DNA from: Promethearchaeota archaeon
GTDB taxonomy: Archaea > Asgardarchaeota > Lokiarchaeia > Sigyniarchaeales > SOKP01
Assembly: GCA_019057865.1 (NCBI GenBank)
Contig: JAHLWP010000016.1
Location: 17,511-81,510, forward strand
Direction: 5' to 3'
DNA: 64,000 bases
Shown: positions 1 through 64,000 of the stretch, piece by piece
How positions within the stretch are numbered: the first letter of the stretch is position 1
Layout: each line of letters begins with the position of its first letter
Program-made: the position numbers and the translations under genes
Notes under the pieces: model-generated
Told to the model about the DNA's origin: nothing
The model's input: the letters and a program-made list of their open reading frames with translations, nothing else
The model's database searches: none

Positions 1-1242
1 TTTATCTTTGCCACCCATTCGTATTCTTCCCTTTTTTCGTGTACTTATTGATTTTATAAAACTCATTTGAATCTCTTTTAATTCATCCATATCATCAATA
101 GGTAGGGGAGTAGTATGACTTGTTGGTATCTTGCTTAATCTGGCTTGACTATTTACATCATCTGCATTTTGTAATTCAGTTCCATAGATTATATTTCCCA
201 TTAATTCAAAAAAGGTTGTTTTCCCTGTTCCAGGAGGGGCAATCCAAAAAAGGTTTGGAAATATATCCAAATAATCTTTAAGTGCATAGAAAAAAGGTGA
301 AATTGCTATATATCCACTTGTTATTAATCTTACTGATAATGGCAGACTGTTATTATGGATAATTTCATAAAAGGGGGTTGTTAAATCTCCATTTGTATCT
401 ATTCCTTTCTTCTCACAAAAACTAATTATTTCTTTTTGAAAGTCATTTTCCCCATATAATTTAATATTTTTGATTCCTGGATATATTATTTTTAATTCCT
501 TATTTTGTGTAAGAAACACTCCTATTGTAGGAAACATCGAAATCGGTTCTAAATTATATTTTTTTTCATAACCTCTCAAAATAATGCTTATGAAATTTTT
601 ATATTCTTTCCCTGTTACATAGCTATAATTCCTTTTATTATCAATAAAATCTAACAAATCACTTTTAGATAAACATCTCTCTTCTGCCCCTATTTTTACT
701 TCATAAAACCTTTCCTCATTTTGAGTCAAATAAAGACATGTTAAGTCAAATGGAACATCCAAAATAGGTGTGTCAAAATTCATCTCATAGAATTCATCGG
801 TATTCTTAATTTTATATTTCTTTATTTGTCGGTATATTATCCCCCCTTTTGTGCTTAATAATTTATAAATTCCCCCTCTTGGTTTTTCTGCAACAATAAT
901 AGATAATAATGGTATTTCTTCTCCTTTCTCCTCTTCTTCTTCTTTCTCATATTTAACCACAGTTACCCTATATTGATCCCAGAGTTCATCAAAAGCTCTT
1001 TTTGGTAAAATTCCTTTTTCTGCTAAGAGATTTCTAGTATTGTTCTTACACATAATATCATTAATTCGAATTTGATGAATTAAACTAATTAAATCTGTAG
1101 TTTGAATATCATTATCAATTCTGTTGAACCACTCATATAATTCATTCCATTTGCTTGGATATGGTGTTAACTCCTCAGTTTCTTCATATATTCGTTGTAA
1201 ATATGTAGAATGTTCATACCAATTCTTTTTATTATCTGACAT
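1..1242 (-). CDS. P-loop NTPase, probable replication helicase/primase-type protein of a mobile element (3' end beyond window edge)
   Basis: Not in ORF track. ATG at 1242 (MSDNKKNWYEHSTY...), with in-frame Walker A WIAPPGTGKTTFF at about 246-208. Confidence 0.7.
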   Translation of the reverse strand, partial: MSDNKKNWYEHSTYLQRIYEETEELTPYPSKWNELYEWFNRIDNDIQTTDLISLIHQIRINDIMCKNNTRNLLAEKGILPKRAFDELWDQYRVTVVKYEKEEEEEKGEEIPLLSIIVAEKPRGGIYKLLSTKGGIIYRQIKKYKIKNTDEFYEMNFDTPILDVPFDLTCLYLTQNEERFYEVKIGAEERCLSKSDLLDFIDNKRNYSYVTGKEYKNFISIILRGYEKKYNLEPISMFPTIGVFLTQNKELKIIYPGIKNIKLYGENDFQKEIISFCEKKGIDTNGDLTTPFYEIIHNNSLPLSVRLITSGYIAISPFFYALKDYLDIFPNLFWIAPPGTGKTTFFELMGNIIYGTELQNADDVNSQARLSKIPTSHTTPLPIDDMDELKEIQMSFIKSISTRKKGRIRMGGKDK

Positions 1243-1245
1243 TTT

Positions 1246-1524
1246 TTATTTCCCTCTCATTATTTTTAATATATTTTTTTCAACTTCTTTTTTCATCTCT
1301 GAAATATTGTAGATCTGTTCTTTCTTCTTTCTCTTATTCTTGGAAACATATTTTCGAATAGCTACTTCCTTCTTTTCCTCAAAGAATAAATCTTTACATA
1401 TGCTATCACAAAAGATACCATGTTTTATTCGCATTTCACAAAACAAGCATTTTCCCTTAAGGAAATCAAATGTTCCGTTAATAATATTAAGATAATTATT
1501 TTCTCTTTTCTTCTTTTTACTCAA
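1246..1524 (-). CDS. Small Cys-containing basic hypothetical protein
   Basis: ORF with CxxC...CxxxC; GAGG upstream of TTG. Confidence 0.55.
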   Translation of the reverse strand: MSKKKKRENNYLNIINGTFDFLKGKCLFCEMRIKHGIFCDSICKDLFFEEKKEVAIRKYVSKNKRKKKEQIYNISEMKKEVEKNILKIMRGK

Positions 1525-1533
1525 TTTTAACCT

Positions 1534-1689
1534 CTACCTCTCTTTTTTTTCTTTAAATTTACAATCTCCTTTCTTGTCAAATTCAATCCGGAAATTACAA
1601 TCATTATCAATATAGTCTTCTATTTCTTCATCGTGCTTTATTTTATATTTAACCTTTTGAGGTGCTAATCTCCCATCTTTGTCGAACAT
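1534..1689 (-). CDS. Small hypothetical protein (MFDKDGRLAPQKVKY..., 51 aa)
   Basis: Manual translation; fills the gap between neighbouring minus-strand ORFs. Confidence 0.4.
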   Translation of the reverse strand: MFDKDGRLAPQKVKYKIKHDEEIEDYIDNDCNFRIEFDKKGDCKFKEKKER

Positions 1690-1696
1690 CAAATTT

Positions 1697-2005
1697 TCAA
1701 TCACTCTCCAGGAATTTTTCCAAAGTGTTTTTCAATTTTTTATTTTCAAAATCTTTGGTTATTTTAAATGTGATATAAAAATTCTTTATTTTCTTAAATT
1801 CTTTTTCAATACGGATATATACATTATATCCTTTGTTTATTAGACCATAGATATATACCTTAAATCCTTCAAAAACTAAATCCTCTAATTCTTTAATATC
1901 ATAAACGGATACCTTAATCCATCTACCACTAAGAAGTGTTTTAGCTTTATCAAATTTAGAAAAATCTCGTGGCATTTTCTCCTTTTTAACAGAAAAAAGG
2001 TTCAA
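1697..2005 (-). CDS. Hypothetical protein
   Basis: ORF track; real start may be the internal ATG (MPRDFS) after AAGGAG. Confidence 0.55.
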   Translation of the reverse strand: MNLFSVKKEKMPRDFSKFDKAKTLLSGRWIKVSVYDIKELEDLVFEGFKVYIYGLINKGYNVYIRIEKEFKKIKNFYITFKITKDFENKKLKNTLEKFLESD

Positions 2006-2085
2006 ATATTAACAAACATTAATATTCAGGGAGAAATAATCTTCATTTGAGATAAAAAATACCCTCTCTGGTGTTTTGTCTCAAA

Positions 2086-2259
2086 CTATTTCTCCTTTTT
2101 TTCTGTATTAAAACCCCTCGATTCTTTTAATTTTGAAAGATTTAATAACACAAAGTCCTGCTCCTTTTTCAAATCTTCCTCATCTTCATTTAATCGTTCC
2201 AATTTTTCAAAAAGTAAATTAAGATTAGAATAAATGATTTCTTTAATGTCTTTACTCAA
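2086..2259 (-). CDS. Small coiled-coil hypothetical protein (57 aa)
   Basis: Manual translation from TTG with GGTG upstream; overlaps stop of the RHH-like gene. Confidence 0.45.
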   Translation of the reverse strand: MSKDIKEIIYSNLNLLFEKLERLNEDEEDLKKEQDFVLLNLSKLKESRGFNTEKKEK

Positions 2260-2395
2260 TCAGGACACCTTTCTCTTTTAACTCTGCTTCTAAAAGTTCA
2301 GAAACTTTCTTCTTAATAGTTTTATCTTCTTTTGTAGCCAAAATTTTGATTCCTTTTAGAAGCTTATATTCAACTTTAATTGTTTTTAAAGCCAT
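2252..2395 (-). CDS. Ribbon-helix-helix/CopG-like regulator (47 aa)
   Basis: MALKTIKVEYKLLKGIKILATKEDKTIKKKVSELLEAEL has an RHH-like pattern; GAGGT upstream of ATG 2395. Confidence 0.6.
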   Translation of the reverse strand: MALKTIKVEYKLLKGIKILATKEDKTIKKKVSELLEAELKEKGVLIE

Positions 2396-2894
2396 ATCTT
2401 TTTCTACCTCTGTTTTTAATTTTAAATTTATAGAAAATGAGTCTTTTATTCCTACATGAATAAAAAGGTTATTTTTAAAGTTTCTTAACCCGGATTCATT
2501 CTCATTTTTTTCCAATGGATTTAAAAAAGGTATCAAACACCTAATTTTTCCATTTCCAATTCACTTTTTTTTCCTCCATAACCCGCTAGAGGCAGATAGG
2601 TAAGGCACCTACCTAATAAAAATAAAAATAGTTTTAGACGATACCTTTTATTCTAATTCTCTTATACCCCTTATATTATTTATATTTGATCCTAAAAATT
2701 CCTTTTTAATTTATTAACTAGGTAATTAAAACAAGAAAAGAATAGTTTCTATTGATATTTCATATATATTATATATCTTTCTTGGTATGAAACAATGGTT
2801 TCACGAAAATATTAAAATAATATAGGATGGTTACATCAGAATTGAAATTTTTATTAATTCCTAAGACATAAAAGCTTTATTATTCAAAAGAAAT

Positions 2895-3101
2895 TCAAGA
2901 AAGAACTTCCAATATCTTAGTAAGAATACGAGCTTTACCGCCTGTGGATTGCAGTAAAGTTTTTCCGCATACTAAACATTCAACATCAGTAGCAGAACAT
3001 CCAAAAATAATTTGCTGATTTCCACAATTTAAGCACTTCACACGTAAAAATCTAGATTTTGGCTGTGGAATAATTGCCTTTTCTTCTCTTTTATGAACCA
3101 T
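2895..3101 (-). CDS. rps27e: 30S ribosomal protein S27e
   Basis: [20 protein letters not shown]...CLVCGKTL...GGKA. Confidence 0.97.
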
Positions 3102-3115
3102 TTAATTCACGCTTT

Positions 3116-3397
3116 TTATACTTCTTGTAGTTCGAGTCGTTTTACACGATAAGATTTTGCATAATGTTTTTTGCCACATTCAGAGCATTCCAAAAGGGGC
3201 GTTGTTCTTTTGTTAATCTTTACATTTTTATGAAAGATTTCTTTTGGGAAACTTCCGTATCCCGCTTTTTTGCGTTCTAATCTTCGCCTACCCTGATTTA
3301 ACATACGTTCCTTGCCTTTTTTATAGATTGTGACATTATGTTTTGTATGTATTCTACAGGTTGGGCAGTATCTATTCATTGACCGAGGGTATTTCAA
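3116..3397 (-). CDS. rpl44e: 50S ribosomal protein L44e
   Basis: YCPTCRIHTKH, KGKER, GYG, LECSECGKKH; adjacent to S27e. Confidence 0.96.
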   Translation of the reverse strand: MKYPRSMNRYCPTCRIHTKHNVTIYKKGKERMLNQGRRRLERKKAGYGSFPKEIFHKNVKINKRTTPLLECSECGKKHYAKSYRVKRLELQEV

Positions 3398-3540
3398 TAT
3401 TCACTGACCTTAATATCTAATTAACTTAGGTAGTTATTTATGAATTTTAAATTTTATTAGTTCTCTTTCTTTCTTATAAACTTCTACTATTTAATAAAAA
3501 ATGTTTTAAATCTTATTTACATAATTTTAATAAAACCATA

Positions 3541-4479
3541 TTGATAAGAATTTTGAAGTTTAAAGAGAAATTTAGTAAAGGAATAATAAGTGCTAAGCAA
3601 TTTGATAGGGAAGATATTGATTATATCTTAAAAAAAGCTAAAGAAATGATTCAAATTAAAAATTCTAATATTCTTAAAGGAAAAATCTTAGCAACATTAT
3701 TTTTTGAACCCTCAACCCGTACTCGTCTCAGTTTTGAATCTGCAATGTATAGATTAGGAGGTAATATAATAGGATTCCATTCTGGAGATGTTTCCTCTAT
3801 CAAAAAAGGAGAAAGCATTGCCGATACAATAAGAACGGTTGAAAATTATAGTGACTGTATAGTGATGAGACACAGCCTCGAAGGAGCTGCTCGAATGGCA
3901 GCAAAATTCGCAAACGTCCCGATAATTAATGCAGGGTCAGGAAGTGGTGAACATCCTACTCAAGCATTATTAGATCTATTAACTATAATTAAAGAGGTTG
4001 GATCTTTAGATGGCTTAAATATTGGTATAATGGGTGATCTTAAGTATGGTCGTACAGTTCACTCACTTTCAATTTTACTCTCTAATTTTGAAGTAAATAT
4101 CTATTTCATAAGCCCTAAGGAGCTTAGAATGAGAAATAGAGATAAAGATTTTTTAAGACAACGACAAGTAAAATATAAAGAAATTACTAAATATCGTTTG
4201 ATTCTAAGTGTGTTAGATGTTCTTTATATGACACGAATTCAAAAAGAAAGATTCATTGATTTGGAAGAATATGAAAAGGTTAAGGATATATATGTTTTTA
4301 GAAAAGAGGATCTTGATGACACTAAAAATGGATTTAGATTATTACATCCTTTACCCCGTGTTTCCGAAATTTCACCAAAAGTAGACAGTTCTGAGAAAAC
4401 AATTTACTTTAAACAAGCATTTTACGGAATCCCAATGAGAAAAGCACTTTTAGCAGAATTGATGTCAGATAAAAGCTGA
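3541..4479 (+). CDS. pyrB: Aspartate carbamoyltransferase catalytic subunit
   Basis: FFEPSTRTRLSFE, HPTQALLD, GDLKYGRTVHSL, HPLPR. Confidence 0.97.
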   Translation: MIRILKFKEKFSKGIISAKQFDREDIDYILKKAKEMIQIKNSNILKGKILATLFFEPSTRTRLSFESAMYRLGGNIIGFHSGDVSSIKKGESIADTIRTVENYSDCIVMRHSLEGAARMAAKFANVPIINAGSGSGEHPTQALLDLLTIIKEVGSLDGLNIGIMGDLKYGRTVHSLSILLSNFEVNIYFISPKELRMRNRDKDFLRQRQVKYKEITKYRLILSVLDVLYMTRIQKERFIDLEEYEKVKDIYVFRKEDLDDTKNGFRLLHPLPRVSEISPKVDSSEKTIYFKQAFYGIPMRKALLAELMSDKS

Positions 4480-4502
4480 GAAATCTCTCTATTTATTATA
4501 TT

Positions 4503-6479
4503 CTAAATTTTAATCCTTTTCTGTATAAAAATCGCTTCTAATTCAGATTTGAATAGATTAGATAAACGCTCTTTTATTGATGTCCCATTGATATCAATAT
4601 ATTCATCAAATATAATTCCTCCGTTGATAACTTTTTCAAATTTTTTAAATAAATTAACTCTTTTAGCTAAAGATAACTTTGAATTGTGTCTAATAATGCA
4701 TGATGAATATTTATATGGCATATCACTTCTTAGAGTTGTTCCATTATGCCACGCATTATTTAAATATGTATCATTATGAGGTTGGCTTAAAATATAATAA
4801 TTGTTCTCTTCTTGATTTTTTTCTCTAATTAATTTTTTCATGAAAGTTAAGATCCTTAAAGCAAATTCTTCACTATTTCTTAATTTATCAAGCTCTATTC
4901 CACAATGATTCAAAATTGCTTCATTTAAACCAAAAAAACTTACAGATTTGATTGTATTCTGATAAAAATCATCTTCAATTTTTCCAAAAAAATCATAAAT
5001 CAAACGTTTCCAACCATTTAAAGAATTTAATTTCTTTTCTATTAACGATTCTTTATGTTTAAATAAATCAAAAACACAACTCATTTTGTCAAATAGTAAA
5101 TCTAGGAATAAATCATCATTTCGATTTGCCTTTACTGATATTGAGTGTAAATTAATTAAAATTTTATCTAAAATTATCTGATTTTTACTAGAATTTTTAA
5201 TTTTAATTAAAGCAGAATTTAGAAAATTTGAGGAATTATAGTTGTAAAAGCAAATATTATTATTTTTTAAAATAGGTATTATATCTTCTAAAAAAATATT
5301 TTCTAAATTTGAAGTATTTAATTTTGAATAATCAAATATTATAAAAGGTTTAACATTATTATCAATTTCTTTTCCTCTTATTTTATAATTCAAAAATTCT
5401 TTATCAACTTTGAATTGATTTAAAAATAAATCAGTTGAATCCTTAAAATCATGATAGTTAAACTCAAAAGTTAAACTATGTCTCAGATCTTCAAAAGAAT
5501 TGTTAAAATTGAGAATTTGGGATTTCAAAATATCAATAAAGTATAACATTTTCTCATGGGAATTCATATAAGAAAGAAAATTTTTGTTGAATTCACCTAA
5601 TACTAAATCTTGAGAGAAATAAGGCTTAAAATTATGTAAAAGATCAGTAAAACGTAGAATTAAGTTAATTAAATCTCTAGAATTGGTTAATTTACTCGAG
5701 GAATTCAAATTTCTTTTAATAAGCACCTCTAGTACTGAGTTTGTATTTAAATATAAGCTTAAAGGTCTCAAACTCCAATAATTTAAGTGCAGTAGAGCTA
5801 TTTCTCCTGTTAAATATAAATCAGCTAGATTTTTTGGTAATAAGTTCAAGAGTAAAAATTGCTCAGAAACGTCAGATCCTAATTCCTTTATGAACTTGTC
5901 AGGATTAATATTGCTGCCTTCTGAGTTAAATAATTTAAATACTTCAAATGGAGGTGTTCCTAAACGAGTTAATTTATGTCTTACTTCTTCAAATCCATTT
6001 TCTAATAATATTGCATTAATATATTCACGCATTAAAGGAGCAGTTAGATATTCAATATTAGTCTTCGAAAGGCGCTCTTCAACTTCGTGAGCAATTTGTT
6101 TAGCTATAAAAGATTCCATTCCGCCTTCGTTTATGAGATATTCCTCAATTTTATTTATATCAAATATTTCTTTCGAATATTTAGATGTTCTAATCATTTT
6201 TACCCTATTTTTTTCCACTAAGATCTGTTCAATAGATAATACACTATCTAATATCTGCTTACCTAAAACTGTAATATAATATCCGTCTTCAGAAGATTCT
6301 ATTAATTTACAGTCTTTTAAGGCATTTAAATGAAATGAGAAATTTACAGATGTATTATTACAATTAATAACTTCTTTTTGAAGTCGTGAAAATGAAATAG
6401 GTTCTTTAATTTTTTTTAGTTTCTTTAAAATATCTATTCTAATTTTTTGCCCTAAGGTTTTTAATTGTTTTTCTAACAT
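4503..6479 (-). CDS. wHTH + ATP-cone + degenerate class III ribonucleotide reductase (NrdD-like) protein
   Basis: N-terminal ArsR-like HTH (FSFHLNALKDCKLI), ATP cone (IRTSK...LTAPLMREYINAILLENG...TRLGTP), NrdD-like body (LPKNLADLYLTGEIALLHL; FFGLNEAI). Confidence 0.75.
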   Translation of the reverse strand: MLEKQLKTLGQKIRIDILKKLKKIKEPISFSRLQKEVINCNNTSVNFSFHLNALKDCKLIESSEDGYYITVLGKQILDSVLSIEQILVEKNRVKMIRTSKYSKEIFDINKIEEYLINEGGMESFIAKQIAHEVEERLSKTNIEYLTAPLMREYINAILLENGFEEVRHKLTRLGTPPFEVFKLFNSEGSNINPDKFIKELGSDVSEQFLLLNLLPKNLADLYLTGEIALLHLNYWSLRPLSLYLNTNSVLEVLIKRNLNSSSKLTNSRDLINLILRFTDLLHNFKPYFSQDLVLGEFNKNFLSYMNSHEKMLYFIDILKSQILNFNNSFEDLRHSLTFEFNYHDFKDSTDLFLNQFKVDKEFLNYKIRGKEIDNNVKPFIIFDYSKLNTSNLENIFLEDIIPILKNNNICFYNYNSSNFLNSALIKIKNSSKNQIILDKILINLHSISVKANRNDDLFLDLLFDKMSCVFDLFKHKESLIEKKLNSLNGWKRLIYDFFGKIEDDFYQNTIKSVSFFGLNEAILNHCGIELDKLRNSEEFALRILTFMKKLIREKNQEENNYYILSQPHNDTYLNNAWHNGTTLRSDMPYKYSSCIIRHNSKLSLAKRVNLFKKFEKVINGGIIFDEYIDINGTSIKERLSNLFKSELEAIFIQKRIKI

Positions 6480-6716
6480 ATTTTATTTTTTGTCGGAATC
6501 AATTTTAAATATAGATATAGTTTTATACCTTTAACGCTGCTTATCTAAATAATATGTTTATCAATTATATAAAAATTCGGGAATTTTCCATTGCTTTAAT
6601 AAAAAAAGATAATATGTAGGTGATATTGAAACTTATAGTAAGAGATTTGGTGATCTTTAATTTTAAAATTTTTTTTATATTTAGAATTAGTTATTTGTTA
6701 AAAATTTTAAAAAAAG

Positions 6717-7334
6717 TTATCGTGCCGAAACAGCAATTCTCTCAATTTCATCCTTTCGTTTTACTGCTCTAGATTCTTGACTATTTTGTGCTGCTAAAAT
6801 TAATTCTTGAGCTATATTTTCTTCAAACATTCTTTCATTCCCATGGGATCTAGCACCAATTGCTTGAACGAGATATTTTATAGCTAAGTCAACTCGGCGC
6901 TGGGGCGCGATATCTACTGCTGAAGCATATGATATCCCTCCTCGAGCGATTTTGGTTGTTTCCTCTCTTGGAGCAGTATTAACAACTGCGTCAACTAAAA
7001 CTTGAACCGGATTTTGACCTGTTTTTAACTCTATTAATGTAAATGCATCTTTCAGGCCTTTTATTAGTTTATTCTTTTTTCCAGAAGTATGTGAACTCTT
7101 ATGTCCTTTTATTCTGCTTCCGATAAAACCAGGAGAGAGCAATCTATTGGTGAATCGTTCAATTATTGAGACTCGTGAGCTTTTCCAGAAACGCCTATGC
7201 TCATGACGACCTGCTGAATGTGGTATTATGATGGTTTTTAGATTAATATATTTCTCAAGCGTAAAATCGTTTAACTCGATGTTTTCAAATGACCATTTAT
7301 TAAATAACTTGATCTCAGATTTGCTTTTACTCAT
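6717..7334 (-). CDS. rps7: 30S ribosomal protein S7
   Basis: NPVQVLVDAVVNTAPREE, VDIAPQRRVDLA, KRKDEIERIAVSAR. Confidence 0.98.
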   Translation of the reverse strand: MSKSKSEIKLFNKWSFENIELNDFTLEKYINLKTIIIPHSAGRHEHRRFWKSSRVSIIERFTNRLLSPGFIGSRIKGHKSSHTSGKKNKLIKGLKDAFTLIELKTGQNPVQVLVDAVVNTAPREETTKIARGGISYASAVDIAPQRRVDLAIKYLVQAIGARSHGNERMFEENIAQELILAAQNSQESRAVKRKDEIERIAVSAR

Positions 7335-7346
7335 TATCTATTACCT

Positions 7347-7811
7347 CTATCTAAGTGGCTTTTCTTTCTTACCAGTTAAAAGTGCTTGTAGGCTCACACC
7401 ATTTACTTTTACAACTCTCCACCTTACTCCAGGGAGATCACCGATAGCTCTCCCTTTAGCTCCACCAATACCTTCTAATAGAACACGATCATGCTCATCA
7501 ATAAAATTAAGCGCTCCATCTCTAGACATTATTAGAACTTAATAATGTACTCCAGGTAGAAACGCTGTAATAGTCTTTCCATTTTTCTTTAATTGTACGC
7601 GTACACACTTCCGAATAGCTGAATTGGGTTGTTTACTCTCCCGACCAACTTTCTGTAGCACGATACCTAGGGCTTGTGGAGCTCCTTCTAAGGGATCAAC
7701 CTTCTGTTTTAATTTGAGCTTTTTCCTTTTATATTTTGATTTAGACCAGCGAAATCTTCTTCGATTTTTTCTTAATTGTCGTGCGGCGTATAATCCTTTT
7801 GGTTTTCCTAT
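7347..7811 (-). CDS. rps12: 30S ribosomal protein S12 (uS12), two exons 7811-7550 and 7519-7347, 144 aa after splicing; probable ATA start
   Basis: [15 protein letters not shown]...AFLPG in one ORF and [11 protein letters not shown]...GDLPGVRW in the next; removing 30 nt joins them in frame. Confidence 0.93.
7520..7549 (-). other. Candidate 30-nt BHB-type mRNA intron in rps12
   Basis: In-frame TAA; perfect 9-bp hairpin ACATTATTA/TAATAATGT; 4-bp helix CUGG/CUAG with bulges AG|U and AG|A. Confidence 0.85.
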
Positions 7812-7927
7812 TTTGAACACCAAATAACAATATTTTAATTATATTATAATGTGAGAAAATATCTCATAGAACTTAAAATTTATGAATATTATAAATATCT
7901 TAAATAGAAAAGAATGAGTTCTTCTGA

Positions 7928-8407
7928 TTAAAAATTATTTTTTGTATTAATTATTACATTATCTACTTCAAAGTACCTTAAAACTAGTTCTTTTATTTTT
8001 CTAATCATACTACCTTCTTTACCTATTGCTTTTCCACGATCTTGGGGGCGAACAGAGATAATAATAGTTTTCTTTAGATTCTTACTCTCTTTAATTTCGA
8101 TATTTTGGACTTTTATGGCATTCTTGGTAGTATTTAAGATATTTTGTATAAACTGGTTAAGATCTTCAGAAAATTCGATGACATCTATATTCTTTTGAAG
8201 TCTTGCCTTTAAATCTTTTACATGTTCTCCAGCTTTTCCAATTGCTTTACCTACATCTTCTTTTTTTACTAAAAAGATAACTACTTCAGAATTATTTTCA
8301 GGAGATCTGAAAATTAGACAGTCTTTTATTATAGCGCCAGATATATTATTGAATAAGGAAATAAGTTCCATCGATTTTTGATCAATTCTAATATGTTTTC
8401 TTAACAT
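7928..8407 (-). CDS. nusA: Archaeal NusA (KH domains)
   Basis: Two GKAIGK KH motifs; lies between L30e and S12. Confidence 0.95.
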   Translation of the reverse strand: MLRKHIRIDQKSMELISLFNNISGAIIKDCLIFRSPENNSEVVIFLVKKEDVGKAIGKAGEHVKDLKARLQKNIDVIEFSEDLNQFIQNILNTTKNAIKVQNIEIKESKNLKKTIIISVRPQDRGKAIGKEGSMIRKIKELVLRYFEVDNVIINTKNNF

Positions 8408-8423
8408 TTTTGAACCAATTAAG

Positions 8424-8804
8424 TTAAATTCTTTTACTTATTAAACTTTGAAGATTGGAATTACCATAGTCATAAATACCCATAATGCTAATCATGTAGG
8501 GTTTCGCACAAGCCAATCCTAAATCCCAGCTTGAACCTTTATACTTAAAAATAAAGATTTTGTCCTTACCAAGAGAATTATAGTGATTTAATTGCTTTAC
8601 AAGGTCCATAGGACAATTATTTGCAATGATTATCATTTTATATCTATTTTGTCTCATTGACCTTAATACTTGATTTCTACCAAATACAATTTTTCCAGTT
8701 TTATACGCAACTTTGATATTTGTGTCAATATCAAATTCCTTCACTTTCTTACGCGTTAAATCAACTTTTTCGGCTACAGCTTTACTCTTCTTCATCTTTG
8801 CCAT
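8424..8804 (-). CDS. rpl30e: 50S ribosomal protein L30e
   Basis: KTGKIVFG, IIANNCP, GSSWDLGLACAKPY. Confidence 0.95.
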   Translation of the reverse strand: MAKMKKSKAVAEKVDLTRKKVKEFDIDTNIKVAYKTGKIVFGRNQVLRSMRQNRYKMIIIANNCPMDLVKQLNHYNSLGKDKIFIFKYKGSSWDLGLACAKPYMISIMGIYDYGNSNLQSLISKRI

Positions 8805-8999
8805 TATCTTCTCAAAAAGTATCTTTTAGTTGACTAATAGTAATTATAATTTATACTTGAATTTAATTTTTTGTTAGTTTATGTTATTTCTTCATTTATA
8901 TTAACAATATTTTTTCTATAATAATATTTTTTAAAGAATAAGTGAAAATTTAATTAAATTAACCTAAATTATTAGTAAATGCTATAAATATGCTTATTC

Positions 9000-10199
9000 T
9001 TACTTTTTGAGTCTCTTCTTTAATATCTCCAAATTTCGGTCAAGATCGAACATGATATTTGTTCTCCCCGTGCCAATCGGAATAACCTGACCTATAATGA
9101 CATTCTCGGGAATTCCTCTAAGGAGTTCCTGTTCTCCGTAAAGCCCTGCATCCAGTAATTGATTGACTGTGACTTCAAAAGCGGCTCTTGCAAAGACACT
9201 CGATTTTGAGCCTGAAATTCCATGTCTTCCTATGGATTGAATTGATCCAGTATGACACATTAAATCTGCTAAAATTAGTAAGTGCCTTAGATCAACATCT
9301 AATCCTTGTTGTTCAAGGACTTTTTGTGCTTCAGTAATAATCATCTTACGTGCAGCTTCTATACCGTATAGTTTTTCTATTTCATGGATATGATTTGAAA
9401 CTGTTCTTGTTGTATCCACTCCATCAATTTGAATTACCCCTTGCATGTTTGTACCTTCAGTTTTTATTACCCATTCTTCATTATTGTCTGAAGGTGTTAA
9501 TAATCCTCTTTTTACTCCTCTAATACCTTTTACAACTTTTTTTAGGATTTTTTCTCTTAATTTCTGTAAACTCTGAAGATCTTCAATTCCAGGATCAATA
9601 ATGATCGTGTTTCCTTCTCGCTTAATTGTACCTTTTTTCTTATATCTTTTTAAAATTTCAGGGATTTGGTCAATATCTATTCCTTTCTTCTCACAAATTT
9701 CAGTGATGAGATTAATATGAATTTGCCAATTTACAAAATCAAGATCTACATCATGTGTAATCTGTTCAATTCTAATTTGTTCTATACGATTATGAACCTT
9801 AATTGCTTCCTCTTCTGTTTTATTATAAGGTTCTTCTAAGTAGATAGTCATTTGTGGAGTTGAGGGAAAACGCCTAGCATCTACAATTTCAATCAAGCGT
9901 GGAAGACCCTGAGTAACTGAGAACTCTTCAACACCTGCATAATGGAAAGTTCGAAGAGTCATTTGGGTTCCAGGTTCACCGATTGATTGAGCTGCAACTG
10001 TCCCGCATGGTTCATTTGCTTCCATTAATGAGTTATTATAATTAATAAATACTTTATTCAAAAGGTATTCCAATTGTTCTTCTTCTAAATCTACATCTTT
10101 TACTTTTTCTCGAATTTTTTCGATTAAATCGTCTGGAATACCATCATCTAATAAAACATTTAATTGTTCTTCTAAAATTTTAGGTGTTACTTTAGCCAT
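9000..10199 (-). CDS. rpoA2: RNA polymerase subunit A'' (Rpo1C)
   Basis: [33 protein letters not shown]. Confidence 0.98.
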
Positions 10200-10205
10200 A
10201 TTTAT

Positions 10206-13204
<2,999 letters not shown>

Positions 13205-13593
13205 ATGTGCAATACCTCCATAAATTTGATTAATATAATATTTTCGGATGTTTTGTTAAAAAAATCGATAAAATTCATAGAAAATAACATCCTCTTATTA
13301 TTTTAAGAAAACAATCTTTAAAGAAACAGTATAACAAGCTTTTCACTGTAAGATGAAAAATACACCAAATATTAAAAATTTTACGCTTTTAGACCAAGTT
13401 TTCCCTATATACTAAGTCAAAATAGAATATTTGTCAAAATTTCGTCATAATTTTTAACTTGGAAATTTATTGAAATTATAAAGTAGGTAAAATTATAGCT
13501 TAAATTTAAATTAATAAATAAGACTCTTGAAGATAAAAATTGTTATCCTAAGATATTAAGAGTTTAATTAAATGCTGAATTTAGTAATTTAAT

Positions 13594-14214
13594 ATGGAAA
13601 AAAATTGGTTTTTTAAATTAACAAAAAGCAAAATTGTAATTTTTCTGTTTCAAATTGTTATTTTAAGTTTAATTATTTATAGTTTTGATTATAAATTTAA
13701 TATTAATTTCGATACAGATATTTCAATAGAACATAAAAAGATTATACAATTTTTAGCTAATTACATAATGTTTGATAACCTCTATAATTTAGTCTTTATT
13801 TACTCAATTTGGATAATAGTATCACTAATACCAATTTTCATATTTAATGATTATAAAAAGGCTTATTCTACGAATTTAACAACCTTTTTCTTTCCTAATT
13901 TTTTTTTCTATGTTTTTTTGCGGAATCATTATCGACTATATTTTAATGCAAATTTTCTGAATTTATTTATAAAGACTATTATCCTTGGTATTTTTATTGT
14001 ATCATTATCAATTGTATTAGCTTTAACCTTACAGGCTATCATAAAACCTAACGCTGAGGGTCAATATAAGGATTTACAAATAATCGCAAGCAAATGCAAA
14101 TCTAAATGTCCAAAATGTGGAACTGAGTTTAAATCAATTCCTCAATTCTGTTATAATTGTAATACTAAATTAATAGCGAATATGGAGGATAATGTTGAAA
14201 ATGCAAAACTATGA
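13594..14214 (+). CDS. Membrane protein with C-terminal zinc ribbon
   Basis: About 4 hydrophobic segments; CPKCG...FCYNC. Confidence 0.8.
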   Translation: MEKNWFFKLTKSKIVIFLFQIVILSLIIYSFDYKFNINFDTDISIEHKKIIQFLANYIMFDNLYNLVFIYSIWIIVSLIPIFIFNDYKKAYSTNLTTFFFPNFFFYVFLRNHYRLYFNANFLNLFIKTIILGIFIVSLSIVLALTLQAIIKPNAEGQYKDLQIIASKCKSKCPKCGTEFKSIPQFCYNCNTKLIANMEDNVENAKL

Positions 14215-15652
14215 TTATTCTTTAGAATTGATTTTTAAGCCTAGAAATGTAACTATTTATGAAGCAAAAGAAAAAATATCATTTTTTATAAACGGATTCA
14301 AGAGACAAGGTTTTAATTTAGAGAATTTATTTTTAATTTCTCCTACACTAGAAATGTTAACAGGTGTAAAATGCTATAATTCAGTGGATAATATCCCAAC
14401 AAATACAATTGATCTTCTAATTTTATCAGTAAGAAGGGAATTTCTTATTAAATCATTGCAAGAGATTCTCTCAAAAAAGGAGATTAAGTTTATTCACATT
14501 TTTACGGCAGGCACAGGAGAAGCTGATGAAGTAGGATTGAAAATTGAAAAACAAATAAAAGAAATTCTAAATAAATATCCTAATACTCGAGCAATTGGAC
14601 CTAATTGTATGGGTTTGTATAGTCCACGTGGAAAAATAGCTTATTATCCATCTTTTCCTGTAGAGAAGGGCAATATTGGTCTAATTTTTCAATCAGGAGA
14701 TTTACATTCAAAAATGGTTAAATTTGGTTCACGTAAATACAATCTTAGATTCTCGATGGGGGTAAGTATAGGAAATTGTATTGATATACAAATTTCTGAA
14801 TTCTTACAATATTTTAATAATGACGAAGAAACTGATTTAATTTGTATTTATTTTGAAGGAATTTCACCGTTGCATATCAATGAAGGAAAAAAGTTATTGG
14901 ATGTATTAAAAAATTTGAATAAACCCATATTATTTATGAGAGGTGGAATGACTAAAAGAGGTCAAACTGCAGTTTTAACACATACAGGTTCAATGACAAC
15001 TAAACGAAGCATATGGGATGCAATATATAAACAAACATCCGTTATTGAAGTCCCTCCATCATTAGATAAATTAATTGATTATGCTTATATCTTCTCTAAT
15101 CATATAATTAGATTTAAAAAACTCAAAAAAAAAGTGATATATCCAAAAAGTAAGAGAACTTTAATGATTCTTTGGTCTGGTGGTTTTGGAATTTTAGCTA
15201 CAGATACCCTAACAGAAATGGGTCTAGAACTGCCTTATTTTGAAGGTAAGACTTTAGAAAAACTAAAAGAAATATATCCTATTACAATTGGTAGCTTATC
15301 AAATCCTCTTGACTTACCTTGGATAGAACATAAAAAAGTGTTTTTAGAAGTTGTTAAGGCAGCTATTGATGAAAAAATTGATTTAATAATAGTGGAAACA
15401 GATGCTTGGGGAGATTGGGAAGGAGAATTTTTTAAAGCATATTATAACAATTTATTTGAATTAAAAAAGTATGTTGAATCTCTCAATAAAATCTTCATCA
15501 TAATTCTACACCAATATCCTAGTAAGTCCCGAAAAGCTTTTTATGAAATGTTGATAAAAGATAATTTTCTTGTTTATCCCACCATAGAAGCAGCTGCTAA
15601 ATCCTTCTTGAATTTATTTGAATATGGAGAAAAGATAAGAAGGTCAAGATAG
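14192..15652 (+). CDS. CoA-binding protein, acyl-CoA synthetase (NDP-forming) alpha-like
   Basis: IGPNCMG, IFQSG, SIGN, AVLTHTGS, SGGFG, NPLDL. Confidence 0.88.
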   Translation: MLKMQNYDYSLELIFKPRNVTIYEAKEKISFFINGFKRQGFNLENLFLISPTLEMLTGVKCYNSVDNIPTNTIDLLILSVRREFLIKSLQEILSKKEIKFIHIFTAGTGEADEVGLKIEKQIKEILNKYPNTRAIGPNCMGLYSPRGKIAYYPSFPVEKGNIGLIFQSGDLHSKMVKFGSRKYNLRFSMGVSIGNCIDIQISEFLQYFNNDEETDLICIYFEGISPLHINEGKKLLDVLKNLNKPILFMRGGMTKRGQTAVLTHTGSMTTKRSIWDAIYKQTSVIEVPPSLDKLIDYAYIFSNHIIRFKKLKKKVIYPKSKRTLMILWSGGFGILATDTLTEMGLELPYFEGKTLEKLKEIYPITIGSLSNPLDLPWIEHKKVFLEVVKAAIDEKIDLIIVETDAWGDWEGEFFKAYYNNLFELKKYVESLNKIFIIILHQYPSKSRKAFYEMLIKDNFLVYPTIEAAAKSFLNLFEYGEKIRRSR

Positions 15653-15668
15653 AACCATTTTCCAAAAT

Positions 15669-16277
15669 TTATTGCTTTTTGACAATATAATCTAACATGC
15701 CAGGTAGATAGGAAACATCATTAATAAAAACCCGTTTCTTCTCTTTATAAATAATTTTATGATTTTTGAAAAAAATATCTGCTTCATTGTCTGTATAGAA
15801 ACAATGTAATACCTCTTCGTCATCATAGTTTTTTACAAATTCTCCAGGTCTTACTTCCTTACCATCTCCATAAAAAGAATCTTCGACAGAAAGAAGATTT
15901 ACAAATAGAAGTCCATTTTTTTTCAATACACGGAACATTTCATCTAATGCTATTTTTGTCTCCTTTTTAGTTAAGTGAAAGATTGTATTATAAGTGTATG
16001 TAAAACCAAATGAATTTGAATCAAATTCTATATATCGCATATCTCCCTTTTTAATATTTAATGTAATATTTTTGTTTTGAGAATATTCATTTGCCCAGTT
16101 TATTCTTTCCTCTGAAATCTCGATACCATAAGTTTCATATCCATAATAGGAAAATAAGGCTAATTTTGGGAATCGCCCTCCTGCTCCACAATCAAGTATT
16201 GTTTTCTCCATCGAACTCTCGTTTGTAAATTTAAGAAAATTATATAATGATGCTGGAAATATTTCACTTACCATCAA
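15669..16277 (-). CDS. Class I SAM-dependent methyltransferase
   Basis: ILDCGAGG, GDMR, EMFRVLKKNG. Confidence 0.9.
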   Translation of the reverse strand: MMVSEIFPASLYNFLKFTNESSMEKTILDCGAGGRFPKLALFSYYGYETYGIEISEERINWANEYSQNKNITLNIKKGDMRYIEFDSNSFGFTYTYNTIFHLTKKETKIALDEMFRVLKKNGLLFVNLLSVEDSFYGDGKEVRPGEFVKNYDDEEVLHCFYTDNEADIFFKNHKIIYKEKKRVFINDVSYLPGMLDYIVKKQ

Positions 16278-16289
16278 AATTCACCTTTA

Positions 16290-16862
16290 TTAGAGCTTAT
16301 CATAATCTAATTTATTTTTTTCTAATACTTTAATAACAAGTTCTTTAAAAATTTTTTGAACATTATAATTATCTTTTGAAGATGTTTTAAAAAATAACCC
16401 TTCATCATGCCTTTCCATGAATCTTTTTATAACTAAATCATCAACCTTACTTTTCTCGTCAGCAATTTTAACTAGGTCATTTTTTGTCCCTATGAAAATC
16501 CTTGGAGTTTTTCCATGATTATAATCACCTAATCTCTCGTACCACCAGTCTAATCTCAATAAAGTTTGAAGATCTACTAAATCAAATACCATGAATATTC
16601 CATTAACGCCATTAATGTAGTAAGGAAAGAATTTTTTAAACTGTTCACGACCGCCAAAATCCCAAATACTCAGCCGAATAAATGTATCTTCGCCGTCAAC
16701 AATAGCAGGAATATTATGAGTATAAAAATCTATCCCAATTGTTTCTTTTGTATTTGCGTCAAAAGTATCAAAACATAATCTCCTTGCAAGGCAAGTTTTT
16801 CCTACTCGTTCTTGCCCAAGTACGCATATCTTGAAAATATAAATTGGTTTCTCTTCAATCAT
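16290..16862 (-). CDS. Rab-like small GTPase
   Basis: GQERVGKT, TIGIDF, WDFGG, TKND, TSSK. Confidence 0.93.
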   Translation of the reverse strand: MIEEKPIYIFKICVLGQERVGKTCLARRLCFDTFDANTKETIGIDFYTHNIPAIVDGEDTFIRLSIWDFGGREQFKKFFPYYINGVNGIFMVFDLVDLQTLLRLDWWYERLGDYNHGKTPRIFIGTKNDLVKIADEKSKVDDLVIKRFMERHDEGLFFKTSSKDNYNVQKIFKELVIKVLEKNKLDYDKL

Positions 16863-16995
16863 CTCTTATTTGCTCCATATACTACTAGTCTTGGTAAAAT
16901 TTCTAAGTTGTATTATAATTGGAAATTATTAAAATTCTTAAAGTAATTAACAATTTTAAACTTTATAATAAATACTAAGAAAGATTGAAATCATT

Positions 16996-17488
16996 ATGAA
17001 TGAAAAGGATGACTATACAATACATCGAGCATCAATTCATGAAATTAAACTTATCCAAGAAGTCTTATTAGCAGCATTTGAGGAATATCGTGACTTTTAT
17101 TCTCCAGAAGCTTTTGCAGATACAATATTATCAAATGAAGAAACTACTAAAGAGCGGTTAAATCAAATGAAAGTGTATGTAGCAATTGAACATGGTGGAA
17201 AAGTAATTGGAACTATTGAATGGCAGAAAATAGACGAGGAAGAAGGTCATATTCGAGGGATGGCAATGCATCCAAAAAAAATAAGGGATGAATAGCCCAG
17301 CAACTTCCTTATTGCAGCATGTGGAAGAGGAAGCGCGTTCGGAGGGATGCAAAATTATGACATTGGATACTACAGAAATTCTACAAAAAGCTCAAAAATT
17401 CTATAGGAGAAATGGGTATAAAAAAACAGGTAAAACAACACTATGGTTTGGGCACCTTATTTATGAATTTGCCAAGAAATTAATATAA
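16996..17488 (+). pseudogene. GNAT acetyltransferase broken into two ORFs at an A-tract
   Basis: 5' half ends GHIRGMAMHPKK; 3' half has LLQHVEEEAR...AQKFYRRNGY in another frame. Confidence 0.7.
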
Positions 17489-17561
17489 TATCTGTTTATT
17501 CAAAAAATCAGTTCTTTTATATACCCTATTTACTCTAGAAAAGTAGAGGGGTGGTATTATA

Positions 17562-17762
17562 ATGAAAAAGAATGCAAAAGTAAGTTTATTTGTAATTCTA
17601 TTTGGAGTTAGTAATTTACTAATCGGTATAACACTATTTTTCATAGCAATAACTTGGTGGGAAGTGATGTTTGTTCAAGTACTCCATGGGCTGATATTTA
17701 TATTAACCTCTATTCTATTAGTATCTACTGGAATCTATTTAATCGCGAGATATATTACATAA
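17562..17762 (+). CDS. Small 2-TM membrane protein
   Basis: Hydrophobic ORF with GGTGG SD. Confidence 0.65.
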   Translation: MKKNAKVSLFVILFGVSNLLIGITLFFIAITWWEVMFVQVLHGLIFILTSILLVSTGIYLIARYIT

Positions 17763-17865
17763 ACTAATTCAATAAATATAGCATTAAGTTTATTACAATC
17801 ATTTTTTTAATCAATTAAAAAGAAAAAAAAGAGTTAAAAATGTAGTAAGCTAACATGAAATTGCC

Positions 17866-18072
17866 CTATATCAAACCTATGGCAATCTTCATATCGGCTT
17901 GTGTTACTTTCTTTCTACCGGAGTGTTTAGCAATGTCTAGCGCGCATCCAGTTAATGTTTTAGCATATTCTTCTAAATAATCCATCAATTTATCAACTGC
18001 AGCTCGACTTACGATTTCAGCTCCGGCTTTTTTCATTAGAGCCCTAAGAGGACTCCATGCAAATGCAGCCAT
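17866..18072 (-). CDS. Archaeal histone
   Basis: RALMKKAGAEIVSRAA...AKHSGRKKVTQADM histone fold; GGAGG SD. Confidence 0.96.
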   Translation of the reverse strand: MAAFAWSPLRALMKKAGAEIVSRAAVDKLMDYLEEYAKTLTGCALDIAKHSGRKKVTQADMKIAIGLI

Positions 18073-18515
18073 TTTTTATTCCTCCACTAATTTTTTTTAA
18101 TTAATGATTTTTTAATTTTTAAAGTGTATTTAAATTTAAATTAGTATTCCTAATATATAAATGTGTTGGTTGATCTTTAGTAATCTGATAAATGTGATCA
18201 ATCAAATACGGTCGACAAAAAAAATTGATGAAAAAAATTAACAAATTTTTTACTAGTGAATTCAGTTATTAAGAAATGATCAAATTTTGTTATCAAATGA
18301 TATGATCATTCCTAATTCAATTGATCATTCATCATCGATAGGTGAAACATATCTGGCTTATTATCAAGAAACTTCTAGGAGATAAAAATTTTGCTTATCT
18401 AATAGAACTATATTCTGTATAAAGATGAAACGTAGTATTTTAATTGAACTTTTAAATAAAAATGATAATATAAAAAAGTTATTTAGAGGTTTTTATTTTT
18501 CAAAATTATTAGTAC

Positions 18516-18896
18516 CTAGGCAAATAACTCAAGATATTGTCCTGCTATTCCAAAGAAATCTAAATCATCTAATTCTTCAAAATCTCCCTTAAAATATAAA
18601 ATTACATCACCCTCAGAATCAAGAATCTGTCCTTTATCTTTTTTATACTCGAAAATAAGTCTATTATCAAACGAAGAGTAAATCTTTCCATCTTCGAGCC
18701 ATCCCTGTTTTTCTCCCTCATTCCAAGTTATATCTCCATCTTCTGTAAGAATTAAAAGAGTATAACCTGATTTATCCTTAAATTCATTATTCTCTATATA
18801 ACCTAATAATTTACTTTTCTTATTCAAATATTTCTTCCCATCTATATATCCTTCAAGCTTATCTTTTTTATTTAATACTTCTATCATAAAATGCAC
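18516..18896 (-). CDS. Hypothetical beta-rich protein
   Basis: ORF with GGTG upstream. Confidence 0.7.
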   Translation of the reverse strand: MHFMIEVLNKKDKLEGYIDGKKYLNKKSKLLGYIENNEFKDKSGYTLLILTEDGDITWNEGEKQGWLEDGKIYSSFDNRLIFEYKKDKGQILDSEGDVILYFKGDFEELDDLDFFGIAGQYLELFA

Positions 18897-18986
18897 CCCA
18901 AATTAAGTATTATGTTATTGATTGGACTATTAAAGTAATTAAGATATGATTTATTAAAATATTTTAGATTAACAAATAGTATTGAA

Positions 18987-19529
18987 TTATACAATAGTCT
19001 TTTGTTCAGTTGAATATCTTTCAAACAAAATTTCTGTCAAAACTTCAAATGCTTTTTCTACATTTTGCCCTGTTTTTGAAGATAATTCCGCAAATGAGGC
19101 AAGATTATATTTCCTTGCCGATAGTATTCCATCATTTCTTAACACGGCTCTAAATTCATCCAAATCGAGTTTTGAACCAATTAACATTATGGGTATATCA
19201 CCTGCATGCTCTCTGATGATTGACGTCCAATCTGGTAGATGGTCGAGAGTAGTAGAATTAGTTATATCATAAAGAAAGAAAGCACCATTAGCACCCTTAC
19301 AATATTGATGAAGAAGAAATCTGAATCGTTCTTCTCCTCCAAAATCCCATATTTGAAGTTTAACTTTTTTATCTTTAAAATTAGTAGTTTTTGAATAAAA
19401 GTCTACACCAATAGTTAATTTGAGGTCTTCTAAAAAAAATCCAGAGATATATCTTATTGTAAGTGAGGTCTTACCAACGCTAGCATCACCTAGCATTAAT
19501 ATTTTATAGGTAAAATCATAATCGGTCAT
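18987..19529 (-). CDS. Rab-like small GTPase
   Basis: GDASVGKT, TIGVDF, KLQIWDFGGEERFR, SKLD, SSKTG. Confidence 0.95.
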   Translation of the reverse strand: MTDYDFTYKILMLGDASVGKTSLTIRYISGFFLEDLKLTIGVDFYSKTTNFKDKKVKLQIWDFGGEERFRFLLHQYCKGANGAFFLYDITNSTTLDHLPDWTSIIREHAGDIPIMLIGSKLDLDEFRAVLRNDGILSARKYNLASFAELSSKTGQNVEKAFEVLTEILFERYSTEQKTIV

Positions 19530-19682
19530 TATTTATTATTCAAATTAGAAATTGGTGTTGATTTTTTTATAATATTGATATTGATTATGTTATTTTATCG
19601 ATTTTAATTTAAAATATTAATATACCAAGTATTAATTAAATTTTGTTTAATTTAAAGTTATTATTTTAAAATGAAATATTAC

Positions 19683-20336
19683 TCATAATATAATGATTAA
19701 AATATTAAAAATAGAATGAGCAATTGAGACAGGGATTATTGAATAATCAAAATATATAAAAATAAAAGATAACAAAAGTCCAATACTAAAATAATATCCG
19801 AAAAAAGTAATCATGGTTGTAATTGGCACTAAGAAGGGAGGAACATGGTAAAGTGTAAAAAATATTGACGAGAATATAAAGGCATATCTTAATCTCATTT
19901 TATTTTTAAATTTGTTTATTAAAAATGCTCGGAAGAAGGCTTCTTCACAAATTCCAATAATCAAAAACTGTAAAACAATGATTATTATTACTTGAATTAT
20001 ACTCGGTTGAATTGGTTGGGTTGAAATTGCTCCTGCATCACCATGTTGCACGAAAGACGTTCCGAATATGAATTTAACAATAATATCTCTGAAAAAGTAA
20101 ATAATGAAACCACCAGTTGCAAAAAGTAAAATACCAATTCCAATACCAGTGAAGATTTTTAATAGATTTGCTATCAATGAATCTTGATTTTTTTTAAAAC
20201 CCATCTCGGTTAGTTCTTCTCTAACTCCTTTTTTCTCAATTTTTCCAGCGATGAATGCTGGTAAAATGACGAATAAAATTTCAAGAGATGATAACCCAAT
20301 TAAAATCCATGGGTTTCTTCCAATTTGGATTGACAT
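19683..20336 (-). CDS. CPBP (CAAX/Abi) intramembrane metalloprotease
   Basis: EEAFFRA, FTLYH, AHSIFN. Confidence 0.9.
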   Translation of the reverse strand: MSIQIGRNPWILIGLSSLEILFVILPAFIAGKIEKKGVREELTEMGFKKNQDSLIANLLKIFTGIGIGILLFATGGFIIYFFRDIIVKFIFGTSFVQHGDAGAISTQPIQPSIIQVIIIIVLQFLIIGICEEAFFRAFLINKFKNKMRLRYAFIFSSIFFTLYHVPPFLVPITTMITFFGYYFSIGLLLSFIFIYFDYSIIPVSIAHSIFNILIIIL

Positions 20337-20429
20337 TTATCTGAGATATATATGTTCTTAAAACTTCAAGAAATCAAAAAATTAAATATCTCATTATTAT
20401 TATTTTTATCCTATTTTTAAATACTCTAA

Positions 20430-21710
20430 ATGACAATTGAGAATAATTCGTTAAAGTCTAATAGTAAACATACAAATTATTTGTTAAAAGAGAAAGAAAA
20501 TTTATCTTATACAAGTTTTACAAAAGAACAAATCCTACTGAAAAATCTAAAAGCTATCGCGAATGAATATATTGAACTTGAAAAAATAAAAACTGAATTT
20601 ATAGAAATAATAATAAAAAATCTCGATGATTTGGATTTTTCTGGATTAATTAATTATTCTAAATATTATATTAAAGAATCTTTTTTAAAACAACAAGTTA
20701 AATCCTCAAATATTAGAGGATTAAATGTCGTTAGTGTAGATGGAAGTTCAGTTGTTAAAAAATTTATGAATGTGGACTTTTCATTTCTAAAAGCTATAGC
20801 AGTAAAATATTTATTTTACAAAAATCACACAGCAAATATTGCATATTTTCCGGACTTAAATGGGTTTAATAATTATACTGTGCAGGGAAATTATTTGAAT
20901 CGTGATGACATAACAATTGAAGCTAAGATCTCAATGGACATGAAATTCATGGAAATTAATTTACTTAACAATATGATTAATAGATATACTGATATCGATA
21001 TTGTGATTATCGACGGTTCAATTGTCATTATGCCTATTAATTTAATTTTCTCCAAAGATCCTGAAATATCTAAGAAGTATGATTTATTATTAAAAGAGTA
21101 TCATAATTTATATTTAACCTGTAAAGAAAAAGGAATTATTTTAACTGGTTCAATTAAAGATACAAGGACTTCTGCTTTAACACATTTATTAAGTGAATCT
21201 ATCCAATTATTATTACCCAGTAAATCAAATTTAAATGATTTTATTAAAATTAATTACAGAGATATAATGAGATATTTCTCTGATTTAGATTTATTTAATC
21301 GATTATTAAAAAAATATGAAAGAAGTTGTATTTTTAATTGTAAAAGAGAAATCGATAAAATTAGAGATACTGGAATAAAAAAAGAAATTCCATACTATTT
21401 TCCTCTTTCATTTTATGCTTTTTATCTTAAAACTGCTTTGTATGATACGCCATGCAGAATTGAATTTTTTATGAATGAAAAACATTCTCTTAAAAAAGCC
21501 TCTGAAAAAGCTGATTTAATTTCTTCAATATTGTTACCAATTTCAAGCTTAAATGAGCATTATGGATTGCCTATCCCACAAATTGAAGCTCATAGAAGAG
21601 CTGTTTTTAAGAAGAGTGAAATAAATCTTCTATTTAATAATTTAATTAGGACTCTAAATAAATATGGAATATCATTATTAGGTAAGAGAAGAAATAGAAG
21701 ACCGTTTTAA
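20430..21710 (+). CDS. nurA: NurA DNA double-strand break repair nuclease
   Basis: VDGS, IIDGS, YGLPIPQIEAHRRA. Confidence 0.85.
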   Translation: MTIENNSLKSNSKHTNYLLKEKENLSYTSFTKEQILLKNLKAIANEYIELEKIKTEFIEIIIKNLDDLDFSGLINYSKYYIKESFLKQQVKSSNIRGLNVVSVDGSSVVKKFMNVDFSFLKAIAVKYLFYKNHTANIAYFPDLNGFNNYTVQGNYLNRDDITIEAKISMDMKFMEINLLNNMINRYTDIDIVIIDGSIVIMPINLIFSKDPEISKKYDLLLKEYHNLYLTCKEKGIILTGSIKDTRTSALTHLLSESIQLLLPSKSNLNDFIKINYRDIMRYFSDLDLFNRLLKKYERSCIFNCKREIDKIRDTGIKKEIPYYFPLSFYAFYLKTALYDTPCRIEFFMNEKHSLKKASEKADLISSILLPISSLNEHYGLPIPQIEAHRRAVFKKSEINLLFNNLIRTLNKYGISLLGKRRNRRPF

Positions 21711-22402
21711 TTTTTCCTTAAAGTTAACCTATTTAAAATGATATCTTCAAAAAAAACATGTTTTTTATTCAAAATCTCATTTTCATATCCTTTTTGCTTT
21801 AATATATAGTTAAAATCATTTAAATTAGTTCTACTTGAATTAATAAAATATATATAGCACTTATGGTGTAAATTGAGAAACTGTCTTGCTTGTTCAATAA
21901 ACTTAAGAACTAGTTCGTAGCCTTTTATACCTCCATTCCAGCTATAATCGATATTTAATTCTCTCTCTTTCTCATTGAGATCATCCAGAGATGGTAAATA
22001 TGGAGGATTGAACATAATTATATCAAACGTATTTTTCAAATTTAAAGGAAATGATTTAAATAGATCTGATTTTATAAATGTTATTTTTTTTTTAATACCA
22101 TTTAATTTTTCATTTAACTTGGCACAAATTAAAGCTTCTTCTAAAATATCAGAAGCATAAATCTTAGCATTAAAATTAACGAAATTTTGTGTAATTAATT
22201 GAAAAAATATTGCTATAATACCTGTTCCAGTCCCTAAATCTAATATGTTTTTAATATATTTAATGTTTATTCCGTCAAAGTATTTTTCATCTACAGATTC
22301 TTTGAAATAATCAATTAATAGATAAGTATCATCAGATGGAGGATATACATTCTCAAAATCATATTTTATTATTGGATCAGGGAAAGAATTGATCTTAATC
22401 AC
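21707..22402 (-). CDS. HemK2/N6AMT1-family glutamine methyltransferase
   Basis: VYPPSDDTYLL, LDLGTGTG, FNPPY. Confidence 0.92.
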   Translation of the reverse strand: MIKINSFPDPIIKYDFENVYPPSDDTYLLIDYFKESVDEKYFDGINIKYIKNILDLGTGTGIIAIFFQLITQNFVNFNAKIYASDILEEALICAKLNEKLNGIKKKITFIKSDLFKSFPLNLKNTFDIIMFNPPYLPSLDDLNEKERELNIDYSWNGGIKGYELVLKFIEQARQFLNLHHKCYIYFINSSRTNLNDFNYILKQKGYENEILNKKHVFFEDIILNRLTLRKN

Positions 22403-23258
22403 TTTTTTTTTTAAAGTTATAGAAATTGAAAACTGATTTACTTAATTCTATTAATTCTTCTATTTTAAAGCTAAAAAGTTTGTTATTATTAAATTTTTTT
22501 TTTTTAAGAATCTGTAAAATTCCTTTTTTTTCCAATTTACTTATTCCATTTTGTTTTAAAAATAATTCAATTGCATTTACAATATTTTTATTCTTGTAAG
22601 GCATAATTCCAGCTAAAAACTTTAAGTAGAATTTCTTTCCATCATCTTTTAATAAAAATTGGTTTATTTGGACTTTAGGTGCTATGTTTATCAAAGCAAG
22701 ATCGATTTTTGGAACTGGATAAAAAGAATTCCGAGGAATTGTGAATTTTGAAATTGGTTTCATAAAAGAATTAAAACTAATCGTAATTCTAGAATATTTT
22801 TTATAATCTCCTTCGAAAAATATTCTATCAGCAATATTTTTTCCTATTATTAGGATTCCTTGAGGAGGTTTTTCTTTAAAAAAAATTCTTTCAAAAATTG
22901 GACCAGTTATTTTGTAAGGAATATTAGAAACAACTTTATTATGAAATGGAATGCCCACTTTTAAGATATCTCCATTTGTGATCTCAATATTTCTATGATT
23001 TGAGAATTTTTCTGAAATATATTTACAAAGAATAGGATCAATTTCAATAGCATATACTTTTTTCGCCTTCTCAATTAATCTCTCTGTTAAGGCTCCCAAA
23101 CCTGGACCGATCTCTAATATTATATCATCACTTGTAATATGAGACTCTGAAATAACCTTGTTTAAGGTGTTATTATCAACAAGGAAATTTTGCCCAAGAT
23201 GTTTTTTAGGTTTTAAGTCTAACTCCTTAAGGATAAGTCTTATCTCTTTTAAATTCAT
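22395..23258 (-). CDS. rsmA: 16S rRNA adenine dimethyltransferase KsgA/Dim1
   Basis: KHLGQNFL, LEIGPGLGALT, VSNIPY. Confidence 0.96.
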   Translation of the reverse strand: MNLKEIRLILKELDLKPKKHLGQNFLVDNNTLNKVISESHITSDDIILEIGPGLGALTERLIEKAKKVYAIEIDPILCKYISEKFSNHRNIEITNGDILKVGIPFHNKVVSNIPYKITGPIFERIFFKEKPPQGILIIGKNIADRIFFEGDYKKYSRITISFNSFMKPISKFTIPRNSFYPVPKIDLALINIAPKVQINQFLLKDDGKKFYLKFLAGIMPYKNKNIVNAIELFLKQNGISKLEKKGILQILKKKKFNNNKLFSFKIEELIELSKSVFNFYNFKKKSD

Positions 23259-23263
23259 AGTGT

Positions 23264-23905
23264 TTATTCATATTTTTGCGTTTTGCTAAAAAGATAGTAT
23301 TTTGCATCCCTTTGAAGTTCTTTAATAATTCTTTGGGCAATCAATTTAGCAGGATTTGATATACTAGTTCTATCTGCAATATCTTGAAATGTTGTGAATT
23401 TTTGTTTTTCTCTTATCTCTAGAATTTCCCACATATGCTTCTGTCCTATACCAGGCAGCAATTTTAAAGCGTGCATTCTAGGAGTAATCGAAGTAGAATT
23501 ATTGAAGAAATTTATAAATTCTCCCTCATATTTTAATACCTCTTTTTCGAGAATTGACTGAATTAAAGCTTTTGAGGTATTAGTTAAATCGTTATAATCA
23601 ATTTTTTTTAAAACATCTCTTAATTTTCCTTCCCTCAGGAAATCTTCATAAGTTTTCTGTTCTTGTACCTTTATATCAGAATTTTTATTAACTTTAACTT
23701 CATATAGTACAAAATCAGGAAAAGTAAGTACTTGAGCTAACGGAGTTTTTGACCAACTTGGCCTATCTTCCTCTGGATGACCATGTAGTAATAAATCTAG
23801 GATTACTACATCTCGAAATTTCTTTATGAATTGCTTTTTCGGTTTTGGACGACCGCGATAAGTTTTTCTTCGAGCTGTCCTTCTGTATTGGTCTCTTCTT
23901 TCCAT
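23264..23905 (-). CDS. DUF655 family putative RNA-binding protein
   Basis: FFNNSTSITPRMHALKLLPGIGQK; conserved position between rpo4 and ksgA. Confidence 0.9.
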   Translation of the reverse strand: MERRDQYRRTARRKTYRGRPKPKKQFIKKFRDVVILDLLLHGHPEEDRPSWSKTPLAQVLTFPDFVLYEVKVNKNSDIKVQEQKTYEDFLREGKLRDVLKKIDYNDLTNTSKALIQSILEKEVLKYEGEFINFFNNSTSITPRMHALKLLPGIGQKHMWEILEIREKQKFTTFQDIADRTSISNPAKLIAQRIIKELQRDAKYYLFSKTQKYE

Positions 23906-24073
23906 AATAACTTTTTGTTTTAATTTTTACTTTTCTGTTTACCATACTAAAAATTTTTTTAACATGTACTTAATATTGAGAGAGTATTCATTAAAATTTA
24001 AAACAACATAGATTTATAAATTCTTCGGATTTCAAAACTTAGTGTAAAAATTTCTTATCTATGAAGATTTTAG

Positions 24074-24439
24074 TTATGATGTTTTGATATCTTCGATCTG
24101 GTAAAGAATCTCTTGTAATTGATCGTCATTTAAGGTTTTTCCGTTATAAGACTTCTCAAAAATCATCCGCAATTCTGGAATAGATTGAGGATCAATATTT
24201 ACAACGTTTATAGCATAAATTTCTTCAATATCATATTTATCCACTAAAAATTTTATAATTTTAATCGAGATTTTTGTTGGTATCTTAGAAAATTTATTTA
24301 CGTAATTATAAGTTATTTCTTGAAAATGTGACATATCCTCTTCGGAATCAATTTCTAATATCTTTTCCTTTACATATTCCATAATTTCTTTTACTTCAGG
24401 TATTGATACTATTTTTTCATCAACTTTTCGTCCAGACAT
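24074..24439 (-). CDS. rpo4: RNA polymerase subunit F (Rpo4)
   Basis: VSIPEVKEI...YNYVNKFSK...VNIDPQSIPELR; synteny. Confidence 0.88.
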   Translation of the reverse strand: MSGRKVDEKIVSIPEVKEIMEYVKEKILEIDSEEDMSHFQEITYNYVNKFSKIPTKISIKIIKFLVDKYDIEEIYAINVVNIDPQSIPELRMIFEKSYNGKTLNDDQLQEILYQIEDIKTS

Positions 24440-24455
24440 TAAATTACCTTCATTT

Positions 24456-24770
24456 TTATTCTTTTGCTTTAACAGAGACGCTATTCAATCTTATGTGCTC
24501 TTTTCCAATTATTAATGTTTTCATAGATTTACCTAACTTTACTTCCACTAAATAACAACGCCCTCTTTGTCCAGTTATTGTGCCAGTACGCCCGTGGAAT
24601 CTGGAATGTGGCATTCCACGGCGATGAACAGATGGATCAGTTATTATATCAACTTTATCGTTAATCTTATAATCAATTAAGTATTTTTCAATTGATCCTA
24701 ATCCTCTGTTTCGAACGTTTTTCCTATGTTTATGTCTTGTTTTTGAACGGTACCCACGATGTTTAACCAG
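24456..24770 (-). CDS. rpl21e: 50S ribosomal protein L21e, CTG start (missed by ORF track)
   Basis: Manual translation (M)VKHRGYRSKTRHK...GMPHSRFHGRTG...QRGRCY...HIR; AGGTG SD 7 nt upstream. Confidence 0.95.
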   Translation of the reverse strand: MVKHRGYRSKTRHKHRKNVRNRGLGSIEKYLIDYKINDKVDIITDPSVHRRGMPHSRFHGRTGTITGQRGRCYLVEVKLGKSMKTLIIGKEHIRLNSVSVKAKE

Positions 24771-24886
24771 CGCTTTGCACCTTTAAGATTTTAATTATTA
24801 TAACGAATCAATTAATTTAGTAGAATTATGAATAATTGTTTATTTATTTTTTTATTTTAAATGTATTAGTTATTGTAAAAGGAGTT

Positions 24887-26248
24887 CTAAAGTGAGATGT
24901 TAAATACATCTAACTCTTTACAAACTAATGGAAATTCAAAAACTTCTGAAAAAGACGGAGATGTTCGCCCTTGATCACCATTAATAAGCTCTTTAATATA
25001 AGTACCCCCTTGTGTTTCAATAGTAAATTCAAATAAATTTGATTTAATATATTTTCCCGTTATTTTATAGATAATTTTTTTTCTAACTTTATCAACACGA
25101 CGATGAGAAACTCTAATTGGTGTTCTTTGATGTATTTTTTGATTTTCAAAGATCGTTTTCAATTTTCTTAGTTTTTCTTCAAAAAATTCTTTAGTAATCC
25201 TATTTTGTACTTGGATCACTGCTTTATATGTTTTTTTTGTATTTTTTGATTCGGCTTTAAGTTTAATTACTTCTTTCTTATTACTATATTTTAAATTTGA
25301 AACTTTTACTTTTTTTTTAAGAGATTTATTAATTATTTTTTCTATATATACTAAATTTAAGTTCCTAACTTTTGGATTTCTTAATTCAAGAATGAATGGC
25401 CTTCCAGTACCTAGCATCCTTACATCAATATCTTCTCTTCCAGCTCCATGAAATTTAGAATCAGTAGCTTCCGATTCTTTAACAAATTCAGGACTAATTA
25501 ATTCCTCTATACTAGTTAAATATAGCTTTCCAGTGAAATTACATTGTTCACATCCTTTTCCCAGACAATTTTTGCAAAACCAGTGAGTTTGTGGGATTCC
25601 TCTTATCAATTTATTATATCTCCCGTAAATAAAAAGCGATTTAATTATTATATCTATCTTAAAAGAATCAAACCTTAAAGAATATATAATTAAAATATCC
25701 GGGTTATTAAATTCGGGAGTTTTTTTTAACATAACCATTAATTTTTTTCCAATCATACGATTGAAATGACTTTTAAAAGCTTCTGCTTCTAAGAGCTTAA
25801 ATTCTGTCTTAAATTTATCTTCGTTATTAATTATCTGTGAATCCGGACTTGAACCGACCAAGAAATTATTAAATTCAATCCCCTTAAGTTTAACCTTCAC
25901 TTCATTTATATAATTATCAATATTGGAAAATATATCATGACACAAGTAACAAGCTTGATATGGGTGTTTCTCTGAATACTCAAGTCCCTCATTTTCCAGA
26001 ACTTTTTGAGCAGGTAAAAAATGAGCGTTTTCAGCTAGAATTTTTAAATATTTCAATCCTTCTGCTTGTTGATCATCACCATTGGATAAATATTTACGAT
26101 GGTTTTCCATAGTTAATGAAAGTAATAATGAATATCCTCTTTCTTTATTTGTTGTACTTGTACCTAGTAAAGAAAACATTCTTCCAAGACAGGGGATACA
26201 AATATAGTACTTCGAATAAATTTCAAGAACTTTATGGAAGATCATCAT
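24887..26248 (-). CDS. pus10: tRNA pseudouridine(54/55) synthase Pus10
   Basis: FHGAGREDIDVRMLGTGRPF, GGTYIKELINGDQGRT. Confidence 0.96.
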   Translation of the reverse strand: MMIFHKVLEIYSKYYICIPCLGRMFSLLGTSTTNKERGYSLLLSLTMENHRKYLSNGDDQQAEGLKYLKILAENAHFLPAQKVLENEGLEYSEKHPYQACYLCHDIFSNIDNYINEVKVKLKGIEFNNFLVGSSPDSQIINNEDKFKTEFKLLEAEAFKSHFNRMIGKKLMVMLKKTPEFNNPDILIIYSLRFDSFKIDIIIKSLFIYGRYNKLIRGIPQTHWFCKNCLGKGCEQCNFTGKLYLTSIEELISPEFVKESEATDSKFHGAGREDIDVRMLGTGRPFILELRNPKVRNLNLVYIEKIINKSLKKKVKVSNLKYSNKKEVIKLKAESKNTKKTYKAVIQVQNRITKEFFEEKLRKLKTIFENQKIHQRTPIRVSHRRVDKVRKKIIYKITGKYIKSNLFEFTIETQGGTYIKELINGDQGRTSPSFSEVFEFPLVCKELDVFNISL

Positions 26249-26386
26249 TATTAAAAATTAATTATTCACTGCTTATTGATTTTATTCAAGTAAAGAAAAT
26301 TCATTAAAAAAACTTTAAAATAAAAAATTTATTTTTCTATTTAATTTCATTAATTAGTTTTTTACAGCATATTAGTTTGACATCAA

Positions 26387-26614
26387 TTGGTAAAAGGATA
26401 CGTCAAATGGTTTGATGCTCGAAAAGGATTTGGCTTTATAACCATAGATGGTGAAGATAATCAAGATGATGTATTTATTCATTTCTCGAATTTAAACATG
26501 GATGGTTTCAAGAAATTTAATGCTGGTGATGAGGTTGAGTTTGAAATAAACGACTCAAAAGAGGGTAAAGGTCCTGAAGCACTTAATGTAAGGGTAAAAA
26601 GTAAAGACAGATGA
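26387..26614 (+). CDS. Cold-shock domain protein
   Basis: GYVKWFDARKGFGFI, DVFIHFS. Confidence 0.95.
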   Translation: MVKGYVKWFDARKGFGFITIDGEDNQDDVFIHFSNLNMDGFKKFNAGDEVEFEINDSKEGKGPEALNVRVKSKDR

Positions 26615-26730
26615 TATTAAGTTCTAAATTGTTGTAACTTTTCTCAAGTTCTTATTTTCAACTTTTAATTTGTGAAATTAAATATATTGGTTAAAAATTA
26701 AAAAAAAAAATTATTAAATTAAATTTTAAT

Positions 26731-28101
26731 TTACTTCTTTTCCCATTCAAAATCTAATTGGACAAATTTCCTCGTATAGAAATAAGAAATAATCAATATA
26801 ACTGACACAATTGGTCCGAATATAAGTAATCCAATTGAGAATGAATATGGTTCTGGAACATAATCTCTTGTTAAATCAGGTAAAGACAATATAGCTCCAA
26901 TAAAAAAAGCTCCACCTGCTTGAAATAGGTTAAGAATTATGGAAGGAAATCCTGAATATATTCCTGCTTTTAATTCTCCCGTTAATTTTTCATCATCTTC
27001 TGCAACATCAGCATAGATAATATATGGGAACAAATACCAACCTCCCAAGATAGCACCAATCCCTACAATGAATATTATTCCCAGAATTAAGAAACTATCC
27101 ATTGGTAGAAATCCTAAAAGAGTAATTGGAAGAAATAATACGGCAAGGAGAAACACATATAGCAGAGTTCGTTTTTTACCTATTTTTTGAATTTTTCTTC
27201 TCCAAAGATATAAAAATATGAAAATTGTTAGTAGCAACGAAACTGCCGCAATAATGTAATCCATCATACCCAAATTTAAAGCATCTATAAGATATTTCAA
27301 CATTGCGGTTGTTATCATAGACCAACCAAGACCTGATATACCTCCCATTAGAACAATTAACATAAAATTTTTATTTTTAACAATAGTTTTTAGATTTTCA
27401 ATAAGACTTGATTCTATTTTGTAATGTGGCTCTGTTGGCATTTTAAAAGCAATTATATAAAACAATACGATGGTCATAATTCCGAAAATTATTATTGGAA
27501 TAGAGATATTTAATGGAATAGAGATATTTAGATTAGTAGCTGCTTTTAAATCATCTATATAACTAGTTAGAAAAATTAATGAAAAAAGTGCCATAATTCC
27601 ATTCCCTATGTAATTAAAGGTGTTTTGAAATTGAGAAACTTTAGGTCTTTCTTCTACTGGGAATTCTTCTGCCATCCACGCTTGGTAGGGGGTAGTAACA
27701 GAATAAGAAAACCTAAATAGAACCTCCCATACTAACATCCATGTAAATAGGATTTTTTTATCATTAAGGTCAATCATAAAACCAGGTAACAATAAGAAAA
27801 TTGTGGCCAATCCTAAGATTGGAGCAAATATTATGATATATGGTTTTCTGCGTCCCCAACGTGTATATTTAGCATCACTAAGCCATCCAAATAAAAACTG
27901 GGACAGGGCAATAGTTAAATAACCCATACTAATTATGAAACCAGCTTGAAATGGAGGTAACCTATAACCGGAAGTATAGAGCGTGAATAAAGCCCATCCT
28001 TCGATACCAAGCACGATCGATGTCCCTAATCTTGGTGATCCAAAGAGAATTTTTTTAAAATTACTAGTTCTTTCCCTCACTATTTCATCGGAATCACTCA
28101 T
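26731..28101 (-). CDS. MFS transporter, GPH/MelB-like
   Basis: GWLSDAKYTRWGRRKPY; about 12 TM. Confidence 0.9.
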   Translation of the reverse strand: MSDSDEIVRERTSNFKKILFGSPRLGTSIVLGIEGWALFTLYTSGYRLPPFQAGFIISMGYLTIALSQFLFGWLSDAKYTRWGRRKPYIIIFAPILGLATIFLLLPGFMIDLNDKKILFTWMLVWEVLFRFSYSVTTPYQAWMAEEFPVEERPKVSQFQNTFNYIGNGIMALFSLIFLTSYIDDLKAATNLNISIPLNISIPIIIFGIMTIVLFYIIAFKMPTEPHYKIESSLIENLKTIVKNKNFMLIVLMGGISGLGWSMITTAMLKYLIDALNLGMMDYIIAAVSLLLTIFIFLYLWRRKIQKIGKKRTLLYVFLLAVLFLPITLLGFLPMDSFLILGIIFIVGIGAILGGWYLFPYIIYADVAEDDEKLTGELKAGIYSGFPSIILNLFQAGGAFFIGAILSLPDLTRDYVPEPYSFSIGLLIFGPIVSVILIISYFYTRKFVQLDFEWEKK

Positions 28102-28254
28102 TTAAATTCACTATTTAAGTATTTAATACATTTTTGATAAATTTTGTTTAAATATAGATTATCAATGAACTTATATAAAAGTATATCAAATTTAAGTATT
28201 TAAGCAAGAACTTAACAAAATAAGAAAGAGTAATTGAACTTTTAAAAATCCCTT

Positions 28255-29238
28255 TTAGTCCTCTTCTTCATCCCAACCGAGATCTTTTAATATAGAATCT
28301 ATCGCTCCAGATTCTTCTTCTAAAATAAATTCCGTATCATATTCAGTGGCCTCATACGCCGAGTCAAAATCAGGAGGGGCCAATTCTTCAAATGAAGGTA
28401 ATTTATCGAGAGGAGGCATATCTTCTCTAATTGCTCTTTCTTGGGATACCGATTCTTCTTCAATTTCCATTGGAGTATAATCTTCAAGTGGAACTGGAGG
28501 TACTTCATCATTATACACTTTAAATTGAGTTTGATCTTCTGATATTAAAGTTTCAGGTACATCAGTGGGCATTTCTTCGGTTATATGCTTAACTTCTTTA
28601 TCAAAATCTAACCCAACCGATTTTGGAATTGTTACTATATTATCTATGCTTTCTGCTTCTAATTCCTCGAATTCACCCCCTTCTTTTTCCCAATCATCCA
28701 AGAACCCTAATAAATCGTTTAATGCTTCCTTATCTTGTTCAACTGAAGGAATCCTTAGAAGTTTTGGTTCTTCTTCCACTTGTTCAGGTTTTATTTTCTC
28801 AACTTCTGGTTCTTCTAAGGAAAGGGTCATTTCAGTTTCTTTATCTCCAGATAGTAATCTATTTAATTTCCTAGCTAATTCGCGTAAATATCCTAGATAA
28901 AATCCAATTCTATAACTTTTTCTTAACCCCCCAAATACAATATATTCATCATTAATTGCCATCAATATACTATATCCTGATTTATTATGTAGTATAATTT
29001 CTGTTAATGCACCATGAACTGTCGCTTGGTTTAATCGTAATCCTAAATCAATAAGTGCAGTACTAGAGGCAGAAGTTGCATCAGCATCTAATTCTGATGA
29101 AACAGCACTTGCAACCTTCATTCCTACTCTAGATAAAACGGCAAGATTTTCTAAATCTGTTTTCTCTTCTTCTTCTTTTAAAACAAACATCATTTTTTTT
29201 CGTAGATTTTCTGAGATTGATGACATTTTTACTTTCAC
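28255..29238 (-). CDS. Roadblock/LC7-like domain protein with long acidic tail
   Basis: LAVLSRVGMKVAS...SASSTALIDLG...EIILHNKSGYSIL; D/E/P-rich C-terminal half. Confidence 0.75.
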   Translation of the reverse strand: MKVKMSSISENLRKKMMFVLKEEEEKTDLENLAVLSRVGMKVASAVSSELDADATSASSTALIDLGLRLNQATVHGALTEIILHNKSGYSILMAINDEYIVFGGLRKSYRIGFYLGYLRELARKLNRLLSGDKETEMTLSLEEPEVEKIKPEQVEEEPKLLRIPSVEQDKEALNDLLGFLDDWEKEGGEFEELEAESIDNIVTIPKSVGLDFDKEVKHITEEMPTDVPETLISEDQTQFKVYNDEVPPVPLEDYTPMEIEEESVSQERAIREDMPPLDKLPSFEELAPPDFDSAYEATEYDTEFILEEESGAIDSILKDLGWDEEED

Positions 29239-29323
29239 TAAATTAATATCCTATTGAAAAGTATTATTTTTTATGATTTTATGTATTAATAGCAAATTTA
29301 TTTTAATATATTTTATCACTATT

Positions 29324-30034
29324 TCATTTTAAAAACTCATTTAAATTCATTTGAGTTGTTTGAGATTTTTCAAGCTTTTTAAAAGAGTACCCCGATAAAT
29401 CTGTTATAACTATTTTTATTTTATCGATTACATCCTCAATAGTTAAGTTTTCGGTTTCTATTTTGAAAACATTTTGTTTTTTTAATAAAAATTGATTATA
29501 ATAAGAAAGAATTTTGATAAGGTATTCTTTATCAGCTTCATTCCATTCTAATCTAACTGCTTCAATTGATCCTCTTTGAATTATACGTCGTAAAATTGTA
29601 TTTGGGTTAGCATATAAATAAATTATATAATCCTCTTTCCATTTGATAGAATTATATGTGTCTAAAATAAGCTTATAGTCTTTTTCTTTTAAATTTAAAC
29701 TTTTGGAATATATTAATACGCATAGAGGTGTTCTGTCTAAAATCATTACTCTACCATTATATTTATTATCGTAATTCACGATACTTTGATTTCTTCTGAT
29801 GAATTGTTGAAGAAAATGAAGTTCACTTCTAAATCCAATTTGTTTGTCTGAAGAACCAAAGGGAAAAGGTGGATTTTTTTTATATCTTTCAGGGAAAAAT
29901 TTAAATTTATTATTATCTATAACCATTTTTTTAAGAAGATTAAATACAGAGGTTTTACCAACTCCATGTGCTCCTGCAATAGAGATTATAATATTATCTT
30001 TACTGGCTCTATTTCTATAAATTCTTTTGCTCAA
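29324..30034 (-). CDS. Deoxynucleoside/thymidylate kinase family protein
   Basis: GAHGVGKT, ILDR, RIIQRG. Confidence 0.85.
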   Translation of the reverse strand: MSKRIYRNRASKDNIIISIAGAHGVGKTSVFNLLKKMVIDNNKFKFFPERYKKNPPFPFGSSDKQIGFRSELHFLQQFIRRNQSIVNYDNKYNGRVMILDRTPLCVLIYSKSLNLKEKDYKLILDTYNSIKWKEDYIIYLYANPNTILRRIIQRGSIEAVRLEWNEADKEYLIKILSYYNQFLLKKQNVFKIETENLTIEDVIDKIKIVITDLSGYSFKKLEKSQTTQMNLNEFLK

Positions 30035-30162
30035 TCTTTTTTACTCCAAACTGCGAAGATTATATCCTATTAGGTATAGTTATGGTTTTAAATAATAGCA
30101 CTAGAGATTATTGATTTTTTTATTATTAAAATTTTATATTTAAGGGATAATGAATACTTCTT

Positions 30163-31245
30163 TTAAAGAACTAGAAAAATTACTATCAGAAGATTGTAAA
30201 AAATACTTGCTATAATTGTATTGTATAAATTTTTGTTTATTTCATATAATAATCCTAAAATCGTGAAGATTATAAAATTTACATAAAAATACCCTAATCC
30301 TATAGGAAAAGAAAATAACAACATTAAAACAGAATATATCAATGCAACAAAAAGAATAACTTTAAAATCATTCTTAAATCTCTCTTTTAGGGTGTTATGT
30401 AGAACTCCTCTAAATACAATTTCAGTTGAAAAACTACCTAAGCTTAAAAGAATTGTAAGTAATGCAATTAATAGAAAATCAGCATCTCGTATAATTGAAT
30501 TTTGTTCTTCAATAGTTTCTTTTATTTCAAAAAAATCCAGACCCCGATCAGATATAAGATCAATTAAGTAACCTGAAAAATAATTAATTAGGAATAAACA
30601 TAATCCAACTAAAACGCCAATTAACAGTGCTAAAATAAACTTCTTAAATTCTGAAATTAAGCCTAATTTCTTATAACTATGTTTTTTGGAATATATATAC
30701 CATAAAGGGTATATGCCAAATAATAATTCTGGAATTTGACTTAATAGAATAATGTTCATATTGAGCTCTATTTTAGTAGCTTCTGTTTGAAACGCTATAA
30801 TAGTAAAAAGTAGAAAATAAATAATGATTAAAATATATAAGCAATTTCCAAAAATGTTAATACCTTCTTTCAAATTCCATGTATCTTTCTTTAATATGAA
30901 TTTTTGTTCGACTTCAAATTTTTTATTGGTAAAAATTAAACCAGGTTTTTTTTGAATCATTAATTTTTTTTGTTCAGATATTTTCTCTAACATAGTATTA
31001 CATATTGGACATTGATCTAAAACACTAGATGTAATTATAGAACCACAACCAGAACATTTTCGGGTAATTTGGATTTTCTCGCCAACAACAGGTCTTCTTA
31101 CAATTTGTTGTTTAACTTCTTTTTTTTCTGGCTTTATTTTCAAAACTAACTTACCACAATTAGGGCAATATATTCTTCCTTCTTCTATATATTTTCCACA
31201 AAAGACGCAATACTTAGCTCTCTTCTCTTCGTTATCTTCAGACAT
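30163..31245 (-). CDS. Double zinc ribbon + CPBP-like membrane protein
   Basis: Four CxxC; TEIVFRG with degenerate catalytic residues. Confidence 0.8.
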   Translation of the reverse strand: MSEDNEEKRAKYCVFCGKYIEEGRIYCPNCGKLVLKIKPEKKEVKQQIVRRPVVGEKIQITRKCSGCGSIITSSVLDQCPICNTMLEKISEQKKLMIQKKPGLIFTNKKFEVEQKFILKKDTWNLKEGINIFGNCLYILIIIYFLLFTIIAFQTEATKIELNMNIILLSQIPELLFGIYPLWYIYSKKHSYKKLGLISEFKKFILALLIGVLVGLCLFLINYFSGYLIDLISDRGLDFFEIKETIEEQNSIIRDADFLLIALLTILLSLGSFSTEIVFRGVLHNTLKERFKNDFKVILFVALIYSVLMLLFSFPIGLGYFYVNFIIFTILGLLYEINKNLYNTIIASIFYNLLIVIFLVL

Positions 31246-31403
31246 TATTCACTGTAATCAGAAAGATTAAATTAACAATAAAATCTAATAAAAATATTTT
31301 TTCTTTATTTTATTTTGTAAAATATATAAACTAAGAATTATATAATTTATGATTATATATTAAATAACTATAAGGAGTAAAGGAAGGAAAGAAGGGAAGA
31401 AAA

Positions 31404-31790
31404 TTGTTAAAAAAATTATTTAAAAAACGAATACATGAAATATTAGAGAAATACAATGATAAAAATGCTCTAATCATTGATGAAATTTCTAATTTTTTTG
31501 GACAAGAATCCTTAGGAGTATTGAAAGTACGTGGAAATGGTGTTTTAATTCTCACAGAAGAAGAGCTATTCTTTGAAATGTGGAAACCTAAAAAAGAGCT
31601 ATTGATTCCTATTAAAACTATCATTGAAATTACAAATTCAAAATCACATATGCATAGATCTGTGTTTAGACCACTTTTAAAAGTAATATTTAAGAATGAG
31701 AATAATGAAGTTGATTCAGCTGCTTGGTATGTACGCAATTTAGATCATTGGAATGAAATATTAAATAAATTAATCAATAAAAATATATAA
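31404..31790 (+). CDS. Hypothetical protein, possible PH/GRAM-like fold
   Basis: GVLILTEEELFF...IPIKTIIEI...W in terminal helix. Confidence 0.65.
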   Translation: MLKKLFKKRIHEILEKYNDKNALIIDEISNFFGQESLGVLKVRGNGVLILTEEELFFEMWKPKKELLIPIKTIIEITNSKSHMHRSVFRPLLKVIFKNENNEVDSAAWYVRNLDHWNEILNKLINKNI

Positions 31791-31798
31791 GCTTCTAA

Positions 31799-33064
31799 TT
31801 ATTCATTATTCATTTTCTCAGTATGAATTTTCAATTTTTTTTTAGTTATATTATATAATTCCATTAACAATAATCCTTGATAATATGTGATTGAGTCAAA
31901 ATAACCCTCTCCTAAATCAGACTTCCCTGCGTAAACTAAAGCAATTTGAGCATTAAGCGCCGCTTTCATTATAAGTTCTACGCCTTTATATATTAAATTA
32001 GGACTCCACATCCCTTTTTCTGGATTTGCCCACCAAGTGGGACAAGAATAAAGACATTTATCATAGAACCACCGAGCTGTTGTATAATAATGTTTAATTT
32101 CCCAATTTTGTATTATATCGATATCATCTACTAAATAAATAAGATTATTCATACTTCGCATGATTTTCCAATAATATTTATGAATATTGTTCTCAGGATG
32201 ATTCCATAAAGGATAGGGAATCCCTACTTTTATATCCTCAATAGTAGTGCTCCAACTTGATTCCCTTGGGACGATTTTTTCCTCTGCGATAGGAAAATAT
32301 TTATCCAAATCTGAAATAAATACTATTTCAATATCATTATTCTCATTAATAATTTCCAAAGTTTTACCTAAAAAAGTCTTCTCGTATTTTTTTATGTGAT
32401 GTCCGAATGTTTCACCATCCATAGCCGTAATTATATAACTATTATTCTTATAATCCTGTTTTTTGTCCTTATACATAATATTTAATTCCTTAACGAATTC
32501 CTTAGTACTAATTGATTTAAAAGCAATTTTGTTACTCAAGATTTCATCTCTAAAAAAAAGCTGTAACCCATTTGGAGATTTATATATCCTATCATATGGC
32601 CACTCAATAGGACAAGCAATTCCACTTACTATTACCCATTTATAACCTAAATCTCGTATGAATTTAGCAACCCCTCCTGAGATTGCCATTTCTGGTGGAA
32701 AAAAACCTTTTCTTTGCCAACGACCGAATTCTTTTCTATTTAAATCCTCATTAATTTGAATTTGATGTTGAGTTTCTTTAATAGGGATTAATGGAAGAAT
32801 AGGATGAAACTTTGCTGTTCCGACGATTTCAATTTTATTTTCTGAAACTAAATTCTTTATTAAATCCATAGTATCACCTAATTCATATTCATAAAGCAAT
32901 TCAATAAGAACACCATTAATATTTAAGCAAAATTTGGCATTTTCATGATCTTCAATAATGGAAAATAAAGGTTTGTAACATTCTTTGTCAATTGTTTTTA
33001 AAATTTCGATCTCTTGGTTTGGTGGTTGATAAACATGAATAAGAGGTGCCCAATAAGTGACCAA
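31799..33064 (-). CDS. Glycoside hydrolase family 57 protein
   Basis: HVYQP, HPILPLI, GFFPPEMA, DGETFGHH. Confidence 0.92.
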   Translation of the reverse strand: MVTYWAPLIHVYQPPNQEIEILKTIDKECYKPLFSIIEDHENAKFCLNINGVLIELLYEYELGDTMDLIKNLVSENKIEIVGTAKFHPILPLIPIKETQHQIQINEDLNRKEFGRWQRKGFFPPEMAISGGVAKFIRDLGYKWVIVSGIACPIEWPYDRIYKSPNGLQLFFRDEILSNKIAFKSISTKEFVKELNIMYKDKKQDYKNNSYIITAMDGETFGHHIKKYEKTFLGKTLEIINENNDIEIVFISDLDKYFPIAEEKIVPRESSWSTTIEDIKVGIPYPLWNHPENNIHKYYWKIMRSMNNLIYLVDDIDIIQNWEIKHYYTTARWFYDKCLYSCPTWWANPEKGMWSPNLIYKGVELIMKAALNAQIALVYAGKSDLGEGYFDSITYYQGLLLMELYNITKKKLKIHTEKMNNE

Positions 33065-33119
33065 TTAATTACACCTTTTTTTAAATAATTGTAATTTAAT
33101 TTTCAATATAAGTAAATAT

Positions 33120-34235
33120 TTATTTTTCAAGAATTGTTTCTTTTATTGCTGTGCCAAAATGAGTGGCGCCAGGTCCGATATGGACTAATACTTCATCTCC
33201 AACCTTAATATCTACAACGGATTTGGCATTACCGTTAATATCGATTAAACGTATAGTTTCTGCATTTTGACATATACAATAAATTGGAATTGTTATATCT
33301 CCTTTTGATACTTCTAATTCAAATCTGAGCATTGGACGCGTTTCGATTTTCACCCTTCCTACTGATACAATTCTAGCATCACCATTACTGCTAACTGCTA
33401 ATACTCTATCCCCACCTTTTAATTCACTCAGATATTTAGTACGATATATCTTCTCGGGATCATCATTATGTACTAAGATATAGGCGGATACATCTCCAGC
33501 ATTAACCCTAAACGGTCTGGAAGCTACGAATTGTGTTTCAAAAACCTCAGCATGAATTAAGCAGAATCCTGTTGCGGTAGAACCCACAAGAAATCCCTCC
33601 CCGGGATGAAGGAGAGAAGTTGTATCAACACACACTCGATCGCTTTCAGGTATACTATTGATGTTAATGACTCTTGCTGCTGTTAAATCAATTTTGAATG
33701 AAATAAATAATAACTTTTTTAATTCAACCAACTCATTTACATTATTAGGCTTAATTAAAATTCCATCAACACCAATTTCAAGTGTCTTTAACATTAATTC
33801 AGCTTCTTTAACATTCTCCACTTCAGCAATCAATTCTGTTTCATGTGAATGCATTTCTGCTATAAGATTTTCAAATGGAATAATTTTCCAATTTCTTGTA
33901 GAAATAATAATCAGATCTATTTTCCCTGTTTTCGAGAGTTCTACTACTTCTCTCTCATCTTCCTTTGATTTTAATTTTTTATAAAAACCTATATTTTCTC
34001 CAGAAATTCTTTTTTCTGCTAACTTCTTTTGTAATTCTTCTTTATTTTCATAGATCGTATATTTAGCAGGTACTTCAAGATCTTTTGTGAAAATAGTAAT
34101 ACGCTCAATTCCCTTGAACTCAGAAAAAGTAGACTCAGTAACCAGAAAATTTAGAAAATTTTTATTAAATGCCTCTTGAACTAATTCCTTGAAACTGCTA
34201 CTTCTAGTTTCAAAGTTTATTATAATTTTTTTCAT
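33120..34235 (-). CDS. 3-dehydroquinate synthase II
   Basis: DRVCVDT, RPFRVNAG, GRVKIETRP, QNAETIRL. Confidence 0.95.
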   Translation of the reverse strand: MKKIIINFETRSSSFKELVQEAFNKNFLNFLVTESTFSEFKGIERITIFTKDLEVPAKYTIYENKEELQKKLAEKRISGENIGFYKKLKSKEDEREVVELSKTGKIDLIIISTRNWKIIPFENLIAEMHSHETELIAEVENVKEAELMLKTLEIGVDGILIKPNNVNELVELKKLLFISFKIDLTAARVININSIPESDRVCVDTTSLLHPGEGFLVGSTATGFCLIHAEVFETQFVASRPFRVNAGDVSAYILVHNDDPEKIYRTKYLSELKGGDRVLAVSSNGDARIVSVGRVKIETRPMLRFELEVSKGDITIPIYCICQNAETIRLIDINGNAKSVVDIKVGDEVLVHIGPGATHFGTAIKETILEK

Positions 34236-34385
34236 TATTTTTCAAAATTTGGTCTATGAAAACTTTTTTGATGAGAATTCTTTTATTATATTATATTAAA
34301 TAATATTAAATTTTTAAGCTAGAAAAATCATATATTTCATAAAATAGATAATATTATGAATTAATTATGAAACTCTGGAGTTGAG

Positions 34386-35039
34386 ATGCTTATAGGACTC
34401 AAGAAAAAATTATTCCCCCGGAAAAGTAAAGAAAAAGATGATTTAGTCTCTAAAGCAAAAGGTCATATTCATAGATTGAATGTAATGAATAAAAATTATA
34501 GCCGACGTGCTGAGATTAATCGTAAAAATGCCAAAATTGCATTGAAACGTGGAGAAAAAGATCGTGCGAAGAATTATCTTATTCAATACAAGGCTTATCA
34601 AGCCAAGGTTGATAGATCCAATAATATTAGAGCAAAAATCGAAAGACAAATTCAAGCAATAGAAGAGGGTGTTTTAATATCGAAAACTGGTGATATATTT
34701 GGAGGGATAAGAGATGAATTGGAATATATTGCCACTAAAGCTTCCCCTGCTAAAGTTGCTGAAATCGCAGAAGATTCTGAAGCATATGTAGCAGAAATTG
34801 AAGAAGCAGCAGATATTTTAGCGGGAGATCCTGAGATAGATCTTGCAATTGATGTTACAGAAGAATTAAATCAATTGGAAACGGAAATACTCCTTGATCA
34901 AGGAGGTACAATGCCCAAAGTTCCCGCAGATGATTTACAATACATTCCTGAATACGAAGAACTTGAAGAAGAAGAGATGAAATCAAAAGAAAAGCTTAAG
35001 GATGAGATCGATAAACTACGCAAAGAATTACAAGGCTAA
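34386..35039 (+). CDS. Snf7/ESCRT-III family protein (Vps20/32/60-like)
   Basis: Basic helical hairpin AKIALKRGEKDRAKNYL...IERQIQAIE; acidic C-terminus ending IDKLRKELQG. Confidence 0.85.
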   Translation: MLIGLKKKLFPRKSKEKDDLVSKAKGHIHRLNVMNKNYSRRAEINRKNAKIALKRGEKDRAKNYLIQYKAYQAKVDRSNNIRAKIERQIQAIEEGVLISKTGDIFGGIRDELEYIATKASPAKVAEIAEDSEAYVAEIEEAADILAGDPEIDLAIDVTEELNQLETEILLDQGGTMPKVPADDLQYIPEYEELEEEEMKSKEKLKDEIDKLRKELQG

Positions 35040-35104
35040 TTCTTTTGGTACAATAATCGATTTGAAGCTTATTATATTATCATTTAGCTGGGTTATAATA
35101 AAAT

Positions 35105-37201
35105 TCAAGTGAAGTATCTTTTATTATCAAAATTTCTATTATTTTTCTTTATCGCCTCGATTTCTTCTAATTCTTCTTTTAAAGATTCACTTTTATTTTC
35201 AATTAAATATATTTCTTTTTGTAGATTCTTAAAAGTTCTAAAATAATCAATCTCTGAAATAATTCCTTGATCAAATTTTGCATCAAGTGTTTTTAATGTT
35301 TCTTTTAGACTATATCTATCTTTATTTAATTCAAATAACTTTTCACGTTTTTCTTTATCGAGTTTAAATATTTTTCTATTACTTTTATAAGTATTTTCTG
35401 TTGGAAGATTCTCTGGATCAAATAAATCAGATAAATGATTTCTATTATAATCTGTATAATCCGATATCGGATTGGAATAACGATTTGTAGATGCTGTATT
35501 ATAGAATTCAGGATTTATGAAATTCGGGTGATCTGGAGTGGGGAGATTGAATTTTTGTGCCTGCCCTAATTTTCTCATCAAAAGATTTTTATGTCCGAAA
35601 TCAGAAAACTCATCATTATATAAGTTTGCCCTTTGAGGGCGATAGTTTTGAAATCTATTAGGATTATGAAGATCCTGAATAAAATATTCGTTTACATCTT
35701 GGTCAGATGCTAAATACTGATGTAAAGGGTTTGAATAATAACTCAGATCTACGGGTAATTGAGTAGCTGGACTTCTCACATAAGACGGATAAGTAAAACC
35801 TGGATAAATTTTTAAATTTTCTGGAAAAAAGTTGCTCTTTAGATTAGTTAAAAATTGTTTTTTAGGCCAAAATTGCTGTAAATTTTGGTTTTGATGATAT
35901 GGATATTGATGATGATTTTGATTAGGATGATAATGTATTAGACTGTCTTGGTAATTAATGCGTTGAGCTAATCCTTTATTATAATTACTTATATTTTCAA
36001 ATCCTTTATTGTATTGACATTTTAAGCTAAAGAAAGAGTTGATACTTTCTTCAATAAAATTTATCAAATCATTTAACTCAATATCAATGTTTTGAAGTTG
36101 TGTAGTTGATTTGTTATCTATAATATTAGATTCATCAAAGGTTCTTGCTAAAAGTATGTATTCAATTACTCTTGAAATAGCATTAGGAGGAAGAGTAAAT
36201 TCATATTTTCCATATTCAAATTCTAAATATAATTTTTTGAATACTTTACCTTTTTCTCTAATCCTAGTTAAATCACGAACTGGTGCTTTAAAAGTTAACT
36301 CTTGCTTTTTTTTTCCTACTCCATACTTATGAACAAATGAGAGATCTAAATTGGATATAAATAAAATACCCTTATTTTTCTTGAATTTATCTTGAGTATT
36401 TAATCCATTAATTAATTTTGCATAAATTGCATAGACTGGTTTCTCATTTTCTGCTAAACTTAGAAATTTTTTATAAGTTGAAAAATAAAAGCTGATTCTG
36501 TCAATGAAGTTCAGATTCTTTTCAAAAGGAACCATGCTTTCATTGAAAGTTTTAACATTAGTATTAATGAACTCATTGATTGAATTATAATTTCTCAATA
36601 GATTTTCCAAAATCCCTTCAATTATAGTTAAATTAGAATTAGGCTGAGAAAAGATATCAAAAAAGTACTCTTTATTCTGATCTAATTGGTGGAAATGGTG
36701 ATTTGTTTTTTCATATAAAGTATTTTTTATATAGATAAATAATTTAAAAAGAGCTAATAAATCTGATTCCATTTTAGGGAAATGATAGCATTTAATAGGG
36801 GGATCTCTGGCTCTATAGATTTCTTGGCGAAGTTTATATAATTTTTGCAATATTTCATTAATAGGGTTAATGAATAAACGTACATCTTTAATTGTTTCTA
36901 AAAATTTCTTCTCTAATTCTTCTTTTTTTTCATAAATATTTATTATTTGATGTGAATTACATTTTGGGCAAGATTTTAAAACTTGATTTACTTTGACAAT
37001 ATTTTCTTTACCACAATCTCTGCATACTTTCTTTTTTTCAGAATCTAAAGTTTCAATATTTCTAGACTTACAATCTTGACAGATAAAAAACTCGAATTTA
37101 TTCTCATGTAAGCAATCAGAACAACTAGATATACCACACTCTTGGCAATAATAAGCTATTTTAACATAACTGTGACAAAATCGGCACATTTGTTCTGACA
37201 T
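35105..37201 (-). CDS. Multi-zinc-finger protein with coiled coil, PH-like segment and N/Q/Y-rich low-complexity region
   Basis: Six CxxC at N-terminus; GILFISNLDLSF...FKAPV; low-complexity aa ~400-600. Confidence 0.8.
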   Translation of the reverse strand: MSEQMCRFCHSYVKIAYYCQECGISSCSDCLHENKFEFFICQDCKSRNIETLDSEKKKVCRDCGKENIVKVNQVLKSCPKCNSHQIINIYEKKEELEKKFLETIKDVRLFINPINEILQKLYKLRQEIYRARDPPIKCYHFPKMESDLLALFKLFIYIKNTLYEKTNHHFHQLDQNKEYFFDIFSQPNSNLTIIEGILENLLRNYNSINEFINTNVKTFNESMVPFEKNLNFIDRISFYFSTYKKFLSLAENEKPVYAIYAKLINGLNTQDKFKKNKGILFISNLDLSFVHKYGVGKKKQELTFKAPVRDLTRIREKGKVFKKLYLEFEYGKYEFTLPPNAISRVIEYILLARTFDESNIIDNKSTTQLQNIDIELNDLINFIEESINSFFSLKCQYNKGFENISNYNKGLAQRINYQDSLIHYHPNQNHHQYPYHQNQNLQQFWPKKQFLTNLKSNFFPENLKIYPGFTYPSYVRSPATQLPVDLSYYSNPLHQYLASDQDVNEYFIQDLHNPNRFQNYRPQRANLYNDEFSDFGHKNLLMRKLGQAQKFNLPTPDHPNFINPEFYNTASTNRYSNPISDYTDYNRNHLSDLFDPENLPTENTYKSNRKIFKLDKEKREKLFELNKDRYSLKETLKTLDAKFDQGIISEIDYFRTFKNLQKEIYLIENKSESLKEELEEIEAIKKNNRNFDNKRYFT

Positions 37202-37419
37202 TTTTATTATAAAACCCAGCCTAATAATATGAAAAAATCTTAAATAAACTATTAATCAAAAAAGAAATATTATCTCATCATCAAAAATAAGTATAATATT
37301 TATGTAATACCTATACAAAGTCAAGAATAATTAATTAAGAACGTAAGTTTGACTATTTTATAAATTTTGAAAACAAGTTAAATGATATTTATACTATTTT
37401 AAATAGTATTTTAACAACT

Positions 37420-37713
37420 TTATTTGATAATTCTAACTTTAGTACCAAGTGCTTTTCCTGGGACACCTGCTTTTTTAAAATGGGCTCTTACAGCACCACT
37501 ATTTCCATGAGCTCGTGTTATTACTCCCCTCAAATTTTTACCAGTAGGAGTAGTCCAGATTACTGTTCTTCCTATCAATTTATTCGCTTCTTTTCTAGTT
37601 TCAATATTTGGAAATATTAAAATACAGTGTTTAGGATGAATTGTATGGCGCCCTCTCCTATAATTGGAGATAACTCCTTCCAACCCCAATAATTCTATTT
37701 TATTTGATGCCAT
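37420..37713 (-). CDS. rpl35ae: 50S ribosomal protein L35Ae
   Basis: NYRRGRH, GVITRAHGNSGAVRAHF. Confidence 0.95.
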   Translation of the reverse strand: MASNKIELLGLEGVISNYRRGRHTIHPKHCILIFPNIETRKEANKLIGRTVIWTTPTGKNLRGVITRAHGNSGAVRAHFKKAGVPGKALGTKVRIIK

Positions 37714-37835
37714 TTAATAAAACCCATTGATAAGCTTTTATTACCTATTTTTTGTAAAATATTCCAAAACTATTAAGTTTTTTCAATTATAATGCAGTTT
37801 TTAGAAAAGTAAAATAACTTACTGGAATCTTTTGA

Positions 37836-38993
37836 TTATAATAACTCGAAAGATTTTTCCCAAGCTTCTAAATTTATTGATTCTATTTCATTATCAAAAT
37901 TATCTTCGGATATTTTACCTTCCTGAGTAATTAATTCATTTACTTTTGAAATAAGCTCATTTTCTATATTTATTAGCTCATTTTTCTTACTAAATAGTTT
38001 ATGGGATGCATTTTTACACCATACCCAGTCGAGATTAATTTTTTTATAAGGTCCAGGCTTATAATATTTTTTTTCACCAATTGGAAATGAATAAGGCTTA
38101 TAACTACTCAAGCAAGGAAGAGTTGTGCCTGTAAACCAATGAATTGATTTCTTTCCTTTTCTTAAATGGGATACTTGAGATCCTGTTGATTCAAAACCTC
38201 CATGCATACAAATTCCAGCCTGATGATCTCTTAAGAATTCCATCATCATCTTAGAAGTGATTTTTCCCTTACTATTATTAAGTAAATATGTTGCCTTTCC
38301 TCCTCTTGAATATTGTACTATTGATGGAGCTGAACCGCAGAAAGTTATAGCAAAATCAAAATCATCATCATCTTTACAATATCCTTTTTCAATGGCATGC
38401 TGAATTATACCTCTTCTCCTGATATCACTATTTCCTCTAATAGAGAGTTCATTTGATATAGATCTTACACCTTTTACTTTTTCAGCAATCCACCATTCAT
38501 CAGCAGTCTCCAAAACATAAGCTTCTTCTGGGTCTGCAATTAAAAATGAGTTATGATACATCCAACCTGGATCATCATATGAACAACCTCCACCTTGTCC
38601 ATATTTTTCTAATAAGTTAGTAATTATTTCCAAGGCTTGTTTTGCTCTTTTTCCCCTTTCAAGACCTAACCTCAGTAAATCCATCCCTAACAATCCAGCG
38701 TTTCTCAAGCGTTCATATGTATAAACAGCTTCATTTCCAATTACAACATCATGCTCATTAGCACCCATTTCTGCACCCCACATCCACCAAGGTTGGCTTA
38801 ATAAAACTGCTATAGTCTCAGAAACTTGAGGAATCGATATATATGTACATTTTACTTCTTCTCCCATTGAGTGTTCAGTTCTTGGAGCATAAGTTATTAA
38901 TTGAACTTCATTGGAAGGGCGATCTGAGTTTTTTCCAAAGATAACACTACCATCTTTTGTCGAATTCCCTAAAGCAACGAGAGTATCACACAT
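37836..38993 (-). CDS. Peptidase C69 (secernin-like)
   Basis: MCDT N-terminus, GKNSDR, WGAEMGANE, LGMDLLRLGLER. Confidence 0.93.
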   Translation of the reverse strand: MCDTLVALGNSTKDGSVIFGKNSDRPSNEVQLITYAPRTEHSMGEEVKCTYISIPQVSETIAVLLSQPWWMWGAEMGANEHDVVIGNEAVYTYERLRNAGLLGMDLLRLGLERGKRAKQALEIITNLLEKYGQGGGCSYDDPGWMYHNSFLIADPEEAYVLETADEWWIAEKVKGVRSISNELSIRGNSDIRRRGIIQHAIEKGYCKDDDDFDFAITFCGSAPSIVQYSRGGKATYLLNNSKGKITSKMMMEFLRDHQAGICMHGGFESTGSQVSHLRKGKKSIHWFTGTTLPCLSSYKPYSFPIGEKKYYKPGPYKKINLDWVWCKNASHKLFSKKNELINIENELISKVNELITQEGKISEDNFDNEIESINLEAWEKSFELL

Positions 38994-39045
38994 TTTTTCT
39001 CATTTTAAAAAACTTTATTAAGTAAAAATATACCTTATTTTTCAG

Positions 39046-40266
39046 TTATCTAAGATAATTCAAAGCAGTTAATGCATAGATTTTAGTAACATTTATCACA
39101 TCCTCTATATAAACAAACTCATCTTGGGCATGATAATTATTCTCTCCTCGAAAGGGACCAATCAAAATAGTTTCAATTCCTTTTTCTTGAAAGAAATGAG
39201 CGTCTGTAGTTGGGATAAAAGTTTTAAAATTTCTATCTTCATTAAAAACAACTTTAAATGCCTTTTTGACTATTTTAGCAAAAATAGAATTAGTATCTGT
39301 TATTTGTGGTTTAATAAAAGCTGGTATTTGGACTATTATATTTAAATTAGGATCTTTTCTTTTAAGTTCCTCAACAAAATTTAAGATCTTCTTTTTTATA
39401 TTCTCCAAATCAATTTCTGGAATAACGCTGATTAAACAATGTAAAAGACAGTTGCTAGGGGTTGTATTAACTGAATTACCTCCATTTATTATTGTAAAAT
39501 TTACTGAACCTATTCTAGATGGAAGATCAGGAGGTAAAGGATATTTAGTTTCTATTTTTTGGAATTCTTCTTGTAATTCCATTAAAAAATTCATAATTTC
39601 TACCATTTTTGCAATAGCATTTATTCCAGAATATTTATTACGATTAGGGGGAGGCAAATCTGGATACGCTTGAGCATGTCGGCGTATTCCTTGAATGTTA
39701 AAACTTATCTGCATTGTCCCACCTCGAAAAGCAATTGGATAATCGCAAGGAGCATCCCCTAATAAACAAGCATCTCCTTTTATAACTTCATCATTAACAA
39801 GGTATTCAGCCCCTAATAAACCTCCAATTTCTTCATTAATTACAGCAGTAATAGTTAATCTTCCATTAATATCAATTCCGGTATCTAATAGAGCTTTAGT
39901 AGCGAAAATTTCTGCTGCTACACATGCTTTGTCGTCAGCAGCCCCTCTTCCGTAAATTTTATTTCTAATAATTTCACCTCCATAAGGGTCTTTAGTCCAG
40001 CCATCATAAGTCGCGACTGTATCAAGATGAGCATTAAATATAAGAGTAGGACCGTTTTCATTTCCTATTTCTCCAATAACATTGTTTCTTTTTACTTTCG
40101 TACTTATTTCAAATTCCTTCAGTTTTGATGCTACAAATTTAGATATTTCTCTATATTTCCCTGGCGGCACTTCAGAAGGTATTCTAATCAATTCCTGGAG
40201 AAATTGTATAATTTCATCTTTCATACCTTCTATTTTTTCAAGAATTACCTTTTCTATGTTATCCAT
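39046..40266 (-). CDS. M20 (ArgE/DapE-like) metallopeptidase
   Basis: NAHLDTV, GRGAADDK, NEEIGG, HAQDE. Confidence 0.93.
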   Translation of the reverse strand: MDNIEKVILEKIEGMKDEIIQFLQELIRIPSEVPPGKYREISKFVASKLKEFEISTKVKRNNVIGEIGNENGPTLIFNAHLDTVATYDGWTKDPYGGEIIRNKIYGRGAADDKACVAAEIFATKALLDTGIDINGRLTITAVINEEIGGLLGAEYLVNDEVIKGDACLLGDAPCDYPIAFRGGTMQISFNIQGIRRHAQAYPDLPPPNRNKYSGINAIAKMVEIMNFLMELQEEFQKIETKYPLPPDLPSRIGSVNFTIINGGNSVNTTPSNCLLHCLISVIPEIDLENIKKKILNFVEELKRKDPNLNIIVQIPAFIKPQITDTNSIFAKIVKKAFKVVFNEDRNFKTFIPTTDAHFFQEKGIETILIGPFRGENNYHAQDEFVYIEDVINVTKIYALTALNYLR

Positions 40267-40389
40267 AATTTTGCAACCACAAATTTTTATATTTGTTTAA
40301 AATTTGAAATGTAATTTTTAATATAAAATATCCTATGATTAAAATATGAAGGTTTAAGGGTACTATTTATAAAAATAAAAAAAAAATCT

Positions 40390-40764
40390 TTAAATTACTG
40401 CTATTGCATCAATTTCAATTAGTGCAGTTGGTAGTGGACAAACTGCTTCTATAGTGCTTCGGGTGGGGAATTTTTCTGATACTCCATTCTGTTCAAAAAA
40501 ATCTTTATAAACTTCATTCATTTCCTTAAAATCATCCATATTTTTAAGATATACTCCAATTTTAACTAGGCTTCTAACATTTGCCCCTGCAGCCTTTAGA
40601 ACTTTTTTAACCTTTTCAAGAGCACTTAAAGTCTGTTCTTTTATGTTCTTGGCCTTTTGATCAGGTACTTGCCCCGATATGAAGATTAGATTACCTGCTT
40701 TTAGACCAAGACTATAAGGACCTGCTTTCGGAGCTCCTGTGTCAATTATCTCAATATCTACCAT
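40390..40764 (-). CDS. ridA: RidA family enamine/imine deaminase
   Basis: GPYS, ISGQVP, PTRSTIE, IEIDAIA. Confidence 0.92.
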   Translation of the reverse strand: MVDIEIIDTGAPKAGPYSLGLKAGNLIFISGQVPDQKAKNIKEQTLSALEKVKKVLKAAGANVRSLVKIGVYLKNMDDFKEMNEVYKDFFEQNGVSEKFPTRSTIEAVCPLPTALIEIDAIAVI

Positions 40765-41058
40765 CTTATTTACAACCTTAAATTGCTTATATTTAAATTT
40801 AGTAATTAATATAAGTAATAATTAAAATTATAGTTAAGTTTTAATAAGAAAATTAAGATAAAATAATTTTAATTCAACTTATATGAGAAAATAGTATAAC
40901 TCTGTAACATCAAATTTTTTTGTCGCAATTGTATCATACAAATGTATTTTTAATTAAGTTTTAATAAAAACATTTTTTTAAAGACTTAAACCTATTTATT
41001 TTTAAATGACCTAATTTTAAAATTAATTTTTGACTAGTAACTGCGTTCTAGAAAAGTA

Positions 41059-42861
41059 TTGAGTGCTTTGATCGAAAAAAAAGATAAAATTTGGATATAT
41101 ACTTTTGAATATTCAGGAATCGCAAAGATGGGGGGTCTTGGAGAAGTACCCGCAAACCAAGCTAAGCACTTAAAGGATAAATATGATATTACTGTTTTTA
41201 TTCCCTCTCATGGTCAAATTGATCGTTTAAAAATTATTAATACATGGGAGAGATTACCGCTTAAATGTACTGGAAAAATTAATCTCCAATTTTTCGGAAA
41301 TGATGAAGCTAAAGGGAATTATAATATCTCTTTTTATAGGTTTATAATAAATAATGTTAATGTGTTTTTGTTAACAGGTGAAAACTCATTTACAAAAAGA
41401 TTTTTAGACGATAAGGATATCTATAACCCTGATACGATAAATGTAAAAATTTGCCTTTTTAGCCTTGGAATCCGCTGTTTAATTGACTTTTTAATTGAAA
41501 ACAGAAAAGAAGATTTACCAGATGTTATTCACTTACATGATTATCATGTGGTATTTCCATATATCGGAGTTAAGCAAAGATTAATTATAAATGGATTAGA
41601 TGTACCATCAATAATTACTATACATTTATTAACTTGGCCAAGGTATCCTATTGATTTTTATAGAGCTTGTGGTATCAGTAAGATTCCAATTAAGATACTT
41701 CTAAAAGAAGGGTTTAAATCATTTACAATAGATGAAATATTTTCTCTCTGTTCAGATTCAAGTTTGCAACAACCCCCCTCGGTTGAAAAAATAGGAGCTG
41801 TGATTTGTGATCTCGTTACTACAGTTAGTCAATCCTATTTAAAGTCAGATATTATACCTTATTGTGGTAAGGACTTAATAGATTTTAAGTCTGATTTTAT
41901 TTGGGATGGATGTGATTGGGAATATTTTGAGATATATCGAAATGTACTTCAATCTTTCGGAAAAGAAATTAAAGAATTATTGAATATTCCGCTACAAAAT
42001 GAAATATCCCATACTCATTTAAAGGAATATTTATTAAAGTATAAAATTGGGCATTTAAGTCAGAGTCCATTAATAAATTCAACTAAAGTACTCTCTGCAA
42101 TTAATGAAATTTCCAATGGAAATCCTTTTATAAGGAATGGCACAATTAAACCATTTTCTGAATCAGGACCTTTAGTAATCACAACAGGCAGAATTTCTCC
42201 TCAGAAAGGGTTTGAAACTATATTTGAAGCAATTCCAGAAGTCCTTAAAGTTATTCCAAATATTAAACTTTTATTCCTTATTTTACCCACTGATTATAGC
42301 TTAAATGAAATAATACAATATGCTAAATTTGTAAAAAAATATCCAAACAACATTAGAATAATATTTGGTGTAGCTTCAGAAATATATTATTTAGCACATA
42401 TCGCTTCAGATGTATATTGTGCTTTATCTCGATGGGAACCATTTGGTATTAACGCCTTAGAAGCGATGGCATCAAAAATCCCAATAATTGCTACTCAAGT
42501 AGGAGGATTTCAAGAAACAATCATAGATATGATAAAATACCCAGAAATCGGCACGGGCATTTTAATTGAAAAAGAAAATCCTTCTCAATTTTCAAATGCT
42601 TTAATTTCTCTCCTTAAATTAGCAGAACTTTCAGAGAAAATTAAAAACTCAGGATCAATTTATGAAACAGAAACCTTTAAAATTGTAAATCAGATTCCTG
42701 ATGAAATAATTAAATCTCGAGTCTTATTAGATGCTAATTATTATAATAAGATTAGAGAGAATTGTTATAAAAGAGTAAAAAATAATTTTAGATGGGAAAT
42801 TGTATCTAAGAAATTAGTGGAGCTTTATGAAAGAATAAAAAACCCACATACAGTACATTAA
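41059..42861 (+). CDS. glgA: Glycogen/starch synthase (GT5)
   Basis: KMGGLGEV, HLHDYH, GRISPQKG, SRWEPFG. Confidence 0.9.
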   Translation: MSALIEKKDKIWIYTFEYSGIAKMGGLGEVPANQAKHLKDKYDITVFIPSHGQIDRLKIINTWERLPLKCTGKINLQFFGNDEAKGNYNISFYRFIINNVNVFLLTGENSFTKRFLDDKDIYNPDTINVKICLFSLGIRCLIDFLIENRKEDLPDVIHLHDYHVVFPYIGVKQRLIINGLDVPSIITIHLLTWPRYPIDFYRACGISKIPIKILLKEGFKSFTIDEIFSLCSDSSLQQPPSVEKIGAVICDLVTTVSQSYLKSDIIPYCGKDLIDFKSDFIWDGCDWEYFEIYRNVLQSFGKEIKELLNIPLQNEISHTHLKEYLLKYKIGHLSQSPLINSTKVLSAINEISNGNPFIRNGTIKPFSESGPLVITTGRISPQKGFETIFEAIPEVLKVIPNIKLLFLILPTDYSLNEIIQYAKFVKKYPNNIRIIFGVASEIYYLAHIASDVYCALSRWEPFGINALEAMASKIPIIATQVGGFQETIIDMIKYPEIGTGILIEKENPSQFSNALISLLKLAELSEKIKNSGSIYETETFKIVNQIPDEIIKSRVLLDANYYNKIRENCYKRVKNNFRWEIVSKKLVELYERIKNPHTVH

Positions 42862-42878
42862 ATAAAAGGCGTAATTAA

Positions 42879-44093
42879 GTGATAATATCAAGAAAATCAA
42901 CAATTCTTATTTTAATTTCTGTTTTTATTATTAATACTGCAGCTATAATAGTTTATACTTATCTACCTAAATATTTATTGGATTTGGGCACAGAAAGACC
43001 ATTAATGCAACTTATAATCACAATTTTTCCTCTAACTGCTTTTATTTTCCCTCCATTATATGGATATCTCTCAGATAAAACTCAGAATAGATTTGTATTT
43101 ATAGTATTCGGTACGATTGGTATTAATTTTAGTTATTTCTTTTTATTCTTAACTCAAGATTTAATATTAATAGTTATTGTGCTATTTTTTTTTGGTTTTT
43201 TTATGGCATCATCAAATTTGTTTATGACACTGTTTGCTGAGTTAGTAGAAGATGATAAAACTCTCATTTCTTATTTTAACGCTATAGTAGTGGCGGGTTG
43301 GTTCGTTGGAGCTCAATCTGGAGGTATTTTAATTGATATTTATGAAATAGAGAATATAATGTTATTTACATTATTAATTTCTTTACCTACTATAATTTTT
43401 GTCGCTTTTATAAGGGAAAATAGGTCTTTGATATTAGAAAGGTATAATAATAAGGTGGAAAAAAATCCTAATGACTTAATTTTAAATGATCCTGAAGAAT
43501 ATAATCCAATTTCTCAATCAATCTATTATGGTTTATTTTTTAGAAATTTTAGTATTAAACCAATTATGCCTATACTTGCCATAATTATGGCTTTTCATTT
43601 AAGTAGTGATACTGAGATTGGGTTTTTGATCGGAATAAATTTTTTATTGCAAATTTTTCAGATGTTGTTAATAGGACAGTTAATTTCCATTAAAAATATT
43701 AAATCTTTCATGATTATTGGTTATTTTTTTAGCGCCATTACAGTTTTCGGATACATAATATCAACCAACTTTTGGAGTTATTTATTTTTCCAATTTTTTG
43801 TTTCTTTCAGTTATTCCATGCATTGGGCAGCGACTATTACATATATAGCTCAAAATACTATACCTAAAAATAAAGGTAGATATATGGGATATGCGAATAC
43901 TAGCGTTTTTTCAGGAAGTTTCGCAGGAGGACTTTTATTCAGTTTATTATTATTGTCATTTAATTCAGATTATTATATTGCTATGTCTTTTATGATAGTA
44001 TTTCCACTAATTTCTACTTTTATAATTTTTTTGAAATTTAAGCCAAGCAAAATAATAACTAAGAATTCCAAAAAGGATATAATCTCTGACTGA
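42879..44093 (+). CDS. MFS transporter
   Basis: YGYLSDK motif A; about 12 TM. Confidence 0.88.
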   Translation: MIISRKSTILILISVFIINTAAIIVYTYLPKYLLDLGTERPLMQLIITIFPLTAFIFPPLYGYLSDKTQNRFVFIVFGTIGINFSYFFLFLTQDLILIVIVLFFFGFFMASSNLFMTLFAELVEDDKTLISYFNAIVVAGWFVGAQSGGILIDIYEIENIMLFTLLISLPTIIFVAFIRENRSLILERYNNKVEKNPNDLILNDPEEYNPISQSIYYGLFFRNFSIKPIMPILAIIMAFHLSSDTEIGFLIGINFLLQIFQMLLIGQLISIKNIKSFMIIGYFFSAITVFGYIISTNFWSYLFFQFFVSFSYSMHWAATITYIAQNTIPKNKGRYMGYANTSVFSGSFAGGLLFSLLLLSFNSDYYIAMSFMIVFPLISTFIIFLKFKPSKIITKNSKKDIISD

Positions 44094-46029
44094 TTGCATT
44101 TTTTTTATCCGGAACTAATTCTAATTCTTTTTTTACCCATTCAGAGATCCATTGATATTTATTTTTAAATCTGCTATCCATAAAAATTAAGCTTCCTTTA
44201 TCAGTTAGTCTTCTTATTGGACGTCCTGAAGCTTGATTAGCCCTTTGAATCGCAGGATAGAGATAAGCAAAATTCCATCCTTGTTTATTAAAAACTTTAT
44301 TATAATACTCAATTTTCGCTTCTACCCGTGGAGTTGGTAAGTGATAAGGGAATCCTGCGATTACAACAGAATTCATAAAATCCCCAGGATAATCTTCTCC
44401 TTCAGAATTCCTACCACCACAAACACCTAGTAATACAGCACCATTATTAGGTGGCTGGGACATAGATTTAAAATCTTCAACCATAATAGCATTTTCTGAT
44501 GCAGATAAGCCTGATTCTTCAAAAAATAGCTTTTTATTGTTCTTTTTTACTATTAATTCTAAACCATTTGAAACTAAGCCTTTTAAAATTTTATAAGAAG
44601 CACAAAAAATACCTGAATTTGCTGGAGTGCAATATAGAACCTCATCTATTTTTTCATTCATCTTCTTAAACATAGCTGGATTTCTATTGTCATTTTTAGT
44701 ATTAACGCCTTCAATGATAAATGCTTTAATATTTTCTTTTTTAAAAGGGGAATCAGCTATGATTCCTTTATAACTTTTTCCACTCTCATTTAACCCGATT
44801 AAATAGTTATATACATAAGGATTAGCTGTCCCAGACAGGTTTAAACAAGTGTATACATTTCTTAGGATTGGAATAGTAATCTCCCTTGGATCTAACGCCA
44901 CAATTTCAAGCGATATTGATCTTTTACCCTTCTTCTCCTTTAAATTATAACAAAAAAAATAGCTATCTAAGAGATAGGTTTTTAACCATTTTAGCCAAAA
45001 TTCTGCTAAAGATCCAACAAAATCTCTTGAAATGTCACCATTTGCTATTTTCTCTTCATGAATCGATAAACTGAAACCATAAAGATCTTTTATAAAATTT
45101 TTAAATTCAATTAGATCTCTAAATCCTAATTTTTTATAAATTACTTCTAAGAAAATATCTGGTTTTACTTCTTGTTCTTCCCCCTTGAAGTATTCTTTTT
45201 TATTTTTTAATAGATTCATTAAAATTTTAATAAAACTCTGCATAAGAATGGGGGATCTGTACATTTCTAAATCTTTTAAGCATAATCTTAAGGAATAAGG
45301 TGAAATTTTTTCTGAATTTACATCTGTAGCTGTGTCAATTAAATTATGACATTCATCAATGACTAAAATAAATTTATGAAGTTCTTGATCAATAAATTTT
45401 AAGAAAGTTTCTCGAATAAAAGGATTAAAAATCCATTGATAATTGCATATTATGATTTTCATCTCTTTAAGTAGGAATTTACTAAGAAAATAAGGGCAAA
45501 GCTTCTCATCTTTGCAGAATTTTATGAGATCTTCTGCATCAACAGGTTTATTGAACAAATCTGGAGCTAATAATACAGGGGTATCTACTCTATCTTTTTT
45601 TTTCAGTAAATTTAAAAAATGAATACAATTATTATTTTTTCTTAAATCATTACATACTGACATTGATTCCCTTGGATTTAATTTTAAAGATAACAAGGTT
45701 TTATTTAAGCACATCTCGTTTCTTCCTCTAATTGAGAGACCATTTAATTTTATTTTTGTATTATTTTTTTTTAAAAGTTGAAAGATCTTGTTTAATTCTT
45801 TTATTATTCTTGTATTTTGAGAGTGTGTTCTACAGGTATAAATAATCTTTAAGTCTTTCTCGTAAGCTAAAGGAAGAAGTCCACTTAAAGCAATTATTGT
45901 CTTTCCAGTACCATTGGGAGAAACTAACAAAATATTTTTCTTCGATTTCGAATTTAATTCAATCTGCTTGATAATTTTTTCTTGTTCTTCTCTAAATTGT
46001 CTGTAAGGAAAAAAAGTTTGATAATCTAT
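44059..46029 (-). CDS. XPD/Rad3-family Fe-S DNA helicase, probable ATA start at 46029
   Basis: Frame extends upstream of the track start to include Q motif FPYRQFREEQ; SPNGTGKT, Fe-S Cys residues, DECH, SEGED, QASGRPIR. Confidence 0.92.
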   Translation of the reverse strand: MDYQTFFPYRQFREEQEKIIKQIELNSKSKKNILLVSPNGTGKTIIALSGLLPLAYEKDLKIIYTCRTHSQNTRIIKELNKIFQLLKKNNTKIKLNGLSIRGRNEMCLNKTLLSLKLNPRESMSVCNDLRKNNNCIHFLNLLKKKDRVDTPVLLAPDLFNKPVDAEDLIKFCKDEKLCPYFLSKFLLKEMKIIICNYQWIFNPFIRETFLKFIDQELHKFILVIDECHNLIDTATDVNSEKISPYSLRLCLKDLEMYRSPILMQSFIKILMNLLKNKKEYFKGEEQEVKPDIFLEVIYKKLGFRDLIEFKNFIKDLYGFSLSIHEEKIANGDISRDFVGSLAEFWLKWLKTYLLDSYFFCYNLKEKKGKRSISLEIVALDPREITIPILRNVYTCLNLSGTANPYVYNYLIGLNESGKSYKGIIADSPFKKENIKAFIIEGVNTKNDNRNPAMFKKMNEKIDEVLYCTPANSGIFCASYKILKGLVSNGLELIVKKNNKKLFFEESGLSASENAIMVEDFKSMSQPPNNGAVLLGVCGGRNSEGEDYPGDFMNSVVIAGFPYHLPTPRVEAKIEYYNKVFNKQGWNFAYLYPAIQRANQASGRPIRRLTDKGSLIFMDSRFKNKYQWISEWVKKELELVPDKKNAISQRLYPFWNS

Positions 46030-46135
46030 GTTTATACACCAAAAGTGGGATAAAAATTAACTTAAAAAAATATTTTTTTAAAAGTTTATATTAGTATAGG
46101 GTATAAAAATTTATTTATTAAAGTATAAGTTTAAC

Positions 46136-47572
46136 TCAATCACGTAATTTCGGTTTTCTAGCAGCAAGGACCGCATCAAGGCGTTTTATAGGCGTATTAT
46201 TTGGGGCATTTTTTAAAAGATCGGGGCTATTTTGAGCTTCTTCATAAACTTTTTCCATTACTTCAATAAAGTAATCGAGTGAAGTTTTTGACTCGGTTTC
46301 TGTAGGTTCTATCATTATCGCCCCATTGACTATGAGTGGAAAATAAATAGTGGGAGCATATAATCCATAGTCTAGAATACGTTTAGCAATATCTTCCGTA
46401 GTAATATCATTTGGCAAGTTCTTATCTGATAGAACAAATTCATGTTGACAAATTCTATCATATGGTAGATTATATTTCTTTTTTAGTAAAATTCTCAAGT
46501 AATTTGCGTTTAGAACTGCCATTTGACCAACTCGCTTTAAACCTTCAGCACCTAACGCTAAGATATAAGCATAAGCTCGAATTATGACCCCAAAATTCCC
46601 CCAAAACGCTTTAATTCTACCAATTGAATTATCATTATTTTCTCTATAATTAACTACCTTTTCAGGAGAAATTATGTATGGTTTTGGAAGATAAGGGATA
46701 AGCTTTTTTATTACCCCAATTGGACCAGATCCTGGGCCTCCACCGCCATGAGGAGTAGAAAATGTTTTATGTAAGTTTAAATGTACTATATCAAATCCCA
46801 TGTCTCCAGGACGGCAGATTCCCAGCATTGGATTTAAATTTGCTCCATCATAATAACATAATCCTCCATTATCGTGTACTATTCGAGTAATATCTTTAAT
46901 CTGTCTGTCAAAAACACCTAGTGTGTTTGGATTTGTTAACATTATACCTGCTACATCACCCTCTTTCATAGCAAATTCTAAATGATCAAGAGGTATTTCA
47001 CCTTCTCTATTTGATTGTAATTCTACAATCGAGAAACCTGCCATTTTGGCAGATGCTGGGTTTGTACCATGTGCAGAATCAGGAACTATTATTTTATCTT
47101 TTTTCATGTTTTTATCTTCAAAATATTTCTTAATAATTAGCAATCCTGTTAATTCACCATGAGCACCAGCAGCGGGTTGAAATGTAAATCCGTCCATACC
47201 GGTAATTTCTTCTAATGCTTTTGAAAATTCAAACATTAATTCAAGACAACCTTGATTTTCATCTTGAAGAGGGTGAATTTGTGAAAATTTAGGAATACGA
47301 GCTACTATTTCATTAATTTTAGGATTATATTTCATTGTGCATGAGCCTAAAGGATAAAAACCATCATCAACTCCATAATTCTTTTTACTCAAATCTATAT
47401 AATGGCGAACTATTTCTACTTCAGGTATATCTGGAAGTGGTAAATCAATCCTTTGAAATGATTTTGGAATTATATCTTGTAGTTCTTCTTCTTCAATATC
47501 CATTTTTGGAGTAAAATTTTTTTGAGCATTACCGCTACTTTTATCAAATATTAAAGTAATATTAGATGTCAT
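46136..47572 (-). CDS. gcvPB: Glycine dehydrogenase subunit 2
   Basis: PLGSCTMKYNP, HLNLHKTFSTPHGGGGPG. Confidence 0.97.
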   Translation of the reverse strand: MTSNITLIFDKSSGNAQKNFTPKMDIEEEELQDIIPKSFQRIDLPLPDIPEVEIVRHYIDLSKKNYGVDDGFYPLGSCTMKYNPKINEIVARIPKFSQIHPLQDENQGCLELMFEFSKALEEITGMDGFTFQPAAGAHGELTGLLIIKKYFEDKNMKKDKIIVPDSAHGTNPASAKMAGFSIVELQSNREGEIPLDHLEFAMKEGDVAGIMLTNPNTLGVFDRQIKDITRIVHDNGGLCYYDGANLNPMLGICRPGDMGFDIVHLNLHKTFSTPHGGGGPGSGPIGVIKKLIPYLPKPYIISPEKVVNYRENNDNSIGRIKAFWGNFGVIIRAYAYILALGAEGLKRVGQMAVLNANYLRILLKKKYNLPYDRICQHEFVLSDKNLPNDITTEDIAKRILDYGLYAPTIYFPLIVNGAIMIEPTETESKTSLDYFIEVMEKVYEEAQNSPDLLKNAPNNTPIKRLDAVLAARKPKLRD

Positions 47573-47574
47573 TA

Positions 47575-48924
47575 TTAGTTTCCCTCCATTTGTTGTTCTG
47601 AAGTGGATTGAGCAATTTGAATAAATTTATCGATTGATGATCTCCTATTCATTTCAGTAACACACACCAGTGCCACATCTTTCATATTAGTGTAGTATTT
47701 TGAAACACGTAGAGGAGGTAAAATATTGTTTTCCTTACATTTCTCAATAAAGTCATCAATATTTGGACATCTCACCAGGAATTCATTATAGGTTGGTTTT
47801 TTGTTTAATATTTTATAACCCGGGATTAAACTCAATTTTTTTTTAACATAATGAGCCTTTTGAAAATTTTGTAAAGCGATGTCCTTTAATCCTGTTTTTC
47901 CTATAGATAGAAGATATACTAATGCTGATAAAGAACATAATGCCTGATTAGTACAAATGTTTGAACTTGCCTTTTCTCTTCGAATGTGCTGTTCACGGGC
48001 TTGCAGAGTTAATATAAATCCTATTCCGTCTCCATTAATTTCTTTTGTCTTTCCAACCAATCGACCCGGCATTTTCCTTAAATATTTTTGCTTGGCAGTA
48101 AAAATTCCTAAACTTGGTCCACCAAATGAAGGACTTATTCCAAATGATTGCCCTTCTGCTACAAATATATCTATATCCGTTAACCCAGGTGGAATCAAAA
48201 TCCCTAAGCAAGTAGGATCTGTCATTGCTTGAATTAATAAACATTCTGGTATTTTATCTTTAACAATTTTAGCTATTTTAGTAGTATCTTCAATATCACC
48301 AAAAAAATTTGGACTTTGAAATAAAACAGCTGCAGTATTTTCATTTAGCTCATTTTCAAGCATATCTTCGGATATTACTTTAAAGTTTATATTTTGACCC
48401 CAACAATATGTCTTAACAACTTCTATGTATTCAGGATGAATGCCTTCTAGTAAAATTATTGAATTTTTCCGTAAAATATTAGTTGCCATAATAGCAGCTT
48501 CAGCAAGCGCTGTCGATCCATCATACATACTTGCGTTTGCAATATCCATCTGAGTGAGTTGAGAAATAATTGTTTGATATTCATAAATAGCTTGTAAGTA
48601 TCCTTGACTAGCTTCTGCTTGATATGGTGTATATGAAGTATAGAATTCTGAGCGGCTTATTATAAAATCTACTAATGAAGGAATATAGTGATAATAACAA
48701 CCTGCTCCTAGGAAAGAACTTGAATGTAATTTATTTTTATTCGCTAACTTTTCTAGTTCATGAAAAAGATCTGGTTCGGATAAACCTGAAGGTAAGTTTA
48801 ATTTATCTAAATGCAATTCTTGAGGAATATCTTTAAATAAATCGCCTAAATCATTGATACCGATTACATTTAACATTTCATGAACATTTTTTTCATCATG
48901 AGGTACAAAATCCATACTAAACAC
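47575..48924 (-). CDS. gcvPA: Glycine dehydrogenase subunit 1
   Basis: YTPYQAEASQG, NASMYDG, REQHIRREKASSNICTN. Confidence 0.97.
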   Translation of the reverse strand: MFSMDFVPHDEKNVHEMLNVIGINDLGDLFKDIPQELHLDKLNLPSGLSEPDLFHELEKLANKNKLHSSSFLGAGCYYHYIPSLVDFIISRSEFYTSYTPYQAEASQGYLQAIYEYQTIISQLTQMDIANASMYDGSTALAEAAIMATNILRKNSIILLEGIHPEYIEVVKTYCWGQNINFKVISEDMLENELNENTAAVLFQSPNFFGDIEDTTKIAKIVKDKIPECLLIQAMTDPTCLGILIPPGLTDIDIFVAEGQSFGISPSFGGPSLGIFTAKQKYLRKMPGRLVGKTKEINGDGIGFILTLQAREQHIRREKASSNICTNQALCSLSALVYLLSIGKTGLKDIALQNFQKAHYVKKKLSLIPGYKILNKKPTYNEFLVRCPNIDDFIEKCKENNILPPLRVSKYYTNMKDVALVCVTEMNRRSSIDKFIQIAQSTSEQQMEGN

Positions 48925-48987
48925 CTTACTTTATTCAATAAATTGATACAAATAGATATTTTAATTTAAAAAATAAGTAAAAAAACA

Positions 48988-49392
48988 TTAATGATCCTCT
49001 TTTTCGACCAATTCTTTGTATTGTTCGACATTTAGAAGATCTTTAAATTCATCATCATGATTAATTTTAATTTTTACCATCCAACCTTCTCCATAAGGGG
49101 AAGCATTTACAAGTTCAGGAGCATCAGCAAGATTTTCATTAATTTCAATAACTTCTCCAGATAAGGGCATTATAAAATCTCCCACAGCTTTGACTGACTC
49201 TATCTCTCCAGCATTACTTCCCTTTTCAAAAACCATTCCGATATCTGGGAGTTCTACAAAAACAATATCGCCTAACTGGTATTGAGCATAATCAGTGATC
49301 CCAACTATAGCTTCTTCATCGTCAATTTTTACCCATTCATGAGTAGAAGTATATTTTAAATTGTCAGGAAATTTATAATCCATAATTTTCAC
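48988..49392 (-). CDS. gcvH: Glycine cleavage H protein
   Basis: HEW, GITDYAQ, IESVKAV lipoyl site. Confidence 0.97.
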   Translation of the reverse strand: MKIMDYKFPDNLKYTSTHEWVKIDDEEAIVGITDYAQYQLGDIVFVELPDIGMVFEKGSNAGEIESVKAVGDFIMPLSGEVIEINENLADAPELVNASPYGEGWMVKIKINHDDEFKDLLNVEQYKELVEKEDH

Positions 49393-49418
49393 TAATTTTT
49401 TAGAATATTAATTATTTT

Positions 49419-50516
49419 TTACACATTTCGGTAAAATGGTGTAGATACTATTTTTCCTTTAAGTAATTTATTACGTACTTCAATTTCTATTTCAGTTCCC
49501 ACTTCACTTAATTCTTTTTTAACTAATCCAAGGCCAATAGTTTTTTTAAGTGTTGGTGAGTATCCTCCTGATGTGACGTAACCAATCTGGTTATTATCCT
49601 TAAATATTCTGTAATTCTCTCTAATAATCCCTTTATCTAACAAATTAAGCCCAACAATATTACGATCTGTTCCTTGAGATTTTTGTTTCATTAAAACTTC
49701 TTTACCAATATAATCTATTCCCTCCTTCGGTTTCGCTAACCAACTAAGTCCTGCCTCGATAGCTGTTATTGAATCACTAATTTCATGACCATATAAAGAA
49801 TAACAAGCCTCTAATCTTAATGAATCTCTTGCTCCTAAACCAGCTGGGGAAGCTCCTGTTTCTAGCAAATTATGCCAAACATCCTCTGCAAAACGGTTTT
49901 CAAAAGATATTTCAACACCTTTCTCCCCAGTGTATCCTGTCCTTGCTAGAAATATGGGTTTGTTATTTAATTCACAATTAGCAAAATAAAATCTTTTAAC
50001 ATTTGAAAGATCGACGTTTACCAACGGTTGGAGCATTTCATCTGCTTTTAAACCTTGAAATGCTAATCGAGCTCGCTTATTAGAAAGATTAGTAATTTTT
50101 ACATCATGATTTCCAATATGACTAGTTAACCATTCAAGGTCTTTTTGGATGTTTCCTGCATTTACTATCATTCTAAATCTTTCAGGGGATTCTTCATAAT
50201 AAACAAGATCGTCTACCACTGTTCCATTCTCATAGCACATAATAGAGTATTGCCCTTTAGAAGGTTCAAGTAAATTTAAATCATTAATCATAATATATTG
50301 AAGAAAAGGTATTACATCTTTTCCCTCAAGAAGAAATTCACCCATATGAGAAATGTCAAACACTCCAGCTGTCGTACGAACTGCCTCATGCTCTTTTATT
50401 ATACTCTCATATTGAACTGGCATTTTAAATCCAGCAAAATCAACCATTCGAGCACCAATCTTTACATGAGTCTCGTAAAGCGGTGTTTTTTTAAAGTTGA
50501 GATTTTCCTCGCTCAT
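49419..50516 (-). CDS. gcvT: Glycine cleavage T protein
   Basis: FDISHMG, RTGYTGE, GLGARDSLRLEA. Confidence 0.97.
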   Translation of the reverse strand: MSEENLNFKKTPLYETHVKIGARMVDFAGFKMPVQYESIIKEHEAVRTTAGVFDISHMGEFLLEGKDVIPFLQYIMINDLNLLEPSKGQYSIMCYENGTVVDDLVYYEESPERFRMIVNAGNIQKDLEWLTSHIGNHDVKITNLSNKRARLAFQGLKADEMLQPLVNVDLSNVKRFYFANCELNNKPIFLARTGYTGEKGVEISFENRFAEDVWHNLLETGASPAGLGARDSLRLEACYSLYGHEISDSITAIEAGLSWLAKPKEGIDYIGKEVLMKQKSQGTDRNIVGLNLLDKGIIRENYRIFKDNNQIGYVTSGGYSPTLKKTIGLGLVKKELSEVGTEIEIEVRNKLLKGKIVSTPFYRNV

Positions 50517-50717
50517 AACCTCTACATCATTTTACTATTATTAATGTGTTAGATTTATATGTGGAATAAAATTATATGCCTAATTTAAATTTTTAGGGTA
50601 TAAACTATGAATTAGTTTCTACATTCTAATTAAAAAGGTTAGCAAAACAAAAATTTTACGAAATAAATATTAATAGAACCAAAAAAGTTTAATTATCCAA
50701 CTAATTTTTATTTAAAA

Positions 50718-51611
50718 ATGAGTGATATTAATTCTGAAGATTATTTTTTATCATTAAAAGAAATATTTAATGAAGCCTTATTACGGGACTTGTCTATATT
50801 TTGTCTCCTCTTCATTCTAGTTGTTGCCCAATTGTGGGATAATATTTTACTATTATTATTTCCTATAGTTACCTTCACATTCTCATTATTCTTTCGAACT
50901 ATTAATACAAATAAATGGCGTATCGAGTTTAGAAATGAAATAGTTGTTTATAATCCTCTCGGATTAGAAAAAAGACATGCTAATCGTTTAGCTTTCTCTA
51001 CATTCATTCAGTTAATCCTATTGTATTGGTTAGGTGCTGAATCCTTATATAATCCTCACGTAGTTGATGACTATTTTATTTATTTCAACATTCTTTTCAT
51101 CTTTATTTATTCTTTTGGATTTTTTTGGATTTTTATCGATTTATGGAAGTTTTCAAAGATAGAAATTGATATAAAACTTTATAATCTTCATAATAAAGAT
51201 GCAACCCAATTAACTAATCTAAATAGTATATTATCTTATCTCAAAATTGGAATTGTTAAGCTAATTTCTTTAATTAATCTTTTAAATTTTTTAATTTTAA
51301 ATATATTAAACTTATTATTTATAGCATTCATACAAGATAATTTTATTCCGGGGATAAAATACAGTTTGCCGGGAACAGGTTCAGAGGGTTCTGAACCAAT
51401 TACTATTTCTTTTATCACATACATAATTCTTATGGTTTCACCAACATTAAGTGCTATACTTTTGGTTTTTACTTATAGGAATATTAATTATATCAATATA
51501 GACAAATTAAACGAAATTCTAAAACCATTACCAAAAAATATTCAAATTAAAATTATTGAAAACCTAAAAGCGTTAAGTAATAAAATAAAAGACCAATTAA
51601 AAATTGAATAA
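50718..51611 (+). CDS. Hypothetical membrane protein
   Basis: About 6 hydrophobic segments. Confidence 0.75.
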   Translation: MSDINSEDYFLSLKEIFNEALLRDLSIFCLLFILVVAQLWDNILLLLFPIVTFTFSLFFRTINTNKWRIEFRNEIVVYNPLGLEKRHANRLAFSTFIQLILLYWLGAESLYNPHVVDDYFIYFNILFIFIYSFGFFWIFIDLWKFSKIEIDIKLYNLHNKDATQLTNLNSILSYLKIGIVKLISLINLLNFLILNILNLLFIAFIQDNFIPGIKYSLPGTGSEGSEPITISFITYIILMVSPTLSAILLVFTYRNINYINIDKLNEILKPLPKNIQIKIIENLKALSNKIKDQLKIE

Positions 51612-52215
51612 AAATTTATTAAACTTAAATTTATATTATATTAAAAATCTTTTAAAAACTAGTAAAATGCTTCAAAAAAACACTAAAACTCAACATCTTT
51701 TATATAAAATTCTTATAGTGGGGGATGGGGGTGTCGGTAAATCTACTATGGTTCAGCGGTTATTAACAGGACTTTATCTTGAGCAAAAAATCACCATAGG
51801 AACAGACTTAGCAACTTGTGATTTTGAAATAGATGAAAATACTACTGTCATGCTTCAGATATGGGATTTTGCAGGAGAAAAACGCTTTAGATTTTTTCTA
51901 CCGAATTATGCTCGAGGTGCTAGTGGATGTTTACTGTGTTATGATATAACAAGACATACAAGCTTTGATAATTTAATTGAATGGTACAACATTGTAAAAG
52001 ATAATGCTGTTGATCCTGTTTTTATTTTAGTTGGAGGAAAACATGATTTAGCTGATCAAAGAAGATCTGTTGAATTTGTTGAAGCAATAGAATTTAAAAA
52101 CAAGTATAATATTGCTCATATATTTGAAACTTCATCAAAATCAGGATTAAATAATAATATTATTTTTGAAACATTGACTAAAGCAATTATCGAAAAAAAA
52201 AGAAGAATAACATGA
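51604..52215 (+). CDS. Rab-like small GTPase
   Basis: GDGGVGKS, TIGTD, WDFAG, GKHD, ETSSK; start may be the ATG at 51667. Confidence 0.93.
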   Translation: MNKNLLNLNLYYIKNLLKTSKMLQKNTKTQHLLYKILIVGDGGVGKSTMVQRLLTGLYLEQKITIGTDLATCDFEIDENTTVMLQIWDFAGEKRFRFFLPNYARGASGCLLCYDITRHTSFDNLIEWYNIVKDNAVDPVFILVGGKHDLADQRRSVEFVEAIEFKNKYNIAHIFETSSKSGLNNNIIFETLTKAIIEKKRRIT

Positions 52216-52305
52216 TTTTAAGCTTTTTTAGTTGCTTATAGTTTTTTTTTAAATAAATGATTAAAAAATAAAGAAAAAAAGGAATTAAAAACGATGGTTT
52301 AAAGT

Positions 52306-53247
52306 TTATTCCATTATGTCTTTTAATTCATCTATATTTAATTTTAAATATTTTGCAGTAATTAATTCTCTGCCTATAAGATTCAAGAAGTTTTTCTTTC
52401 GCTTTTTATTTAAGAACCTTTTCATCTCGCTAAGATCTGGTTTTGTATTTGTCACTTCAATTAATTTATTTTTTATTGCATAATCTACAACTTTTTGCCC
52501 GATATTCGTTCTTATTATTAAGAAAGCTTCGCCTGAACCTTTTGGAGCACCCCAAGGCGAATAAGAAATATCAGAAAATTCGCCAGAAAAATCAGTACAA
52601 TATTTACAACCACTCATTCCCCCAGAAGAACATGCAAATGCTATTTTTAATGAAGTACGCTCTGCACCAGTGTTAAAATCACTAACAAGTATCTTTGCTA
52701 AACCTTGTATATGACATGGATTTGCTATTATTCCAATATCTCTTTTTTTGTCTAAATATGCTCTTCCAATACCAGTAATTAATGGACCTGCATTATCCAT
52801 AGTGGCTTTGGGTATATATTTTTTAGCGTCTTTAGCATTATCAACTACCACTGGGAAAGCTACAGGTGGTTTCTTACTTTTTGGCTCACCTAAAACCATA
52901 TGTTTAATAACACCTGATTCAAAAGCAGCTAAAGCTAGATTGTATAAAATCTCATCTTTACTACCGGATTTTACTTGAACAATATCTTTATAAACACCAA
53001 CAGCTATATCAACGCGAGTCTGACCAAATAATTCCTGCTCAATTTCTGAAATGGGTAGGAAAGTTCTAGGGCAAGCATTATAACATAGACCTACTGTTTC
53101 AGAACATTCATCAACTACATAAGCCTCTCCAGTTTCTTGATTGAAATCCATATGAGGGCAAAACGCATTACAACTTCCGCAATGAATACAGAGACCTGAG
53201 TAGATTACTTCATTTTCAAGATCTTGACTAGATTTTTCTACTTTCAT
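52306..53247 (-). CDS. F420 hydrogenase/dehydrogenase beta subunit (FrhB-like) with N-terminal ferredoxin
   Basis: CIHCGSCNAFCP, CYNACP, NPCH, GCKYCTDF...DIS. Confidence 0.85.
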   Translation of the reverse strand: MKVEKSSQDLENEVIYSGLCIHCGSCNAFCPHMDFNQETGEAYVVDECSETVGLCYNACPRTFLPISEIEQELFGQTRVDIAVGVYKDIVQVKSGSKDEILYNLALAAFESGVIKHMVLGEPKSKKPPVAFPVVVDNAKDAKKYIPKATMDNAGPLITGIGRAYLDKKRDIGIIANPCHIQGLAKILVSDFNTGAERTSLKIAFACSSGGMSGCKYCTDFSGEFSDISYSPWGAPKGSGEAFLIIRTNIGQKVVDYAIKNKLIEVTNTKPDLSEMKRFLNKKRKKNFLNLIGRELITAKYLKLNIDELKDIME

Positions 53248-53339
53248 CTGTTTAGAACACTTTTTATGAGTAAATAGGAATATTTAACTATTTTTAATTG
53301 CTTAGGTAAATTAAACATGTCTTTTAAAGTTGGTTTACT

Positions 53340-53361
53340 TTAGTGTGAAATTTCACACTAA
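53340..53361. promoter_or_regulatory. Perfect 22-bp palindrome, probable operator upstream of the FrhB-like gene
   Basis: TTAGTGTGAAA|TTTCACACTAA. Confidence 0.6.
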
Positions 53362-53533
53362 GTGATTTTTGTTATAACTTTTAATAATTAATGTCCTAAA
53401 AAATAGTTATTTGAGTCTTATTAAGTAATAATGGGTGAGAAGCAAAATCATCACCCACATAATTTATTTGGAAACAATATGGAAATGGAAATCTGAATAT
53501 ACGCGTAATAAAAAAAAGTATTAAAAAATTTTT

Positions 53534-53617
53534 TTAATGGATTATATATCTCGAATTATAAATGTCAACCAAATTCCTTATCTTTATTATATCTTTTCTC
53601 TCTACTTTTTTCTTCAT
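53534..53617 (-). CDS. 27-aa basic peptide ORF
   Basis: MKKKVERKDIIKIRNLVDIYNSRYIIH with GAGGT SD. Confidence 0.4.
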   Translation of the reverse strand: MKKKVERKDIIKIRNLVDIYNSRYIIH

Positions 53618-53637
53618 TTCTTTGACCTCAATTTTTT

Positions 53638-53775
53638 CTATAAAATACCTTCGCTTTTCAGATGAACTGGCTTCTGATTCTTCCTCTGACATTTTTTGCA
53701 AATCGCAACCGAAGTTGTAAAATCTAACCTGATTTTTTTACCGCACTTCATACAATTTAGCTTCAGTTTGCTCAA
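53638..53775 (-). CDS. 45-aa zinc-ribbon microprotein
   Basis: (M)SKLKLNCMKCGKKIRLDFTTSVAICKKCQ..., GAGG SD. Confidence 0.6.
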   Translation of the reverse strand: MSKLKLNCMKCGKKIRLDFTTSVAICKKCQRKNQKPVHLKSEGIL

Positions 53776-53825
53776 TTTTGTTGCCTCTTCTTTAATTTTT
53801 AAGCGTTATTAATTAAAAAAAAATT

Positions 53826-54041
53826 TTAATAGAAGATATTTCTATACCCTGAAAGGTTCCCATAAACCTTATTGTTGAGTTTCTGGATATTAATTAACTC
53901 TTCATGCTGTTTAGCATGTTTGTTAAGTAATTTTTTCTTTTTAACTTGCTTTACCTCTGCTTTTTTCTCAATTTTTTCTTCTTCCACGGGAATTATTATT
54001 AGTTCATACTCTATTTCCTGCTTTTCTAATACTTGGACCAT
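53826..54041 (-). CDS. Small charged protein with aromatic C-terminus
   Basis: ORF with AAGGT SD; same architecture as 63653-63907. Confidence 0.65.
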   Translation of the reverse strand: MVQVLEKQEIEYELIIIPVEEEKIEKKAEVKQVKKKKLLNKHAKQHEELINIQKLNNKVYGNLSGYRNIFY

Positions 54042-54228
54042 TTTTTTTTAACCTTTTTTTATTTTTTTATATTTTTTTTTTCTTAATTTTTAGTAAGATA
54101 AATATTCATTTATAGTTTATGCTTCGGAACTTCAATGAACTTCGAAACTGCGTACTGAATAGTGAAGCTTATATATGAGCATGAATAATATATAATTAAT
54201 TACTTAAAATTAATTTTAAGGAACTTAT

Positions 54229-57201
54229 ATGAGTACTTCAAACGAAATTATATATCCTCCTGATGAAATTTTAAATCCACCTTTTGGTAAAAATTTCGAA
54301 TTCATAATTCTCTGGATGTTAGATAAGAATGAGTATTGCACATGGTCTAATTTTGCTGAAGAAATAAGTGGATCAACCTTATCAGGCAAGCTTAAACTGC
54401 TTATAAAACAAGGCTATGCTGTAAAATCTGAGAGAAATCAGTATGAGATAACTGCAAGTGGAAGGATAAGATTTAATGAGTTATCAATTCCTAGAGAAAA
54501 GAAAAAAAGCTTAAGGTATCCTCCGAAATTATTCCTAAAAGAAAGGAATTACGATCATTGGATTCTCTGGATGTTAAATAATAATACTTATTGTAAATGG
54601 TCAGATTTTCTAGATAAACCTCTTTCAATTAATCAATCTTCATTATCTAAAAATTTAAGAATGCTATTAGAAGAAGATTTCGTGGTAAATGAAAATAAAG
54701 AGTATAAAATAACTCCAAGAGGTAGAACAGAATATTTTAAAATTTTGAAACTATATGATCTAGATCGTCAGTCAATTTTAGAAGAAGAAAGTAGAAAAAT
54801 TGAAGAAATTACTGAGAAAACAAGTAGATTTTTTGAGAAGTATGAAATTGAAGATGATGAGTTGAAGTTTAAATATCTTACTAAAGCACTAAAACTCGAT
54901 TATAGAAAAGTCGAAAGTATGTTAAAAAGTGAAGAAGATTTTAATAAAATTCTATTATTTCTCTCGATAAATCATCCAAATCAATATCCTGATTACTTAT
55001 CCCCTGATGAATTTTCTTCAAAATATGATATTGATATTACAACACTAAACTATTATATCCAAGAAATTGTAGACAATCAATTATTTCAAATTAAATTTTT
55101 TACTTTGAAGGATGAGCAGGGAGGATTATATTACTTTCAGAAAAATGAGGCAATTGAGAAAATTTTGAATGCAATTGTGGAGAAATACATTACAAAATTC
55201 ACATATCTTAATAAGTTCAAAGAAAGTGCTTTACAAACTGATCATATAATAGATATAGAATTGTTGTTAGAGAATATCCTGAATGATGTGTGTGGTAATT
55301 TATTTAATACTAATTTAAAACCGGCATTAAAAACGTTCTTACCAGATTACATTAAATATTTAGCCTATAAAATCGAAACTGAGAAAAAATTAACAGATAG
55401 CGAAACAAAATTGGAGGGTTTTGTATGGCAGAATATTTTTGAAGAGTTTCAAACATTTGAACCTGTTAGTAGACAAGTGGGAAAAGGTGAAGAGGTGCAA
55501 ACTTATTATAAAATGGACTGCATGATATTTGATACATTAGATATCTTCTATATCACTAAATTGAATTTAATTAATACAAGTGAGTTTAAGGAAGGTATTA
55601 ATCTTAATAAATTAGATATTTTCGATAAAATAGAAAATTCGTTATATAAAAGGAAGATCTCAGAAGCTAAAAATCTATTAGAGAGTAGTAATATTGACTT
55701 TAATTCAATTGAGGGTCTTATTATAAAGGATTTAGTTTATACAGTAGATAATAATTTCGATGATTCGATTAAAACAACAACAGAGATTATTAAAAAATTT
55801 TCTAATAACTATATTGGATATTTATTGCAATCAATTACTTACTTTCTAACTGATGATTATGAAGATGCATTTGATGTTATTGAAAAAGGCTTAGAAAAAG
55901 CTCCAAGTTTTCTATTAAAGGTTCAAAAAGCTCAGATATTAATTAAAATGCAAGTTGCTGAGAAAGCCATAAAGATTATCGAGGAATTAATTTCTGATTA
56001 CCCCAATAGCATTCCATTATTAAGGACAAAATTTTTGGTTTATCTAACTGATTGGAGGATTCTTGAAAGAGTTTCTGAGGATCCTTTGGAAATTATCGAT
56101 TCTGCTATAAAACTGAAGCCAAAAGATAAAGAACTCATAATTTTAAAAAGTATATACTATTGTATCATTCATAACTACAAGGAAGCAAAAAGAGTTCTAA
56201 CAGACGAAATTATTTTTAATTATATTAAAAAGAATCCTAAAATTGACACTGCTGGTTTATTCATTTTAGCATTTTCTTATCTTGCTCGTGGAAGTTTTGA
56301 GAAAGCTTTAGGGATTGTAAAAAATATTTTAGATCAATATCCAAATAATCCAATCTCATATCTCACCAAAGCTCTAGCACTAGGTTATAATTTAATTTAT
56401 AAATTTAAGCTTCATGAACCAAATGTTGATACTTTCATTGGGCTGATTGAAAGAGCAATTTCTCTTGAATCAGTAAATTATAATAAAAATAAATTTCTTC
56501 AATTACAAGCATGTATTTTACAAGGATTCGGACAATTTGATGATGCAATTGAAGCTATTGATCGTGCTATTGATTTAATACCAAATCTAAATTATCAATA
56601 TTTTTTAAAAGTATTCTTTCTAATAGGAGCTAAAAGGGAATTTGAAGCATTAGAAGCAATTGATAAATATCTAGACAAGGATCCACTATTAAAGAAGAAG
56701 TTACTACTAACAAAAACATATATTTATCATGGTCAAAAACAATACCAAGAAGCTTATGAGATTTTAGATGAATTAACTAAACTTTATCCAGATGACATTG
56801 GTTTTATAAATAATAAAGCTGTTACTCTGGCTTATCTAAATAGAAAAGAAGAAGCTATAGAAACTGCTGAGTATCTATTAAGTCTTAATCCAAAATTAGG
56901 AAATTCTTATGATACATATGGTGAAATTCTGATGACTTTTAAAGAATACGGGGATGCTATAAAGAAATATGAAAAAGCTGTAGAACTTGAACCAACAGGA
57001 TGGTTCGCATATTGGACATATATAAAATTGGGAAAATGTTATCAAGAACTCGGAAATTATGATAAAGCACTTGAAATTTATGAAAAAGGGAAAAAAATGG
57101 CAGAGAAATTGTATCCTACAGATACAAAATGTTATGAGTTTGATGTTGATAAATACCTTTCAGAAATCAGATCATTAATAGAAAAATCAAAAGAAAAATA
57201 A
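54229..57201 (+). CDS. Large tandem winged-HTH + TPR protein
   Basis: Two repeats ILWML...C.WS.F...S.LS..L..L...Y.IT..GR; many TPRs in C-terminal half. Confidence 0.9.
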   Translation: MSTSNEIIYPPDEILNPPFGKNFEFIILWMLDKNEYCTWSNFAEEISGSTLSGKLKLLIKQGYAVKSERNQYEITASGRIRFNELSIPREKKKSLRYPPKLFLKERNYDHWILWMLNNNTYCKWSDFLDKPLSINQSSLSKNLRMLLEEDFVVNENKEYKITPRGRTEYFKILKLYDLDRQSILEEESRKIEEITEKTSRFFEKYEIEDDELKFKYLTKALKLDYRKVESMLKSEEDFNKILLFLSINHPNQYPDYLSPDEFSSKYDIDITTLNYYIQEIVDNQLFQIKFFTLKDEQGGLYYFQKNEAIEKILNAIVEKYITKFTYLNKFKESALQTDHIIDIELLLENILNDVCGNLFNTNLKPALKTFLPDYIKYLAYKIETEKKLTDSETKLEGFVWQNIFEEFQTFEPVSRQVGKGEEVQTYYKMDCMIFDTLDIFYITKLNLINTSEFKEGINLNKLDIFDKIENSLYKRKISEAKNLLESSNIDFNSIEGLIIKDLVYTVDNNFDDSIKTTTEIIKKFSNNYIGYLLQSITYFLTDDYEDAFDVIEKGLEKAPSFLLKVQKAQILIKMQVAEKAIKIIEELISDYPNSIPLLRTKFLVYLTDWRILERVSEDPLEIIDSAIKLKPKDKELIILKSIYYCIIHNYKEAKRVLTDEIIFNYIKKNPKIDTAGLFILAFSYLARGSFEKALGIVKNILDQYPNNPISYLTKALALGYNLIYKFKLHEPNVDTFIGLIERAISLESVNYNKNKFLQLQACILQGFGQFDDAIEAIDRAIDLIPNLNYQYFLKVFFLIGAKREFEALEAIDKYLDKDPLLKKKLLLTKTYIYHGQKQYQEAYEILDELTKLYPDDIGFINNKAVTLAYLNRKEEAIETAEYLLSLNPKLGNSYDTYGEILMTFKEYGDAIKKYEKAVELEPTGWFAYWTYIKLGKCYQELGNYDKALEIYEKGKKMAEKLYPTDTKCYEFDVDKYLSEIRSLIEKSKEK

Positions 57202-57219
57202 AAAAGTGAATTATAAAAT

Positions 57220-57891
57220 GTGGTCTTAATGGATTACAAATTTATAAAAACACTTGAATTTAATTTTAATTTTGGAACACTAATAGCGGTTGATTTCAGC
57301 TCATATTGTGAAGAATCTAACTTATTTAATATTAATGAAGAGATAATTAATGAAATTAAAGATTGTGTTAAAAATCAAGGAATTCCTGATTTAATTTGGT
57401 TTAAAGGTATAGGGGACTCAATAAAATATTCGAAGTCTAAACAAATTATCGAAATGATTAAGGAGGCTTATCCATATCAAAAAATTGGTGTTTATTTAAA
57501 TTGTGCGATCTTTCAAGATGAAATTATCAGAGAAGATTTCTACGGATGTGATTTAGTAGCAATTAATCTAAATAGTATTGATCCTTTGAATTTTTCAAAA
57601 ATTAATAAATGTCCTGAATCTACAAAATCTATAGAGGTATTAGAGGGAATTAAAGAATTTAGTAACAATTTCAAGGGAAAATTAGGGATCTACACTATGT
57701 TCTTGAGCGGTATTAATGATAATATAAAAAATATAGAAGATTTAAGGAAATTCCTACTAGAAGTTATGCCCGATTATTATTCTATTAGTAATTATACTCT
57801 AGATGGTTTTAACCCCGTTTCAGATGAATTCAAAAAATTACTTGAAGAAATACTTAAAGATATTCCATTTAAAGTTATTTATATGTTCTAA
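57220..57891 (+). CDS. Degenerate radical-SAM-like protein lacking CxxxCxxC
   Basis: VLEGIKEF...TMFLSGINDN..NI pattern; only FSSYCE at the cluster position. Confidence 0.6.
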   Translation: MVLMDYKFIKTLEFNFNFGTLIAVDFSSYCEESNLFNINEEIINEIKDCVKNQGIPDLIWFKGIGDSIKYSKSKQIIEMIKEAYPYQKIGVYLNCAIFQDEIIREDFYGCDLVAINLNSIDPLNFSKINKCPESTKSIEVLEGIKEFSNNFKGKLGIYTMFLSGINDNIKNIEDLRKFLLEVMPDYYSISNYTLDGFNPVSDEFKKLLEEILKDIPFKVIYMF

Positions 57892-58177
57892 ATAAATGAA
57901 TTATATAAATAAAAACTGATAAAAAAATTTAAAAAAAAAAAATCATTCTATAGTCTCTACTATCTCTGGAAGTTCAGTTACTTTTATTAATTCCTCAATT
58001 TCTTTTTCTTCTTCTATTTCTTTCTCATATTTAAGATATCTAATTTAAATAAAGTGAAAAAAAGATTTGGAACTATTAATATCTGGAGAAATAAAATTTA
58101 AACAAAAAAAAAACTGAGATTTAGATAATCTATATATATTTAATTAGCATAAAGTAAAATTGAGGTCGATAAAGTAA

Positions 58178-58588
58178 TTGACAGTGATTGAATTACCTAA
58201 AGAAATCAACGGTGCGATTCTTGCCTCAATAGAGGGTGGACCAATAGCTACCGCTTTACCTAATGATAAAGATAAAGAGAAAATTTCAGCAATGATGGCT
58301 GCTCTATGGTCTGTAGCTAAGATATCATACTCTAAAATAAATAAAGGAGACTTCGACTATATTTTTATTAAAGGAACACAGGGCAACTTATTAGTATTTT
58401 CAATAAATATAAATACCGTTTTCGCTGTTACTACACCTCTTGATATTAATCTAGGATTTATATACTTAGAATGTAGAAGAGTGTGTAAGAAGCTAATAAA
58501 ACTTTTGGATAGGAAATATATCAAAAAACCAATTAAATTAAAAATACAGGATAGAGAGATTATTTCTTTTCAAGAAAGTAATTTATGA
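58178..58588 (+). CDS. Roadblock/LC7 domain protein
   Basis: GAILASIEGGPIATALP...ISAMMAAL...IFIKGTQG...NLGFI. Confidence 0.88.
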   Translation: MTVIELPKEINGAILASIEGGPIATALPNDKDKEKISAMMAALWSVAKISYSKINKGDFDYIFIKGTQGNLLVFSININTVFAVTTPLDINLGFIYLECRRVCKKLIKLLDRKYIKKPIKLKIQDREIISFQESNL

Positions 58589-58644
58589 TATTACTGACTT
58601 GCTCTACTCTTTCATTTAAACAATGCTATTTCAATTATGTTGAA

Positions 58645-58938
58645 TTATTTTAAGTCTTCAACTAATTCAAGAAATTCTGAATATGGAATGGCGGTCCAAC
58701 TCTCTGCAAAGTTAGCTCCAAAAGAACGAGATAGTAATGAAACCTTAGCAGCTTCTTGTTCATTTTTAGCTTCGAAAATATCAAGAAAATCATAGGGACC
58801 TAGTATGGCATAATGTGCTATCCACTTAATATCTGGAACTTTCTCTTTAACTAATTTTAAAAACTTTTCACCCTGTTCTTTCCTTTTTTCCACTAGATCA
58901 GGATTTTGAAGTTTAGTTACTAATATATATATTGGCAT
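58645..58938 (-). CDS. GYD domain protein
   Basis: YAILGPYDFLDIFEA. Confidence 0.88.
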   Translation of the reverse strand: MPIYILVTKLQNPDLVEKRKEQGEKFLKLVKEKVPDIKWIAHYAILGPYDFLDIFEAKNEQEAAKVSLLSRSFGANFAESWTAIPYSEFLELVEDLK

Positions 58939-59173
58939 AGTATATATATGGGTTAACTTACACTTTAAATCTTACCTTCTTATATCCTAATATAAAAGAA
59001 AAATCTTACAAGAAAATATTTCTAAGAGTTGCTTTCAATACGGAAATGGTTAAATTTCACATTTTATTTTAAAAGAATAACCAAATATATTTTAAATAGA
59101 AAGTAATATTTGAATAATAGTTTTTTGAAGTTATTTATATAAATTTAAGAATTATAGAAAGAGGATTGCTATA

Positions 59174-59626
59174 ATGAACGATAATAATATCCCCTATGGT
59201 GTTTGTGGCGTCTATTGTGGGCAATGCCATACTAGGGAAAATGTTCACATATTAGCTATGGAATTAAAAAAACTGATTATTGATGACTATGATTGGGTTG
59301 ATAATTTGGTTGAAAACTTTGATTATACTAATTTTTTGAAAGGTTTAGAATGGTTTAGTAAGCAACAATGCCCAACCTGCACCAAAATTACTGATCCTTG
59401 GTGTGAAGTAAGAAAATGTGAAAAAATAATTACTAAAAAATTAAAAAGCTGTCTTTTATGTGAAGAATTCTTAAATTGTGCAAGAACTAAATATCAAAGA
59501 GACAGGTATCCTTTTGTTATAGACCATTATCATCGTGTAAAACAGATTGGTCTTCAAAAACACTTAGAAGAAGAAGAAAAACGAACTAAAGAAGGAGTTA
59601 GATTAATAGATATTAGAAAATACTAG
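59174..59626 (+). CDS. DUF3795-like Cys-rich protein
   Basis: CGVYCGQC...CPTC...CEVRKC...CLLCEEF. Confidence 0.8.
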   Translation: MNDNNIPYGVCGVYCGQCHTRENVHILAMELKKLIIDDYDWVDNLVENFDYTNFLKGLEWFSKQQCPTCTKITDPWCEVRKCEKIITKKLKSCLLCEEFLNCARTKYQRDRYPFVIDHYHRVKQIGLQKHLEEEEKRTKEGVRLIDIRKY

Positions 59627-59627
59627 A

Positions 59628-60422
59628 TTACTCTTCGAATAAGTTTATATTAAACTCAAATAGTTTATCTTGAATTTTATTCTTTATTTCTTTAGATATA
59701 TTATTTAAGATATCCTCTGGCACATATTCCAAATATTCATATAACTCGTTTTGAATTATAGGACCTATATTTTTCATAAATTCCTCAACAATTTCTTGCT
59801 TCTTTAAATAAATTTCTTTATACTTCTTAAGATGAGTTGTATTAAATATTTTGAGCCATCTTTTTCCCTTATTTTTCAATAACGTGATAGTCCTTTTAGA
59901 ATTTGTAGTATTAAAATTACTGAATTCGTACTCATACTTAATTAATAACCCCTCGAAATAGTTGATTATTTGAGTTTTCTCTTTTGAATTTAAATCCGTA
60001 TTGGAATTAAGAAAGACAATAATCATGTATTTTTCATAAGAAAAGTATATCTGTCCTTTAATATTGGAACCATGAATTTCAAGGTGAGACAAGTTTTTGA
60101 TGTTTGTTTGCTCTGCAAATGTTCTAAATGAACTAAAATACATGGAAATTAAATCAATTTCCAAAAGTTTTTTATCATCTTCGATGAGATAAGATTTAAT
60201 TGGACCATAATTAGTTCTGTCTTTAGAATCATAATCAATAACCATTATCGTATTTCCATATTGATCTGAGACAATAATACCAATAACTGGTGGTATATTA
60301 TTGAAATTGTATGTGCGATATGCAATTTCAGTTAATCTATTTTCAATGAGGCTATTATATTTTTGATATTCGCTTTTAGATGTTATATAAAAATTATTTT
60401 GAGTAGCATTTTTCATTGGCAA
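59628..60422 (-). CDS. Hypothetical protein with longin/roadblock-like core
   Basis: IIVSDQYGN...LISMYFSSFRTFAE...LEIHG...IIVF. Confidence 0.65.
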   Translation of the reverse strand: MPMKNATQNNFYITSKSEYQKYNSLIENRLTEIAYRTYNFNNIPPVIGIIVSDQYGNTIMVIDYDSKDRTNYGPIKSYLIEDDKKLLEIDLISMYFSSFRTFAEQTNIKNLSHLEIHGSNIKGQIYFSYEKYMIIVFLNSNTDLNSKEKTQIINYFEGLLIKYEYEFSNFNTTNSKRTITLLKNKGKRWLKIFNTTHLKKYKEIYLKKQEIVEEFMKNIGPIIQNELYEYLEYVPEDILNNISKEIKNKIQDKLFEFNINLFEE

Positions 60423-60667
60423 TTCCTTAAAGACTTTACTGAAAATTTAGTTTTTTCTTAAGCTGTAAGCATAAACCAAAAAGCCAAATATTTCTATAAA
60501 GATAATAGAGTGTGTTAATTTTTAGTAATTAATATTATAATCCGACAAAATTCCCTAAGAAGATATTTCTTTAAATTAATAGAAAATAACAATTATTAAC
60601 GAACATTTTTACAATCTAATACATTATATGAAATAGTTTATTCCTTTAGAAATTCTAAAATTATAAT

Positions 60668-61885
60668 CTAACGGTATATTTCAACAATTCCATCCTTATA
60701 TAATCTTTCAGCAATAAAATTTGTGATTATTACGATAAGGATAAAGCATAAAATCAAAAGGAAATAACGTAATACATATTTAATCTTTTCATTTTTTATT
60801 AATTTAAATTCCCATTTTCTTATTTTAGGAAAAAAAAATCCCGTTTTAGATCGATAATGTTCATACTCATTAGGAAACCTTTTTATCATTTTTCCCTCTT
60901 CATAATCACAAATTAATATTATAATTAGCCCAAATAAAATCCAAGAAAGTATATCTGCAATTCGAATTCCAATATCATAATAATATGGCAAGTCTAGGAA
61001 TATATATATAAATTTAGGAATGTATAATGCAATAGGCAACATCATTATGAGAATGCCGAGATTTTGAGGATGACGAATATATTTATATGGTCCAGTTTGA
61101 GCAATTTCAACGTCAGTCTTTCTTGCCTTTACGAGATGGATTAATCCATATAAAAAGATGAATAAACCGAAAATAAAAATAGCTGTTTCAATAACTATTA
61201 AAATAAAGATCAATGAAGTGTTTCCAGGAGAAATAACAAACCAAGAATTATAATAATCATAATAAGCTATATCGGTCTTGCAGATAAAGGAAAAGATTTC
61301 CCATGAAATATAAGCGATAGGAAAATATATAAACATTGGAGTAAGAATCCCTGCAAGTATCGGAATATATACCCACACCGAACTTATCCACCCACTCAAT
61401 TTCCCAAGAGCTTCTCTTAATCTCATTGAATACAAATTTTTTTTACTTGGTAATAAATTAGAGAACCAAAATAGGCACATAATATAAAAAGCAATTATCA
61501 TCGTTAAAATAGAAAAAAGAGTCATTATTTGAATCCCTGACCTTTGATATTCCCAAAAATCTCCAATATTTAATAAATTATAAACTAGCATGAAAATATG
61601 TTGAACTATAATAAAAAACGCTATGAAAAAAGGAACTTTGTTATTTATTTTTACGAATGTGCTCAAAAAAATAAGAATTGACAGAACAAGTGAAGAAATA
61701 TAAAAGGAAATAACTAATTCAATCGATAATACATTATTATCATGAAAGTAATACTGTTGAACATGCAAAATTCCTATTAAATTTATTAAAAAAAGGGATA
61801 TACAAAAGATTTGAATGATATTGTTTAATTTCAATCTAATATGACTATATAATCTTCTCATATTTTTTAATACTTCATAATTCAT
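60668..61885 (-). CDS. Membrane protein with ICMT/PEMT-like methyltransferase domain
   Basis: TGPYKYIRHPQNLG, EE...YEHYR..TGFFFP. Confidence 0.85.
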   Translation of the reverse strand: MNYEVLKNMRRLYSHIRLKLNNIIQIFCISLFLINLIGILHVQQYYFHDNNVLSIELVISFYISSLVLSILIFLSTFVKINNKVPFFIAFFIIVQHIFMLVYNLLNIGDFWEYQRSGIQIMTLFSILTMIIAFYIMCLFWFSNLLPSKKNLYSMRLREALGKLSGWISSVWVYIPILAGILTPMFIYFPIAYISWEIFSFICKTDIAYYDYYNSWFVISPGNTSLIFILIVIETAIFIFGLFIFLYGLIHLVKARKTDVEIAQTGPYKYIRHPQNLGILIMMLPIALYIPKFIYIFLDLPYYYDIGIRIADILSWILFGLIIILICDYEEGKMIKRFPNEYEHYRSKTGFFFPKIRKWEFKLIKNEKIKYVLRYFLLILCFILIVIITNFIAERLYKDGIVEIYR

Positions 61886-62179
61886 ATTTTCTCTTACTAT
61901 TAATTATAAGCTTTCTAAAATATTATATTATTCTATAATATTAAAAGGCTTAATGATAAAAGTTGATGCCCCCCGATAATAAAGCTTTATTTTTTACATT
62001 TTCAGCAACGATAATAAATATAAACTTTGGATTTTCATCGATTTCTAAAAGTTCGATTCAATGTTTTTTCTTTATATATATTTAATAGTACAATAATCCC
62101 AATGATAATTAAGCTATAATAGAATGAAAAAATTAGTTCACAGAGAAAGGAGCCCCCCAAGAACCCCTTACTTCCTGAA

Positions 62180-62274
62180 TCAATACGGAAATGGAAAAAT
62201 TAGTTGATATAAAAATAAGCGTAATTTTAAAAATAAAAAAATAAAAAAATTTATTAAATCCTATATCGGAATAT
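62180..62274 (+). repeat. 95-bp direct repeat, copy A
   Basis: 93/95 identical to 63235-63329 by manual alignment. Confidence 0.95.
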
Positions 62275-62326
62275 TAATTCAGAAACATAAATTCTAAAGT
62301 AATAAAATAAAATAAAGGTGATGTAA

Positions 62327-63151
62327 ATCCCAATTTTCAATTATGGTGATATCAACATCAATTATGTGAAGAGAGGTAAAGGGGAGCCACTTGTATTAAT
62401 TCAAGGCTGGGCAACAACTCTCGATGGATGGGCTTTTCAAATATCATTTTTCAGGCGTAAAATGATGGTTGTAGCGTTGGATAATAGGGGAATCGGGGGT
62501 AGTTCCAGACCAAATTATCCCTGCACGATGAATATGTTTGTGGATGAAACTAAAGCATTGCTTGACTCCCTAGGTATCCAGCAAAAGATTCATCTTTGTG
62601 GCATCAGTATGGGGGGGATGATTGCTCAAAATTATGTTTTAAAACACTCCGATATGGTTAAAACCTTAATTTTACTCTCTACTACACCGTATTATAGAGA
62701 AGAATTTGCCCAACCCATAATGGAGGAATATAGGGCGATTATGCAGGATTTGGATTTAGAGGAAGGATTCAAAAGAAAACTTGATTTAATGTTTTCTGAA
62801 TCGTTTATTAAAAGGGTAAATGAGGATGATGTCCTTCGTAATACACTTTTCGATACGTTGATGATAAAAAGCGCGAGTAATGCAAGTTGGCAAGATCTAG
62901 AAAATCGGGGAGCTGCGTTAATAAAACATGATACGCGCAATAGCTTGCAGAAAATTACCCAACCTACGCTAATAATGCATGGTACAAAGGATAAATTTAT
63001 TCCTATAGAAGACGCTCATCTATTGGATGAAAAAATTTCTAATTCAAAATTAATCACCCTCGAAGGTTTCGGACACGGAAGTATCTTAATTGAGGATGCC
63101 GAAAGAGTTAACAATCTAATTTGGAATTTCATACAAGAGCATTTAGATTGA
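62327..63151 (+). CDS. Alpha/beta hydrolase, probable ATC start
   Basis: GISMGG nucleophile, DNRGIG, GTKD, GHG; N-terminus (M)PIFNYGDININY behind AGGTGA. Confidence 0.92.
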   Translation: MPIFNYGDININYVKRGKGEPLVLIQGWATTLDGWAFQISFFRRKMMVVALDNRGIGGSSRPNYPCTMNMFVDETKALLDSLGIQQKIHLCGISMGGMIAQNYVLKHSDMVKTLILLSTTPYYREEFAQPIMEEYRAIMQDLDLEEGFKRKLDLMFSESFIKRVNEDDVLRNTLFDTLMIKSASNASWQDLENRGAALIKHDTRNSLQKITQPTLIMHGTKDKFIPIEDAHLLDEKISNSKLITLEGFGHGSILIEDAERVNNLIWNFIQEHLD

Positions 63152-63234
63152 CAAATTAGTAATGTCTTCACTTTCCATCTGATTTACGAACAGATATTAA
63201 AGGCTCCCAGAAGTCAATACTTCTAGGAGTTCCT

Positions 63235-63329
63235 TCAATACGGAAATGGAAAAATTAGTTGATATAAAAATAAGCGTAATTTTAAAAATAAAAAAATAAA
63301 AAAATTTATTTAATTCTATATCGGAATAT
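63235..63329 (+). repeat. 95-bp direct repeat, copy B
   Basis: 93/95 identical to 62180-62274. Confidence 0.95.
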
Positions 63330-63427
63330 AATAAACAGCAACATTCCTTATCTTTATTATTCCCTTCTTTCTAACCTTTTTCTATTCATTTTTTTTCCTT
63401 CTTTTTTGCTTTTTTCATAAATTTTCA

Positions 63428-63637
63428 TTAAAAAATATCATTTATTAAAATACATTTGCGGGATTGCATAACTCCGCTACATTCTTCATTACTTTTCATT
63501 CCTTTCGCTTCTCTTAGATCATTAATCTGGATATACTCCCTTGGTACACGAGAACAATAGGAAGGAAGCATCAAAACCTTCATATCTACTTTTTTGTCCA
63601 TTTTTTTTACCTCAATTTTTATTGATTTGTTTAACAT
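63428..63637 (-). CDS. Small hypothetical protein (likely starts at MDKKVD)
   Basis: GAGGT SD before internal ATG; 5' end resembles the 53534-53617 ORF. Confidence 0.5.
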   Translation of the reverse strand: MLNKSIKIEVKKMDKKVDMKVLMLPSYCSRVPREYIQINDLREAKGMKSNEECSGVMQSRKCILINDIF

Positions 63638-63652
63638 AATAATAAAAAAAAT

Positions 63653-63907
63653 TTAGAAAACCCAGTATTTATTAAAATATACCTGACTTCCAACAGTCTT
63701 TACGGGTCGCAATTCTTCAACGTATCGGGCATTCAACTCTGCCTTCTCAATTAACTTTGACAATCCATTCTTAACTAATTTTTGCTCAACTTTCCTTTCT
63801 TCACGAATTACCTCTTCTTCTCCGAGGTCTTCTAATTTAATTTCAAAATCTACGCACTCGGGCGCAGACACACAATCTATATTTACTTGAGCCATTTTTT
63901 TTATCAC
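63653..63907 (-). CDS. Small charged protein with aromatic C-terminus
   Basis: MAQV..., E/K-rich middle, ends QVYFNKYWVF. Confidence 0.6.
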   Translation of the reverse strand: MIKKMAQVNIDCVSAPECVDFEIKLEDLGEEEVIREERKVEQKLVKNGLSKLIEKAELNARYVEELRPVKTVGSQVYFNKYWVF

Positions 63908-64000
63908 TTTAATTTTTTTTTTTTTCTAATTAATTTAAGGAAATTATTTTATATATAGTTTTTAACATCGAACTTTTGTTGTAGTTCGTACTATTGATGA

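Follow-up and report, generated by a model that had tools for sequence, protein, structure and literature searches.

Within the 64,000-nt stretch of Promethearchaeota DNA that was analysed (the window; all positions refer to it), the rps12 gene for ribosomal protein uS12 is broken into two minus-strand open reading frames (ORFs), 7539-7823 and 7347-7529, and the 30-nt insert responsible, at 7520-7549 on the same strand, is very probably an archaeal BHB (tRNA-type) intron in the rps12 mRNA. The original prediction had already read it as an EndA-type intron, and this reading is supported by covarying introns at the same site in other lineages, by an Asp codon that is split between the exons, by the enzymes of the host and by sister introns in other protein genes. 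On this comparative support, an essential ribosomal protein gene would depend on intron removal, and such a gene, in an Asgard host and with many sister introns in the genome, is an unusual setting for a BHB intron.

The two ORFs match Pfam PF00164 at profile positions 2-54 (7539-7823) and 54-108 (7347-7529), and because the halves meet at position 54, nothing is lost or duplicated in S12. An alignment of rps12 with eight congeners (alignment A1) shows one clean gap of exactly 30 columns, which together with the abutting Pfam halves bears out the extent of the insert as first proposed. The minus-strand sequence is CCT GGA G|TACATTATTA AGTTC TAATAATGT CTAG AG|AT GGA or, with the insert written as a whole, CCT GGA G|TACATTATTAAGTTCTAATAATGTCTAGAG|AT GGA (bars mark the predicted cuts). 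Exon 1 (7550-7823, minus strand), assigned from PF00164 positions 2-54 and alignment A1, ends with G7550, the first base of an Asp codon; its start codon is uncertain, being TTG at 7823 or a nearby non-ATG codon. Exon 2 (7347-7519, minus strand), assigned from PF00164 positions 54-108, opens with the AT of the same Asp codon and has its stop codon at 7347-7349. The intron itself (UACAUUAUUAAGUUCUAAUAAUGUCUAGAG) is defined by the gap against the eight congeners, by its presence in two metagenome contigs and by its occurrence as a single copy. When the insert is not removed, translation continues with V-H-Y and runs into an in-frame TAA at 7539-7541, the stop that had been anticipated for unspliced RNA. 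The same GAG occurs at either end of the insert in this genome (G000), which allows four equivalent placements of its boundary; the cut positions are fixed by other lineages at GGNG| and AA|, and protein homology places the cuts uniquely at the same positions in lineages that lack the end repeats. Cuts after GGAG and CUAGAG give CCT GGA GAT GGA, in agreement with the proposal that cutting by the EndA rule would yield P-G-D-G. Rfam and ARAGORN were also run on the window and returned nothing.

Two JGI metagenome contigs (L169 and L170) are 99% identical to positions 2788-7898 of the window (5.1 kb) and carry the insert unchanged, which contradicts an assembly artefact. The spliced frame is under purifying selection in the carriers, since synonymous changes far outnumber non-synonymous ones: compared with the window, the rps12 codons of L169 contain eight synonymous and one non-synonymous change and those of L170 five and one, and the comparison of the window with the intron-less sister species G012 gives 40 and three. 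In relatives, the gene is uninterrupted in 39 of 40 GTDB genomes; the remaining copy, in G005, was considered as an intron-bearing gene and rejected, as it is broken over contig ends and merely spans two of them. Of 80 further archaeal rps12 loci, 77 are uninterrupted and three are cut off at contig ends, and the intron pattern is absent from 377 of 379 Asgard genomes.

The archaeal BHB is defined by a 4-bp central helix and two 3-nt bulges on opposite strands (PMC7714728). The 76-nt stretch at 7500-7575 folds with a minimum free energy (MFE) of -19.7 kcal/mol (z = -3.1 versus shuffles). In this fold, the exon bases CUGG (7552-7555, minus strand) pair with the intron bases CUAG (7522-7525, minus strand) to form a 4-bp central helix with one G-U pair and a pair probability of about 0.78, and the inner hairpin h' (7526-7548, minus strand) consists of a perfect 9-bp stem (7540-7548/7526-7534) with a 5-nt loop (7535-7539), so that both helices named in the original prediction are recovered. 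The 3-nt 5' bulge AG|U (7549-7551, minus strand), with the predicted cut between G7550 and U7549, is unpaired in both the MFE and the centroid structure and corresponds to the unpaired columns 24-27 of the RNAalifold consensus. At the 3' site, AG|A (7519-7521, minus strand), the predicted cut between G7520 and A7519 is two bases 3' of the central helix, the mirror of the 5' cut, and in the best fold this site lies within a 3x4 internal loop with UAC opposite AGAU. Of the two 3-nt bulges originally proposed, the 5' one is thus retained while the 3' one is taken up in the internal loop, and a clean 3-nt 3' bulge appears only in a weaker register (-10.5 kcal/mol). This is the register of the outer stem UUCUA/UGGAG with an extra C that had been put forward, which gives way to an 8-bp exon-exon helix of AGCGUUUC (7559-7566, minus strand) with its MFE partner GGAGCGCU (7510-7517, minus strand), extended by four more base pairs between 7568-7571 and 7506-7509, at -19.3 kcal/mol, close to the MFE. 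As the 8-bp outer helix beats the clean-bulge register and leaves the 3' site looser, the motif is a relaxed BHB of the HBh' kind and not the near-canonical one first described: the predicted fold is canonical in its central helix, 5' bulge and inner stem, with the overall motif being relaxed (HBh'-like).

Inserts of 29-32 nt occur at the same rps12 codon in 11 lineages including G000 (the others being G097, L220, L222, L224, L227, L228 and L229-L232), and their sequences are quite different. The lineages were found by protein searches with each exon, through short S12 fragments in public assemblies and then the corresponding contigs. A pattern search across the phylum added only G097, a congener and second species, which has the same intron with one base changed, in the loop. 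One NCBI MAG and metagenome assemblies are the sole sources of the carriers other than G000 and G097; related intron-bearing contigs are present in the runs SRR16631312, SRR10836661, SRR21285571 and SRR1555744. G is the last base of exon 1 (GGAG or GGUG) throughout the 11 lineages, and exon 2 opens with AY GG, so the codon is always split as G|AY and the GAY (Asp) of the invariant PGDG is restored only by RNA joining. The last intron base is A in nine of the 11 lineages, and the unjoined reading therefore gives Asn (AAY). Full-length S12 proteins identical to exon 1 of L222 were considered as evidence of splicing and set aside, as they derive from intron-less relatives about 93% identical at the DNA level.

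RNAalifold, applied to a plain MAFFT alignment of these lineages without a supplied structure, returned the central helix, the hairpin and an unpaired stretch of four columns containing the 5' junction, with double-sided changes that keep the pairing in nine of 11 consensus pairs. In the central helix, pair 1 is C-G in all 11 lineages, pair 2 is U-A in seven, C-G in three and an A.G mismatch in one, and pair 3 is G-C in eight and G-U in three. Pair 2 is formed by the third base of the exon Pro codon and its intron partner; because U-A and C-G have switched together at this position, the exon-intron helix that defines a BHB is directly supported. In alignment A3, which contains five lineages without stem gaps (among them G000 and the near-identical G097), the inner stem is 100% paired and seven of nine pairs change on both sides; the named structure is 89.6% paired, compared with 30-42% when the partners are slid. 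A 4-bp central helix is predicted with a probability of about 0.8-1.0 in G000, G097, L224, L227 and L228. In L222 and L229-L232, five lineages of the 11, the central helix consists of three pairs plus a G.A mismatch and has a low predicted probability; the hairpin can extend across the 5' junction there, and the lowest-energy fold is one other than the BHB. The central helix of L220 is displaced by one base in its best fold. The outer helix averages 6.7 of 8 pairs in intron-bearing alleles, five of 11 of which form all 8, versus 5.4 of 8 in intron-less alleles, none of 40 of which does so (Mann-Whitney p = 0.002, indicative only, as the sequences are related). In these counts, synonymous exon sites of intron-bearing alleles lean toward outer-helix pairing.

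The host genome (4.26 Mb in 87 contigs, 29% GC, 99.67% complete with 5.15% contamination by GTDB-style estimates) contains two matches to PF01974 (EndA). The first paralog (200 aa) keeps the Tyr, His and Lys residues, has an N-terminal loop with KPR and finds its best PDB match in 3p1z_B, the catalytic alpha subunit of Aeropyrum pernix; the second (207 aa) lacks the His. RtcB was also found (E = 1.7e-168). The alpha gene lies on contig C71 (locus L001, 1171-1773), the beta gene on C69 (locus L002, 1189-1812) and the gene for RtcB on C75 (locus L003). Asgard archaea have an (alpha-beta)2 EndA with an L1 loop, and EndA of this type accepts relaxed motifs in vitro (PMC5829648). By sequence, the host has such a broad-specificity (alpha-beta)2 EndA, which is predicted to be able to cut relaxed motifs. 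ARAGORN detected only 18 tRNAs in the whole genome, a count that fits heavily interrupted tRNA genes of the kind described for some Asgard lineages (PMC11291895; bioRxiv 10.64898/2026.10.13.758758), and BHB inserts of about 30 nt occur in tRNA-like sequences too (C71:138058-138089; L191:6541-6570).

In the mechanism that we propose, CUGG at the end of exon 1 would pair in the primary transcript with CUAG at the 3' end of the intron to form the 4-bp central helix, closed by the 9-bp intron hairpin on one side and by the exon-exon helix on the other. On both strands, the (alpha-beta)2 endonuclease would then cut at a distance of two bases 3' from the central helix, i.e., after GGAG and after CUAGAG, and RtcB would join the exons to CCU GGA GAU GGA (P-G-D-G; spliced junction CTACCTGGAGATGGAGCG), giving normal uS12, and the intron would probably leave as a small circle. 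The evidence is all from DNA, from which we infer excision and ligation as well as what becomes of unspliced mRNA. Transcription and translation are coupled in archaea, so ribosomes could reach the TAA before splicing, a point that counts against this mechanism.

We also considered readings in which the insert stays in the RNA. S12 could be made as two polypeptides that assemble in the ribosome, the N-terminal one ending ...LPGVHY at the TAA and the C-terminal one restarting at ATG 7527-7529 (MSRDGALNF...). Reinitiation is formally possible in G000, where this in-frame ATG sits 9 nt past the TAA, and in L224, L227 and L228 an in-frame ATG is likewise found close to the 3' end of the intron. 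However, no Shine-Dalgarno-like sequence precedes ATG 7527-7529, whereas S7 has GAGGT, and L220 lacks such an ATG altogether, the second ORF predicted there by the gene caller starting far downstream and comprising 45 aa. The restarted piece would carry Asn in place of the invariant Asp in nine of 11 lineages, there would be no constraint on the terminal G of exon 1, the covarying exon-intron central helix would have no role, and other inserts shift the frame inside motifs (for example DEEQERGITI of EF-2), where no start codon is needed; altogether, a split gene is very unlikely. Alternatively, the ribosome could leave the mRNA at GGA (Gly) and hop over the hairpin, as in the translational bypass of phage T4 gene 60 and the byp elements of yeast mitochondria, which likewise are short hairpin inserts with a stop inside an ORF, directly after a Gly codon. 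Unlike in those elements, take-off and landing codons do not match in rps12, the triplet before GAT being AGA and not GGA; if the ribosome landed on the following GGA, the conserved Asp-Gly would be lost, and with the Asp codon split there is no contiguous GAY after the insert in nine of 11 lineages. Symmetric cuts two bases from a covarying 4-bp exon-intron helix are the signature of an endonuclease and are not needed by bypass, which we regard as highly improbable here.

A different route of RNA removal, for example another structure-specific RNase with a ligase, would make the BHB appearance incidental, and it could be argued from the 3' site, which is not a clean bulge, and from the five lineages in which the BHB is not the lowest-energy fold. 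Against it, the cuts are symmetric about the central helix in all lineages, which points to EndA, inserts of the same kind occur in tRNA-like sequences of the same genomes, and the host EndA is of the type that accepts relaxed motifs in vitro (PMC5829648), leaving such a route a very slim chance. The gene might also be dead or artefactual, with the insert arising from misassembly or from a recent insertion that disrupted a decaying rps12. This possibility could draw on the contamination of the bin, but the insert is common to three independent assemblies and recurs at the same site in G097 and nine further lineages, the gene is the sole rps12 in the genome (one match, at the completeness given above), and synonymous changes prevail in the intron-bearing strains; we consider this explanation extremely unlikely.

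Several related Asgard lineages have inherited the putative BHB intron of rps12, and in many of their close relatives it is lost or absent. In a gene tree of 417 nt, the intron-bearing rows fall on early, scattered branches of a genus-level clade, and the tree requires at least four gains or losses; intron-less G012 is nested among the carriers G000, G097 and L224, and L222 has intron-less relatives at 93% DNA identity. For this single short gene, the simplest reading would be that the intron is old and was precisely lost several times; a possible alternative would be that a favourable site received insertions repeatedly. A recent gain specific to G000 was first suggested by the uninterrupted relatives and was dropped in view of the same-site introns elsewhere and the scattered tree branches.

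Similar introns are found in other protein genes of the host. In a structure-free indel census, 1.54 Mb of G000 were aligned to the sister species G012 (86% DNA identity), giving 130 indels of 15-130 nt, ten of which restore an ORF and measure 28-34 nt. Nine of these inserts, rps12 included, are in G000, where six show BHB geometry and three come close; the tenth is specific to G012 and shows it as well (seven of ten overall). BHB geometry was judged at placements that give an identical spliced product, with shifted placements as the control, among which it was seen in 30 of 7800 (0.38%), and it is unlikely to occur at the real junctions by chance. Besides rps12, the interrupted genes encode a Zn-alcohol dehydrogenase (C60; 29 nt), EF-2 (C82; 30 nt), a small protein of 87 aa (C65; 31 nt), CO dehydrogenase (C41; 32 nt), LeuRS with two inserts (C49; 28 and 34 nt), Elf1 (C75; 31 nt) and a 4Fe-4S protein (C41; 29 nt). 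The Pfam halves abut at 457/458 in CO dehydrogenase and across the G2 motif in EF-2, and they also do so in LeuRS, the Zn-alcohol dehydrogenase and Elf1. Each intron of the class is present as a single copy. For the rps12 intron, no second copy was found in the genome within ≤6 substitutions, and blastn-short searches with this intron and nine other class members gave chance AT-rich matches of 13-20 nt only; the multiple similar genome copies of a MITE-like repeated mobile hairpin were sought and not found.

Extrapolation from nine inserts in 1.54 of 4.26 Mb suggests about 25 introns in G000 that are absent from G012. On balance, we favour the view that dozens of tRNA-type introns of 28-34 nt, the rps12 intron among them, interrupt protein genes genome-wide in some Asgard archaea, are gained and lost between species about 86-93% identical in DNA and are removed from mRNA by EndA and RtcB; this view covers core genes of translation and transcription (uS12, EF-2, LeuRS, Elf1 and possibly RpoA'). 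A structure-only scan of the genome for ORF-restoring BHB motifs gave 16,087 candidates with no excess at 28-34 nt and is useless as a census, as it is swamped by same-strand operon junctions. A paralog-based blastp scan for split ORFs gave few cases (fwdA-like, LeuRS). The same scan mostly returned selenoprotein genes with in-frame TGA codons and antisense noise.

The only archaeal genes listed in a 2023 review as having an mRNA processed by the tRNA splicing endonuclease are cbf5 and HVO_1309, with more expected (PMC10485636), and the literature searched yielded no account of Asgard protein-coding genes with BHB introns. Among known systems, the rps12 intron comes closest to the cbf5 pre-mRNA intron of Crenarchaeota (Aeropyrum, Sulfolobus; PMC2738675; PMC10485636), which resembles it in being short and located within a protein ORF, in the relaxed BHB at its exon-intron borders, in a host with a hetero-oligomeric (alpha-beta)2 EndA and in a patchy distribution among relatives that implies gain and loss. 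In contrast to cbf5, the gene concerned here is uS12, in its sole genome copy and in an Asgard host, the intron length is fixed at 29-32 nt, and many sister introns lie in the host genome, whereas cbf5 is a lone case; splicing has been shown experimentally for cbf5 and is predicted from DNA for rps12. The HVO_1309 mRNA of Haloferax volcanii likewise contains a BHB, which the tRNA splicing endonuclease cuts, and was the sole additional mRNA substrate to emerge from a systematic Haloferax study (PMC7714728; PMC10485636). Unlike in the rps12 case, the Haloferax EndA is of the alpha2 type; the rps12 intron needs a broad-specificity enzyme and sits inside a conserved coding motif. The non-canonical tRNA introns of Asgard archaea (PMC11291895; bioRxiv 10.64898/2026.10.13.758758) share the predicted machinery and the motif with rps12 and resemble the rps12 class in their repeated gain between close relatives; as far as they were consulted, both sources deal with tRNA genes only, and no mention of protein-coding introns was found in them.

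If the genome-wide view is correct, a prokaryote closely related to eukaryotes would routinely splice mRNA when expressing its genes. Confirmation of splicing would open three questions to testing: how translation of unspliced mRNA is avoided in a prokaryote in which transcription and translation are coupled, how the introns spread and vanish so quickly, and whether ribosome production is regulated by splicing. Public protein sets contain S12 fragments of 90 aa and 60 aa, and as gene callers split or truncate intron-bearing genes in this way, the annotation of Asgard genomes is distorted.

The source genome, whose contigs are denoted by C-numbers, carries, besides the one in rps12, eight ORF-restoring inserts of 28–34 nt in protein genes, all missing in the sister species G012. 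They lie in the genes for a Zn-ADH (C60:11314-11342), EF-2 (C82:40874-40903), a small protein (C65:42354-42384), CO dehydrogenase (C41:42257-42288), a 4Fe-4S protein (C41:25103-25131) and Elf1 (C75:101438-101468), as well as in that for LeuRS, which contains two (C49:5260-5287 and C49:5689-5722). The Pfam halves abut across the inserts, and bulge-helix-bulge (BHB) geometry was found at product-consistent cut sites in five of the eight, with a near fit in the remaining three. A 32-nt BHB insert within a coding ORF of G012 (locus L061:8316-8347) is, conversely, absent from the source genome.

In public protein sets, the S12 of the intron-bearing lineages is called as two fragments of 86–101 aa and 45–78 aa (records P0031, P0086, P0121, P0133 and others), or alternatively as a frameshifted 117-aa product (P0007); the S12 genes of these lineages are mis-annotated in public data. 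The rps12 gene of the window has no ATG start, its ORF opening at TTG 7823 and having a GTG at 7820. In close relatives, the publicly available gene calls begin M-F-K-I-G. Two conspecific metagenome contigs, L169 and L170, both match the window solely across 2788-7898; past 2788, no match to the window exists for about 5 kb in L170 and for 0.9 kb in L169, which suggests a rearrangement or variable region adjoining the S12-S7 block in these strains.

A further insert, of 65 nt, was observed in rpoA1 (RNA polymerase subunit A') on the minus strand at about 12903-12967 of the window when the source genome was aligned with G012 (alignment A2). It lies immediately 3' of the GHFGH motif and contains both a frame change and stop codons; its two ends are able to pair (GGCCUC/GAGGCC). 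The strict helix-bulge test gave no fit at the homology-defined boundaries, and the insert may be an intron of greater length or different shape.

In the 99.67% complete, 4.26-Mb source genome, ARAGORN recognized only 18 tRNA genes, none of them within the 64-kb window, where an Rfam search likewise returned no matches; the majority of the tRNA genes of this genome are probably too interrupted for recognition. BHB inserts of approximately 30 nt also occur in tRNA-like sequences, at L191:6541-6570 in G012, where the context resembles an acceptor stem and D-arm broken in the D-loop, and at C71:138058-138089 in the source genome. The tRNA and mRNA introns look like a single size class.

Paralogous genes of the source genome (C37:8569-10285, C23:162312-164217, C23:234361-236305 and C14:43976-45878, with small ORFs nearby) contain in-frame TGA codons inside the conserved motifs FPTDDCxI*ILGP and ADGVxxxG*xxxEC. 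Judging from these motifs alone, our guess is that the proteins are HdrA- and MvhD-like and that the TGAs code for selenocysteine.
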